DNA of 64,000 nucleotides from Psilocybe cubensis (lineage: Eukaryota): positions 124,001 through 188,000 of the forward strand of contig CM039006.1 in the NCBI GenBank assembly GCA_017499595.2, written 5' to 3'. Each line of letters opens with the position of its first letter. The stretch's first letter is position 1. Shown piece by piece: positions 1 to 64,000 of the stretch. Position numbers and translations under genes: made by a program. The notes beneath the pieces were generated by a model that saw only the letters and a list, made by a program, of their open reading frames with translations, had not been told where the DNA came from and made no database searches.

Positions 1-841
1 CGGAAAGCGTTCCTTCCCTGGTTCGGACCTGTTGTCTGCTCGGCCCTGGCTCGGCCCCAGGTTGACAATTGGTCATGTGTATTTAGTTCAGTACAATTCT
101 GGTTCTGTAAAATTAATGACATATCATATCTTATCAAGTTTACGTTTAAACTTGCTTGGTCAGTAGTGGACGGTTAGCATCAAAGTCAGAGACAGTTAGT
201 CACTGCAAGAGGGTAAGATGGCAAAAATGAAATGGCATTACTTTTTAAAATCCATTCTCTGGTCCCTCGCGACATGAAGCAGCTACTCAGAGAAATTCAG
301 TTCCTGTGTGGAGACATAGCCCCAATGGAAATGCAGGGATCTAGAATGTCCTGACGTCTGAGTTTTCTGTCTTAGCGACATCTGAATGACGGAGGGACTA
401 GAACTCTACTAGTGGTAGTGATACGTAACGAAACACATCACTTCTACTACTTACCTAGCTGTCCCTTAAAAGTGACTAGGAATCAGTATAGATTGTTATT
501 AATAAGTCACTACTATTCTTCTGAAGTCCCCTATCTCAGGAACACCGTATTCTGCATTCCTTGGCTCAGGCTGGATGCCGCCGCTGGAAATTCAGTGTCT
601 ACAGGTACTTTAAGGCCAACATTAGGCACTTCAATGAAGCTTGTGGTTTTGTCGATATTGTATAATTTTATACTATTACTTTAGCTCTCTTTAGCTTATG
701 CGATACTGACGTTGACAAAGCTGGGTTCACGGCACGGCACCGGGCCAACGGTTCCAATTCTCATGTTGCTCACGACCCTTCGCGTTGCTGACATGCGGGG
801 TCCAAATTCTCTTCGACATATTCTCTCATGTAGCGAATTCG

Positions 842-2246
842 ATGTCCATACCGGAGCCTTCAGAACTGCAAATCGCCCATGACGTGGCGCAGAACCTTCT
901 CGTTCGCAAGTGGTCTACCTGTACGATTCTTCAATTTCTTCTGCTTCGAGTAATCAAAGTATTCAGAGTTCAACGCAGTGGCATCCCTGTCAATCCTCCT
1001 CTATGAGCATGCCATTACATTGAATGACGAGCTTCATTATATTTGGAGGTGAGTCGGATATCAGTAAGATGCCCAGCGTTTCTGCCTTCTAGTACTAGTA
1101 GGCAAGCTAATATCAGTTTTCAGGCGACCCAAAACGTTAGTTCGGACCATCTACATATTTTCTCGATACATGGCAGTATTTGCTCAAAGGTCATTTTTTT
1201 CTTCCTCTCCAATCTTACCTAGCTGATAGTACCGAAGCCTCAACGTTTATCTAATATTCGGCCCCCTTTATGGGCCAGATATACAGGAGTCCACGTGTAA
1301 GAAATGGTTTGGGTTCCAGACATTTACGGCCTGCGCCCTCATGGAAGCACTGAATGTGATACTAATGATGAGAGGTATTTCTTTAAAACAATCTGACTTA
1401 ATTTTCCTCAGTGTCTCATCATTGAAGTGCAGTCTATGCTCTACATTATAAGAGATGGAGAGTGGGCATACCTCTTCTATCTCTTTTCGCCGGACAAGTC
1501 ATTATCGTGATAGTATTTGCTCCAAAATCTGTCTACGATATGACCTATAACCATGTATGCGATACAACGTACACACATCCTAGCTTTTTGCTCTTCGCGT
1601 AAGTTGGCCCTGTACTGTTTATGCGATGTGCAATGAAATACGAAGATTTGCAGAATATCTGTTGGGGTCACACATTTGACTATGGCGCTTCTGACAGCTG
1701 CGAGACAGGACCTCAGAAAGTTAGGAGTACCGGTCGTTCGGGTTGTTACACGCGATGGAGCATGGTCCTTGGTTATAGTCTGCAGTGTGTGACACTTTCT
1801 TTTCTCGAATCATCTTTTTTAATGACCAAATGATTATCTATAACTAGCTTTGTTCGCTGCCATAGTCCCTTATTCATATTCGCTTCACGTTGAGAAAGCC
1901 CATGTCGTCTTTGGGTACGCGCTGATAGCCTCATATCGACTAACAATTAACTAACTGTGCCGAAAAAATTGGTTTTGAAGGTGGCCAATTACGATCCTAT
2001 CGATATGCGTGAGTATTTCAAAGAGTTTAAGCTCTTACGCCACTTCTAAACTCTTCTGAGCAGTGCTGTCGTGTCATTATGAACATGCAGACCGTTAGAT
2101 ATACCGACACTGACCCAGAGCGCACTAGATCAAGGAACACAGATACTACGATAATCATATCCGAGATTCATACTCTGGAACTTGAGATGCAGGAGTACAT
2201 TTATTTTTCACATGCGGATACGGTTGTAAACAGCACAACTAACTAA
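842..2246 (+). CDS. Multi-exon DUF6533-like fungal multi-pass membrane protein
   Basis: Manual splicing gives MSIPEPSELQIAHDVAQNLLVRKWST / VASLSILLYEHAITLNDELHYIWR / RPKTLVRTIYIFSRY ... LMMRVYALHY ... VVTRDGAW ... CCRVIMNM ... NSTTN*. The LYxxxxTLxDExxYIW, SRY, RVYAL and RDG motifs are typical of this family; introns are GT-AG. Confidence 0.75.
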
Positions 2247-2458
2247 CACTGACGTTGTATTGCTACATGCATATACTGGTGTCTGAATTAAGCAACAATA
2301 ATGACACAGAAGCCAAATACAAATATCCAAAACTGAATTATTATGCCTTATTGTACATCGTTTCAAATATGATGGTTAGTACGAGGTTCAGTTATTGACG
2401 TCAATTGATTTCTGTTTGAAGAATATGATAAATGGAAAATCGAAATTGAATGGCACCG

Positions 2459-3853
2459 TTAAAACGAAGTCGTGTACTCTATGTGTACTTTTGATGCTGG
2501 TTTTTGCTTCAACAAAAGGGGAATCTGTCCTCGGACAAACTTCTCCAATATATCGATATCGCTTCCTGAACTTGGTTGCGCCCACTCGACTCTGATGGCA
2601 ATATGGATTGACGGGACTGCATTGAATGCAGATAGTGTAAGATAGCCATCCAAGCCATTTATACGAGACTGTTCGAGAAACGTGATCACGTCAGCCACAC
2701 TGGGGAGGCTGTATGGGTGATAGATGATTGTAAAGGAAATTGTGCTCAGACTGGAAGGAATGCCACACATAGGCAAAGTTCTGGTTAAATCTCGAGCTAT
2801 ACCACTGTCGCGGGCTTGAAGTGAAACTGATTCGAGGTGGGAGAGGTTTGACCAATTTATAGTGCAGTGGTTGTCAATTAACCGTCTCATTTCGCCTATT
2901 GAAATGGATTCTGGGCTCAAAGTACGCGCAAATGAATTGAGCAACATACCAGACGTCATGCGCAGCTCAACAGTGAGGGATCGCAATGCCAATGTGTACT
3001 GTAGCAATCTATTCAGTAGGTCCAGCGCGCCTCGGTACGAAATGGCAACTGTTAATTTGACAAGAGGAAGATAACCACCAAGCGTCGATCTATCCTCCCC
3101 AAGTCTGTAAGGGTATGTGAGAGAGTCGATCTCTTCCACAGACAATATGGGGTCCATTTGGAGGGATTCTAATAAGATTGGGTGGGTGATAGGAGTTGGA
3201 CGGCGTCCCAGGTCCAACTTGGCACGTAACAGGTGCAGGTGCTTTATGTTTGCGCTTTTAAGCAAGTCAATCGGGACGTGGTTCATGGTATGGAGGGTTA
3301 GCCGAGTGAGTTTCGATGTTTGGATGAGGCTTCGTAGGGAGGTCCTAAGATCAGAATTGATAGATCTCCAGCTTAGTCCATTGTATTTAGGATATTCCGA
3401 AATATCGTCAAAGTATTCATCATCGGTACGAGCCCAGCGATATATGCGAAGAGATAGACTGCATTCACTGGGAGTCGCTCGGAATATATGCTGAAAAATG
3501 AACGCCAGTGACCCACTGTTAATTACTGGCGTAACCTCGTCGTAGTAACCTATCATTGACAGTGAAAGTGACGTAGTAAAATCGACAATGCTGCGCATTT
3601 TACTGAAATTCTCTGCGTCTCTGATAAGGTTGGCTAGTGTTTTGATTTTTTTGGATGTGAAATGTATATCGTGTCCAACACCCCTATTCAGGACTAGTGA
3701 GCGAAATCTCCTATTGTTGGCAATGCTTCGAAGGGTGCGCGATGCAAGTGCAATTGAGGAAAAAACCGAAGCTATAGAGACCTCGTCGAAGATACTTTCC
3801 AATATTTCTACTGGAAGATTTTGCGTTGTGTTGTCTCGGGCGGACGTCATCAT
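2459..3853 (-). CDS. F-box-like/LRR-type hypothetical protein (copy 1 of a local triplet)
   Basis: Long ORF with N-terminal LPVEILESIFDEV...SIALASRTLRSIANNRRFRSLV. The likely true start is MMTSARD at 3853; the ORF-track extension to 4003 mostly lies inside an inserted TIR element. Probable in-frame 54-nt intron at about 2896-2949. Confidence 0.65.
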   Translation of the reverse strand: MMTSARDNTTQNLPVEILESIFDEVSIASVFSSIALASRTLRSIANNRRFRSLVLNRGVGHDIHFTSKKIKTLANLIRDAENFSKMRSIVDFTTSLSLSMIGYYDEVTPVINSGSLAFIFQHIFRATPSECSLSLRIYRWARTDDEYFDDISEYPKYNGLSWRSINSDLRTSLRSLIQTSKLTRLTLHTMNHVPIDLLKSANIKHLHLLRAKLDLGRRPTPITHPILLESLQMDPILSVEEIDSLTYPYRLGEDRSTLGGYLPLVKLTVAISYRGALDLLNRLLQYTLALRSLTVELRMTSGMLLNSFARTLSPESISIGEMRRLIDNHCTINWSNLSHLESVSLQARDSGIARDLTRTLPMCGIPSSLSTISFTIIYHPYSLPSVADVITFLEQSRINGLDGYLTLSAFNAVPSIHIAIRVEWAQPSSGSDIDILEKFVRGQIPLLLKQKPASKVHIEYTTSF

Positions 3854-3868
3854 TGATGTAGAATGGGA

Positions 3869-4760
3869 CACGGGGGGCAAAGTCCAGCACGGTAGAATTT
3901 CAACCGTGCCCGTCGCGGTTGAGATTCGAGTGAACAAAGGCGGGCCGGATTTCCGTCGGAGATTTAAATATTTAATCAGCGTAAGACTTGTTATTCTCGA
4001 CATGACTTCACCTCATATTTTGCTGTTCAAAAGAGTCATTGTGAATATTATGCAAAACTCCAAAGCTTAACAGATAAATAGGGAGCTAATACATATACTT
4101 AAGTTTGTCTCATGCTTCCTATTAGTATGTAGATACCTTAATTTGGAGGCCTATTCAGCAATAACTACCTTAACTACACATACTGCTCTGCGACAACTAT
4201 CTGTGAGCCAAAAGCTTGATCATATCCTGTGAAACTATATGGTATTAGTTAGGCAGCTTGTGTCATAGTTTAAATGTATTTTGAACTTTATTATGCTTTG
4301 AATTGGCACCGACAATTATACTGAAGAATATGATAAAATAAAATCAATTGAGGATCAATTGCTCTAGCAGTATTTTTGCCAGTAAAATAATTATATAGAA
4401 TGTCTTTAGAATATTCTCAAGGTGTACTACAGTTGGAATTGAGGTTACCGAGATACATCCACTCCTAATTACTTTTAAATGCAGAAGCAATAATATGCCA
4501 CTGCTAATTGGAACACTATCACCAATCCATTGGCACTGTGGGCTTTAAAACTCAAATCAAACTCTTAGAGCATATTTATACTAAAATTTACATCAATAAC
4601 ATTAAGGTGTACATTGTTGCTACATCTAGAAAATATAATACACACAATTTCGTTGGCAAAGTGTGCTTGTGGAATGACATCAGCTTGATTACGTGGTCCC
4701 AAAATCTCAACCGTGACGGGCACGGTTGAATTTTGACCGTGCTGGATTTTGCCTCCCGTG
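3869..4760. mobile_element. Non-autonomous TIR element with CAC..GTG ends and 3-bp TSD (CACTA/EnSpm-like)
   Basis: Imperfect ~58-bp TIRs: CACGGGGGGCAAAGTCCAGCACGGTAGAATTTCAACCGTGCCCGTCGCGGTTGAGATT versus the reverse complement of the right end, CACGGGAGGCAAAATCCAGCACGGTCAAAATTCAACCGTGCCCGTCACGGTTGAGATT. GGA flanks both sides (3866-3868, 4761-4763); the interior is AT-rich with no transposase-sized ORF. Confidence 0.85.
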
Positions 4761-5369
4761 GGATAGCAGCGAAATAAGTGGGGGATGGAGTAGAAGAAGG
4801 GTAGTTGCACATTCCCATCGGCACGGCTTTTATAATGTCAGACCCCCGTATAGCAGATAGTGTTCGCGTGAACAGATATATATCTGTTCAGTTTTCGACT
4901 TGCCAATGTCAAGTCAACAAGCATCAAGATCGAGAACCATCAAAGATGGTACATGTAAGCCTGTTAAAAAGGACCTACTGAATCCGAAAGAGATCAACCG
5001 CAAGGGCAAAACAGAAGGTTCCCTAAGATCTGTTCTCCTCTTTCCTTAGATCTTGGGCCTCAAGTAAGTACCGGCAAAAGACGAGAAGAACCAGACTGGT
5101 GAATTCGAACAGGGAACTATTAAAAGCTTGTACGCAACATTTTTAACGCCATGCACAATTGCGAGTATTAGAAGACTATCAGATGATTGACGACGGAAAA
5201 CACACGGGAAAAAAGTGCAGATACATGTCGTCCCATGAGGCCTTCCAAGAATGCCAAGGGCGTTAGAACCAAATAACACCACACAGACCGGCAACTTCTG
5301 CCACAATCAACACAACGCCCGCAACGACGTCAAGACACCCTCCTCAACACCCTCAAGCCCACAATCACG

Positions 5370-6122
5370 ATGTCGGTGCGTCCAATTTCCTCCCAAAACA
5401 TTGCTGTATCGCCGTAGGATGCTCCAGGCCAAGTCGAATGGGAAAAATCGGGCTGGATGGGCTGGATGGGGGATTTGTGAATCGGATGAGCCTTTAGGTG
5501 CCGTATGAGGGACGAGGAGATGGCTGGCAGCTTTCGGCGGCGGCGACGAATAGTTTTCATGTATGTGAAGCTTTTCTGATTTACCTTAATTTTCTTCCAG
5601 GAATCCAACTTCAAACGTTTCGTTGAGGTCGGGCGAGGCACGTCTCAGCTTTCTTGCTACTTTATTCCACCAACTCATTCATACATCCAGTTGTCCTCCT
5701 CAAGGCGGGTCCTTCCGCTGGCCGCATTGCGGTTGTTACTGAGATTATTGACCACAACCGGGTGCGACATGACTTCGTTTGCGAGTATTTCGTCGAAACA
5801 GATTTCTAACCTCATTTTGTAGGCCATGATCGACGGCCCCACCACTGATGTCCCTCGCCAGTCATACCCTTTCAAGCACCTTACCCTCACCCCTCTTGCC
5901 CTCACGAAACTTCCCCGCGCTGCCGGCTCCGGTGTCGTGAAAAAACAACTTGAAAAGGAGGCCACAGTCGAGAAGTGGCTCAACTCCACCTGGGCTAAGA
6001 AGCGCGCCGCCGTCGAGAAGAGACGGACGCTCAACGACTTTGGCCGCTTCTCCGTTATGCTTGCGAAGAAGCAGCGAACTGACGTGGTCAGGAAGGCCCT
6101 CGTCAAGGCTAGAAAGGCATAG
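5370..6122 (+). CDS. RPL14: 60S ribosomal protein L14 (eL14)
   Basis: Spliced MS / ESNFKRFVEVGR / VVLLKAGPSAGRIAVVTEIIDHNR / AMIDGPTTDVPRQSYPFKHLTLT...LNDFGRFSVMLAKKQR...KARKA*. Intron 1 is 5376-5600 and intron 2 is a GC-AG intron at 5638-5690. Confidence 0.95.
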
Positions 6123-7011
6123 GCGGGTTTGGGATGACTCTTTGACGGTCGGACGTACGCAGCTTTTCATTACCACTCAAAATGATTATTGTATTGTTTT
6201 GCTGGCTTCTTGTTGTTCATGTAAGGGTGGAAAGAGCAAGCAACTTTCATCTTTCATTCCCGCGTTCTTGTGTGGGTCAGATCTGGTACGCCATTGTTAC
6301 CATATCTCATCAACACACACTGCTCCTCTTTAGTCAGCGGTCTTGCTGTGAAATGTGGCTGATATTCTCCTCCACCCCCCTCCCTCAACTTCGCGAACAC
6401 CGCCATTGATTCTGCGACCGACAGGTGGCATTATTGCGCCTGTTCCTCCGCCTTCATTGCGCTAGTCTGACCGCTTGCCAATTTCTGCCACTGGCATGTC
6501 TGCCATCGCCGTTTTTAAAAGGTTACCGGTTAAGTTCTGCGTAATTTGGTTATGTTTCGCGACCCAAGCCGTTCTTCGATGACCTTGTAGTCATCTGGTA
6601 TATGTGCCTTCAGGGAGTAGCAGCTTGGGCTACTCCTGACATCTGTCTCCCGCTCGTCTGAGCTGCCCTGCCTACAAGGTATCGGATGGTTCCCTATCAC
6701 AATCTTTCTTTGGCTGCGGGTAGAGGTGTTTTATAGTGCCACGGTCATCTATTATCGTTGTCATCTCTGACACCGCCCCATCAGTGTGACGTCGACCAGT
6801 ACATGGTGTTCACTTGGACGCAGCGCCACAGTCATGAGAAGGAAGAGGTATAATGTTCAATACTTTTGTTCGAAAGTCTCGCGCTTGTCGAGCTGACTGA
6901 TCAGGGTCTGAAACAGGGTGCCGTCTCCGCCTTAAATTTGTGCCCTGTTGACCAACCGAGACCCCAGGACTACCAACAGCTAACAATTTCCTTTGAACGA
7001 CTACCATATAA

Positions 7012-8493
7012 ATGGGCGAAGACGAGGTTTACGATTCGAAAACGATGGCTCCTGTTCTCCCGTTTGAGACCATCGACATTATTTTGGAATATGCATGCGC
7101 CATCTGCGACCCTCCCACGTTATCTTCTGTTGCACTCGCCTCACATCTCTTTCGCATTTACGCAAATAAGGCACGCTTTTTCTCGCTAGTACCTTGTCGC
7201 GACATACATATACAACGCGCAACCTCGAGAATCCATACGTTGGCCGATATTATCAGGAGTGGCCTTTCCTTTCCATCTTTGCCGGGAATCAATCGGTTTG
7301 CTGTATCATTCTCCTTGAGTATGACAGGCAACTACGAGTATGTCATGCCTGCTCTCCAAGACGGCACCCTGGCGTACGTCTTGGACCAACTGTTTCGAGA
7401 AGATCTTCCATATTCCATTTCATCCAAAGCGATTACTGGTCACTCCATTTCCCTCAACATCAGACGTTGGTTTAGAAACAAGCTTGGAACTGAAAACGAC
7501 TATCCAACAGATGATTCGAATAGCAGCCTCGATTTCCGAAAAATGGATTGTGTTCTATTACAATCCCTGAAGAACCTTATCCTTATTCCTACTCTTCGCT
7601 GCGTAACTCTGAAATCGACTATAAATGTACCAGAAGACCTTTTCAGTGGTTCGAGAATACAACACCTTCACCTTCGAAATTTTGCACCAGATACACATAC
7701 GGTATCGCAAGGGGATCCGGAAATGTCCTCTCCCTCTCTCTCCATTCCGTTAATTTCCCTGGATATAGATGATTCTGTATTACTCGATGGGCAAGGGGAG
7801 ATAATCGAGCCAGATAATATTAAGATCAGCATCATATCTTCAGGTAATTTAGCATGTCTGACGCGCTTTACCATTCAAATTGACAGATTTGGGACCTTGA
7901 CCTGGCTACCAAAAATCCTCAGTCTGATGCCAGCACTGCAAGAACTCGCTCTTCAAACGAGATTCCAACATGGTGAGTTAATGTTTTGTGGATTGGTCAC
8001 CCTTACGCGTAAAATACCTGACGTTATTGTCGAGTCAGCGAACGAACACTTTAGCATCCCATTTAGTCAGCTCGGGAAGCTGCGATCTATATCCATCACT
8101 AGCAGTAGTGGGAGCACCACCAATTTGACAACCCGGTCAATTTCTCATGATATACCATCCCATGTCAATGAGCTCGCTATCATATTTAACATGTTCTATA
8201 CCAGCATGCCTTCTCGAGACACCATCAGGGAAGTCCTGGATGAAATGCGCCTCGATGTTTTGGACCATCATTTTGTACACCCATCTTTCGACGCCATTGA
8301 ATCGCTCACAGTTAGATTGAAGGTCAAAATATCCGGGGACTTCGATCACTCATTTAGAGCTGCCCTACACCCAGTTGACAACTCGCCATGGGGGGAATAT
8401 ATGGCCTGTCAACTTCAGCAAATGCGGCAGAAGTACGGAAGCAGACTAAAAGTCTTTGTGACTACAGAGGCAACCGAACATGTACCGTTGTAG
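7012..8493 (+). CDS. F-box-like/LRR-type hypothetical protein (copy 2)
   Basis: 493-aa ORF; LPFETIDIILEY...LSSVALASHLFRIYANKARFFSLV is alignable by eye with 2459-3853 and 17182-18566. Possible in-frame intron starting GTGAGT near 7973. Confidence 0.7.
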   Translation: MGEDEVYDSKTMAPVLPFETIDIILEYACAICDPPTLSSVALASHLFRIYANKARFFSLVPCRDIHIQRATSRIHTLADIIRSGLSFPSLPGINRFAVSFSLSMTGNYEYVMPALQDGTLAYVLDQLFREDLPYSISSKAITGHSISLNIRRWFRNKLGTENDYPTDDSNSSLDFRKMDCVLLQSLKNLILIPTLRCVTLKSTINVPEDLFSGSRIQHLHLRNFAPDTHTVSQGDPEMSSPSLSIPLISLDIDDSVLLDGQGEIIEPDNIKISIISSGNLACLTRFTIQIDRFGTLTWLPKILSLMPALQELALQTRFQHGELMFCGLVTLTRKIPDVIVESANEHFSIPFSQLGKLRSISITSSSGSTTNLTTRSISHDIPSHVNELAIIFNMFYTSMPSRDTIREVLDEMRLDVLDHHFVHPSFDAIESLTVRLKVKISGDFDHSFRAALHPVDNSPWGEYMACQLQQMRQKYGSRLKVFVTTEATEHVPL

Positions 8494-9034
8494 TATATCA
8501 TATGGTAGATTGGAAGCAAACACTGTCGTATAATATGTCAATGGATTCCATTGTTCCACAGAACTAATGTATTAACGGATTGGAATGACATTGCTTTGTG
8601 TTACTTGGAGAGGGCACTGGAAAATGTCAGTGCAATGTCATACTTACTTAACAATCTGAAACCTTCCGAACAGTAAGTACTCCCCGTCGGGCTCCCCGAT
8701 GGACTATCTATAATCTTCTGTAAATACATTTTTAGCCTTTGGAACCAGTCGATTATTCAGGATTTCACTCCAATGCTTACGAATATACGTAGCAAGTTTA
8801 TTACTCATCTAAAACTCGTTCATATGAGTGCCCTCTCCAACCGCTGTGGCGATACTGTTTACACAATTTGCGAAGTAACGGAAAACATCTATGCTGGTGA
8901 AGAAGCACGTGTACGCACATATCCTATTAGATGAGACAGACTCCGAATCACGACTTCTTCGTTCCACCGTGGACTCCAAAGTCCATTTATAAGGTGTAGC
9001 AATTTGCCGGTGGGTCTCTTTTGTTGTTGCCAAA

Positions 9035-10531
9035 ATGCCCATGCATCTACCTACTCGAAAGATTGGTGAAGATAATGTTTCAGCGATTGGCTTTGGTCTT
9101 GCAGGTCTGTCCGGATTTTACGGTCCGAAGGCGGATGACGAGGAACGTTTCAAGGTGAAGAATTCTCTTTTTTATTCTTCATCAAAGAGCAAAGAGATTG
9201 ACGCCATGCATGGCCTAGATCCTCGACACTGCTCTAGAGATGGGATGCACGAACTGGGATACAGCCGCTTTTTATGGCGATAATGAGGAATTGGTAGGCA
9301 AATGGTGTGCAACTCCACTCATCCATAGATATATTTTATTGAATGACTGTTGAAAAAAGGTTCAAGAGAACTGGAAAAAGAGATAAAATATTTCTGGCAA
9401 CGAAATTTGGAATTACACCCGATGGTCCGAACGGAAAGGCAGAACATGTACGCACGGCTATTGAAGACAACCTGAAGAGACTCGGAATCGATACGATAGA
9501 CCTGTATTATGTACATGTGAGTATTGCCCAAACTCCCAATTTCCAGTATGTCCTGCCTACTTCTCCTCAAGCGCGTGGACCAAACTACCCCTATCGAGGT
9601 ACATTTTATAGCTCTCGTCTTTTTCATCTACAAATAATTATTTGATGGCCACAGATTACGGTCAGAGCAATGGCAGAGCTCGTCAAGTAAGCTTTCCTAG
9701 ACCTCCTCTGTACTCTTCGTCATGTCACTGAACCTTTTAATCCACCCCGTCAAGGGAAGGAAAAGTTCGCTATCTCGGCCTGTCAGAAGTATCAGCAACA
9801 ACCCTTCGCCGCGCACACGCCATACATCCCATCTCTGCTGTCCAGATCGAGTATTCTCCCTTTTTTCTGGACATGGAAGATGAGACAATAGGACTTTTGA
9901 AGGCATGTCGAGAGCTAGGTATTGCCGTGGTCGCGTATTCGCCCCTCGGCAGGGGAGTTCTCACTGGAGCAATTGTACGCGACCATTACGAGCCCTATGT
10001 AATGTGGTTCTGATTTAGTTTTCTGAACAGAAATCCAATGACGATTTTGACGAGGGAGACTGGAGGAAGCATATCCCAAAGTAATCATGAATATATACAT
10101 CTGATGATCCGTACATTCTGACCTTGATATGAATACATGTTTTAGGTATAGCAACGCCAATTTTGCCAACATCCTCAAGCTAGCTGCCGGGCTCGAAGAA
10201 ATTGGAAAGAAATACAATGCGACAGCTGGGCAAATAGCACTCGCATGGATTCTTGCACAAGGCGAAGACATCATCCCTATCCCTGGAACGAAGAAGATCA
10301 AGGTCAGTGACATCATATTGTTGCATATACCTTGTCAAATTTAAATTGGCCGAGGGCCTAATTTGACCACAGTACCTCCAAGAGAATATTGAGGCCGTCC
10401 ATATCCGACTTTCTGCTGACGATGTGTCGTCAGTCAGAGCTCTGGCTACCACACTCGCTCCCACTATTGTTGGGGATCGATCGAGGACGATGCACTGGCT
10501 GTTCGCAGATACGCCCGAGCTACCGGTGTAG
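9035..10531 (+). CDS. Aldo-keto reductase (YakC/AKR13-like), multi-exon
   Basis: [92 protein letters not shown], ending FADTPELPV*. Confidence 0.93.
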
Positions 10532-10627
10532 ATTTAGCCTGAATTGAAGATCTGTACTAAATGACTCCGTAGAACATTCTGCGTAAATATGCTTTTATCA
10601 TGTATTTCCGGTTGATATCTTTCTACT

Positions 10628-11062
10628 TCAGATACTGCAACGGATAGCACAAGAGATAAGACAGCCTGCAAATGCGCCGGATTCACCGTCTTGGTAGTTA
10701 GAAGGATCATACTGAGAGCATTCTCTCCCCACACAAGACAGATATCCCCCACTGCACCCCTGTGCAGCCGATTCCTCCCTAATCATTGGTTGGCTGAGAA
10801 GATGGAGCATTCAATCGGACGGTTTATATTAGACGGAAAATCATTACCTTGAATTCTGCCCGCTCTGTACAACACAAAGCTTCTGTGCATTGGACCATCC
10901 GAATACATCAGGGTTGGCAGCGTTGTACGCTTTTGCCATCGTTTTGCATGATGCGTCGAGTGCGTTTTGGAACTCATTGGCAACGGCTGGAGAGGCCGTT
11001 CCCAGCAGACCTTTGTATAAGATAATAGAGGTAACAATAATGACTGTGCGGAAAGCTGCCAT
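10628..11062 (-). CDS. Small secreted Cys-rich protein A (2 exons)
   Basis: Hydrophobic N-terminus MAAFRTVIIVTSIILYKGLLGTASP; one GT-AG intron joins NSS/QPMIREESAAQGCSGGYLSCVGRECSQYDPSNYQDGESGAFAGCLISCAIRCSI*. A paralogue lies at 11672-12895. Confidence 0.8.
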
Positions 11063-11671
11063 TGGAGTTGATTGAAGCGAAAAGTATTTGGTATTTGAAC
11101 AAAATGCTCCTGTTGTTGTGGGGTATCTTTCTCAATACCGTGAGTTTATAAAGCTTTGGACGAGAAATAGTTTTCTTAATTAATTTTGGATATTGTCACT
11201 GCTTGCAGAGTTTCACATGCCAGAAGCCGGGATTTAGAGCTAGATCATGGACTATGTGCCTCGCAAACGACGTGACCTACCTTTCCGGACGCTAGAGGTA
11301 TATTTTGATTGTTCTACCATGACGTGTTAGATGTGTTAACACCAAATGTCTCTGGGACGTGAGGCCGAAATCTGCTAGGTCGCACAGTTTTAGTATTTCG
11401 ATGACCAGAATGGTAATAGAAATGGCAGAAGTACTACTGTAGCATGCCGCGGGAGAAGAATCCGAGTATACCTTAAGCGTTTGACCCAATGGCATCAGGC
11501 ATAGTTGCGCGTTTTGGCGGGAAGAAGTGACTAAGTCCGTATCCGATTAAGAAAAATATTTCTTGTTCAAAGGTTTTTAAACTCACGCCGCACGGTATTA
11601 AGGAAGACATCCCACAGTCACAAACAGCCTTCCGTTCAAAACCCAAACACTTTTCACTTCAATCAACTCCA

Positions 11672-12895
11672 ATGGCAGTTTTCCGCACGACCATCATCGC
11701 CACCGCCATTGTATTGGGCACAGCACTTCTGGGAACTGCCTCTCCAGCCATTTCCGATCCATCCCAACACGCACTCGCCGAATGCTGCAAAATATGACAC
11801 GATTTTCCGTTGAAAAAGCGAACATTTAGAAGTAGCATTGTACTGACTAGATTCCGGCCTTTCCTTATACTGCAGTACTTACTTTTTGAATGTGTGAACA
11901 TCCAGGTACCTGGTATTTAGTTAAATTTAGCACAGACCGTGGTAAATCTAAACTTGTGTTGTGGTCAGGTCGTGGTCAGGTCGTGGTTTTGATAAAAACC
12001 TACGGCTTACAAGTAGGTAATGATATAGGGAGGGTCCCTCTGAATATTTGCATACCTACGGCAGCCGTTTCAGTAGATAATTAAGCTTTTATTTATTCCA
12101 AAAAATCTGCCATTCTTCTGACTTTCTATCGGCCTATGCAGGGCAAAGCATAATGCTGGGAAATCCATCCTGCCGTGGATGTTTCCGGTACAATTACATT
12201 TTCCATTATGAAGCCAAAGAAGACGAGACAGATTGGAAATGAGAAAATATCAGGGAATCTGGGAAATAATCATGAGGGTTGTATAAAAGATAATTGGCCT
12301 TGGTTTATGTTGATGTCAGCCCTATGGTACTGTATTGCTATTACGAAAACTATTCCATATGTTAGTACAGACCAAGGCCCCAGTAGTAAGTACGACCACA
12401 CCAAAGTGTGTTCACTGTTGTTCGACTCAGGGTGTATGCACTAAGAACTAAGTAGCACATTACGAAACCTAACACTAATGTACGTACTAAGGTTCTGGAC
12501 TTGCTATTTTGGTACTGACCAAACCCAGATGACAGCCACTTCGCATTTTCAACGGAAAATCGTGTCATAGCAAAACGATGGCAAAAGCGTACAACGCTGC
12601 CAACCCTGATACATTTACGTGGTCCGAGGAGGATAAGCGTTGTGTCAGAGACTCAGACGTGCAGCATTCAAGGTGACTGTTCGTCATATTGTGAGATATC
12701 TTGCCCGAAGTGACACTCCATCATATCAGCCAACCACTGGTTAGAGAAGAGTCAGCTGCACAGGGATGCAGTGGGGGATACCTGTCGTGCGTGGGGAGAG
12801 AATGCTCCGATTTCGATCCTTCTGACTACCCTGGAGGTGGATCCGGTGCCTATCTTGGTTGTGTTCTCTCCTGTGCCTTCCGTTGCGCATTTTAA
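11672..12895 (+). pseudogene. Small secreted Cys-rich protein B, interrupted in exon 1 by a TIR element
   Basis: MAVFRTTIIATAIVLGTALLGTASPAISDPSQHALAECCK [insert 11793-12569] TMAKAYNAANPDTF...QPLVREESAAQGCSGGYLSCVGRECSDFDPSDYPGGGSGAYLGCVLSCAFRCAF*. Removing the element and one GCAAAA copy restores a frame matching paralogue A. Confidence 0.85.
11793..12569. mobile_element. Non-autonomous TIR element, TAT..ATA ends, 6-bp TSD (IS3EU-like), copy 1
   Basis: 30-bp TIR TATGACACGATTTTCCGTTGAAAAWGCGAA; TSD GCAAAA at 11787-11792 and 12570-12575; 777 bp. Confidence 0.92.
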
Positions 12896-13003
12896 TGTGG
12901 ACAAATATGAAATATGGACTGGGCGTAGAAGGTAGAAAAGAAGATTTGCGCAGAGTGTTCCACCTTCATAAGACGTAGTCCAAAAAAAATAATATCAAAT
13001 ACT

Positions 13004-13773
13004 TATGACACGATTTTCCGTTGAAAATGCGAAGTGGCTGTCATCTGGGTTTGGTCAGTACCAAAATAGCAAGTCCAGAACCTTAGTACGTACATTAGTG
13101 TTAGGTTTCGTAATGTGCTACTTAGTTCTTAGTGCATACACCCTGAGTCGAACAACACACTTTGGTGTGGTCGTACTTACTACTGGGGCCTTGGTCTGTA
13201 CTAACGTATGGAATAGTTTTCGTAATAGAAATACAGTACCATAGGGCTGACATCAACATAAACCAAGGCCAATTATCTTTTATACAACCCTCATGATTAT
13301 TTCCCAGATTTCCTGATATTTTCTCATTTCCAATGTGTCTCGTCTTCTTTGGCTTCATAATGGAAAATGTAATTGTACCGGAAACATCCACGGCAGGATG
13401 GATTTCCCAGCATTATGCTTTGCCGTGCATAGGCCGATAGAAAGTCAGAAGAATGGTAGATTTTTTGGAATAAATAAAAGCTTAATTATCTACTGAAACG
13501 GCTGCCGTAGGTATGCAAATATTCAGAGGGACCCTCCCTATATCATTACCTACCTGTAAGGCGTAGGTTTTTATCAAAACCACGACCTGACCACGACCTG
13601 ACCACGACACAAGTTTAGATTTACCACGGTCTGTGCTAAATTTAACTAAATACCAGGTACCTGGATGTTCACACATTCAAAAAGTAAGTACTGCAGTATA
13701 AGGAAAGGCCGGAATCTAGTCAGTACAATGCTACTTCTAAATGTTCGCTTTTTCAACGGAAAATCGTGTCATA
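13004..13773. mobile_element. Same family, copy 2, inverted relative to copy 1
   Basis: Same TIRs; TSD AATACT at 12998-13003 and 13774-13779; near-identical reverse complement of copy 1 with a 7-bp indel (770 bp). Confidence 0.92.
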
Positions 13774-14907
13774 AATACTTGACTTGAAGCATGGACGTGA
13801 TACAGATAAAAGGAACGCCTCACTGCATAACCTTCTGATCGCTGTTCGTAAATACAGGTTCTGATATTAAGATTTTGCGTCATTGACCCTCATTGACCTC
13901 CTCATTCAGAATAAATACATTTAAAATGGATTTTATATCCCATATAACGAGGATCCTTTCAAAATCCCATCCTCTTATACAGAGCAGTAACAGGTCTACC
14001 TGATGGACACAAGTTGACTCTTCTCGAACAATACAAGTTCTCTGCTCGTTAAAGTTTTGAGAAGGCAATCTTTCATTCGGGTTCAAGGATCACTGTCAGG
14101 ATTATGCTATTATACATACATACATTTACCTCAATTCTAAGCTTTGATGCAAATCACTTGGCTTGATATAAGGTGTTGCGTTTCGTAGACGAGACTGTGA
14201 GATGTGTTCACTCACAAAGCTAATGGACGCATGCGATTAGGATCTTCGTCAAGACAACGAATGATTCTCTCCTAATATGTTCTCGACGACCACTTTCTGA
14301 AGGCGCTGCGGACCAGCTCTGCAACAAAGCCTTCACTTGCATGCTGAGGTATGTGATATTGTGATATGAGCTTACCTCGACCTCGGTAGAAGCGGACTGC
14401 GGATCGGTTAGCGATTTACATTCTCCAAAGATGAAACTCGACAATGATGCATCCAATCCTAAACACTGCTCATCAGTGCACCCTCCATATTTTCTTCCTA
14501 AATATCCATTAACGTTTCCCAGTGGTCGATACAGTCTGCCTGCGGGTATAAGTGCGACAGGCCCGCTTGTAGGGCCAACAACCATATCTGGTATTTCAAA
14601 AGGGAGGTGGATCAGTGACGGCATATCGAGGCCGAAGGTTCACTTCAGATACATGTAAAATGCTTAGATGGTAAGATCTTGGTATCAACGCGGAAGTCCA
14701 TCTACATATAGCAACAGCGAAATTGCAATCACACCAGCGTGGAGAATCAACCCTCTGGACAATCAACCCACACAGTCAGACAGCGTTCTACTCAAACGCA
14801 TCGCCAAGAATGAGTTATTCAAGACTATAAAGAGAGACAAAAAACAACTCACAGCTTCATCCCACTGCAGCTAAACATCCTACCTTTCGTACCACACCAC
14901 ACACAAG

Positions 14908-15426
14908 ATGTTCGCCAACTTCACCAAGCTTTTTGTCACTCTTGCCACTCTCGCAGTGGCTGCCTCTGCTTCTCCCGCCAAGCGCCAGGAAGATCTCGCC
15001 GACTGCACCTTCCTCCTCAAAGCCGATGGTCCCATTGACCAAACCGACCTCACCGCTATCGCCATCGAATTTAACTACGGTACGAGCCCACCTCCTACAT
15101 GCTCCCACTTGCACTTCACTGACCTTTTCTACAGTCCTCGGCCGTTCTCTTGCTGTATCCACAGGCACCCCAGTCAACGTACGCCGCATCATTTACCCAA
15201 TTTTCTTAAATCCATGTTGTCCGAATGCTGACAATGCATGTGTTTTCAGGGAGGAGCCGCTGAGATCATAACTGCTAGCTACGATAACGTCTTTAACGTC
15301 CACAAGACACTCTCTGCAGAGGGAAAAACCTCGGCTGAAACTGCCGCCGTTGTGGAGGGGTGGGTTGGCGAGACCAAGTTGGGTCTCTCCGCCAACTGGC
15401 TTGTCCAGGCTGCGGAGTGCGCTTAG
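14908..15426 (+). CDS. Small secreted protein of unknown function (3 exons)
   Basis: Signal peptide MFANFTKLFVTLATLAVAASA, propeptide SPAKR, then QEDLADCTFLLK...EFNY / VLGRSLAVSTGTPVN / GGAAEII...WLVQAAECA*. TATAAAA lies upstream near 14826 and codons are C-ending biased. Confidence 0.8.
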
Positions 15427-17181
15427 AGAAGAATTGCTGTGTAGCTTGACATATTACACCAGTGTCGAGAAATATACCTAATTGAAATAAATCTAAATGT
15501 TTGCACGATGACAGGGAATAATAAAGAAATACCGCACACTTATTGAATAATGAGAGCCGTGCTCCCAAATCTTTAGAGACGTAGCCATTTGTACTCAACA
15601 GCTGCCTACACTGTTTTCTAGGTAGATATATGCGCATATATTAGAGGTCATTATGTTGCGTACCTTCAGAAAAATGCTCTAGGCATCGATCACCCCGCAT
15701 TTTTGTGGAAGAGAAATAACTGACCGCCTTAGCAGAAGCATCACGTACCCACGCCCTACGAGCGCATGCAAGCTCGAGTATGTCGTGTCACAGGGTTCAA
15801 TGGACAGGCCTACAGCCTGACAAAAACGTAGAAACATAAACACAGACTGAGACCAGAGGGGGGCAGCTCTGAAGGAAAGACAGACGGACGTGGAAGGACT
15901 AGCTAGCCATCAACAGTCGTTCATCCAGTACACCTTCCAGACATTTTGCAGCACTTGTTCTTTGTTAGTTAGAAGATTTCAATTAATAAAATAGAATGAT
16001 CAGCGATACGCCCATTCCCCAATGGATCCAGCGATGTTTCAATGCTGTGGAGGACGCGGACGACGGGAAGGAGGAGGATAGTGGGATGGTGTGTACCTGC
16101 CTTTTTTTTCGAAGCCCGAATCGGTTACCGTGGGACGTTCTGCTTGGTCCGTGCGATCAAAACTGGAATCACGTGCCGCCATGAAAAAAGCGATTTAAGG
16201 AGGGTATACTCGACAGACTTTCTTTCCAGCCCTCCACTCCATTCATAATCACCGCGTATCTATACGCAGCATGGATGCAGAGCCAGATATCTCTTGTACT
16301 AGTCCACATTTTCTCCTGGGGTCCAGTGCAACGTCTGGAGTTCGCCGGCTGGGTCTCAATTTCAATCTCCGCTGCCTAAAACGGCCGCTGTGTCTATCAT
16401 TGCTTGCTTCCTCCTTTCCAACCGCTTGGCTGTTAATTACGGCCCTGACTGTCCTGGGTTTTAAATCTGGTGCCTCTGTTTTTTCCTGATCCTGCACATC
16501 TCTGCTCTGGGCATTAGCTTGACACCAGTGACCACTGCGTCTCATCAGTCTCATAATGTCATTGGACTCTTTGAGACTCCTGGTGTCTTTGTTCAGGCTA
16601 CTTGCGCCAGAGCTTAGCGCTTAGTATCTGGTCCAGAGTATTCAATGTTGCCTTTGATGACTATGGGAAATGTGGTCCTCGTCGCGACTCGGCAATGGTG
16701 GCGAAGCATTCATTAGATTTCTCTAATCACCCTCATTTCACAAACACGGCCAACTCGACCCTAGCTTGCCAAGTCACGTCGGCGCTTCTTCCAAATATTC
16801 CTGATCTCGTATTATCCTTCAGAATTTCATCGCGCTTTCCCGTTAGACGGTCCCATGCAATACTTTGAAGGACGCTTTAGTGTATTTGCCATTTGCAAAT
16901 GCCACAGCCAACCCAAAGTCTTCATGACCAGTCTATCGATGACACCCAGTCAGTCGGAAGATATGAAGCATAAAACTTCTGAGAGCAAGAAATTTCTGCT
17001 TATAATCCTTCTTAGTGTGGACCAATCTCTTGCGCTGTGGTTTTTCGTATCATTAACAATTCTGTTTGAAAGGTACGCATTGCAAGCACAACGGTATGTA
17101 TTTCAAGCACAACCATTCATAACTCAGCGGCAGTTTGGCCTTCTATCCATTCCGTCCTTCACAAAGATGCGCGCATAATAT

Positions 17182-18566
17182 CTACACGCTCCACGCCAGA
17201 TACAACCTTACTTCCTCCATTTTATCCATAACGACTGGATTCTCCCTGTTATATTCGATGTTCTCCTTTGCTCCATGGCTCAAATTCCCAAAATAGTCGT
17301 TCGTCATCGAAAGCTCGCCATCGATGTTCCAAACACAGAAGTTTATCCCATCGAATGCCTCGGTAGTTTTGGTGTCCCGCATAGGTGCGTCGCACTGACA
17401 ATCATTGTAGACTCTGTAGGCTATAGGGCGTGAAGGTATACGAAACGTAAGTCCAACCACGTTGCGAATGGCTATCAAATTCGGCTGCACAAGGGAAACT
17501 TCTGTCCTGAAGGTAATTGCTATGCCGCAAATAAACGACACCTCTTTTAATCTGGGAAGCTGACGCAAGTCGATTTCAAGTATCCTGTTCGGCATATTTG
17601 AATATTTTTCTACTGGGAAATACGGGACCTCAGCAGTCAGGACACAATTCTGACTCATGGTAAGGGCTCACAGGGTATTTTTAGCGTGAATGCTAGCGAC
17701 TCCAGGCTTGGTGTGTTATCCAGGATCCCACCCACCTTCCCCAACGTGTTGATATTTTCGGTGTAAATGTGCAGCCTTGTCACCGAGGTCAACTGGTTTT
17801 TCGCGCTCCTGCTCGAGGAACTAAAGTTCCAGCCTGTCATTCTCGCAAGACTCGCGGGGTCCACGAAATCATCGCAGTCGAGCGATTTGAGTTGTATTGT
17901 ACCGTCTACAGGCATGCTGTCGCGGTCGTATCGTACGCGGACACGGCGGATGTGGAGGTCCTTGATCTTCGTGCCACATAGCCAATCTCGTGGTATGTCT
18001 TCTACACTATGGAGCTCCAGCCGGGTAATACTGGACTGTGAGAGAAGGTCATGGAATGCAGCTTGCATTTCGCTGCTCATTGCAGACCACCGCATGCGCC
18101 CATAATTCAGCGAAAGGGTAAAGAAAGCGGAAGGGGGATGATTTGATGCCCTGAACAAATTTCGAAAAATGTATGCGAGACGCGTGTTGTCGACGACAGA
18201 CATTGATTCATCTCCCAGTGCACGCTTGTCGTCCATCGAGATCATACGCAGGGTGAATGATGTGGCGAAGTCGACGATATTTTTCAGCAAAGTAAGCTCC
18301 TTCTGACATTCGATGATATCTGCGAGGAGTTTGACGCGCTCCGCCGTATGGTGTATATCTTCTCCAGAGTCCCGGTGTATGACTAGAGAAGCGAACCGCT
18401 TCTCGTTTGCTCGTATGCGGAACATGTGGGAAACGAGGGCAATGGAGGCAAGATCGCGATCGTCCAGAAATTCGCATGCCTCCCTGACGATACGGTCACC
18501 AATCTCGACGGGCAGTGAACTACCGACACCAACGGAATTTTCACTACATTCAGGATGTAAAGACAT
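17182..18566 (-). CDS. F-box-like/LRR-type hypothetical protein (copy 3)
   Basis: LPVEIGDRIVREAC...LASIALVSHMFRIRANEKRFASLV. ORFs 17655-18566 and 17182-17658 are joined by a probable intron at the position equivalent to the paralogues. Confidence 0.7.
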
Positions 18567-19677
18567 GATTTGAGCGGCCTTAAGGCTTGAAGTGTCAGGC
18601 GTGGTGCAATTTGTGATTCATGAAGGTATCAGACGATTCGTTGTTCGTCTTATTCGTCAGCGTTTACATTCAAAGGCAACGACGTGTGAGATAACTACCT
18701 GCATATATTCACAAAGAGATGTTATGCTTGTGAGAGCGTAAGTCATCTGATCCCTTTTACTGCTCGTCCTTTTCGTCTGGGATATCATCGTGCACCTTAA
18801 TATAGATTACTCTATTAAATCAATAATGCTATATTTACCACCCAAGTATGCCTAGCATCGCAGTGAAATTAAGAAGGTCGATAACCATCTTTGGAACATG
18901 CGATGCAGAAACCAGTGCCACCATCCACAGCCGCATCCCAAAGCCACTTCAGAACAGTTTAGAGCGTGGGGAACGATAATGGTGCTATACCAATTTGTAA
19001 CTGACGATGTCATCACACACTCGGATGACCTCCTTAGGGAGGAAATGTTTGTAATCAAGTTGCACTGACGTGTGTTTGTGGGAACAATTAACATAGCATC
19101 GCCTATCCTCAGGCTTTCAATTACTGTATTCGTACCGGAACGCGTCGTTGGCACTATATCCCCTGACACTGCACAATCACGGTTCTCTAACAACATACCA
19201 AGTATCCTTGTATTATTTTCTGGGTACGACTGCTATTACCCCGTGTCTAATAGGATAACGGAACTTATGTTGAGTTGCGTTGGAATCTCAGAAAGACGGA
19301 TAAACACATCTTCACCCACGTTGCAGTCATTTTGATTGAGTCGGCCCTAGGCCCCTATTATATTCCATGCATTCGCTTCAGTGACGTTAGAATTTAAAGA
19401 TGAGGCTGTGAAAGTGTGAAATTTTTACCGTTTCTGTTGCCCTAACTGGCCTTGCAAATAGAGCAACGACGACAACCTTTCACTATTGACACTAATTTCT
19501 ACAGTCAGCGTTAGTTCCAGGAGGCTGTATGTGCAGCTTAGGGGTAGCTAAGGATATTATGAAGCATACCAGAGATGCCAAAAACGGGGGAAGCCCACTA
19601 GGCACGGCCGAATCCTTGGAGGACCCACACTCTCATAAGCGTATCATCATGAACATATATTTCCACGTACAGTTTTC

Positions 19678-20428
19678 TATGACACGATTTTCCGTTGAAA
19701 ATGCGAACATTGAGAAATAGAATTCTGCTTACTAGTCTCCGGCCTTTTCTTATATTATAGTACTTACATTTTGCGTGTGCAAACATCTAAGTGCTTAGTG
19801 TCCAGATAAAATTAGTACAGAGCGTGGTAAATTTTACCTTGTGTCGTGGTCGGGTCATGGTCAAGTCGTGGTTTTCATCAAAACCAATGCCGTACATATT
19901 GATATTATTGTAGGATGGTCCCTCTGGCAATGGTTTCTCTAAAACCACTATTTTAATAGATGATTAAGAGTATAATTACCCCAGATAATCTAATTTTTTT
20001 CTGAGTTTATATTGGGTTGTCCACGGCAAAGCATAATGCTGCAGGATATATCTTGTTGTGGCTGTTTCCGGCACAATTACATTGATTAATTTGAAGCCGA
20101 AAATGCCGAGAGACTTTAGAAATGACGAACTCTGAAAAATAATAATCACAGTTGTGAGAGAGGGAACCGAATTTGGAATATGTCCATGTAAACCTCGTAG
20201 TACTGTGTTATTGATAAGAAAATCATTAGATACACCAGCATAAACCAAAGCCACAGCACAACCACACCAAAGTATGCTGTTCATACTGGGGTGTACGCAC
20301 TAACAACTAAGTACCTAGTTACGAAACCTAACACTAATGTACGTACTAAGGTTCTGGACTTGCTATTTTTGTACTGACCAAAATCTGAAGCCAGACACTT
20401 CGCATTTTCAACGGAAAATCGTGTCATA
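19678..20428. mobile_element. IS3EU-like non-autonomous element, copy 3 (diverged interior)
   Basis: Perfect 30-bp TIR TATGACACGATTTTCCGTTGAAAATGCGAA; TSD GTTTTC at 19672-19677 and 20429-20434; shares subterminal blocks (GTACGTACTAAGGTTCTGGACTTGCTATTTT) with copy 1; 751 bp. Confidence 0.9.
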
Positions 20429-20651
20429 GTTTTCTGAAGTATTTATATCTGTAAGATAATTTTGAAGGGAAGAGCTTAGGAATACGATACGGTCTATATA
20501 AACAGCTTTCCTACCGAATACACCATACTCTTTATTCCCTCGCCAGTTCGCAAACAACTCGCAGATCTATTTCAAATTTACATCAATCTTTTCAATCTCA
20601 GCCCATCACATCCATTAATTACTCTCTTTTCTGTCTCACCCCTCTCCCACG

Positions 20652-22016
20652 ATGGTTCACCTGCTTCCCGGCGAAGTTGGCCTCCCCGAGGACGCCAAAT
20701 ATCTGACTGACCTTGGCCTTACCGACCCCGCTTCCGAGGTCAACGCGCTCAGACGCCGCGATGTAGAAGGACACGAAGGCAAAGAGTATTCGCAGATCAA
20801 CACCCCTCTCGGCCCTCTCCCTGACGTGATCCGGATGTTCGGCAAGCCTGCACTCGAGGAATTCGTCCAGGGCACATACGGTGTGCTCGGCCATCGCTTC
20901 TTTCCCTATGTGGATGAGAAGGGCGGGGTTCACCCCGAAAACAGCTGGGGAGCAGCCCGGAACAACATATCATACGGCATAAGCGGAGCAGAGACGGACG
21001 TCGTACCAAACTACACCGATGACGATGTGTACGTGTTCCATGACAGAACAGGAGGACGTTGGACTGCTCAGATGGTCCTGGCCGAATACATGACCCACGA
21101 ACCCCGTACAGAGCTGGTGATGCGGGCTCATGATCTCGAGCGCGGACGATTTGGCGTTATTCTGCAAAACACTGGCGAGTTCGTGATGAACATTGCCAAG
21201 CTCGCTGAGCTCTGTCACCAGCTCGACGCCCATTCCAAAGCCCAGTTGTGGGATTTAAAGATTCGCGTTATTTTGGACTGTAGAGACTCATCCGCGCCAC
21301 AGACAATTCGACAGGTTATGAGGCTGGCCAAGGAAGATCGCGATTTTTTTTACATTCAGCTTCTAAATTTCTGCATCAAGGACTTCGCAGATCTGAAGAA
21401 GCAGGTAGACGATCTGGGAGTGAAAGGACAATGGTGGAACGAGCTAGCGTATATCATTAGCCCTAACTTGGACGGCCTCAGTGTTATAGCTGGCGTGAAG
21501 CACGAGGAGCTTCGAGTTGGCCTCCATCTAGAATCCAATAAAACTTGGGTAAAGGACCTCGCTGACAATCTTCGTACAGTTGCGCTCCATGCACCCCGGA
21601 ACGGCGCCGCGGAAGATCTCGAAAACGGAACTGGCCCGTTCAAAATTGCAACGTTAGCGGACAAGGACCTCCACATATTCCACGCCGATGCCATTTCAAA
21701 AGCTCTTCAGCTTTATTGGCGGGAGATCCGACCTAATCAGCCGACAATGTCCCCATCTCCTGCACCAACAATAACAAGGAATAACGAGCACTATGCTTCG
21801 ACATGGACAGATCCTATGCGCATCGTAAAAATGGATCCGCAAAACAGGCCTCGAGACTATTACAGCCTACAATCCGCGGATGCGGCTAGGCACTGTATCG
21901 ACTGGAACGCCGATTACGTCCTAACAGACAACATCCCAAATACTTGCTACCAGCTTGCTATGCACGCTGCAAAATTCAATCAGGCTCACCTCTACAGGAA
22001 CCGCATACAGTTTTAG
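20652..22016 (+). CDS. Intronless glycerophosphodiester phosphodiesterase (GDPD)/PLC-like TIM-barrel protein
   Basis: 454-aa uninterrupted ORF with GDPD-like motifs LGHRF...HPENS...GISGAETDV...VYVFHD and C-terminal ADYVLTDNI; TATA-like element near 20495. Confidence 0.72.
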   Translation: MVHLLPGEVGLPEDAKYLTDLGLTDPASEVNALRRRDVEGHEGKEYSQINTPLGPLPDVIRMFGKPALEEFVQGTYGVLGHRFFPYVDEKGGVHPENSWGAARNNISYGISGAETDVVPNYTDDDVYVFHDRTGGRWTAQMVLAEYMTHEPRTELVMRAHDLERGRFGVILQNTGEFVMNIAKLAELCHQLDAHSKAQLWDLKIRVILDCRDSSAPQTIRQVMRLAKEDRDFFYIQLLNFCIKDFADLKKQVDDLGVKGQWWNELAYIISPNLDGLSVIAGVKHEELRVGLHLESNKTWVKDLADNLRTVALHAPRNGAAEDLENGTGPFKIATLADKDLHIFHADAISKALQLYWREIRPNQPTMSPSPAPTITRNNEHYASTWTDPMRIVKMDPQNRPRDYYSLQSADAARHCIDWNADYVLTDNIPNTCYQLAMHAAKFNQAHLYRNRIQF

Positions 22017-23242
22017 GGCGGGGTACTGAGTGTAATGGAGGGATACTTCGTTTCATTTTATTTATACAGTTTTCAATTGTTCCTGGAAAGTTGGAAGGTA
22101 AGAATACTGAAACACCTTTACACAATAATCTTTACTGCATTAATCTTTTGCATGGATCATTACAATATCGCTACGAAATTCCTCGTAGTTGTATTGTCGC
22201 CCATTGGGAGAGAGCACCATTCCAAAAGTTTCGAATGCATTAGCTTGAGCCACGGCAGGTTTTCAATACAAGGGTTTACCGTCCAAAAATGTATCTTCAA
22301 GCCAGTCTTTAGGGCTAACAGAATTGACAAGTATCGACGGTGAGTGGCGGAAAGTAACACACACCGTGGCGGAGCTCCGGGTTCCTGCTTCCGGATGGAT
22401 GACATAATTTTTTCCCGCAGCTTGGTCCTTTCGACTTGGGGAGTTTTCACCGTAGTTTTCGTGATGTCTGTATTGGTCTGTATGTTTTACGCCGATGGTG
22501 CCAGAAATATAATTCCTTTTATGCATTATGCCTTGGCTGCCGGCCAGTAAAGAATAATGGAAAAATATATCACTACAATGGTAGCATGTCACTTGAATGA
22601 TTCTATGAGCGCCGTGTGGAAAAAATTGAAAAATAACTTGGTGTTAGAATTGTTCGAATAAAGCACCACTATGATAAGGCGACGATACCATGTCATATGC
22701 AAGAACATATGACCTATCCGGCTGGAAAATGTTTTGTACAGCGCCCAAGGACAATGGACATCCCTGACATGTAGCTTAAGATATTGAAGCGAGGACAGAG
22801 CGTGTGATCACTTGAGAATATTGTACGCTAACGGTGTCAACGTCTTTAAGGGACTACGTGATATTATGATGTAGCACTAATTAACGTCAGTCTCTCCCCT
22901 GACCTACGCATATTCAAAAAGTATTCACATCTAAAGGTATTAGTCTGACTCTAAGGATTCAGTAAAGATACATTCCACTCGAAATCCATGTAAGAAACTT
23001 TGAAACCACTGTTTCTTTACATAGACTATATTTTTAGGCTAATGGGCATTTAAGCCACCCACGTACATCATGCACATGAGATTGGAGCATTAAATATAAT
23101 ATCATCGGCAACGAAGTGCCATCGATAACTTGGAGCAAAAAACATATAAAGACCAGTTTAAACATAAGCTGAGCATCTCGCAATCCATAGGATCCCCAAA
23201 TCAATCAGGCAGAGAACGATCCACTACAGCAATTTTGAAACG

Positions 23243-23535
23243 ATGCATCTTCTTCACACATTATCACTCCTCTCATTGTCCATCGTCTTCGCCAGTGCAG
23301 CCGTCCTTCCTGAAACTGAGCTAGAGCGACGCTGTTTGGCCGCAGGCTCAACCTGTTTCCTCACAAACGCAGGCGTATGCTGCACCGAGACATGCACCTG
23401 TGGCGGGCCTTGCTCCATTGCACAGATAACTGGACAAATCTCTGGGGTGAGTATTAAAGAGCCAGTCACCGTGTGCATCACATCTTAACTCGAGAGTAGT
23501 TCTGCGCAACAGAATTTGGAGGCACCAGCTTTTGA
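23243..23535 (+). CDS. Secreted 8-Cys knottin-like propeptide 1
   Basis: Signal + AVLPETELERR + CLAAGSTCFLTNAGVCCTETCTCGGPCSIAQITGQISG / FCATEFGGTSF*; intron 23447-23499. Confidence 0.82.
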
Positions 23536-24825
23536 AATCCATTGAAGGAAATATTATGAACATTTACATTCAGGAATATAAGCGTACTTGACTGGCTGTA
23601 AAGATGTTGACTGGGAGATAGTAAAGGAGATTAGCAAGAGAATTTGTCCTGCTTGTGGAAGACTTGAGACCTTCGGACCCCTGAAATAATCGAACCATGA
23701 GCTATGCCCTGATATTATGATAAAATAAGTGTTTGCCCCAGGTATCAAATAGATCAAGTAAGTTATGGTAATAAGCAATGGACAGACAAACGGTCGTGAG
23801 TTATCACTCACAACTGTAAGTTGCCACTGTACAGGGCCCCTTGAGTCAAAACCTACTCTGGCAAAGTGGTCGTGAAAAATATCTCTCGGTATTGATTAGG
23901 CATCTTTTAATCAATTTTCCAGGTTTTAAATTGCTTTCTCTCCCTTATAAAGTGTATAGAGAATGGCCTATTTCGAAACCAACTTCTTGAGGTTTAACTG
24001 CCGACTTGCCGATGATTTGGAGCATCATATTGGGCAATATTTTCACTGCCCGACGGTGAGTGACCCTCCGACGACCTCGTCTCCCCTGGACAGAATTCGA
24101 TATAATTCAACATGTACACAATTATATGAAGCCTCTTTCTATTGCACCCCTCAAACCTTCCCCAAATCTGCCCGAAAGACCTACAAAGGAACTAAAAATA
24201 ATTGTCTGTCACGTGAAATAAAGGCGACGAATTTCAAAGTCCGTAAGTTACGTAAGTTTTTTACCACCGAGTGATAGGCGATCAACGTCACTTGTGAAAT
24301 GGAACACAGTAGTCGAACAGTCAAACAACATTGATACTGTATGTAACGCCTGTCTCCGCAGAAACCCATTCCAATCTGTTCAGCTTCGGTTCAACGTCAC
24401 TGCAAGACAGTGCAAGTCTCAAGACCACTGCGTCAGGGGCCTGCCGCGGCCCCTATGTATGACAATTGTCGACTCACCGCCGCCAGCGCATTGGAACTCA
24501 GCCCAGGCCTCAACCGACTGTGCCAAAGACAGAACGCGTGAGAGAGAATCATGGCGTTCAAGGGGGGCATGGGCTTAATCAAGGACAATGTCGATCTGCC
24601 ATGAGACGACGCAGACAGTCCGAATGCTGATGCAGATGGCGATACAGGCAGGAGCTATATAATATGGTAGCATATCCAGGTCATGGTACGTTTAGGCTCT
24701 TGCTTTCCTTCCTCCTTCCATTCACGGGCGTGTCAATACTAATAGACGTTCTTTTCTTCTGGCTTCGCTCCATCTCAGAGGTCCCTACTCTAAATACTCT
24801 CTAAGGCCACTCCACTCAAGGCAAA

Positions 24826-25837
24826 ATGCTTTCATTACCTACCCTTATATCCCTTGCCCTCGTCAGTGTCGGGCATCTTTCGTCTTTCGTACAAGGTGCT
24901 TCATTTGCAGTACAAGTGGGCGCTAATGGTGCATTGGAGTACTCTCCGTCGTCAATCACTGCCACGGATGGAGACGAGGTTGTATTTACATTGTGCGTAA
25001 ATGTCTTTTTCACCGCTTCCTACATCTTCGTGGCATATATTCCATACATTGTATCACTGAATTTTGTTTTTCAGCAACCCTAAAAACCACACGGTTACAC
25101 AAACATCGTTTGCGTCCCCATGTGCACCACTCGAAGGTGGATTCGACACAGGCTTGTGGGTGTCTTCTCTTTTGCAATTCCATTTCGTTATAAACCATCT
25201 CGTCCCATACATCCAATCATCCATCGCCTACCTACTCCTAATCTCCACAATAAAAGTTAAGATGCTAACCTAACTCCCCCCCTAAAGTGTCCCCATTTCT
25301 TCTGGCACAACTACAAAAACGTTCACCATTCCTACGGGAACTGGCAACTCTCCACTCTGGTTCTCCTGCTCACAAAGTACACATTGCCAGCAGGGTATGG
25401 TCTTCGCCATTAACCCACCTGCCGCTCCGGCTTCAGGTGTAGATCATACCTTCCCCGCGTTTAAAGCTAACGCGCAAGGCCTTGCGGGAATCAACACTTC
25501 TCCTAACGCCGGTACAGGTGTACCAAGCCCAACACCGGGGACGCTTGGTTCACACGACCCCAGCACAGCGAGTGGGAGTGTTTTCTCCGCCGCAAGCGTA
25601 AACGACGGTGCTACGGGCTCTGCTACTATCGCTGACGTGCCTACCACCACACAGCCGCTTCCGACAGGAGCAGCGGGAGCAGCGACGTTCTCTGCTAGCG
25701 ATTCCGGGAGCGGTAGTGCAGGAGCAAATCCGACGTCGAGCGCGAAGAACAGCGCGGCGAAGGGTAGGGGTGGTGCGGTCAAGGAGAGTGCGATGCTTGT
25801 TGGTGCAGTATTTTTCATCTTTGTAGGGTTTTTGTGA
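24826..25837 (+). CDS. Secreted cupredoxin-domain protein with Ser/Thr/Ala-rich tail, probably GPI-anchored
   Basis: Signal peptide; VQVGANGALEYSPSSITA..GDEVVFTF/NPKNHTVTQTSFASPC...PLWFSCSQSTHCQQGMVFAINP (type-1 Cu ligands H, C, H, M); hydrophobic C-terminus. Confidence 0.85.
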
Positions 25838-27085
25838 GATGAGTCTGCGGATGGAGATAAAAGTGAGGACGTAGAATTTAAATAGATGTACATATACCCG
25901 TCTTTTTAATATGTAATCCGGGATCCAGTGTGTTTTCACTTGTAGTAGCCCTATGTACCATTGTATTCTGGGCAGTTGCCCAAGTGTAGGGACTAAGGTT
26001 AATGTTTCTACATTCATTATATATCTATCTTTTTCTAATGGTAAATCAGAAAGTTTCTGAGCGCAGTGAACATGATTAGGACGGACCGGACATGAAAAGC
26101 AACAAAGCCCTCCCCTACGACCCCGTACTATGTTATGATGAACAGCTGAAAATCTTCACGACCAGTCCAAGTCTATTCCTCTTTATTGTCCTCATCTCGC
26201 TTTCGAAGTGCAGATACCGAGCCATCTTTGAAGCTCAGAACCCCTAACTTGACGCAGTTTCAAAGGACCTGAAGAGGTTGGCCTCAAGGTAACTCCGAAG
26301 GCTACAAGAAGATTGTACCTAGTCAGCAGTTGTAGGTGCATATTACTGACTGTCAAAGCTGCAACTGACCAGCTTCGGCGGTAATTGTCGCCCTCCCTTC
26401 CTGCTACATAAAATAGCATAAAATTCCAGAGTATCTTTGGCTTGTCCGACGATGCCCACTCATACAATCCTCATTAAAGCAATCCTCATGGCGGAAATTT
26501 AACGTTGTCCTCTTGGGTATAGGTTCAGGATATGTGGCTCGATTTGAATAGTTTGCTACTGTCTCAGAGAGTCAGAATATGGTCCTCTGATACGCGGATG
26601 GCACCAGCAGTGTAAGAATGGAATAGAGTCTCCACAACTGTTATTGTCTCGCTCCCATAGTAAAGCAGGTTACTCACCAATCGCCTTCCAGAAAGCTTGC
26701 GATTTTGGCTGCTATGCACGCCGCTATCCTTGCCATCACTGGCCCAGTTGATCCTACGCTGGCTTTTTCTCTCTGGATCGGAGGCGAGAGTATTAGCGGA
26801 TGTGTACTCTCCACCACGCAGTACTTTTCCATCAAGGTTTTCTCCATTCGCGACGGTGACATGTCCCTTCTACTACAAGAAGCCGACCATAAGCGATGGA
26901 AAGTCTTTGAGGAGCGTCACATTGTTGATTATCACCATCTCAATTCCAGCTGCCATGTTAATTTTTCTGGGCGATCCCTTTCTTTGTGGCGGGCGCTTGC
27001 AATCGGGGTGTTATTATATCATTTTGAGAAACAGAATCGAGGAATTGATAAAGGAATCGTAAAAAGGTGATAAGACTTGAGCATA

Positions 27086-27629
27086 CACGGCGGGCAAAAG
27101 TGCTGACTAGTCAGCCTGGGAGTTGGTCTGACCAGTCCCGTGACCATATCGTGACGCGTTCCGTGACGAATCAACTGACCAGTCAGGAGAGGTCACACAA
27201 ATGTTGTCACGCTGGTTAGGTATTGGTAAATGAGTTCAGTAACATAAGATTAAATGGGAATAAACCATTGTCTTCCGAAGCACTGTCACTGAGGAAAAGT
27301 AATGAATGACTCGGAATTGGATATTTCTTGTGTTTGGTTGAAATTCGGTCATTATTCAAACAAATGGATAACTAATCACGCTTTCAGAGTACTTGTGCAC
27401 GGTCACCCGACGTTGTTTAGAAGGCACACGACGCCCGCCCTGTGTAAGTCTGGGGCATAGAAAAGAAATCCTCTGTTCTACAATCAATGAGCGGAATTAC
27501 AGAAACTTAGCAGCGTGACAGTAAATGCGTGACAGCTACATGACTAGTCAGGTGACTAGTCAGCACACTGGTCAGGTGACTGGTCAGACCAACTCCCAGG
27601 CTGACTAGTCAGCACTTTTGCCCGCCGTG
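27086..27629. mobile_element. Non-autonomous CAC..GTG element with 3-bp TSD (CACTA/EnSpm-like MITE)
   Basis: Perfect 52-bp TIR CACGGCGGGCAAAAGTGCTGACTAGTCAGCCTGGGAGTTGGTCTGACCAGTC; TSD ATA (27083-27085, 27630-27632); repeated subterminal TGACTAGTCA/TGACCAGTCA motifs. Confidence 0.9.
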
Positions 27630-28592
27630 ATACGCGTTCAATTTAACGACACGTGATTATCCGTTCTACGCGTCGCGTGCCTTGGGAAAAGAAACACGAT
27701 GGATAGGGGGTACGTATGCGATAGCTAAACCAGTAGTGCTTACTTAACCTTGAAAAAATTAAATCGGGCCCTATTTCTGCATCTTTGTGATAATTTAATA
27801 CACTGGTTATGACATGGAAGTGCTGATTACTCGGCATAGCTGTCTTGGGTTTGATGCTGTTGCCCGTTTCCATTAAAGTAGGCAGATATCAAGTAGCTCT
27901 TGAAAGCCCCTGAGTCATGGGTCATGATGACTTTATTCTCTAGAGCAGCGAGAAAAGATACCGCTTTTCTAGGAATACGCTCTCCCACAATGTGCTGATG
28001 GGAATCAGTCCGTGGAGAAATTGGAAAGCATCTCATTTAATTGTTTACACACGCTCCAATGCTCGCAGCGTAACCGGTTGCTGAACAGTTTCCCACAGTA
28101 ATCCACGTCTGTAACCTTGATTACCAGCGCAAATCTATCCTGCCATAACAAGTGAGTTACGCACAGCCTTTCCTCGGGTATTTGCGCCATCAAAGTTAGA
28201 GATTGAGTGATGTGTTCGCTAACCACGGCTGACATGTGCCTTTTACTTACAAAGGAACCACAGCGGGCAAATCATCTATTAGTATTATATATGAAGTGTC
28301 ATAAATTTTGTTAAGAATATTGTATTGTCGTATTGTAATAGGGGCGACGACATCTCTGTGAATAAACATGTGCTATGCAGCCCAAAACATCCAATATACA
28401 CCCATGTCCTGGTATAAATAACTCGACATTATGACCCTCATTGATAAACCACTAGCTTCAGCGTCGGGTCTGACGCTCACTACGACGTCAAGGCTGTCAC
28501 CTTTAGAATCCACGAAGCCGAGTTAAATAGTGAGATGATCAATGATTTATGCATTTCCTTCCGCCTGAATATCTCGAATCCTATCATCAGCC

Positions 28593-30155
28593 ATGGCGAC
28601 AGCATTACCTCCCTTACCACCGGACGTGGCTTCAAAGTAAGCTCTGTTCTGTTCAGGAACGACCTTAGAGATTGCTTAAACAGTTGTGAAATAGAGTTGG
28701 ACCCAGAGTACGTAGTTTCGAGCTTTATACCAACAGAGCTATCTCAGTAGCTCTCCCCTGAGCCTGCCTTGCGCTAAAGCTGACATTTATAAACTAAAGC
28801 TGATAGGATATCTTTTCAACTATGGGCTATTCGGCCTCCTCACGATGCAAGTTTGTTAGTAAATATACTTCTGATATGATACGAATACTCATGTCGGTTA
28901 TTTTGTACCTGCATTTCCGCAGTCATGTACTACCTATCCTTTCCCAATGACCCCCTGCGAAACAAGGTCCTTGTATACACCATCTTCGCGTTCGAAGTTC
29001 TGCAGACTATCATAGTGACGATATCCGCGTATCATGTTTTCGCTACCGGATATGGGAATTTTGCAGTCTACAATGCCGTTGATTTGGCATGGCTTGATGT
29101 ACCAGTGATAAGTGGAATTGGTATGATTTCAATATTATTACACAAATGGTGTTATGTGGCTGATCCCCTTGCTCTATTATTTATAATTAGTCGCATTTAT
29201 TGCAGAAGGCTTCTATGCGTATCGCATTAGCCTCTTGTCTCAATCGTACTATGTAGCAGGTGTGATTGTAGTGGTAAGTTTGCGTTGAGTCGGACAAATT
29301 TTCCACTAACTGCACCCATTGCACAGCTTGCCACGGTTCAGCTCGCAGGGTCAATTGCGGCTGCAGTGGTTCTCAAAAACGCAGACATGTTCAGTCGGCT
29401 ACTGGGTGTAGACTACTCAATTACAGCTGCTGTAAGTTTTAATCTATAGAAGGTGATGTGTTGCTGACCTGGGCATTCAGATCTGGAATGGAGGAAGCGC
29501 CTTGTGTGACGCCATCATCGCGATATGCATGACTTATTATGTGAGTAAATTTGCATGACCATTTTTGGTATGTCCAGGACCGGGTAACGAATAACTTCCA
29601 GCTAAGTAAACGAGGATCCGAGAGTATGAAAACGACCAATGTAATTGTCAGAAGGGTGATTAGGCTGGTAATCGAAACGGGGACTGTTACAGGTAAGCTC
29701 TTGAGGAAACTGAATGCCTCGACCAATTATGAACCTCTTTGCTCACTATGATAACGTCTATTTTTGTCCTGACAACAAATCCTATTTCTCCAGCCGCTAT
29801 AGCAATAATTAATCTTATTCTCTCCGTCCTTCCATCCAAGCCGGCGTACTACCAAATTCCTTCGGTTCTCTTAGCAAAGGTATACTCCAACTCGATGATG
29901 GCAGTATTCAACAGCAGAATTATTGCATATGGGAAGGAGCACAGTGAAGTCAACGACAATATTTCTGGGGCGACATCCGCGATGGGGAGAGGCGTTGGGC
30001 CGTTCCGAGCCAATCCTGGAATCAGCGTTCATCGCCAGGTAATGCACGAAGGGGAGACTTTCGAGCTAAGGGGGGCTCTAGCTATGGGTACACACAGTGG
30101 TCGCGGTGATTCACGAGATGCTGATGACGAATATTCTTTGGGTACATCCAAGTAG
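28593..30155 (+). CDS. DUF6534-like multi-pass membrane protein (copy 1)
   Basis: MATALPPLPPD..GPELIGYLFNYGLFGLLTMQVYMYYLSFPND...IWNGGSALCDAIIAICMTYY...RVIRLVIETGTVT...LAKVYSNSMMAVFNSR; multiple GT-AG introns. Confidence 0.82.
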
Positions 30156-31955
30156 TCAATCACCTAAAAGAAATGTATATGTAATGACCAAAAATTTTAA
30201 CGCTTCTACATTATGGTTAGCTCAGGCCGAGAACCCCAATACTTTGCTAAACGCTGATTTAGATATAAGTAGAAGAACACTCATATACCCTTAATCGTCA
30301 ATGTCGGCAGTCAGTGAGAAAGGAGAGTACAAAATCCCTGCTCGCAGAAATCAAAACACTGTCAGAACAAAGCACAGTTATCAGCGTGCTACCATCATTA
30401 TCACCGTCCACACTCTCATCTGAATCTGTTCAGCTTAATATCAATCCTCTCAAAAATCATGGATCCTTTTGGGCTATCTCAATGTCATTGTTATCGGCGG
30501 TTTCCAAGTGATATATTTTGTACGGTCAATTTATACACTTGTTTAGAAAGAAAGGTCAGGTTTCTGATTGAATGTTACTGTTTTTATGAGATCTCAAAGG
30601 ACATCGATGTTAGCAATCCTACACAATACTCCGACCCAGGTAAAAACGATGATGATATGAAGAATATGACGGTCTCGACTGGTATGGTTTCAAAGCAAAT
30701 CAAGAAGTCGGAATATGGGTCATTGTAATTGCAATGCAGGGGAAACAAGTGAAAAATCTACAAATCATCTGCTTGACCTATTAAAAGTGATCAGTAGTAA
30801 ATAGAGTCTTGGATTAAAAAAGATAATGGAAATGAGCTGCCTCCCTTCGGAGATAGCAGCAATGAGCGCTCGATTGCCATTTCACTCGTGGACGAATGAG
30901 AAGAAATAAACGGCGGTGACACGGAAGTCGATGTAATATCATTCGCCGTGATGAACTTGTGAGAGTCGTTAAACCAATGACGACAGTGTCGTTCTCTGTG
31001 GTTAACATTAACAGTAGTAGCGCATGTCCAATAAAGTCTGTCGCAGGCTGATTGTAAATTCATGTGTTGCAGTTGCTGGAGGCTTAGCAAATGTACATGT
31101 TATAAACTAAAAGAGGTGACAAATGTACCAGGAGAATACGCAAAAATACACCTTTCTCTTAAGACACATGTGAAAGGTTTTGTGGGTCATATATAGGGCT
31201 CAATATTTAGAGCGCTGAATATTAATAGTAGCGTCTAAGTTCGTCCATCAGGCCTACTCGATTTAGGACATGTTGCGGAGGTAGCATATATGTACAGCAA
31301 ATTTTAGGCGCGGGTGCCCAATGGCCCTGAGTATAGGAATCCATCTAAACTTTTAGAACCGACCTTGTATATAGCAGGCTTCCGTTATAGCCATCGTTTC
31401 ACACCAGACACAGAATCTTGGTGAGGCAGACTTAGGTGGTAGTCACTAATTTCAGATTTGCCATCAACGTCAAGGATTGCTTAGGTTTAAAGTACTAACC
31501 TATTGCGCTTATAGCTGCTAATCCTCTATTATCGTCCCTTTGAAGGACAACAGATTTGTTTCGATGGCGGCTTGTGCACATCTTAAAATAACATTGAGAT
31601 TTCTGCTGTGATCTCGCACGCAACTGCTTCGGCTAAAGGTTTATAGCAATAGAGATTTGTAGGTCCAAATGTTATACTGTATAAATTCATAGGGATGGAG
31701 ATCCTGCATGCTGGAAATCTCTTCCAAATTTTTCGCCTTCTTGTATTAAACTCACTTGATAGATCATCAAGCCACCACTCGAAAGACTTTGTGGGAGAAT
31801 GGATCTTATAATAATTGTAACAAGGGTCCAGGAATAGAGCCTGAGGCATTCGATGGCGCAGATGCATTAATTTTATCGCACTCGAATAATAGATAAACTG
31901 AATCGTTGGATCCCGCGTTTTTACAACTTTCCTCTGCCAGATAAAGTGTTCATTT

Positions 31956-33345
31956 ATGTCTTCTAACGGCACTGTTGTCAATATCCCCGACAATATCGTC
32001 GTCAAGTATGTTACCACATTTTATCAACCATAGGAAGTGTATTGAATTTCTATTCTTGCAGGACGGGCCCTCGAGTTAGTCACAGCGGTTATCAATTATT
32101 ACACTACATTAAAATATTCACAGATTTTAGGTTTTCTATTCCATTGGGGTCTTTTCGGCGCCTTGTGTGTCCAAGTTTGTGAGAATGGTTGTCAGTTTAC
32201 AAATTATCAACTAACACCATGTTTGAATAGATCTTTATCATCTCGCCTTCCCCAGAGACCCCAAGAGAAATAAAATTCTGGTTTGGACGGTCTTCGCTCT
32301 TGAGTTCACCCAGACAATGATGATCACCAATTCTGCATTTACCGTCTTTGGAAGTGGTTATGGACAATTTGCGGACTTTAACAAGGTTGACCTCGCCTGG
32401 TTTGAGGTGCCCATTATTACCGGAATTGGTCAGTGATATGTTCCTTACACTGTGTTAATCTAACGCAGCACCACAGTCGCTTTTATAGCTGAAGCATTTT
32501 ATGCATATCGAATAAGTGTTTTGGCACAATCGTACTGGGTAGCAGGTGTTATCCTACTGGTGAGGGATTTAACACCGTCGGGAAATAGCATAATCTAAAC
32601 GTTACTACAAGCTTGCAACTGTGCAGCTAGCGGGTGCTCTAGCCGCTGGAATAATTCTAAAGCGGGCAGTTCTTTTCAGTCATCTTCTAGGTCGCTCATA
32701 TTCCATCTCTGCCGGTGTAAGTAGATGCCTATTAAAATAATTAACAACTGTTGACAAGATGCTGTCAGATATGGAATGGTGGAAGTGCTGCGTGCGATGT
32801 TATCATTGCCGTTGTTATGACTTACTACGTAGGTTTAGACCTCTCGAGAATTGTGACTCTGCTAATGAACCCAGCTTTTGAAACGAGGATCTGGTACAAT
32901 GAAGGAAACAAATGCGCTTCTGAAGCGAGTGATTACTTTGGTCATCGAGACTGGATCCATTACTGGTATGTTTATATCTTTTGGATATGAACTAAGTTCC
33001 TGATTCGTATATTTAGCTGCGGTAGCTATTCTAGATCTTGTCCTGGTTGTTTTACCCAGTCAGCCATCCTACTATTTAACACCTTCCGAAACTTTGGCCA
33101 AGTTTTATTCCAATTCAATGATGGTGGTTCTAAATAGCCGTATGAGAATTGGGATCGAACCTGGCTATGAGGGAGGGAGTAACAGTACTACTGCTCGTAT
33201 TAGGACAGGGGTAACTACAGCGGCTACCCATACGATGGACACTGACGCATACGAGCTGGGAGATGGAATTGTTGTTGCCCGTGAGCAGGTGCTTTTTCCG
33301 AATGGCAAGGAGTCGAGCATAGGTCAAAAGGGGTATCTGGTGTAG
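31956..33345 (+). CDS. DUF6534-like multi-pass membrane protein (copy 2, tandem paralogue)
   Basis: GFLFHWGLFGALCVQV..YHLAFPRD...IWNGGSAACDVIIAVVMTYY...RVITLVIETGSIT...LAKFYSNSMMVVLNSR; same exon layout as copy 1. Confidence 0.82.
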
Positions 33346-33756
33346 AAAACATTGATCAATAGATTCCTTACAAAATATCAAGATTATATAGTAAGTTAGT
33401 GAATCATGCCTTACTACTACATGGGACATTCAAGTTCTACTATTGCAGGTACAATACTCAACGCAGTATTGTACAATGACATTTATATAATGACATACTC
33501 ACAGCCATTTTTCTTCTATTTGTGTGCCTAAAGACGTTCCACAGATGGTCAGCGCATGTGGTTTACGAGATCCATCTCTCAGAGAAAAAGGAAGTTAAAC
33601 GCAACGACGACGCGCTGCGGTCCCGTGTCAGAGGTGAGATATCACGTGCTTAGTACTTTTGTGACCCGAAACCGTCCTCTCTGACTCTCACTATGGGCGC
33701 CCACCAACTTGGTGCCACACGACAGTTTACACCAAGTTACCCCCTTCGTACCTTTG

Positions 33757-35321
33757 ATGGACTGCAAAATATGCGAACTCAAGCAACGTCAATTCTACTG
33801 TGAAAACTGCTTGAAAACTCAGTAAAGTCTTTACCTTTTCAATTCTCCGAAATCTTCGCCTTATCGTTGCCTACAGCGTACATGACTTTCAACAACAAAC
33901 CAAACACTATGCTCTCGACAGGGATGAACATGTATCAAAAGCGACGAACTCTCTTGATGAGACAATGTTTCCGGCTCGATTGACCAGAGCAGCTCTTGCT
34001 GATCGTCAGAGGCAAGTAGAAGAACTTCAAGTTGGCTTGGCTAAATTAAGGAAAGAGAATGAGAAGAGTCTGTCTCAATTCAACACCCGTATGATGCAAA
34101 GCGCTAATTCTGTTGCAGAACGCGATCGATTGCGAACGTTACGCGAAACACTAGCCTCAAGACGTCGAACATTGTCTGCTGCAAAACTCCAAACGTCGTC
34201 GTCTAGGCCTTCCAATCTCCATTCGACTACCGCCTTGCCACAAACCTTCCCGCCAAGTCGAGAGTCAGAGGCTCTTCTCAGTATATCAGCAACTATAGCT
34301 CGGGCGCGATCGGGACTTGTTCAGGAACTTGTGGAAGTGTTCAACGTAGTTGAAGTGGGTGGTAGGCCACCCATTGGCGGCAAAGCAGGGACCAAAGGTG
34401 AATGGACAATTGGCGATCTCATTCTCCCCGTTCCCGGAGATATACGACGTATGGAGCATGTTCATTATCCTTCGGCGCAGCACTAATAATCAACAAGGAT
34501 ACCCACCAGATCATATCAACGCTGTCCTGACACACACGATTCACTTTTTGTCACTTCTTACGTTCTATTTGGGCATAAAGCTTCCTTTTGAGATCATATG
34601 GACTGGTGGTAAGCTAGGCGTTGGCCAACCTTGGATAGGGGCATCAAAGGGCGGCGAATATGGTGGTTGGGCGAGGTATGATTGTCAGTTTGCTTGAAAA
34701 TTAGTTTTGGTTGACGGTTGACATTCAGATGGTATACCAAACATCCACTGCACCTGACCTCTTCCTCTGTTCCAACACCACCGCCGTCATCTATCATTCC
34801 TAAACAAGTGTCTCATAGCGATTCGGCTACCCACTCTTCCCCCTTTACTCTGACCGCGTCTGTATTGGCATCTGACCCCCCTGAATCTTCCTTGCAATCT
34901 TCCTTTATGACCGCCTTATCCATGCTTCTGTATGATGTCTGTTATCTCGCATTCACTCAGAACGTCGACGTGCCACTTAGTCAAGCAGGGGATATACTCA
35001 GTAACCTTTGGATGGTCTGCTGCAGCGCCGACCTAGGCAAGTGCGTGTCATATCATCATCTTACAAATGAATATGCACTAACTATCATTCAGGAAGTCGC
35101 ACGAATCATACCCTACACTTCCACCTCCTACGCCACCGTCTTTTCCTTTAGACTTTGCACAACTCCTACAAGCTACAACTGCCAATCCCTCCTCCAGACC
35201 TCGTACAAGACACCCTGCAAGCCGCACAGGGGTTGGCGGTGTAAAGCCCAAAGAGAGGATATTAGACACCCCAAAAGAAGATGAAGAAGATGGGTGGGAT
35301 CTTGTTGATGATGACGTGTAA
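33757..35321 (+). CDS. Atg14/UVRAG(Vps38)-family PI3K complex subunit
   Basis: N-terminal CxxC...CxxC (MDCKICELKQRQFYCENC), coiled-coil region, HINAVLTHTIHFLSLLTFYLGIKLPF, FMTALSMLLYDVCYLAFTQ, acidic C-terminus EDGWDLVDDDV*. Confidence 0.75.
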
Positions 35322-35590
35322 TTTTATGAAATAGCTGTGTATTCTACCTTGTTATTCATCGTGTATTGTGTACTTGTGTTGATAAACTTCCTATCCCATT
35401 TCCTCGCTTTTTCGCGTTGTCTTTCTCTGTATGCTATGGCTTTCGTAAAAGCAATATCTCATTTAAGACCTTTCTCAAATCTCGACGGTGGTGCATTTTG
35501 AGAAATGGTGCACAGTTTTATTTTCGAATTTATATCTAGCATCCTTTTCCAACGTCCTTCTTTACCCAAATCTATGTTGGGATCTCTCAC

Positions 35591-35881
35591 TTAAGGGATG
35601 TCTCCCTCAAAGGTCGTGGCGCAGAACTATTATCGTAATTTAGTCCAGTCTGAGCATTATCATGTTATCGCACTTACGGCGGGTACTTGGCCAGCCTCCT
35701 GCTCAATTGAGCACGAAATACCGCAAGTGCACGTCTCAGTGCAACATACGCCTGGGTTGGTCAAGAAGCATGTCGAACCAGCGGGTAAACAGCGGCGCTC
35801 GAATTCGCTTTCTGGAAGCACAGCGGCGCTGACGAACGTTACTGCGAGCGCTAGAAGAGGATATGCGCGAAGGATGAACAT
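35591..35881 (-). CDS. Secreted 8-Cys knottin-like propeptide 2
   Basis: MFILRAYPLLALAVTFVSAAVLPESEFERR + CLPAGSTCFLTNPGVCCTETCTCGISCSIEQEAGQVPA / FCATTFEGDIP*; same intron position as 23243-23535. Confidence 0.82.
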
Positions 35882-36796
35882 TCTTAGGTACGATTCAGTG
35901 TGCTGGAGTACTAATAGGCCTTGGGTGTAGCAATTCGCTTTGACCAAGTCAAGTCGGCCTTTATACGTTTTTTGTTTTGGCTTTCAATCTTCACGGGACT
36001 TTCTGCATAGTAGAATAAGGCCAGTCTGAAAATATAATTCCAGATCCATATGTCCTATCTCATGAATAGCGTGAGGGTTGAAGAATAATTTTATGGCCAA
36101 AAATAACCGAGTCTGCTAATAGCACTTACTGGGATAGATTTAGGTGTAAGTCCTCCTGTAGAGTTCTCTGCTCCTTCACTCAGCACTAGATGATGACCTT
36201 ACTTGACGCGTCGTTCATTGACATTTAATGCACCCAGAAACATTCTTAGCCAAGGAATACCATACAGCAATGGGTCGCCCACATTGGCAGTTATCGAGGA
36301 CTCCCACATTCTACATTCCCTACTCCACAAACAATTTGAACTATCTGTCAAAACAAAAAGTGGAGTTTCTTGAGCGCTGTATAAGAGCGCCTTGAATACC
36401 ATTGATGCTAATTTTGTATGGGAACGACTATAATTATAAATTGAAAAACCCAATTCTTTCTTTATCCACAAACGTGCATGCTACAAAGCGTTAAGGTAAA
36501 CTTCCACGGTGGAACATTTATGCCTAACAGACTCGCACTGTCGCTATTTCTGTTGAGAAATGCCCAGGTGCTGAGAAATTTCCAGGTAACGAATATGTAA
36601 GATTTGCTTGCAAAGGGGTTCAAGCGACCTCGAGTCTCGATTACTGTCTTGGATTTTTTCATCTTAAGGTGGTTATGAATTGACACTCGCAGCGAGGTCC
36701 GAGTAACTTAAAGGCTCGAAGGATATACGATAAATATTGTGCTTTGTATGGTAATCAAATATACATTGAATACCAAAGTCAAACTCAAATTTAATA

Positions 36797-39223
36797 TCAG
36801 GCTTTGACCTTCCTAACCTCCCATCTAACCTTGTTCTCCCCGTCTCCAACCGTATTCCCATCTCTGAGAAGAACTACCACCTTTCTATCTCCAGTTGAGT
36901 TGACGGATGGTTCCCAATGGTCAACCCTCCGAAGTTTGCGACATTTCCAAGCAAGCAAGCTTGCAGTTTCGTCATTCTTGCGCAAACGACTCCGTTCCAT
37001 CATTGAAATGTTCGGGTTGATCTGCGGAAGAGGAGGAATAGACGCTGGCAAGTGAGTCGGTCCATTGGAATTGGGTGTCGAGTCCGCCGGGTCGTAAACA
37101 TGGTGTGGTGATACACTTGCACCAGAAACACCAGGGATGTTCGCGTTGCCACCACCTCCAGCGCTACCAGAGCCAGAGGAAGAGACTTCATAGAAGAAGC
37201 GCACACCGTGCATGCTGACCAGCTCAGGTAATGTCGTCATTAAGTCAGTCCACTCGAGCATGTTCTTTTCAACCACCCCTCCGTTTCTCTCGCCACTGCC
37301 TCCGATTCTCCTACCCACATCTAAGTGTTGAACTCCCGGCACGCAGGCCACAAGTCGTTTGACCTCATCGATATCGTGCCAGCCCAACATTTCTACACGG
37401 CGAATTCCAGATCCTGCCGCCGTGCGGAGGTTCTGTAAAAATGCAGCATCTACACTGACGCTGGATGATGAAGCGGAGTGTCCGGAGAGCTTGAAGCCTT
37501 TGATAACCTCCAAAGGTCTATGCTTTATATCAACTGTTGGACACTGTAAGATAGAGTTAATGACATCCCTCGAAGCCTTTATTTCGCGAAGGTGAGGCAA
37601 AGAGCCTGGAGGGAGTTGTAGAGGGTTCGTCCCATTACCACTGGTCTGAATGACCAGGTCAAGGTGAAGTACTTCTAGCATTGTATGGGCAGCAAGGAAT
37701 GCAGACGGTGCCACTGGGGAAGTACATCGAAGGTTCGTAAGAGTCATGTGTGTGAGGTGGGCGAATTTCGGCTGCCTGTCAATCACGCTGTTTACAAGAA
37801 AATCGTCTGCAAGTGGTCTTGCACGTTGAGGAGCCGTTGTGTTATTGGCGATAAGTGCGTGAGCTTGTGTTGATCCGCTGGCAGAGCGTGGGGTAATATA
37901 CCCAATTTCAATATTCTGCCGTGGGTTGTAGGTTAGTGGATATATATACCAAAGGAAAATCAACAAATGATGAGTTGAGAATGTACCTTGAGGTTCGAAC
38001 ATTGATACAACATTGTAGATATACGGGTAAGCTCAGGAAGTTTAGAGGCACCATAGCTGTGCGGGGTCGAGCGGAATACAACGCTCTCCATTGCCTCCAG
38101 CTACGATATAATGAGAATTCAGTTCATCGTAAATTAGATCACCACATACTGTAGGTCGATGTTTAATCAAAGTTGAAAGTCTCCCTGAATCTTCCTCTTC
38201 CTCGTTTCCACTGCTATCCTCTTCGCTATCGTCGTCCACTACTGCCCAGTGCCCGTTGCGAGGTCCAAAAACCAAGTTATCACATATTTCAACAGAATTC
38301 AGATGTTCAGCGCGCATCATAAGCGCCGGCCACACCCGGGCAATTGAGATGGGCGAATGGTTACAGGACCATTTGAATTCTTTCAATCCTGTCATGCGGA
38401 GAAGCGCTGCTGACAGATACCGCTCCTGCTTGGTATGCATATGTAGCTCATCATCGGTTGATTCAAGGTCCGTACCTCCCCCCAGTGTAGTGGATGTGGG
38501 AGAAGACCGCATCATAGTGCGTGGGATGAGCATGGACGATGGACGATGGAGTCCCGGGTGCGCAGCGTTGAATGCCGGGACTGGGGTGCGCTCATCGATA
38601 ATCTCAAGCTTCCGAACGTTGCGGGCCAGGGAACTGTGTGTTATGAGGTGGTTCCAGACGCCAATTGAAGATACTTTGCATCGAATGACTCGGTATTCAA
38701 AATGCCTTGGAAATACTATGTCGTGTAGACGCTTGCACCCCAAACCAATACTAATCAAATCCTTCCGCGAGTCAACATGGGCTAGAATGGCATCGATTAT
38801 CTCAGTGGGCTGTTGAATGAGGCCAAGACCTGGAGAGGATACGATAGTCGAGTTATCGGCGGTGCCAGTGAGATTTATATTTGGAGATAAAGCGCGCACG
38901 CCATGATAAACGAAGGGATCGAGAATGCTGACAAGATGGAGCGAGAGTGCATGTTCTGCTGGAGTCAGTTTAAACTGACAGCCACCAATCCGTGTTGGGA
39001 GGGACGTCAAGAGCTTTAACAGTATTGTCAAGGCGTTGATAGGGTCTGTGCGAGGATGGGCGCTCAGAGACGTGTCGATTGATTGCAATGGTCCATTGAT
39101 CTGTGACTTGCGAGCCCGCACAGGCCGAGAAGCCACTACGGGCTGCGACTTAAGACCTTCAGCCTTAGCAGCAACGACCTTTGGCCTAGGATGTGACTTG
39201 ATGCTGGACGAGGGGGAAGGCAT
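36797..39223 (-). CDS. F-box domain protein with LRR-like C-terminal region
   Basis: Two long ORFs joined by introns; F-box-like LIQQPTEIIDAILAHVDSRKDLISIGLGCKRLHDIV. The 5' end is uncertain. Confidence 0.7.
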
Positions 39224-39743
39224 TTTCCCACTGGAAGAAGAAAAGCAGTATCAACACTGCCTATACAGACTGACTCGGATGCGGAGCCATGTGGGAGTTT
39301 TCCAATACAACCTGTACAGTTTACGGTTCCTGATGGCCGTGTAAAGCTATGTCAGGGCCTTGTGACAACACGTTGTTAAGTATTTGCATGATATGACATA
39401 TCGCGTTCTAAGCGTTTGACGCGTCGCGTTCACGTTTCGCCCCACCCATTACATATATGGTATGTATCTTAGAAAGCATTTATACAACCCGATCCATTTT
39501 TTTGATTGTTAGCTTTAGACAAACTTTATACTCCCCGGTGCCTAATGTGTAAACAATGGCGACCGCACTGAGTGGCCAACTGTGCCACCGATGTCACCTT
39601 AGCCGAGTGATACCAAGTGCTTTCAACATCACAGTATTGACAATGGCCCACCCTACCCAGCATATTTTGTGGCACATATTGAACAAACATTTAAATATCA
39701 AGTTGTTCTCTCCTTAGTTCACCTCTTTTTCTTTCCCTTCACA

Positions 39744-41164
39744 ATGTCATCTGCTAGCCATTTAAGCATTATAACCACTTTTTCCGACTGGAGTCATGCA
39801 GAACGTGTAGAGGTTGATGACCCAGAAGCATCAGCTGCGTGGATAGCTATACAGAAAGCACACCTTGAGGATCCTCAACAGAAACGCCTTTCATCATCTA
39901 CGAAAACGCCTCGCGGATGGTATGAGCCCCATGTCTCGCGATACCCTCCTCCACCCCCATCATTGCACATCAATGCTCCTCCAAGAGCTGAAAAAGTGCC
40001 CAGTTATTTCGGGCCTTTGATCACATCTTCCGAAAAGTTAAATATCATCGACCACAATTCCTGGCGAACATCCGGGAATGACGAATCAGAAGAAGAGTTA
40101 CCTCCACGCAACGATCCCCTCACGCCGCGTAATATGGGTAACAGTGTCCCGAATCCCTATGACGGCATCAACTCGTTTTCCGCTAAAGCGTTGCAGGTGG
40201 ACCGGGATTCTCCTTCAGACTCGTCTTTTTCGATTGGAACCAGGGGGGATGCGGAATACCCTCCGTCCGCTTCGACTTCGTCTGACTGTGGAAATGGCAA
40301 CTCACCTGTCAAAATGTCCCGCAGAAGCGGTCTTCTACTCTCTGCAGTAAGTGCCCCTGCGGTCGACTACATGAATGAGAAAGGCACGGAGTACAAGTAC
40401 AAGGTAAGCGGTCCTGATTTCAATATTTCACTGTCACGGCTTCAAATCTTTGCGTAGACAAATGATTTTGTTGAGGTGTTTATCGCAATCACTGATGTCA
40501 ACGAAAGACGCACATCCAAATGGATCATGGGAACCGTGAATAGGTCTGATATTCTCCCAGGATGGACCACTGTGAGTTTCCCGTCTTTATTGTATCTATA
40601 TCACTACTAAATGCTGGCAGAATGGAGAAAGAGTCTACGACATCAAATACCGTATTAAATACTGCCACCCCAGCGACCCATCGACTGAAGTATGGGGAAT
40701 CTTCAGCGAGGTCGAAATTCGTCGCTTGGTTCCTCGTTTGAGCAACACACCATTACCAAAATATGGGGTACGTGTAACTACGAAGACAGGTGGCTGATTT
40801 TTCTCAAGTAATTGCAAATCTTTTTACCAGACACTACTGTTTATTCGAAGCAGAATTTTCGACCCAATCCAAGGTAAAATACAAAGTACTTGGTTTCCCT
40901 CCGTATGCAACGTGAGTTTTTTGCCTTGTTTTTTCCATTACTTGCTTAGGTTTGTTGCAGGAGTACGGGGTTTTCGGACTGGTAGGGGACTATAGTAATG
41001 CATTGGTGCCCCCAGATAGCCGCTTCAGACCGTGTACTCAGGAGGCGTTAGAAGATATGCGTAGAGACGGGTCGAAGATTTTGTTTCCGTGGTCTAATTT
41101 TGAGGCCTTCTCGCAAGCTGTTAGGCGAGGTAATGGGCTTTGTGCTCCACAGGAACTCGTTTAA
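39744..41164 (+). CDS. Hypothetical protein, multi-exon
   Basis: Long first exon (Pro/Ser-rich) followed by several GT-AG-bounded exons ending CAPQELV*; no family recognised. Confidence 0.5.
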
Positions 41165-41354
41165 ATTCGTATTTTCTTATTATGTATTGTATCTACTTCC
41201 TGCAGAAACAAAATTGCGACTTCCTTGCATTTCGCTAAACGTTTATATTGGATGTCTCTATAAACATATGCCACAGGGCCAGGACTACCGCAAATATGAT
41301 GCAACACTGCGTCATTCTTTTCCGCAAGGTCAAACGGTGGGACAGTTGAGCCCT

Positions 41355-41715
41355 CTACTTGCAGTTGATGGTATTCCCAGTCGTCTCTCCAAGACGAGCC
41401 TAACACATGGATTAATTTTTCAATAAGCTTAGCAGATCTTCGAACTTACAAATCCATCACAGCATGCACTGACAAGACCAGAGCTGCACGCATCCGTCGC
41501 TTTAACACAGTTTACTGGAAATATATTTAAGCATTCTCAGAAACCAAATAACATGGCAAGTACTCACGCCCGACCTTTCCTTCCGGTGTAACTGCTGGGA
41601 TAACAGCATCGCAACAGAAGGATTTGCATGTCTTAGTCTGTGTACTGTTGGCGAGTGCCATGAAGGGGAGGGAGATTTGGAGAAGGGCTAGAGAGATAAC
41701 TGTGTTGAATTTCAT
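41355..41715 (-). CDS. Hydrophobin-like small secreted protein (3 exons)
   Basis: Spliced: signal + NSTQTKTCKSFCCDAVIPAVTPEGKVGLNCVKATDACSSGLVSACCDGFARLGETTGNTINCK*; C-CC-C-C-CC-C pattern with VGLNC. Confidence 0.75.
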
Positions 41716-42137
41716 ATTTATTGAGCGCGTCTGGAGGCAAGATGTTTATGGGGTGTAGCTGAATATGTTTAGCCTTTTATCTGTCCTATTGCATTATCGA
41801 AGTGGATATCTACATGTAATGATCAATGACTCTTGAGACCCTTGAAGGAAACGAAGTGTTCCAGAAGTTACAGCTCTGTGAAGTATAAGCACTGTCAGCA
41901 TGGTTATTAGTAACATCGAAGCCTTCGAGAGTCACTGGTCGTTCTATAATTCGCCGCGTACCTAAACGGTTATTCTCGAAGCTATTTCTCCTCAACTAAT
42001 AGTTATATCCATGCTCGCCTGTCCGCTTCTGTATACTTCCAAATCTACTCCCCATGATCCGGATCAAAAAGGAGAAACCGACGCGACTTAGACGCGTCGA
42101 GATCACGTGCGCCAGCAGCCATCATATCCGAATGTAG

Positions 42138-44094
<1,957 letters not shown>

Positions 44095-44482
44095 TGTAAT
44101 ACTCCTATAGCTTTTCGGTGCAATGTGGTCAGTCTGCTTTGCCCTTCCTTTTCCAAATGCTATATTAACTAAAGATCCGTGGATTGTCGAAGATGCCGAA
44201 TTATACATCTCATTTTTAAAGCCAATCAATCATTCAACCAATTAGGCGCCGGTGACACATGGCTATAATTGCGTGTGAGGAGAGCCAGCAAGAAAAAATG
44301 AAGCTCTTTTGTGATTTATCATACTGTTGAAGTCTCGAGTTTTTCCTAGGTCTGAAGCGGCGCAAATTTTGGTGTTTCCGGATGTAACACAGTTGATCTT
44401 GAAAAACAATTGTTCAACGAGGGAGGATGTGCAAATTTAATACAATAATATGTACAGTGGGAGGCCGTGAAGTTTGGAATCA

Positions 44483-45467
44483 TCATACCCTTTCGCTTAA
44501 CAGCGCGCCAAATATGACCACCACCAGAGCACCTAACACGAAGGAAATAAACGCAATGGATATACGGGCAACAGGAAATTTCTGTTCGGGTAGTGCGTGT
44601 TGGATTTTGAAGTACCTGTAAACGGCTAAAAACATCCCAGTGTATCAGGCCGTACGAGTAAAGCAAAGCTGGCAATTTGAACTCACCGATTCCTAGAACA
44701 ATCAAAGCAAATACTATGCATGTTACCCCTAGCGGCCGAGCAAAGCGCTGGATTCGGCGACCCGCGGGTGTCGATGAATACGCTGACCAAGATGTTAAAT
44801 CGGCGATTGTGAAAAGTTGGACCAGTGCAACTCCGGTGCTCGCCAATGCCAAACTGGTTCGGACGTACGCCAGAAACGTGCGCTCTGAAGCTAGATGGTC
44901 CCGCGCGACGCTCCCAGAGTTCTCGAGTACCAAAGCAGGCTTGAATTTCTTCCATAATATTCCTTTCGACCGTGTCTTCATCAAAAATGATTTATTTCTC
45001 GCTTTACGAGAGGATGTAGACGTCTTAATGGGTCCAGGTACAGGTGAACAAGGCAATGATTGTTGTGGGTGCTGAACATCCGAATGAACACTGGATTGCG
45101 GCGACGGAGATCGCGTCGCTTTGGGTCCTGTAGGTGAGATATCACTTTCACCACACTCATCTGCTGAATCAGCGGGTCCAGCAAGGACATTCAATCCTGG
45201 TCTGGATACCGATGCGGACGGTGAGCATGAATGTCTATCCGGTCTGGCGCCTGATGTGCGAAGAAAAGGGTCCTGGTTATTGTTCGGCGTTGATGGTGAA
45301 TTTGAGTCGGAAAGAGTGGGTATATTGGACGCAAGACTTGGTGGCGGGGATAGGCAACGAGATGAAGAATTCGACGGTCCCTCGCTGTGGTTTCTGGTTT
45401 GGAATGGGTGACGATCTGGGGGCTCCTGTCCTGGTCTATATTGCCGTAACCGTTGGAGCGTATCCAT
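44483..45467 (-). CDS. DUF202 (Vtc1/YidH-like) membrane protein with disordered N-terminus
   Basis: LENSGSVARDHLASERTFLAYVRTSLALASTGVALVQLF; last exon RYFKIQHALPEQKFPVAR...LLSERV*. Confidence 0.85.
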
Positions 45468-46074
45468 GCTGTCGCTGATATCCTTATTACTATGAATTGA
45501 AAGAAAGCAAGTGATGGAGGACGCTCGACGAAAAAGAGAGATTTCTAGTCGAAGGAGTTCAACATACGGTCGATGTTAAAGAGAAACAAATCCAAAAAAC
45601 ATGCCAGAAACATCGTGATTATCAAATATCAAATCAAATTCGGGTATGTGCTTGGCGTCTATATGACGTACTGGGAGGCCCTTTCCTTAATAATAATAAC
45701 CCACGCCCTCCCACGTCGGACTCGAGCCGAGCTCGAGGCACAAGCAAGGTACGCTATGATGCTTTGATGGCTGTCAATGGCATACTCTGTAATTCTGTAT
45801 ACGATTGGTGGGTGTGACTGGGATAATAGAGTGTTATTACACATGAGATGTGCTAGACCGTTGGAAACTGGTCGGCCACCACATTCCCATACTCACTACA
45901 GCAGTCGACACATGTGGCCTTAGCCGACCAGTAACCGATGCTATAAGCCTGTTATGACTCGGTGTAAAAGGTACGCGCGGCAGGCATCGTAAAGGCTGCA
46001 CAGCTTTATCTAGAAAAGGATACCTTTGTTCTTTGAATTACACTTAAAGACTTCCGATCCCTGCGAATGTTCTT

Positions 46075-47205
46075 ATGGCTACTAGTGCCACGGTCTCCGT
46101 CACCACGACTTCATTATCCCGAGACCAAACTTCCGCATTATCAGCAAATGGCCACGGTTCCATGCTTCTATACCCTCATTCATTGTGTAAGCGATGTTTT
46201 TAATTATGTAGTCAGAACTTCTCTTGACGTATCTGCGCTTGGTTTCAGTTGAAAACGATCCAAATGCCGACGTAATATTTTCTTCTTCCGATGGCGTTCT
46301 GTTCCATCTTCAGCGAAAATACCTGGAGGCAAACACTGGAGCATTTCCTGGCTCTGAGTTCGATACACGTGGCGAAGTCACTCATCTCACAGAGCCAGCC
46401 ACTATATTACATCTCTTGTTCCAATTCGTGTACCCTAGACGCGAACCAAGCATCGAAAACCTCAGCTTCGATATATTGTGCTTATTAGCGGAAGCCTCAG
46501 AGAAATATGAAGTTTTTCACGCTATGACGATCTGCAAGATTCACATGAAGCAAGTGTTTTCGTTATCTGACGCTACAATGCATCACTATATAACTGAAAC
46601 ATTAAAATTCAGATACCATGTTGCTAAGTATCCAATGAAAGTACTGGCACACGCCGCCCGTCATGATTATCCTAATCTCATCCAGGATGCTATCCCACAT
46701 CTTCTTCGGGCGCCAACAACTGATGTCATTGACCAGTTGCCTCTCAAGTACATACATCCTTGGGTGCGCCATTATTCCCCATCTGTGCCTTATTAATCGC
46801 ATTCACGAATTGCCCTATTCTGTACACATTTAGGTTCGTTTTCGAGAATCGTGGGATTCCTGTTTCGAACAAGCCATCAAAGATGCTTTAGAACTAAGGA
46901 TCGCGCCCCCGAATGCAACGACAAAACACTCCATATACTTTTCGAGATCACTCACTCCAGAGATATGCAGTACCTGTCTTGTGCAACTGATTACAGTACT
47001 TTACCAGTTAAAATCGACTGAAACACAAGCTGATCTTGCAGAGGGGCTGTCAGCGAAAAGGCCATCTCACAATGGGTGTCTATCGTCAGCGTGCCAATAC
47101 GTAAATATAATACAGGGAGCTTGTGCCAGCCTCAAAAAACGGCTAGATGAAGTTCCTTCATTCTCCACATTTATTCCAATCATGAAATCCGTAAATAATC
47201 AGTAA
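46075..47205 (+). CDS. BTB/POZ domain protein
   Basis: HSLF/ENDPNADVIFSSSDGVLFHLQRKYLEANTGAF...LTEPATILHLLFQFVYP...LAEASEKYEV; typical agaric BTB protein. Confidence 0.82.
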
Positions 47206-47860
47206 CCTCCATCAGTCCTCGAAAATGTCATATGGAAACACACAAGATTATATGGTTAACGCCTGTTCCCTGGTGAATTTCATCATATCATATTCCAAAA
47301 TTTTCCCTCGTGAACCCCTTCTCCTGAGAAAGGCTCTATACTCTAGAAGGTATGTTGTTAGTGTTTGTCCTCTTGAAACTGCTTATATCACTCTGAGCGC
47401 GAGTACCAACTGAGCCGAAACTGCTGCACCGCACGACGATTACCGCCGAGATGCCATCATATTGATGTCATCAAACGAATTCCGCTGAGTTTCAATTTGT
47501 CAACTTTCCGATGATCGTTTTTGATGCCAATTTTGCTCCTACTATCCACAACCTTTCCTCAATCGTTTGGCTCAAGATGTTACTCAAATGGCTGACAGGT
47601 ACGGGAGCGAATGACAATAATATTCTTTCCCTGTATTTCTAATTTGAACATTGGCAGCTACACCTTAGGACAATTCGTGCCCACTTACCCCGAACATCGC
47701 AGTTACCTCATTTGTTTCGCCGTCGAGGAATACATTACCGTTCTGGGAAGGAAAATGTGCGGTACTCCGAGGTCGATTACTCAAGGAACGATGGAAGAGG
47801 GCCATTGTGGCCTTATATAAGAACTTTTCGTCTCATGTAAGAGTATGTATCATTGTCAAA

Positions 47861-49940
47861 ATGAACCCATATCTAATTGTTGTGGGTTTTTCATTAGCGG
47901 TTTGTAGTTTGCTCTTGCAATTGAGCAAACGTAGAAAGCCTCTACCCCCAGGACCGAAGGGCAGCTTCTTTTCTGGTGTCAAGGATAAGCTACCATCAAC
48001 GGAACCCTGGAAGACATACGCTGCGTGGAGTTCAGAATTCGCGAGTGGGTACTTCACACCTTATGTGCATCCGGTCGAGAATGATCTTTTGTGTGTCCAC
48101 TATCTATAACAGGTCCCGTCATCGCATTTAGAGTGTACAATCGGACTATCGTTGTTTTGAATGACCATGTTTCGGTTAAGACTCTTCTTGATCAACGAGC
48201 GAACTTGTATTCCGACCGACCTCTGTCGTGGATGTTCCATGAAACCTGCGGACGAAGAAAAGCCATTTTTAATATACCATCTTCGGATCCGAGGCATCGA
48301 ATTTACCGCCGCTTATTGCAAAAGGGCCTTGGAACCCGTGCCACGATGGAAGCATGGCCTTGTCTGAAGGAGCAGACCGTTGTAATGTTAAACGGTTTTG
48401 TGGATGATCCACATAGGTGGCAACAGCATGTACGCCGGTACGGATTATACCGTCCTTTTTCAGTGACTTTTTCTAACATATGAAAATAATCTAGACACTC
48501 TGCCGCAGTCATTATGAAACACGCCTTTGGCTATTCAATTGAGAGCTTAGACGATCCATTTATCAACGTCGCCGACGAATGTTCTAAGATTTCTGGCTGG
48601 GCTACTGCCCCTGGGAGGTGGCTCGTAGATTACTATCCAATTCGTGCGTTCATCATCTCCTTTCGTTCACCAACGAGCTGATATTCTTTGACCATAGTGC
48701 GCTTCGTCCCTTCTTTCTTTCCATACACACAGTGGCAAAAACAAGGGCGGATATGGAGAGACGCACTAGCTCATCTTTCTGAAGTACCCCATAACTGGGT
48801 CAAGGAACAAATGGTAATTCGCTTCTGTGATAGTTATTGATTCTATTTTACAAATACTAAATAATTCGTGACAGGCGTTGGGGGTGCATGAAGAATCGTT
48901 CACTTCTAGGCTATTGGCAGCCGACAACGGCAAGCAGTCGATTATACAGGTTACGCCTGAAGAAGAGGATATCATCAAGTGGTGTGCGGGAGGCTTATAC
49001 GCCGGCGCGTCAGACACTGTATGATTTCCTCTGATTATGGAAAACCTAAGGAATCATAAATCTATCCTGTAGATGGCTTCGGCAATCACGTCGTTCGTCC
49101 TGCTAATGGCGATACATCCTAACATTCAGCTGAAGGCGCAAGCAGAGCTTAGCTCGCTTTCTGAACGTTATTCTTTTATGGATGTATCGGAAGTTCCTGA
49201 TCCTGTAGCCATCTTTCAGCTACCTTACCTTACTGCAATATTGAAGGAACTTCTACGCTATGCACCAGTAGGTAATTTAGGTGCGTTGCGTTTAAAATTA
49301 ACCCGTTTTATAGTTGTCCAAATATCCATAATAACATCCATTTATTATAGCACTGCCTCACAGCGTGACTACGGATGATGAGTATTGTGGATTTCGTGTT
49401 CCCAAAGGTTCACCCATAATGGCAAATGTTTGGTAAGTAATTCTTGCGGCACAATGTAATTACTAGGAGAATGATATCTAACAATATTGTAGGGCTATAA
49501 TGCACGATCCTGAATTGTATCCAGATCCCTTCACTTTTACTCCGGAGCGTTTTCTTGACGCTGGGGTAGGTAAGAACACAAACCCCGATCCCAGGCAATT
49601 TGCGTACGGTTTTGGTAAACGCGCATGTCCGGGTATGTTCTTCAGCTTGTGCATAAGTCTATCTCACTGTCCTTTAACTGGTCTTGTCTATTAGGGGCCC
49701 ATTTTGCAGAGACGGCAATGCTTCTTGTAATGTCCGCTATACTAATTCGCTTTCGTGTGGGCGTTGAAAGCAGCATAGCAATCCATATTCGTCCTGAATT
49801 CACGACTGGTATTACTAGGTTCGTCAATGTTCTCTATCACTCATGTAGATTTCCACGATGGTCAACGGGAAATTTGTAGCCATATCAAACCCTTTCCTAT
49901 ACAAATAATACCACGTGTCTTCTCTAAGATATCTCGATAA
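47861..49940 (+). CDS. Cytochrome P450, multi-exon
   Basis: N-terminal TM + PLPPGPKG, YSDRP, I-helix AGASDT, ELLR (ExxR), PERF, heme motif YGFGKRACPG. Confidence 0.93.
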
Positions 49941-50489
49941 TGGAAGATGTAACGTTACCAATACTATACGTCTGTATTTCATCTCGTTTCTCACAACTGT
50001 GGCTGATTGCATTCTTTTAGAGTTGGTGTACTTGTAACACAATATATATCTTCGGGTTCCGTTCCAGCTTTTTGTTTGATACGCCTTTTCGGTTTTGCAA
50101 AAAAATTCTGAGATGACTAGACAAGTGAAAATCCACTGGGTATGTTCCGGAGAAAGCCGAAAATCAAAGGGCGATGATATTGTAGCTGAGTCTATAGAGA
50201 AATTTTCAATTGCTAATTTACAGCAATGAATGACTGCAGGAGTGCGGTCAGAGCATATTTGACTCTCATTGTCATTTGGAACTTGCGATTTGTGCCCAAA
50301 TTGTATCCATACGGAAACACGAAATCTCCGAACGCCAAGAAGACGCCGAAAATCAGGGCTGCATATAAATCATAATGTCATCGACTTTTCACCGCGCCCG
50401 TCGACGACGTCCCCAGCTATCGCCATTGCCCTCTGCGAATGCCTTTCACCCCAATCTTCGCAAAATTTCTATAACGACGCACCTTTGAA

Positions 50490-51777
50490 ATGGGACAGCA
50501 TACTGGCGCCGTTGGGATTGATACAGTCACGCTCGTGTCCTTGTTCGTCGAGGCCGTGCTATATGGTACGACCTTTTCTGGTCTTATCACGTCTGTGTTC
50601 TCAGTTCTGATATGTTACTGAACCAACAGGCCTGTTGATTGTCCTCACCATTGCATCGACTGTAGTTCTCGTTCGGAAATCAAGATTATCGAGAAGCAGC
50701 ATAAACAAACCCATGATTACCGCCTCGGCCTTAATGTTTATATTTGGTACCGTTGTGAGTTCTATATCATTGTTATTGTGATTCCGACCTTGACCAATGC
50801 ATGCAACAATACGCAAATCAGCACATTGCGGCAGATCTCCAGAGATTATTGGATGCTTTTGTTCGACACGTTGCAGATCATCCTGGAGGGGCTAAAGGAT
50901 ATCTCAATCAAGTTAATACGCCTATCTATGTGCTTAAGAGTACTGTTTACGGGGCGCAAACGCTTGTAGGAGACGCATTCATTGTGAGGATATTTATTGT
51001 CTTTAGCTTGGCCATCTGCTCATAGAATAATGCCATAGATATACAGACTTTATTTAGTATGGGATGGAGACAAGAGGATTATAATCCCACTGTTTATCTC
51101 TTTTTTGGCGAGCACAGGTAATCCTTTCGAAATTCTATGAGAGTCGTAAATTTTTCAATTTTTTTTAGGAGTCGGCATCGGTGCTGTTCATGGATTCGCT
51201 CTTGCAGCGCCTGACGCTGCGATATTTCTCAAAGATCTTCAACACTGGATTGTATCGTTCTTCTCCCTCACCCTCTGCACCAACTTTGTATCCACGGGTA
51301 GGAATATTCATCACATTGTATCTTGACAGCGTCTGATTCTCGAACGTCTAGCACTTATTGCGTCTCGGATATGGTGGATTCATCACAAAACAAAAGCTCT
51401 AGTGTCAGGGCGTAGCATTCTGCCAGCGATGGTTGTTATCATTGAGTCAGGGGCGATCTATTCAGCCTGTCTGATTATCCTTCTTGCTTTGTATCTATCT
51501 GGAAGTTATACTCAGTATATTGTTCTCGATGCGGTCACCCAAGTTATTGTAAGTGCCCACACTCTGTTTTTATTAACTTGATCTTGATCTTGCCTTTAAG
51601 GGTGTGGTGTTTTCTCTTGTCATTCTTCGTGTTGCATTAGGGATATCCAGCGAAACCAAAAAAACCCGGACTGCACGTATGACGACACTGGCATTCGGCA
51701 GCGGCAAAAATGGAGAACCTTCGTCGGTAGAGTCCGAAGAACTTCCTGGCACGACAGTCCTTAGAAGTTATGTTTAA
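50490..51777 (+). CDS. Multi-pass (about 7 TM) membrane protein, copy 1
   Basis: MGQHTGAVGIDTVTLVSLFVEAVLYG...QTLVGDAFIIYRLYLVW...LIASRIWW...IIESGAIYS; multiple introns. Confidence 0.75.
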
Positions 51778-52354
51778 AACAACCGCCATACCTTCACATT
51801 CGTTTGTTAGGTGCTATAACACCCAGGAACCTCTCCTATATGCGTTCTAGATTTTGGAAGGTTTGAGGGCCCTGCAGGACATTTTTTGGGGAAATGATGT
51901 CCTGTTTGGCGGATTCAAGGTCGGAATTTATGGTCCGACATGATTGTGAAATACTCGAGCCGATTATAAAAAGCTCGATACATTGGATCAACATATATTA
52001 GAACTGCGATTCATGTCAGCTTGATCCGGTAGTGTTCCGATTGATTTTTTTCTGCACAAAACATGGGAATTTGAATTTTGGAATCGGGACTACTGACCGA
52101 GTTGCTAGATATCATGCCATGCTCGGCAGCAGGCTCATGTTTGACAACCACCTGTCAGAACACGTCTTCTAGGCTTCTATTAGAACTATTAAAAGAAACA
52201 GACCGCATCCTCTAACTTGATAGCTCATGGACTGGAGTGACTACTATCCCGGCTGTCCCGCCGGTTACCGTCTTCTCCAAACAAGCGAAGTGCTTATGAT
52301 AAGGTTAGTTTCTTCGGAGCTTTCGTGACTCCCAGGCAGAGTCGCGACTTCTTG

Positions 52355-53784
52355 ATGTCTCTGAGCGCCCCTCACTCACAGCACTCTCGTTCGTTCATAG
52401 CAAAGGGAAATGGAGCGGCTGGAATTGAAACCATGACGCTTGTGTCAATCTTTGTACAATCTATTCTTTATGGTGAGTTTCTTTGGTTGTCAGTGGCATG
52501 CTCTACTCACCAATTGTCTGTGTTTTCAGGCCTTTTTATTGTTCTATTCATTGCGTCAACTGCCATACTGCTTCGAAAGTCAAGACTTCAGAAGAAACCT
52601 ATTAACAAACCAATGCTCACTGCATCGTTGACCATGTTCATTCTTGCCACTGTGGTAAGGACGAGTTGATTGAATATTTTGAGCTCCAGTTCCTTCACTT
52701 ACCTTTCTTGTAGCATCTGGCAGCTGACTTGAGACGGGTGTTGGACGCATTCGTTCGGCATGCAGAACAACCTGGGGGAACCAAAGGATACCTTTCGCTC
52801 GTTAGTGAGCCAACCTATGTCTTGCAAAGCACAGCCTATGGAACACAAACTCTTGTTGGGGATGCCTTTATGGTGAGTCGATAGTGGTCATCTATGTTGT
52901 GGGTATTGATATCTTCAGCTCTACCGCTTGCACCTGGTTTGGAACGGGGATATGAAGATTGTTGTTCCACTTCTGGTGTGCTACATAGCCAGCGCTGGTC
53001 GGACTCGTTTCCGATTTTGAAGTGATACAACTGATTCTCTTACAGGTGTTGGACTGGGTGCAGTACAAGGATTTGCTCGCTCAGGACCGCATCCATCCGA
53101 TATATTCATTGGGTCTCTAGGGCGATGGAGCATTTCTTTCTTTTCTCTCACGTTATTTACCAACCTCACTTGCACAGGTATATATTTCATATTTTTTGAG
53201 TCCTTTTTGTTTATTTAACGATATACATCCAGTTTTGATTGCTTTAAAAATCTGGTGGATGCACAAAAGAACTAAATCCATAGTTTCGGGAGTCAGCGTT
53301 CTCCCAGCCATGGTCATCATCATTGAATCAGGAGCTCTCTATTCTGCGGTGTTGATCATCTTGCTAACGACTTATGCCGCCGGGAGCTATTCGCAGTACA
53401 TAGCACTAGATGCGGTATGTCTACATTACTTTAGCCCTGCTACGAACTTTGACTGACCTCCAAAGCAACAGGTGACTCAAATTATTGTGCGTATTTCTCG
53501 TCAATTTTCCATGCCTCAATTGAAGTTTCTCCTCGTACCAGGGAATCACTTTCTCTCTTGTTATTATCCGCGTCGGACTAAAGATATCGGATGACCGCAA
53601 GCAAAAACAAGGTGGCAGGCTGACCACGCTAGTTTTTGGCGGCAGCACGGAAGCAAGAACCATGGATGACCCGGAGTCAGATTATGTCATTGACTTACGG
53701 CCCTTTCGTGGGCAGATAGACATCGTTGTCAAGACAGAAGAGCATACTACAGAAGCGACCGATCGCATAGCGGCGGAGACGTGA
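52355..53784 (+). CDS. Multi-pass (about 7 TM) membrane protein, copy 2 (tandem paralogue)
   Basis: GIETMTLVSIFVQSILYG...QTLVGDAFMLYRLHLVW...LIALKIWW...IIESGALYS; colinear with copy 1. Start codon uncertain. Confidence 0.75.
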
Positions 53785-54154
53785 TTCAAAAGTAGCGACC
53801 GCTTTTTGCAGTGCACTGCCAGCCTGACAAGCCGAATATCAGATGAGCGCACCATATATCTGGCAGGCTATTGCATAGTCGGTCTCTTTAAACGGCACTG
53901 CTTACGGTGTCGTTTACAACCGTACTATTGTGTATTAATATGTAAACAAATGTGCTACATTCTTGTACAAGAGAACAACTTTCTCAAATCAATGTGAGAT
54001 TGGCAATGGCACTTCAGCGTGACCGTAGAGGTCCTTGGTATCATCTTGATTTAATTTTTTTGGTCTTCGATTATCTCACTCGGAAAGCCTTTTAACAAAA
54101 TATATAAAGCGCAATTTTGTTTAAATAAATATATAGATCTATATAAATCTACAG

Positions 54155-57100
54155 TTACCTCGAATACTGAACGGAGAATCCTTTGTTGAAGGCAACACCA
54201 ACAGTAACATCCAACACCTTGTTGGCAGCATCATAAGAAACATCGGACCTTTTCACCGACCTGCCATCAACCGTCACCCTCGAAGGGTTGGCATTAACCC
54301 CGAGGAATCTCACACGGGCAACATTGACGCCCGTGCGGTATCCAAAACGACCGGACACATCCAGCTTGCCATTCGAGAACGCGAACTTGACATTGGTCGA
54401 AGAGGTAACGACGAGAGATTCCCCGTCATCGATGTACAGGGAGCCAGAGGCCTCTCCACGTGCGTTGGGCGCGACGACGAGCTCAAAGTCTGTCTTGCGC
54501 AGCTCGATGGTGGTCATGGCGGACTTGCTGCGAAGGGGCAGGACGACACCGCTCTTGATGTGCAGAGGGATCTCAGTGAAGCTAACATTCTCGAATTTAA
54601 CGAAGGAGCCGGTGCCTTGAACGGGCGCGAGCGTGTTGAAGTCATAGAAGGTATCCTTAGGGAGATAGATGGAGACCGACGTGGCGTCATCTTCAGTGAC
54701 TGGAGAAACGAGGATGGAGTCTCCGTAGAAGAACTGGAGGTCAATGGGGAAGGTGTTACTGTCCTTGGGGTACTTAAACCACAAGGGATGGAGGACGGGA
54801 GTTCCATCAAGATGGGCTTGGTGGAAGGCGGTGTAAAGATAGTCCATTAGACGGTAGCTTGACCCTTCATTAGCAGGGGCTGAAGGGATTTCTAAAAAAA
54901 ACATACCGAACATCGATAGCGGACCTCGCAGCCTCAGCAACAGTGGGCCAGATGTAGAACTCCTGACTGATGGAGTCTTCGCCGTTGTGCTAATGACAGA
55001 TTTGAGAATGAAGGTTCGAAAAAGTACAAAATAAATCACGAACATTGCGCATGAAGGGTTGGAAGGCTCCAAGCGAAGCCCAACGTGCGCAGAGCGTTTC
55101 AGTTGTATTGCCACCTATGAAAAACCACAGTTTGAGTATATGGAATTCGTATTAATCAGTGAAAGGGCTTACCGAAGCCACAAATATCGCTGCCCACCAT
55201 GGGGACCTGATAAATGGAGGCAAAGCCAAGCATCCCAGCGATAGAGAAGCGGTAGTGGTCCCACAAGCTAAGATTATCCCCAAGCCATTTGCCGACGTGA
55301 GCACCGGCGCCAGCAAAGGTAGAGCGAGTGATGATCAAGGGCTTCTTGGACGGGCGGCGTGCCAGCATCGCATGACGAGTCTCCGTGGACATCATTGAAC
55401 CATAGAGATTGTGTGTATCATACTGAGTTAATCCATTGTATTGCTTGATGGAGGTCTGTGAGGCTTGGGTAAGCGATGGTTATTGTGGAGAGAGTACGTG
55501 CTGCCTACATCGGCGGTTTTGTTCGACAGTGACCCAATAGCATTGTCGATAGCGTATGGAGGGTTAATGATGTCATCCCTCTTGCTAAGCTGTGCAACTT
55601 CGGCGGAAGTGTTGGTAAAGAGCGGTGTATCAGCATTGGGAGGGAGTCGGGGACGAGGGGGAGGAAGCTTCTGCTCGATAGACTGGGCGTATGGATCGGC
55701 GCAGGGAGCAATGCAGAACTGAAATTTCGAGCAATTATTGAATGGCACAAGGTTTTGAGAAACTAATGACTCTTACACTGGCAGGTTCGTTCATGTCGAT
55801 CCAAACACCGTCGATATCAACGCCAGTTTGAGGGTTGTAGAAGCGCTTAAATTGATTTGTCCAGTACCTTACACGCCCATATTAGTTGTTGATCGCCGCG
55901 AAAATAAACAAACTCACTTGCGAATATTCTTGTGGAACCAATCTGAAAGTACAATCGTTCAGTTGAGTCTAAATTCACGTTCACTTTTCTAAGCTTACCA
56001 GGGAAAACGCTAACACCTATGGTAAATGCTTAGAAACATTTACAGAACGCGCGAATGCAATACGTACCTGCCCAAACAAGGCCGATGTAGGGGTCTCCGG
56101 TACTATTTTTCAAATAAATATCGAGCTCCTTCCCTTCTTCATATGCGGCATAGCCTTCCCCGGGGAAATATCCGATGGCGGGATCTGTCATCATAACTGT
56201 GCGTGCAGTCGTTAGGAATTGTGATGAGTGATGTATAATAGTACTTGCTGTATTTCTGTCCCTTTCCATGGAGGTAATCAACGATTTCCCTGACCTTCTT
56301 CAGAGGGAAGTAATCGGGATCGAGGGTGAAAGTCCTTCGCCTGTCCATGTAATCTGTAATACGGTTAGACTGGCTATACGTATAGGAAAGGGTAAAACTT
56401 ACCAATATCTGTCCACATTGTTTCGAGGGGGATCTTGGAAGCTGCGTATCTGACAATAACATTGGCAACATCAACAAAATCTGCAACAAACAGTGTAAGA
56501 AATTGGAGGTTCAACAAATGTTAAAAGAGCGAACCTCTGTAGCCGAATCGACACTGGTGGAACCCAAACGACCAGTATGGTACTTCCGCGGGTAGTCCAA
56601 CAACCTCAGAATATTGACGGGCTAATTCAGTGGGATCCCGTTCGCTGCCGGCAAGGAAATAGAAATCGAGAACACCTCCGATGATATTGTATTCAAGCGA
56701 GTTGCTGTTCAACTTGATATCCATGCCGTTCGAGTTGAGCAAGAAGACACCGTGGGTACCAGTCGTACGATGCTCAAAGTAGACGGGGTGGTTACCGTAC
56801 AAGTTCGATCTGGGTGAAATGCCATACGCATCCCTCGACCAGAGAGTCAGGGTCAGGTTGTCGGTCGGAAGGTGGAAAGGATTTGTGTGCTCTCCGAGAC
56901 CATAAATGTTGGGGTTCTGAGGCAAGTTGGTCTTGACACGAAGATACTGGGGTTCGAATATTAAAGGGTTGCCTGCAGTCGAAAATAGGACCTCGCGAGT
57001 GTTGGCACGATACACAGAGAATGAGAAGGGAGAAGTCGTGTAGTTGAAACGTATATTAGCGGCTTGCGGTGGCACAGAACGTCTGGCATCGGGGCGGGGA

Positions 57101-57461
57101 AAAACTGAAGCAGGTACTTCATATCGGGCGGCGGACGCGTCAACAATTTTGACGTGGATACGGTCGGCTGAAAAATAAGGTTAGCATTCGTCGATGATGA
57201 GAAGTCCAGTCCCCTACAGGTCTCGTATACAACGTTGAGGGACAGTTTGTTGATGTCGGGGCCAAAGACGTTGCATCCTGAGCCTCTCAGCGTAAGATCT
57301 GCGGTAAGCCCGTCGCGTTTTGTCCTAACATTGGTGGCAGTGTAGCCAGGGCATGCTTGGAGGATGCTGGGATCGACAACAGCAGCAAGGGTAGATACTG
57401 GCAGAAGAGATAAAGCTACAAGGGCGCGTAGCTTCGAGTTCCGATGCTGGTTGGACATCAT
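54155..57461 (-). CDS. Secreted glycoside hydrolase family 31 alpha-glucosidase
   Basis: Signal peptide, [32 protein letters not shown], catalytic [24 protein letters not shown]. Confidence 0.95.
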
Positions 57462-59765
57462 GAGAAGGACCACAAAGAAAAGAGCAGAAAAGCGAACCAC
57501 TTTATACTGCTAGACATGCAAAGCATGAACTTGGTGTTGCATTTCTCGGCTACAATGCATTTCCTTGGTAAATTGCATCTGATATGAGTCGGTAGAGTCC
57601 AATTTCTGATTAAGCCTTTGGTTTACCTTTCAGCCTGGCCCAAGAGTCGTTGCGCACGATGGGGGACTCTAGAAACCCGAGTTAGAAAACATCCGCATCC
57701 GATTTACAGACAAAAACCGGCCCTAAGTGATGATATTGGTCACGAGGCATGACCCCACATATTTTGTTGGGGTCTCACACTGATCGCGTAGGCTTTACAT
57801 GTTCATCTCAACTCCATCCGTCCATTGGTATCCAAATATCTGCGACGAAGACGATTTAGAGTCGCATATTCACTGGGTTGAAAATCAAATGCCTCTTCTA
57901 CCGACCGTTGTCAAATTTATCTGGTTCCAAACTCTGGGGATCAAGAAGGATTTGAGCGGCGTCGACAGCCATTAACATCGGCACCCATGGGGTGAAGTGG
58001 GGTAATGTAAGGCACTTTCTGATACCAGTATTTTTTTACCAGGTCAGAAGACATCTCAAGACTTTCGACAACGTGGTCGAAGGCTCGGAACTCCCGAATG
58101 CTCAAGCGCTCAGGCCCAGGTTTCAAAAACTTGGCTCTAACATGGGAACCGAATTATCCTCTATGAAGCCTGTGGTTTATTGTACGCCCTGTGCCTATGA
58201 TTTTATACATGATGCAAGTCTGCGACAATGATAGAGGTCAATGAAAGCAACATTTTGGCTTAGTGGCGCACTGAGCTGACTCCCTCGTTGCAGCTCAATA
58301 TTATTGACCATGAACTTTTTTACTGTTCCATGAACCTTTCGCGGCCTTTCGCTCGTAAAGGGGTGCTTGGGATTTGGAGCACAACAAGAAGTTGAGATGT
58401 GCGTAATGACGGCGTATATGAAAAAGGCTCCAATAAAAGGTTCGGATCTCGCATGAATCGTAAGAAATGATACAAATCGAATATCACATTTTAGGACGTC
58501 CACCGACAGAAGCGCTCAAGCCACGATAGCGCCACGCGAGTTCCACGCGGTATTCAAACATTTTGGGTCCATGAATCCATTGCGGCCGATTGACCAGCAT
58601 TCTGGCCGAGGAGTTCTTATGTCCGTCTGCAGCCGATGCATATAATTTGCCAGTACACCCACACAGCAGGCTTCAGTCACCCCTTACCACTCAAGACTAT
58701 CTATCGCCCAATTGAATCTTTGAGCAAAATTACAGTTGCCGCGTCCATTCCCGGACCTTTGCATCAGCGAATGTTCGAGAAATAGCAATAAAATAATGTC
58801 CGGTGCCCCGCAACCTCAACCCCATGCGTTCCAAATTCGGGTAATTCTGGGCCTTGGCCTTCATCATGAATGATTTTACGTAGCTTGCCTCCAAAACCTA
58901 CTCAGACCCGCCGAATTCCAATTGCGTTTCTCTGGGTCTTGTCCTGTTTCTAGAAGGAAATCTTAGCTCAATCATGCGGCGAGGAACCGCTTCCCAGTGA
59001 CGTTCGCACACAGGATAATTTTGCTAAACGTTGCACGTTGTCATGTACTTCGTTCTTTCGCAGCAATCGTTCATGATTCTATCCATCCACAATCACTGTA
59101 TGGTTATCAACGTTTGGTAGAATCGAGTGGTTTGAGCATCTAACTCGCCTCTGTGGTTTACTGTCTTTGTGCTCACACCTCGAGTAACGACCCATCTTTG
59201 ATTGTATATACGCTAACTTGACTAATATCAACCAGCAGGCAAACGGGTAGAGTCATTTTGACTATCTTTTGACTATCTATTTACTAGTACTCGCTACTTC
59301 CACGCACCATTGACGATTTATATTCGTATCATGCTCATACGACCAAATGCAGTTACACTATTGCTGCGCAATATACTGACGGTGCTCTCGCGATTTCTTT
59401 TCATTGTTGAAGAATCACGATTGGTTGAATTGAAAGAGACTTGCTCTCTTCCGCCTTTACCTATACCTTGCTTTCGAAGTTGACCGCCCCATTACCGCAT
59501 CTGAAAATTATGTGCGTAATGCTCTAACTTTTGTGGTGATTTGACTTTGAATTGACTTGAAATTTCAAACGGGCTTCAAAGAATAATTATTGATAAAATA
59601 TTATGAGATAAAAAATCGTTGTGATATTTGTCGATCGATGTACTAAGCAAACGCTAAACGACCACGTAATTCTACTGTTAAATTGTCCATTCCGATAGGG
59701 ATGTGCGAGTCGTTCTTTACCCGGCTAACGAAATAATGAACAGGTGCCGTGATTTATACCAAATT

Positions 59766-61054
59766 CTAGAAGGCAGTTCCCTGTTCGGAGCCTAGACGAT
59801 AAAGTGTGAGTTAGTAAACTCCGTTTTGTAGTCGTTGAAGGCCCGAGGCATACTCTCTGCAAAGATTGGTTATTATTTTAGTATGACAGTACAATATGGC
59901 ATAGAATAAATTTACACACCAGTCCTGCGGAAAGCAGTTCCCTGCTCAGAGGCTACAAAATAGAAGTCAGGACATTAATATTTATCAGGAGTTCAGAAGA
60001 GATTTTAAATACCATCAACGCGTTTAAAAGCCGTTCCCTGTTCACCGCGCTTGAATGCAGTGCTCTGCTCGTCACGTTTGAAAGCCGTGCCTTGTTCGCC
60101 ACGTCGGAAAGCGGTGCTCTGCTCCTCACGCTTGAAGGCGGTCTCCTGCTCATCGCGCTTGAAAGCGGTCCCCTGATCATTGCGCTTGAAAGCGGTTCCT
60201 TGTTCGTCTCGCCTAAATTCAGTGCTCTGTTCGCCACGCTTGAAAGCAGTTCCTTGTTCGCCACGCTTGAAAGCAGTTCCCTGTTCGTCACGCTTGAACG
60301 CAGTGGACTGCTCGTCGCGCTTGAACGCAGTATTCTGCTCGCCACGTTTGAAAGCAGTACCTTGTTCATCACGTCGGAAAGTAGTGCCTTGTTCATCACG
60401 GCGGGACGCAGTGCCCTGTTCGCTACGTTTGAACGCGGTTCCCTGCTCGGCGTCTAAACCAAAATTCTCAAAACGGACAATGTTCGGGTGCAATTCAAAG
60501 AAGCATACCTTCTACTAAAAAGGCAAAAATTAAGAGCTGTCATAATTCTATTTCTAAATCAACAAAAACGTACCAGCTCTACGGAAGGCGGTTCCTTGTT
60601 CGGTGGCTGATAGAAGCTCAGGGAAAATGATATTGTAGGGGAGGAAGTTCATGGTGCTTACCCTCTATGAAAGAAGTTCAGAAATAGACAGAACCGGAAT
60701 TTAGTGTAATTAGTACTCACTGGACCTACGGAACGCAGTTCCTTGCTCGGAAGCTTCGGAAAGTGTCGTTTATTTCCAAAGAGCAGCAAGACAGGATACA
60801 ACCAAACTTACAAGGAATAAGATCTACAATTTGATTCAATATAAATATTGTATATAAGTAGGATATATAGCAAAGTAACACTCACCAGTCCTACGGAATG
60901 CGGTTCCCTGCTCTGAGTCTAAGTACAAGTATTATCATTCAGTCAAGGAGTGAAACATAAATTATGACCACATACTTTGGCTGGCTATTGGGCTAGCTGA
61001 TACCATGAAGGCCGACATGGCGGTGACAGCAAAGAGCAAGTGCTTAAATTGCAT
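59766..61054 (-). CDS. Secreted Kex2-processed repeat protein (KEP); candidate RiPP precursor
   Basis: Signal peptide MQFKHLLFAVTAMSAFMVSASP. Spliced product ...NSEQGTAFRR TDLIPSSEQGTAFRR SKATEQGTAFRR A(V)EDAEQGTAFKR, then 15 further 9-aa repeats, then VDASEQGTAFRR TESSEQGTAF*. All introns are GT-AG and phase 1. Confidence 0.9.
60013..60453 (-). repeat. 16 tandem 27-bp coding repeats (x-E-Q-G-T-A-F-K/R-R)
   Basis: Read directly from ORF 60005-60493; third positions vary while the dibasic sites are retained in every unit. Confidence 0.95.
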
Positions 61055-62059
61055 GGTGAAAGTGTTGTGGCAAGGAACTTGTAGATGGGGGATCTAACTT
61101 TCGATAAATTTTTGACCATTTTTATATGAAAATTGAGCACCCGCAGCGAGGGTAATATTGTCGATTAGTAACGTAGGTTGTACGCGAGTCTCCCGGGTAT
61201 GAGAAGGCATTGTTACATGGCTTCTTTTGTCCAGATTGCAAAAATCTTGTGATGGAGCCACAACAGTGGAATTGTATCGCCTCGTCCTCTGACACGGAAC
61301 ACATTTAAAACTATATTGATTAGCAGTTGAGTTTCTTTATTTTTGCCGACGTGTATTCATTCTGGCCCGAGTGTTTTCGTCGATTACGGCTCTCCGAGCG
61401 AGATTCTGAGAGAAAGGAACGAGGGTGAGCCCCACCGAGTAGGTCTTAGCCCGGATTAAACCTTGAAACATTGAGTGTCTGCTGACCGTTACTAAGACCA
61501 AGTCAATGGCTCAGATACCCATATCTGCAATCTTATACGGTGGAAGCTCACCAGGTGTGAAATACATATTGGTCATTAACCCCAATTCTATTTTTTAGAA
61601 AGTCTGAACTTTATCTTCAAACTAATAAAAGATTGTGATAGTGAGAACCCCTTTCTTCAATCTCATGCTAGACAGAGGGAACGCGGAAAATTTCTTTGGG
61701 GACTAGCGTCATCGATATCCCCATCAGTGGATTGTATTTTGAACATAGTTTGTCGAAGCTTGGATGTATTCATCTCAATATGACACGCGTCTCGCCGCAC
61801 TTTACTCAGGATTATCATGTGGGCTACCCTTCTCTCAAGCACGGGAATCAAACTACGCATTCACGACGAAATTCTTGCATGAAAATACCGCTCAATAAAG
61901 CTTCCCGCTGTAGTTCTCAGTAGCATATTGCTCTGCCACAGCAAGAAAATAAACACAACTAACACATGTTATATCAACAATGATTCGAATCAATTTAACA
62001 AAATCTTATCGTGCTAGATTTAAGGAAAGTACACCAGATCAAACATCATCTACTAACAC

Positions 62060-63073
62060 CTAATTGGGACTTCTACTGGTTTTATTCCTGACAATGTGAT
62101 CGGATGGAACGTGAACGGCATTCTGAACTGCCCAATTGTAAATAGCGTCGAAACGACGGCATTGGTGTATCTTGTCAAAATTTGGGTGAGGTTTATCGCC
62201 CTTCCATCTGTATGTGAGTACAGTAACATCCCCAGCACACGATATGGTTTGTCGAAGCAATTCAATGCAATGATCTTGAATGTTTTTGAAAGGATTGAGC
62301 TTGGTTAAAGTTTCTGACATGGATCAAGAAATACCTAGGTGTCCTCTGAGTTCCTCCGCTGGTACTGTAAAGAAGCGGTCATCCTTGTAATACATCGGGT
62401 ACGTTGCTTTGCGCAGTAAATTCTGGATATTTTTTTAGCCATCTTCGCCTTCTGAAGGTTCAATACTTACTACACAATGAAGCTGATGGAGAACCCCGAC
62501 TGAGGCCATGGCACCGCCGCCGTCTTCTTCAGAGAATTTTACCAAAGTTTCATTGTCTTCAGTGTTAACCAATGACAACCATTCCATCGGGATTCTCATA
62601 GGGCGCACTGGTGGAGGTATTTTAGTATCCCAAGTATGGCTATAAAAGCAGTATCTCTACCGTCATCTGTTATCTTGTCCCAAGCTGCAGTAATCTCCGG
62701 TGTTGGGTGCCCCTGGTAAAGCATAGACTCTTCTGATGATAGATTGAAGAGACGTGGGTAGTAGTTTATAACACCAGATGCGGGCGCTAAAAAGCGTAAA
62801 TAAGTATGTTTCATAGAGAAATCATAATGACCTACAAAACGATGTCACTCGGGAAATGAACTCTTGTTCAATATCGTGCCTGATGCGTAGCGCTTCAAGA
62901 AAGAACAATATACCGGCTGTAAGGAAGACGATGTTCAAAGTAGTTGCACAGAAGAAGGCAGCCCTAGAGTATGACCTTGGAGGTTGTTTTGGAGTAACTC
63001 TGGGAAGCAAATTCTCTAAGGAGGGCGTTTCGCCCTTGTCATCAAGGAGGGAGTATACTGGATGGTCAGGCAT
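62060..63073 (-). CDS. DUF3328/UstYa-family oxidase
   Basis: N-terminal TM helix, YQGHPTPEITAAWDKI, GGGAMASVGVLHQLHCV/NLLRK, LRGHL/DHCIELLRQTISCAGDVT, PNFDKIHQCRRFDAIYNWA. Both HxxHC motifs (HQLHC, HLDHC) are present after splicing. Confidence 0.92.
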
Positions 63074-64000
63074 GACAAAAGAAAACAATCTCTGAGAAAT
63101 AAGAACGGATGTGTTAAATGCTCTAATATCGCTTGAGAGTCTTGATTGTGTTTTGGGGGAGCAAATGGAATCAAAATTATTCCGAATAACTTCAGAAACT
63201 CGATAAATTTCCCCGAGATCCGCTCATATTAACTCTCCGGTCTGACCATTGGCTTTGTTGTAACACTGACCTTGAGTTAACTTGGATGCATTGGCACGCG
63301 CGAAAGGGGATGTCTCAGGCTTTGAGTATAACTGCGTAGCATTGGCAAATAACCCCTTTTTGTAAAGCCGTGTCAATTTAAAACTACCCGATGCGTACAA
63401 TTACGATCTTCAGTTTAGGAAGGGTAGTTGAATACTGGTTATAATCGTAGAAAACGATTTCTCCCGTGGGAGTTTGAAGTAGAAATAATTTGCCAATCCT
63501 TTTGGAAGTTTACCAAAGTTTACCATCAATTGCCATAACCCCCAGGGAAGAAATTTTGGTCATCCACAACAAGTCAGATAGCCTAGCGATTGGGAAATGG
63601 TTGATACCATGCTAATTTGTGGAAAAAAAAAATTCACTGCGGCTGAGCGGCTTTCAGCTCCACTCCCTGTCATATTTCTATTTCTGTTCAACTTTGTTTC
63701 TTGCTTCGCCCATACTGGGCCGGTAACAAATCTATTCCAGTCTATAGAAGTATAACTTGAGTTTGATTCTTATGCCATTTTTCTCTCATAGCATTCTCGG
63801 TTACGTGTACAATTACGATAGATGCCTCAGTCTATCATCACGATGAAGTTTAATGGATTGATAGGATTGCCAGTGATACTAAACATAATTTTGAACCTTG
63901 TAACTTGGTCTATCCTCGCTTTTGATGGTGCTGAGATCCACGATATTGTGTGGCTCTGAGCTGTCGGCCGTTCGCCCCCCTTGCCTTGGACGTGATCCCT

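Follow-up and report, generated by a model that had tools for sequence, protein, structure and literature searches.

Psilocybe cubensis carries an unannotated gene for a predicted secreted KEX2-processed repeat protein (KEP) precursor with 21 dibasic-flanked cores directly beside a gene for a putative copper oxidase of the UstYa/DUF3328 family, members of which cyclise peptide toxins in fungi, within a 64,000-nucleotide stretch of DNA (the window). We propose, with a probability of roughly 0.55, that the oxidase modifies the EQGTAF precursor and that the two genes form a minimal, dikaritin-like peptide locus; this RiPP reading of the locus is plausible but unproven. A secreted, multi-core precursor of the Kex2 type next to a gene for a DUF3328 protein that has two HxxHC motifs is described as the signature of dikaritin-type loci (PMC12048977; PMC7329392), and these sources bear out an earlier note on this DNA, which had invoked that signature. 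Peptides of this type are reported as characterised to date only in Ascomycota (PMC12048977). Basidiomycete pairs of KEP and DUF3328 genes are already known from computation, and the P. cubensis pair adds a further one.

A repeat precursor spread over seven exons

The precursor gene occupies positions 59766-61054 on the minus strand. Its seven exons give a coding sequence of 678 nt that runs from an ATG at 61054 to a TAG at 59768-59766 and encodes 225 amino acids; all six introns have GT..AG borders and lie in phase 1, and the array joins up without an internal stop. Exon 1 (60976-61054) contains the start codon and a predicted signal peptide (residues 1-22; 61054-60989), which by inspection and hydropathy (Kyte-Doolittle 11-residue maximum of 2.1) comprises a basic n-region, a 13-residue hydrophobic core and a small-residue cleavage region. 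Four further exons are mini-exons of 33 nt, each of phase 1-1 and each encoding one EQGTAF-RR unit, namely exons 2 (60886-60918), 3 (60721-60753), 4 (60574-60606) and 6 (59920-59952). Exon 5 (60013-60453; 441 nt) holds an array of 16 nine-residue units, in which one linker residue is followed by a six-residue core and KR or RR. The final core is encoded by exon 7 (59766-59791), where the Phe codon is followed directly by TAG.

The consensus of the 21 cores is EQGTAF, found in 12 of them; three others read EQSTAF and six are single variants. Twelve units end in KR and eight in RR, while the last ends in the stop codon. Glu, Gln, Thr and Phe are each conserved in 20 or 21 of the 21 units, Phe being the C-terminal residue of 20 cores, and the cores are preceded by variable N-terminal linkers of one to four residues. 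Tyr, Trp and Cys are absent from all 225 residues of the precursor. Third codon positions are almost random across the cores: pN is 0.087 and pS 0.756, so that pN/pS is 0.115 and synonymous sites are close to saturation. Purifying selection on the cores is strong, and what is conserved is the peptide rather than the DNA repeat. The degenerate pattern E-Q-x-T-A-F occurs 17 times in the window, always within the KEP gene, against 0.04 occurrences expected from shuffles.

An annotated DUF3328 oxidase as direct neighbour

The oxidase gene (62060-63073, minus strand) encodes 267 amino acids in five exons (63073-62836, 62786-62661, 62607-62471, 62422-62335 and 62274-62060). A profile search of the spliced protein against PF11807, which the earlier note had suggested as a check, gave a clear match for the full-length sequence, which scores 177.9 bits (cut-off 25; E = 3.4e-52) and aligns with positions 8-219 of the 220-position profile. 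Of the four exon ORFs searched, three likewise align with consecutive segments of the profile. The first HxxHC motif, HQLHC, lies at residues 162-166 (62474-62488) and the second, HLDHC, at residues 195-199 (62267-62341). The codons of the latter are interrupted by intron 4 (62341-62335 and 62274-62267), so that the motif is present only if this intron ends at 62275, with its acceptor before 62274. That end is confirmed by the identity, letter for letter, of the 267-residue model to a deposited 267-residue P. cubensis protein (P0149), and by the identity of exons 2-5 to a 197-residue NCBI model; the oxidase is annotated in P. cubensis.

A transmembrane anchor is predicted at residues 38-60 (62894-62962), where the Kyte-Doolittle 19-residue maximum reaches 2.09; 19-residue values exceed 1.6 in just one stretch of the protein, beginning at residues 38-46. 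From this hydropathy profile, the oxidase would be a type-II membrane protein with its catalytic domain facing the lumen. Psilocybe cyanescens has two UstYa relatives, CVT25_013887 and CVT25_013893, which show 76-78% identity and are encoded on a single 66,775-bp contig at a distance of six locus tags; HQLHC and HLDHC are invariant in both. A sequence search among solved structures for members of the UstYa/DUF3328 family yielded no match at E <= 1, and the Atlas gives the same family assignment and nothing further. A metagenome scan for UstYa relatives returned one distant locus among 462 pattern matches (34% identity, on a 2835-bp contig); no repeat precursor was found on this contig, a result that is uninformative.

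Both genes lie on the minus strand, immediately next to each other, with the KEP gene downstream. The spacer from the oxidase stop codon to the KEP start codon (61055-62059) measures 1005 bp, its ORFs have no Pfam match, and it presumably holds the KEP promoter. The earlier note had described a secreted precursor with about 21 dibasic-flanked cores, some 1.0 kb downstream of and co-oriented with an intact DUF3328 gene carrying both HxxHC motifs; every element of this description holds, the core number being exactly 21 and the signal peptide a predicted one. The regions upstream of the two genes share seven ten-mers (shuffle mean 1.8, maximum 8), which we do not use as evidence because both regions are AT-rich and the null is a simple shuffle.

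On the sequenced side, the neighbours of the locus are a GH31 glycosidase gene and housekeeping genes. The 20 ORFs scanned there (of 75 with at least 110 amino acids) include no tyrosinase, methyltransferase, peptidase or transporter, and the eight small ORFs that flank the locus include no accessory tailoring or transport gene. On the other side, the window extends only 927 bp beyond the oxidase gene. Accessory genes are not obligatory in such systems, given that the asperipin-2a and U. virens ustiloxin clusters are described as having no peptidase (PMC12048977).

Searches for the precursor and the locus elsewhere

No relative of the KEP precursor was detected at E <= 0.001 among 5570 word-sharing candidates of 80-256 amino acids in a protein collection. 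A second search, against 1.84 billion representative proteins, returned 144 matches at E <= 0.001, and all of those inspected are unrelated charged repeats (motif counts for the matches below 700 amino acids, 15 of them inspected in full, and the top match alone for those of at least 700). The best identity, 55%, was to a 192-residue protein whose repeat is of another kind and which lacks a dibasic array. One of the look-alikes comes from a sea slug. Both searches probably missed the precursor because its coding sequence is divided between a 441-nt array and five exons of 26-33 nt with one core each. An omega-atracotoxin Pfam match of the KEP ORF (22.3 bits, just above the cut-off of 22) was rejected as low-complexity noise; no stretch of the match passes alone.

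A metagenome scan for two adjacent KEP cores gave no matches and is uninformative. The string 'EQGTAF' appears in no paper in the literature searched, and Psilocybe is linked there with DUF3328, UstY or Kex2 nowhere beyond the genus lists of the 2020 survey. DNA contigs from two further P. cubensis samples contain the locus with little change. Differences in sample X3 at 60254-60290 were taken as a register shift rather than as real variants, since they are located within the array, 43-79 letters away from the end of a contig, and together read like the neighbouring unit. Two probable RNA runs (X4 and X5) provided spliced contigs that cover the GH31 gene, as well as one short transcript (58.4-58.9 kb). 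None of their contigs covers 59218-64000, and they are uninformative, either way, on expression or co-expression of the KEP and oxidase genes.

Discussion

A two-gene system of this kind could operate as follows. The precursor would enter the secretory pathway, and the catalytic domain of the oxidase would face the same lumen. Kex2 would cut after each KR or RR and Kex1 would take off the basic pair, to leave Phe-ended peptides, in agreement with the Phe-stop end of the last core; the N-terminal linkers of one to four residues would be trimmed or tolerated. For unmodified linear products, the calculated [M+H]+ values are 652.294 (EQGTAF), 709.315 (GEQGTAF), 739.326 (SEQGTAF), 767.321 (DEQGTAF) and 506.225 (pyroGlu-GTAF). 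The weakest step comes last: the oxidase, a putative O2-dependent enzyme that has a binuclear copper site and attacks inert C(sp3)-H bonds, would oxidise the hexapeptide at one position. Most probably this would give a side-chain cross-link or a hydroxylation that involves either the Phe at the C-terminus or the Thr, both conserved, and each translated precursor could yield up to 21 modified hexapeptides. As to the type of modification, macrocyclisation of the KEP peptide by the oxidase is possible but doubtful; other oxidation of the peptide, by hydroxylation, desaturation or halogenation, appears slightly more doubtful again.

By sequence, the oxidase can be compared with CctR, the cyclochlorotine hydroxylase and a biochemically characterised DUF3328 enzyme. 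Both belong to PF11807, both have a hydrophobic helix near the N-terminus (38-59 in CctR, 38-60 in P. cubensis), and both carry the arrangement HxxHC(x)nHxxHC with more Cys after the second motif (PMC12435403). In CctR, this arrangement is reported to bind two coppers and to be essential for activity (PMC12435403). The substrate of CctR, in contrast, is a non-ribosomal cyclic peptide.

Among the dikaritin-type systems, asperipin-2a of Aspergillus flavus (AprA and AprY) resembles the P. cubensis locus in having a single DUF3328 gene and a compact precursor, with a repeat unit of eight residues in AprA and nine in the P. cubensis array (PMC7329392). Its enzyme is described as copper- and O2-dependent and attacks the C-beta of Phe (PMC12186524), a residue that the P. 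cubensis core contains. Asperipin-2a is, however, an ascomycete product cross-linked via Tyr phenol oxygens, whereas the P. cubensis core has no Tyr. The ustiloxin and phomopsin systems (UstA/UstYa/UstYb; PhomA/PhomYa-e) share with P. cubensis a signal peptide followed by Kex2-separated repeats, as well as class-defining DUF3328 enzymes with two HxxHC motifs (PMC7329392; PMC12048977). They differ from it in their Y-x-I-x cores with a Tyr-Ile ether bridge and their units of 13-14 residues, and in the presence of two to five DUF3328 genes together with a tyrosinase, a methyltransferase and peptidases, accessory genes that were not found on the sequenced P. cubensis side.

To our knowledge, Tyr is the residue of all cross-links in the ustiloxins, phomopsins, asperipins and epichloecyclins. 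The aromatic residue typical of dikaritins is therefore missing in its Tyr form from the precursor, which has no Tyr, and a conserved Phe is present as in victorin. In victorin, a Tyr-less precedent from Cochliobolus victoriae, a review describes a ring between the side chain of the C-terminal Phe and an internal Leu, made from a multi-core precursor of the Kex2 type as in P. cubensis (PMC9233826). The P. cubensis core, in contrast, contains no Leu, and victorin is a chlorinated, heavily modified ascomycete product of a larger gene set, compared with two genes here. By this analogy, victorin would be the sole, and a partial, precedent for oxidation via the C-terminal Phe of a Tyr-less core. 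We regard it as a tentative idea, with the odds against it, that P. cubensis makes the first basidiomycete dikaritin, a Tyr-less E-Q-x-T-A-F hexapeptide macrocyclised or oxidised via its C-terminal Phe by a single UstYa enzyme. The suggestion in the earlier note of a RiPP system making an oxidatively modified or cyclised short peptide stands in part: the pairing signature and the PF11807 match favour it, and the lack of Tyr in the cores and of accessory genes on the sequenced side speaks against it.

The principal alternative is that the precursor is an ordinary KEP that yields linear hexa- or heptapeptides, at most N-trimmed or pyroglutamylated, for signalling or biotic interactions, and that the UstYa gene is its neighbour by coincidence or acts on another substrate. 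We consider this a serious contender, at somewhat less than even odds. A core without Tyr, Trp or Cys is in keeping with it: Tyr is reported in 65.6% of the repeats of DUF3328-accompanied KEPs and in 38.2% of those of unaccompanied ones (PMC7329392), such that a Tyr-less core leans mildly towards no link with the oxidase. In the same survey, 103 of 1680 basidiomycete KEPs (6.1%; 2020 count) have a DUF3328 gene within 15 genes and 93.9% have none at that distance, and its author suggests that there may be hardly any cyclisation in Basidiomycota (PMC7329392). DUF3328 loci without a known precursor are also common in basidiomycetes, whose genomes may each contain many of them; Fomitopsis betulina has nine fungal-RiPP-like clusters, and Termitomyces has DUF3328 clusters without a precursor. 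Enzymes of this family are moreover reported to tailor non-ribosomal peptides such as cyclochlorotine (PMC12435403).

The linear KEP-derived peptides of agaricomycetes (Coprinopsis cinerea, Lentinula edodes and Pleurotus spp.) come from the same class of fungi and have the same precursor architecture, and the KEP peptides detected to date in four agaricomycetes are described as linear or only pyroglutamylated (PMC9769878). They share with the P. cubensis core a Gln on the N-terminal side and hence a possible pyroglutamate, and the conserved Gln after a short, variable N-terminus would suit trimming and pyroglutamate formation as in C. cinerea (PMC9769878). These peptides are nevertheless longer, at 8-20 residues, and several of them bear Ste13 dipeptide signatures and end in Trp (PMC9769878). 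The terms 'DUF3328' and 'UstYa' appear nowhere in the main text of that paper (PMC9769878), whereas the P. cubensis KEP gene directly adjoins such a gene.

Coincidence would seldom bring about such an adjacency. If some 10-30 DUF3328 genes are assumed among about 12,000-13,000 genes, direct adjacency by chance would be expected for approximately 0.2-0.5% of KEPs. Across 1461 fungal genomes, the DUF3328 count is reported to peak at the position adjoining a KEP gene, and for 31.8% of all genes of this family a KEP gene is no more than 15 genes away (PMC7329392). The two P. cubensis genes are in addition co-oriented and 1 kb apart, and the products of both are predicted to enter the secretory pathway.

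It is highly improbable that the repeat region is instead non-functional, either as a decaying or silent repeat locus or as a multi-exon model that is an artefact of reading a DNA repeat: such a reading could draw on the lack of a similar protein in either collection searched and on a gene model built from sequence signals only, but a DNA repeat would not preserve Glu, Gln, Thr and Phe in 20-21 of the 21 units when its synonymous sites are almost saturated, nor would it account for five isolated pieces of 26-33 nt that each encode a perfect core between GT..AG flanks, in phase 1 throughout, and that join, without a single internal stop, to the exon encoding the start codon and signal peptide, in a locus little changed in two other samples of the species.

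Modification of the EQGTAF precursor by its neighbouring oxidase remains the reading that we favour. With one precursor and one oxidase, the P. cubensis locus is near the minimum size for such systems, and as a two-gene locus in an easily grown mushroom it makes the RiPP question directly testable. Published KEP surveys began from predicted proteomes and could therefore not have found the P. cubensis precursor. If our reading is true, proteome-based surveys would miss precursors that are split over several exons and would under-count the precursor/oxidase pairs of mushrooms.

A repeat precursor that is readable only once spliced

The KEX2-processed repeat protein (KEP) gene lies at 59766–61054 on the minus strand and can be read only once spliced. 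Its seven-exon model opens with a 79-nt exon that supplies the start codon and encodes a hydrophobic signal sequence, continues with exons of 33, 33, 33, 441, 33, and 26 nt, and leaves 225 codons open; all six introns are GT..AG and in phase 1. Each small exon contains one core and the large exon contains 16, which bears out the earlier note's claim of a secreted precursor with about 21 dibasic-flanked cores: there are 21, and 20 are followed by a dibasic pair (KR in 12 cases, RR in eight), with the stop codon directly after the terminal Phe of the last. The consensus EQGTAF occurs 12 times and EQSTAF three times, the remaining six being single variants (EQGTAS, EQGTTF, EQNTAF, EQSTEF, DQGTAF, and EQETAF). 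The protein lacks Tyr, Trp, and Cys throughout.

A search of the 64-kb window with a degenerate DNA version of the core gave 17 matches, all inside the KEP gene, where 0.04 were expected. The repeat units are ancient, and it is the peptide they encode that has been conserved: codon positions 1 and 2 of E, Q, T, and F vary little or not at all, whereas position 3 is almost random. Between units, pS is 0.756 and pN 0.087 (ratio 0.115). Moreover, EQ-x-TAF is constant across units while the N-terminal linker varies, being a single D, G, S, N, or E in the array and three to four residues long in the small exons, so that the mature product is probably the hexapeptide or a derivative.

Of the five single-core exons, four measure exactly 33 nt, and all five contain an unaltered consensus core with RR or a stop codon behind it; variant cores and KR pairs are confined to the large exon. 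Intron length is a multiple of three in five cases out of six. These exon sizes, intron phases and lengths, and core distribution suggest that the gene grew by exon duplication plus in-exon repeat expansion.

Introns 2, 3, 4, and 6 (60754–60885, 60607–60720, 60454–60573, and 59792–59919; 132, 114, 120, and 128 nt) have roughly double the length usual for introns nearby, 48–60 nt. Each can be read as two introns of 55–63 nt around a tiny in-frame piece (12, 3, 6 or 3, and 3 nt, respectively) with its own acceptor and a GTAAGT, GTAAGC, or GTATGC donor. If used, these candidate micro-exons would alter only linkers between cores. Spliced RNA contigs of the neighboring GH31 gene contain a 15-nt micro-exon (~56000–56014) whose flanking introns measure ~56 and 51 nt, which shows that the P. 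cubensis genome does use micro-exons.

DNA contigs from both other P. cubensis samples break within the 16-unit array (60332–60415), perhaps because strains differ in repeat number, or simply because short reads do not assemble across it. Away from contig ends, one of these samples (X3) carries E163G, converting the odd core EQETAF to the consensus, together with a linker change (E169D) and a core change (E51K).

The precursor appears to be unannotated and undescribed, since the searches gave no related protein and no literature mention. A search with the 146-residue array in the right frame found no relative among proteins of 80–256 residues. HMMER, run exhaustively against 1.84 billion representatives, returned 144 weak matches; those inspected were charged repeats with no relation to the precursor, at best 55% identical, where the gene's own product would score 100%. 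In the literature searched, the string EQGTAF was absent and Psilocybe was tied to DUF3328 or Kex2 only in genus lists. The split-exon build is a plausible reason why the gene went unannotated.

An oxidase gene upstream on the same strand

The five-exon oxidase gene (63073–62060, minus strand) ends 1005 bp upstream of the KEP start codon. Its 267-residue model matches letter for letter a deposited P. cubensis protein (P0149; UniRef A0A8H7XMI2), and exons 2–5 agree with the NCBI model KAH9477309.1/XP_047744934.1. The latter has 197 residues and starts at a Met inside intron 1, without the membrane anchor; exon 1, which encodes the cytosolic tail and anchor, is missing from it (62787–63073 spans exon 1 and intron 1). 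The automatic names, "Cyclochlorotine biosynthesis protein O" (NCBI model) and "Tat pathway signal sequence" (A0A8H7XMI2), are both misleading.

As the earlier note had supposed, the spliced 62060–63073 protein belongs to the UstYa/DUF3328 family: PF11807 scored 177.9 bits (cut-off 25), with the alignment spanning profile positions 8–219 of 220. It has one hydrophobic helix (residues 38–60) and the motifs HQLHC (162–166) and HLDHC (195–199), the second assembled across intron 4. In the cyclochlorotine hydroxylase CctR, a family member that has been studied biochemically, the helix spans 38–59, with the N-terminus in the cytosol and a helical domain in the lumen; two coppers bind at the HxxHC(x)nHxxHC site, and the enzyme requires O2 and electrons (PMC12435403). 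The identity with the deposited protein marks the window as P. cubensis DNA. Given the profile match and the agreement with CctR in helix position and double motif, the oxidase looks intact at the sequence level, and the proposed co-oriented DUF3328 gene with both motifs about 1.0 kb away is recovered.

Genes around the pair

Downstream of the KEP gene, a GH31 glycosidase gene (~54154–57722, minus strand) is represented by spliced RNA in two runs and has at least 14 short introns of 48–58 nt; beyond it lie a DUF202 protein, methionyl-tRNA synthetase, and ATG14. No tyrosinase, methyltransferase, peptidase, P450, or transporter was matched in the 20 ORFs scanned of 75 (at least 110 aa), and eight small ORFs in the spacers and the last 927 bp of the window gave no match. 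On the sequenced side, the cluster, if it is one at all, comprises two genes. Between the GH31 and KEP genes, both RNA runs contain a short spliced plus-strand transcript (~58335–58933; GT..AG intron at ~58438–58492) whose longest reconstructed ORF is 49 aa. ORFs near it have no Pfam match, and the transcript could be a non-coding RNA or come from a small gene that annotation has missed.

Does the oxidase act on the precursor?

We favor the reading that the oxidase acts on the precursor, with a probability of roughly 0.55. In Umemura's 2020 survey of 1461 genomes, DUF3328 genes were most frequent directly beside a KEP gene, and those within 15 genes of a KEP made up 31.8% of all (PMC7329392). 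On assumed counts of 10–30 DUF3328 genes among ~12,000–13,000 genes, chance would place one directly adjacent to ~0.2–0.5% of KEPs. Both this estimate and the peak beside KEP genes count against the main alternative, a linear KEP next to an unrelated gene. In addition, a pair of HxxHC motifs is taken to distinguish the DUF3328 members involved with RiPPs (PMC7329392; PMC12048977), and both products are predicted to enter the secretory pathway. The chemistry also has precedents: victorin, with a Tyr-less core and C-terminal Phe, is cyclized in the dikaritin class (PMC9233826), and the carbon attacked in asperipin-2a is Phe C-beta (PMC12186524).

The unrelated-neighbor alternative is nevertheless a real, if lesser, possibility. 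The core lacks Tyr, the residue used by all characterized members other than victorin, and Tyr-less repeats make up 61.8% in unaccompanied KEPs versus 34.4% in DUF3328-accompanied ones (derived from PMC7329392). Of 1680 basidiomycete KEPs, no more than 103 had a DUF3328 gene at a distance of 15 genes or less (PMC7329392), and DUF3328 loci without a precursor are common in basidiomycetes. The KEP peptides detected in four agaricomycetes are linear or only pyroglutamylated (PMC9769878), and DUF3328 enzymes act on non-ribosomal peptides too (PMC12435403). That the precursor is not a functional gene is highly improbable, its repeat units keeping their peptide.

In P. cyanescens, two oxidase relatives (76–78% identical) lie on a single 66,775-bp contig at a distance of six locus tags and may form a duplicated block, which might contain precursors as well; both deposited models (P0002, PPQ96025.1; P0003, PPQ96031.1) retain intron sequence or skip an exon. 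Metagenome scans gave nothing informative on precursor-oxidase linkage. RNA contigs left the KEP-oxidase locus uncovered, which counts neither for nor against expression.

Judging from the families involved, the precursor would enter the ER; in the Golgi, Kex2 would cut it behind each KR or RR, and Kex1 would strip the basic pair. Each processed peptide would end in Phe; the last core, with its stop codon after Phe, needs no trimming and agrees with this. More speculatively, the oxidase might abstract hydrogen from an sp3 carbon, with Phe C-beta (the carbon attacked in asperipin) and the Thr side chain as candidates, leaving a cross-link or a hydroxyl group.

Relationship to known systems

With a precursor and a DUF3328 gene carrying two HxxHC motifs, the locus formally qualifies, from its sequence, as a dikaritin-class candidate and would work like one. 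Asperipin-2a is closest in layout, with a single oxidase and 8-residue units, and victorin in core chemistry, with its C-terminal Phe. No basidiomycete product of dikaritin type was reported in the literature searched. The locus is not a new kind of system, since the 2020 survey had included a count of precursor-DUF3328 pairs in Basidiomycota (PMC7329392); this particular precursor appears to be unannotated and is Tyr-less and oddly built.
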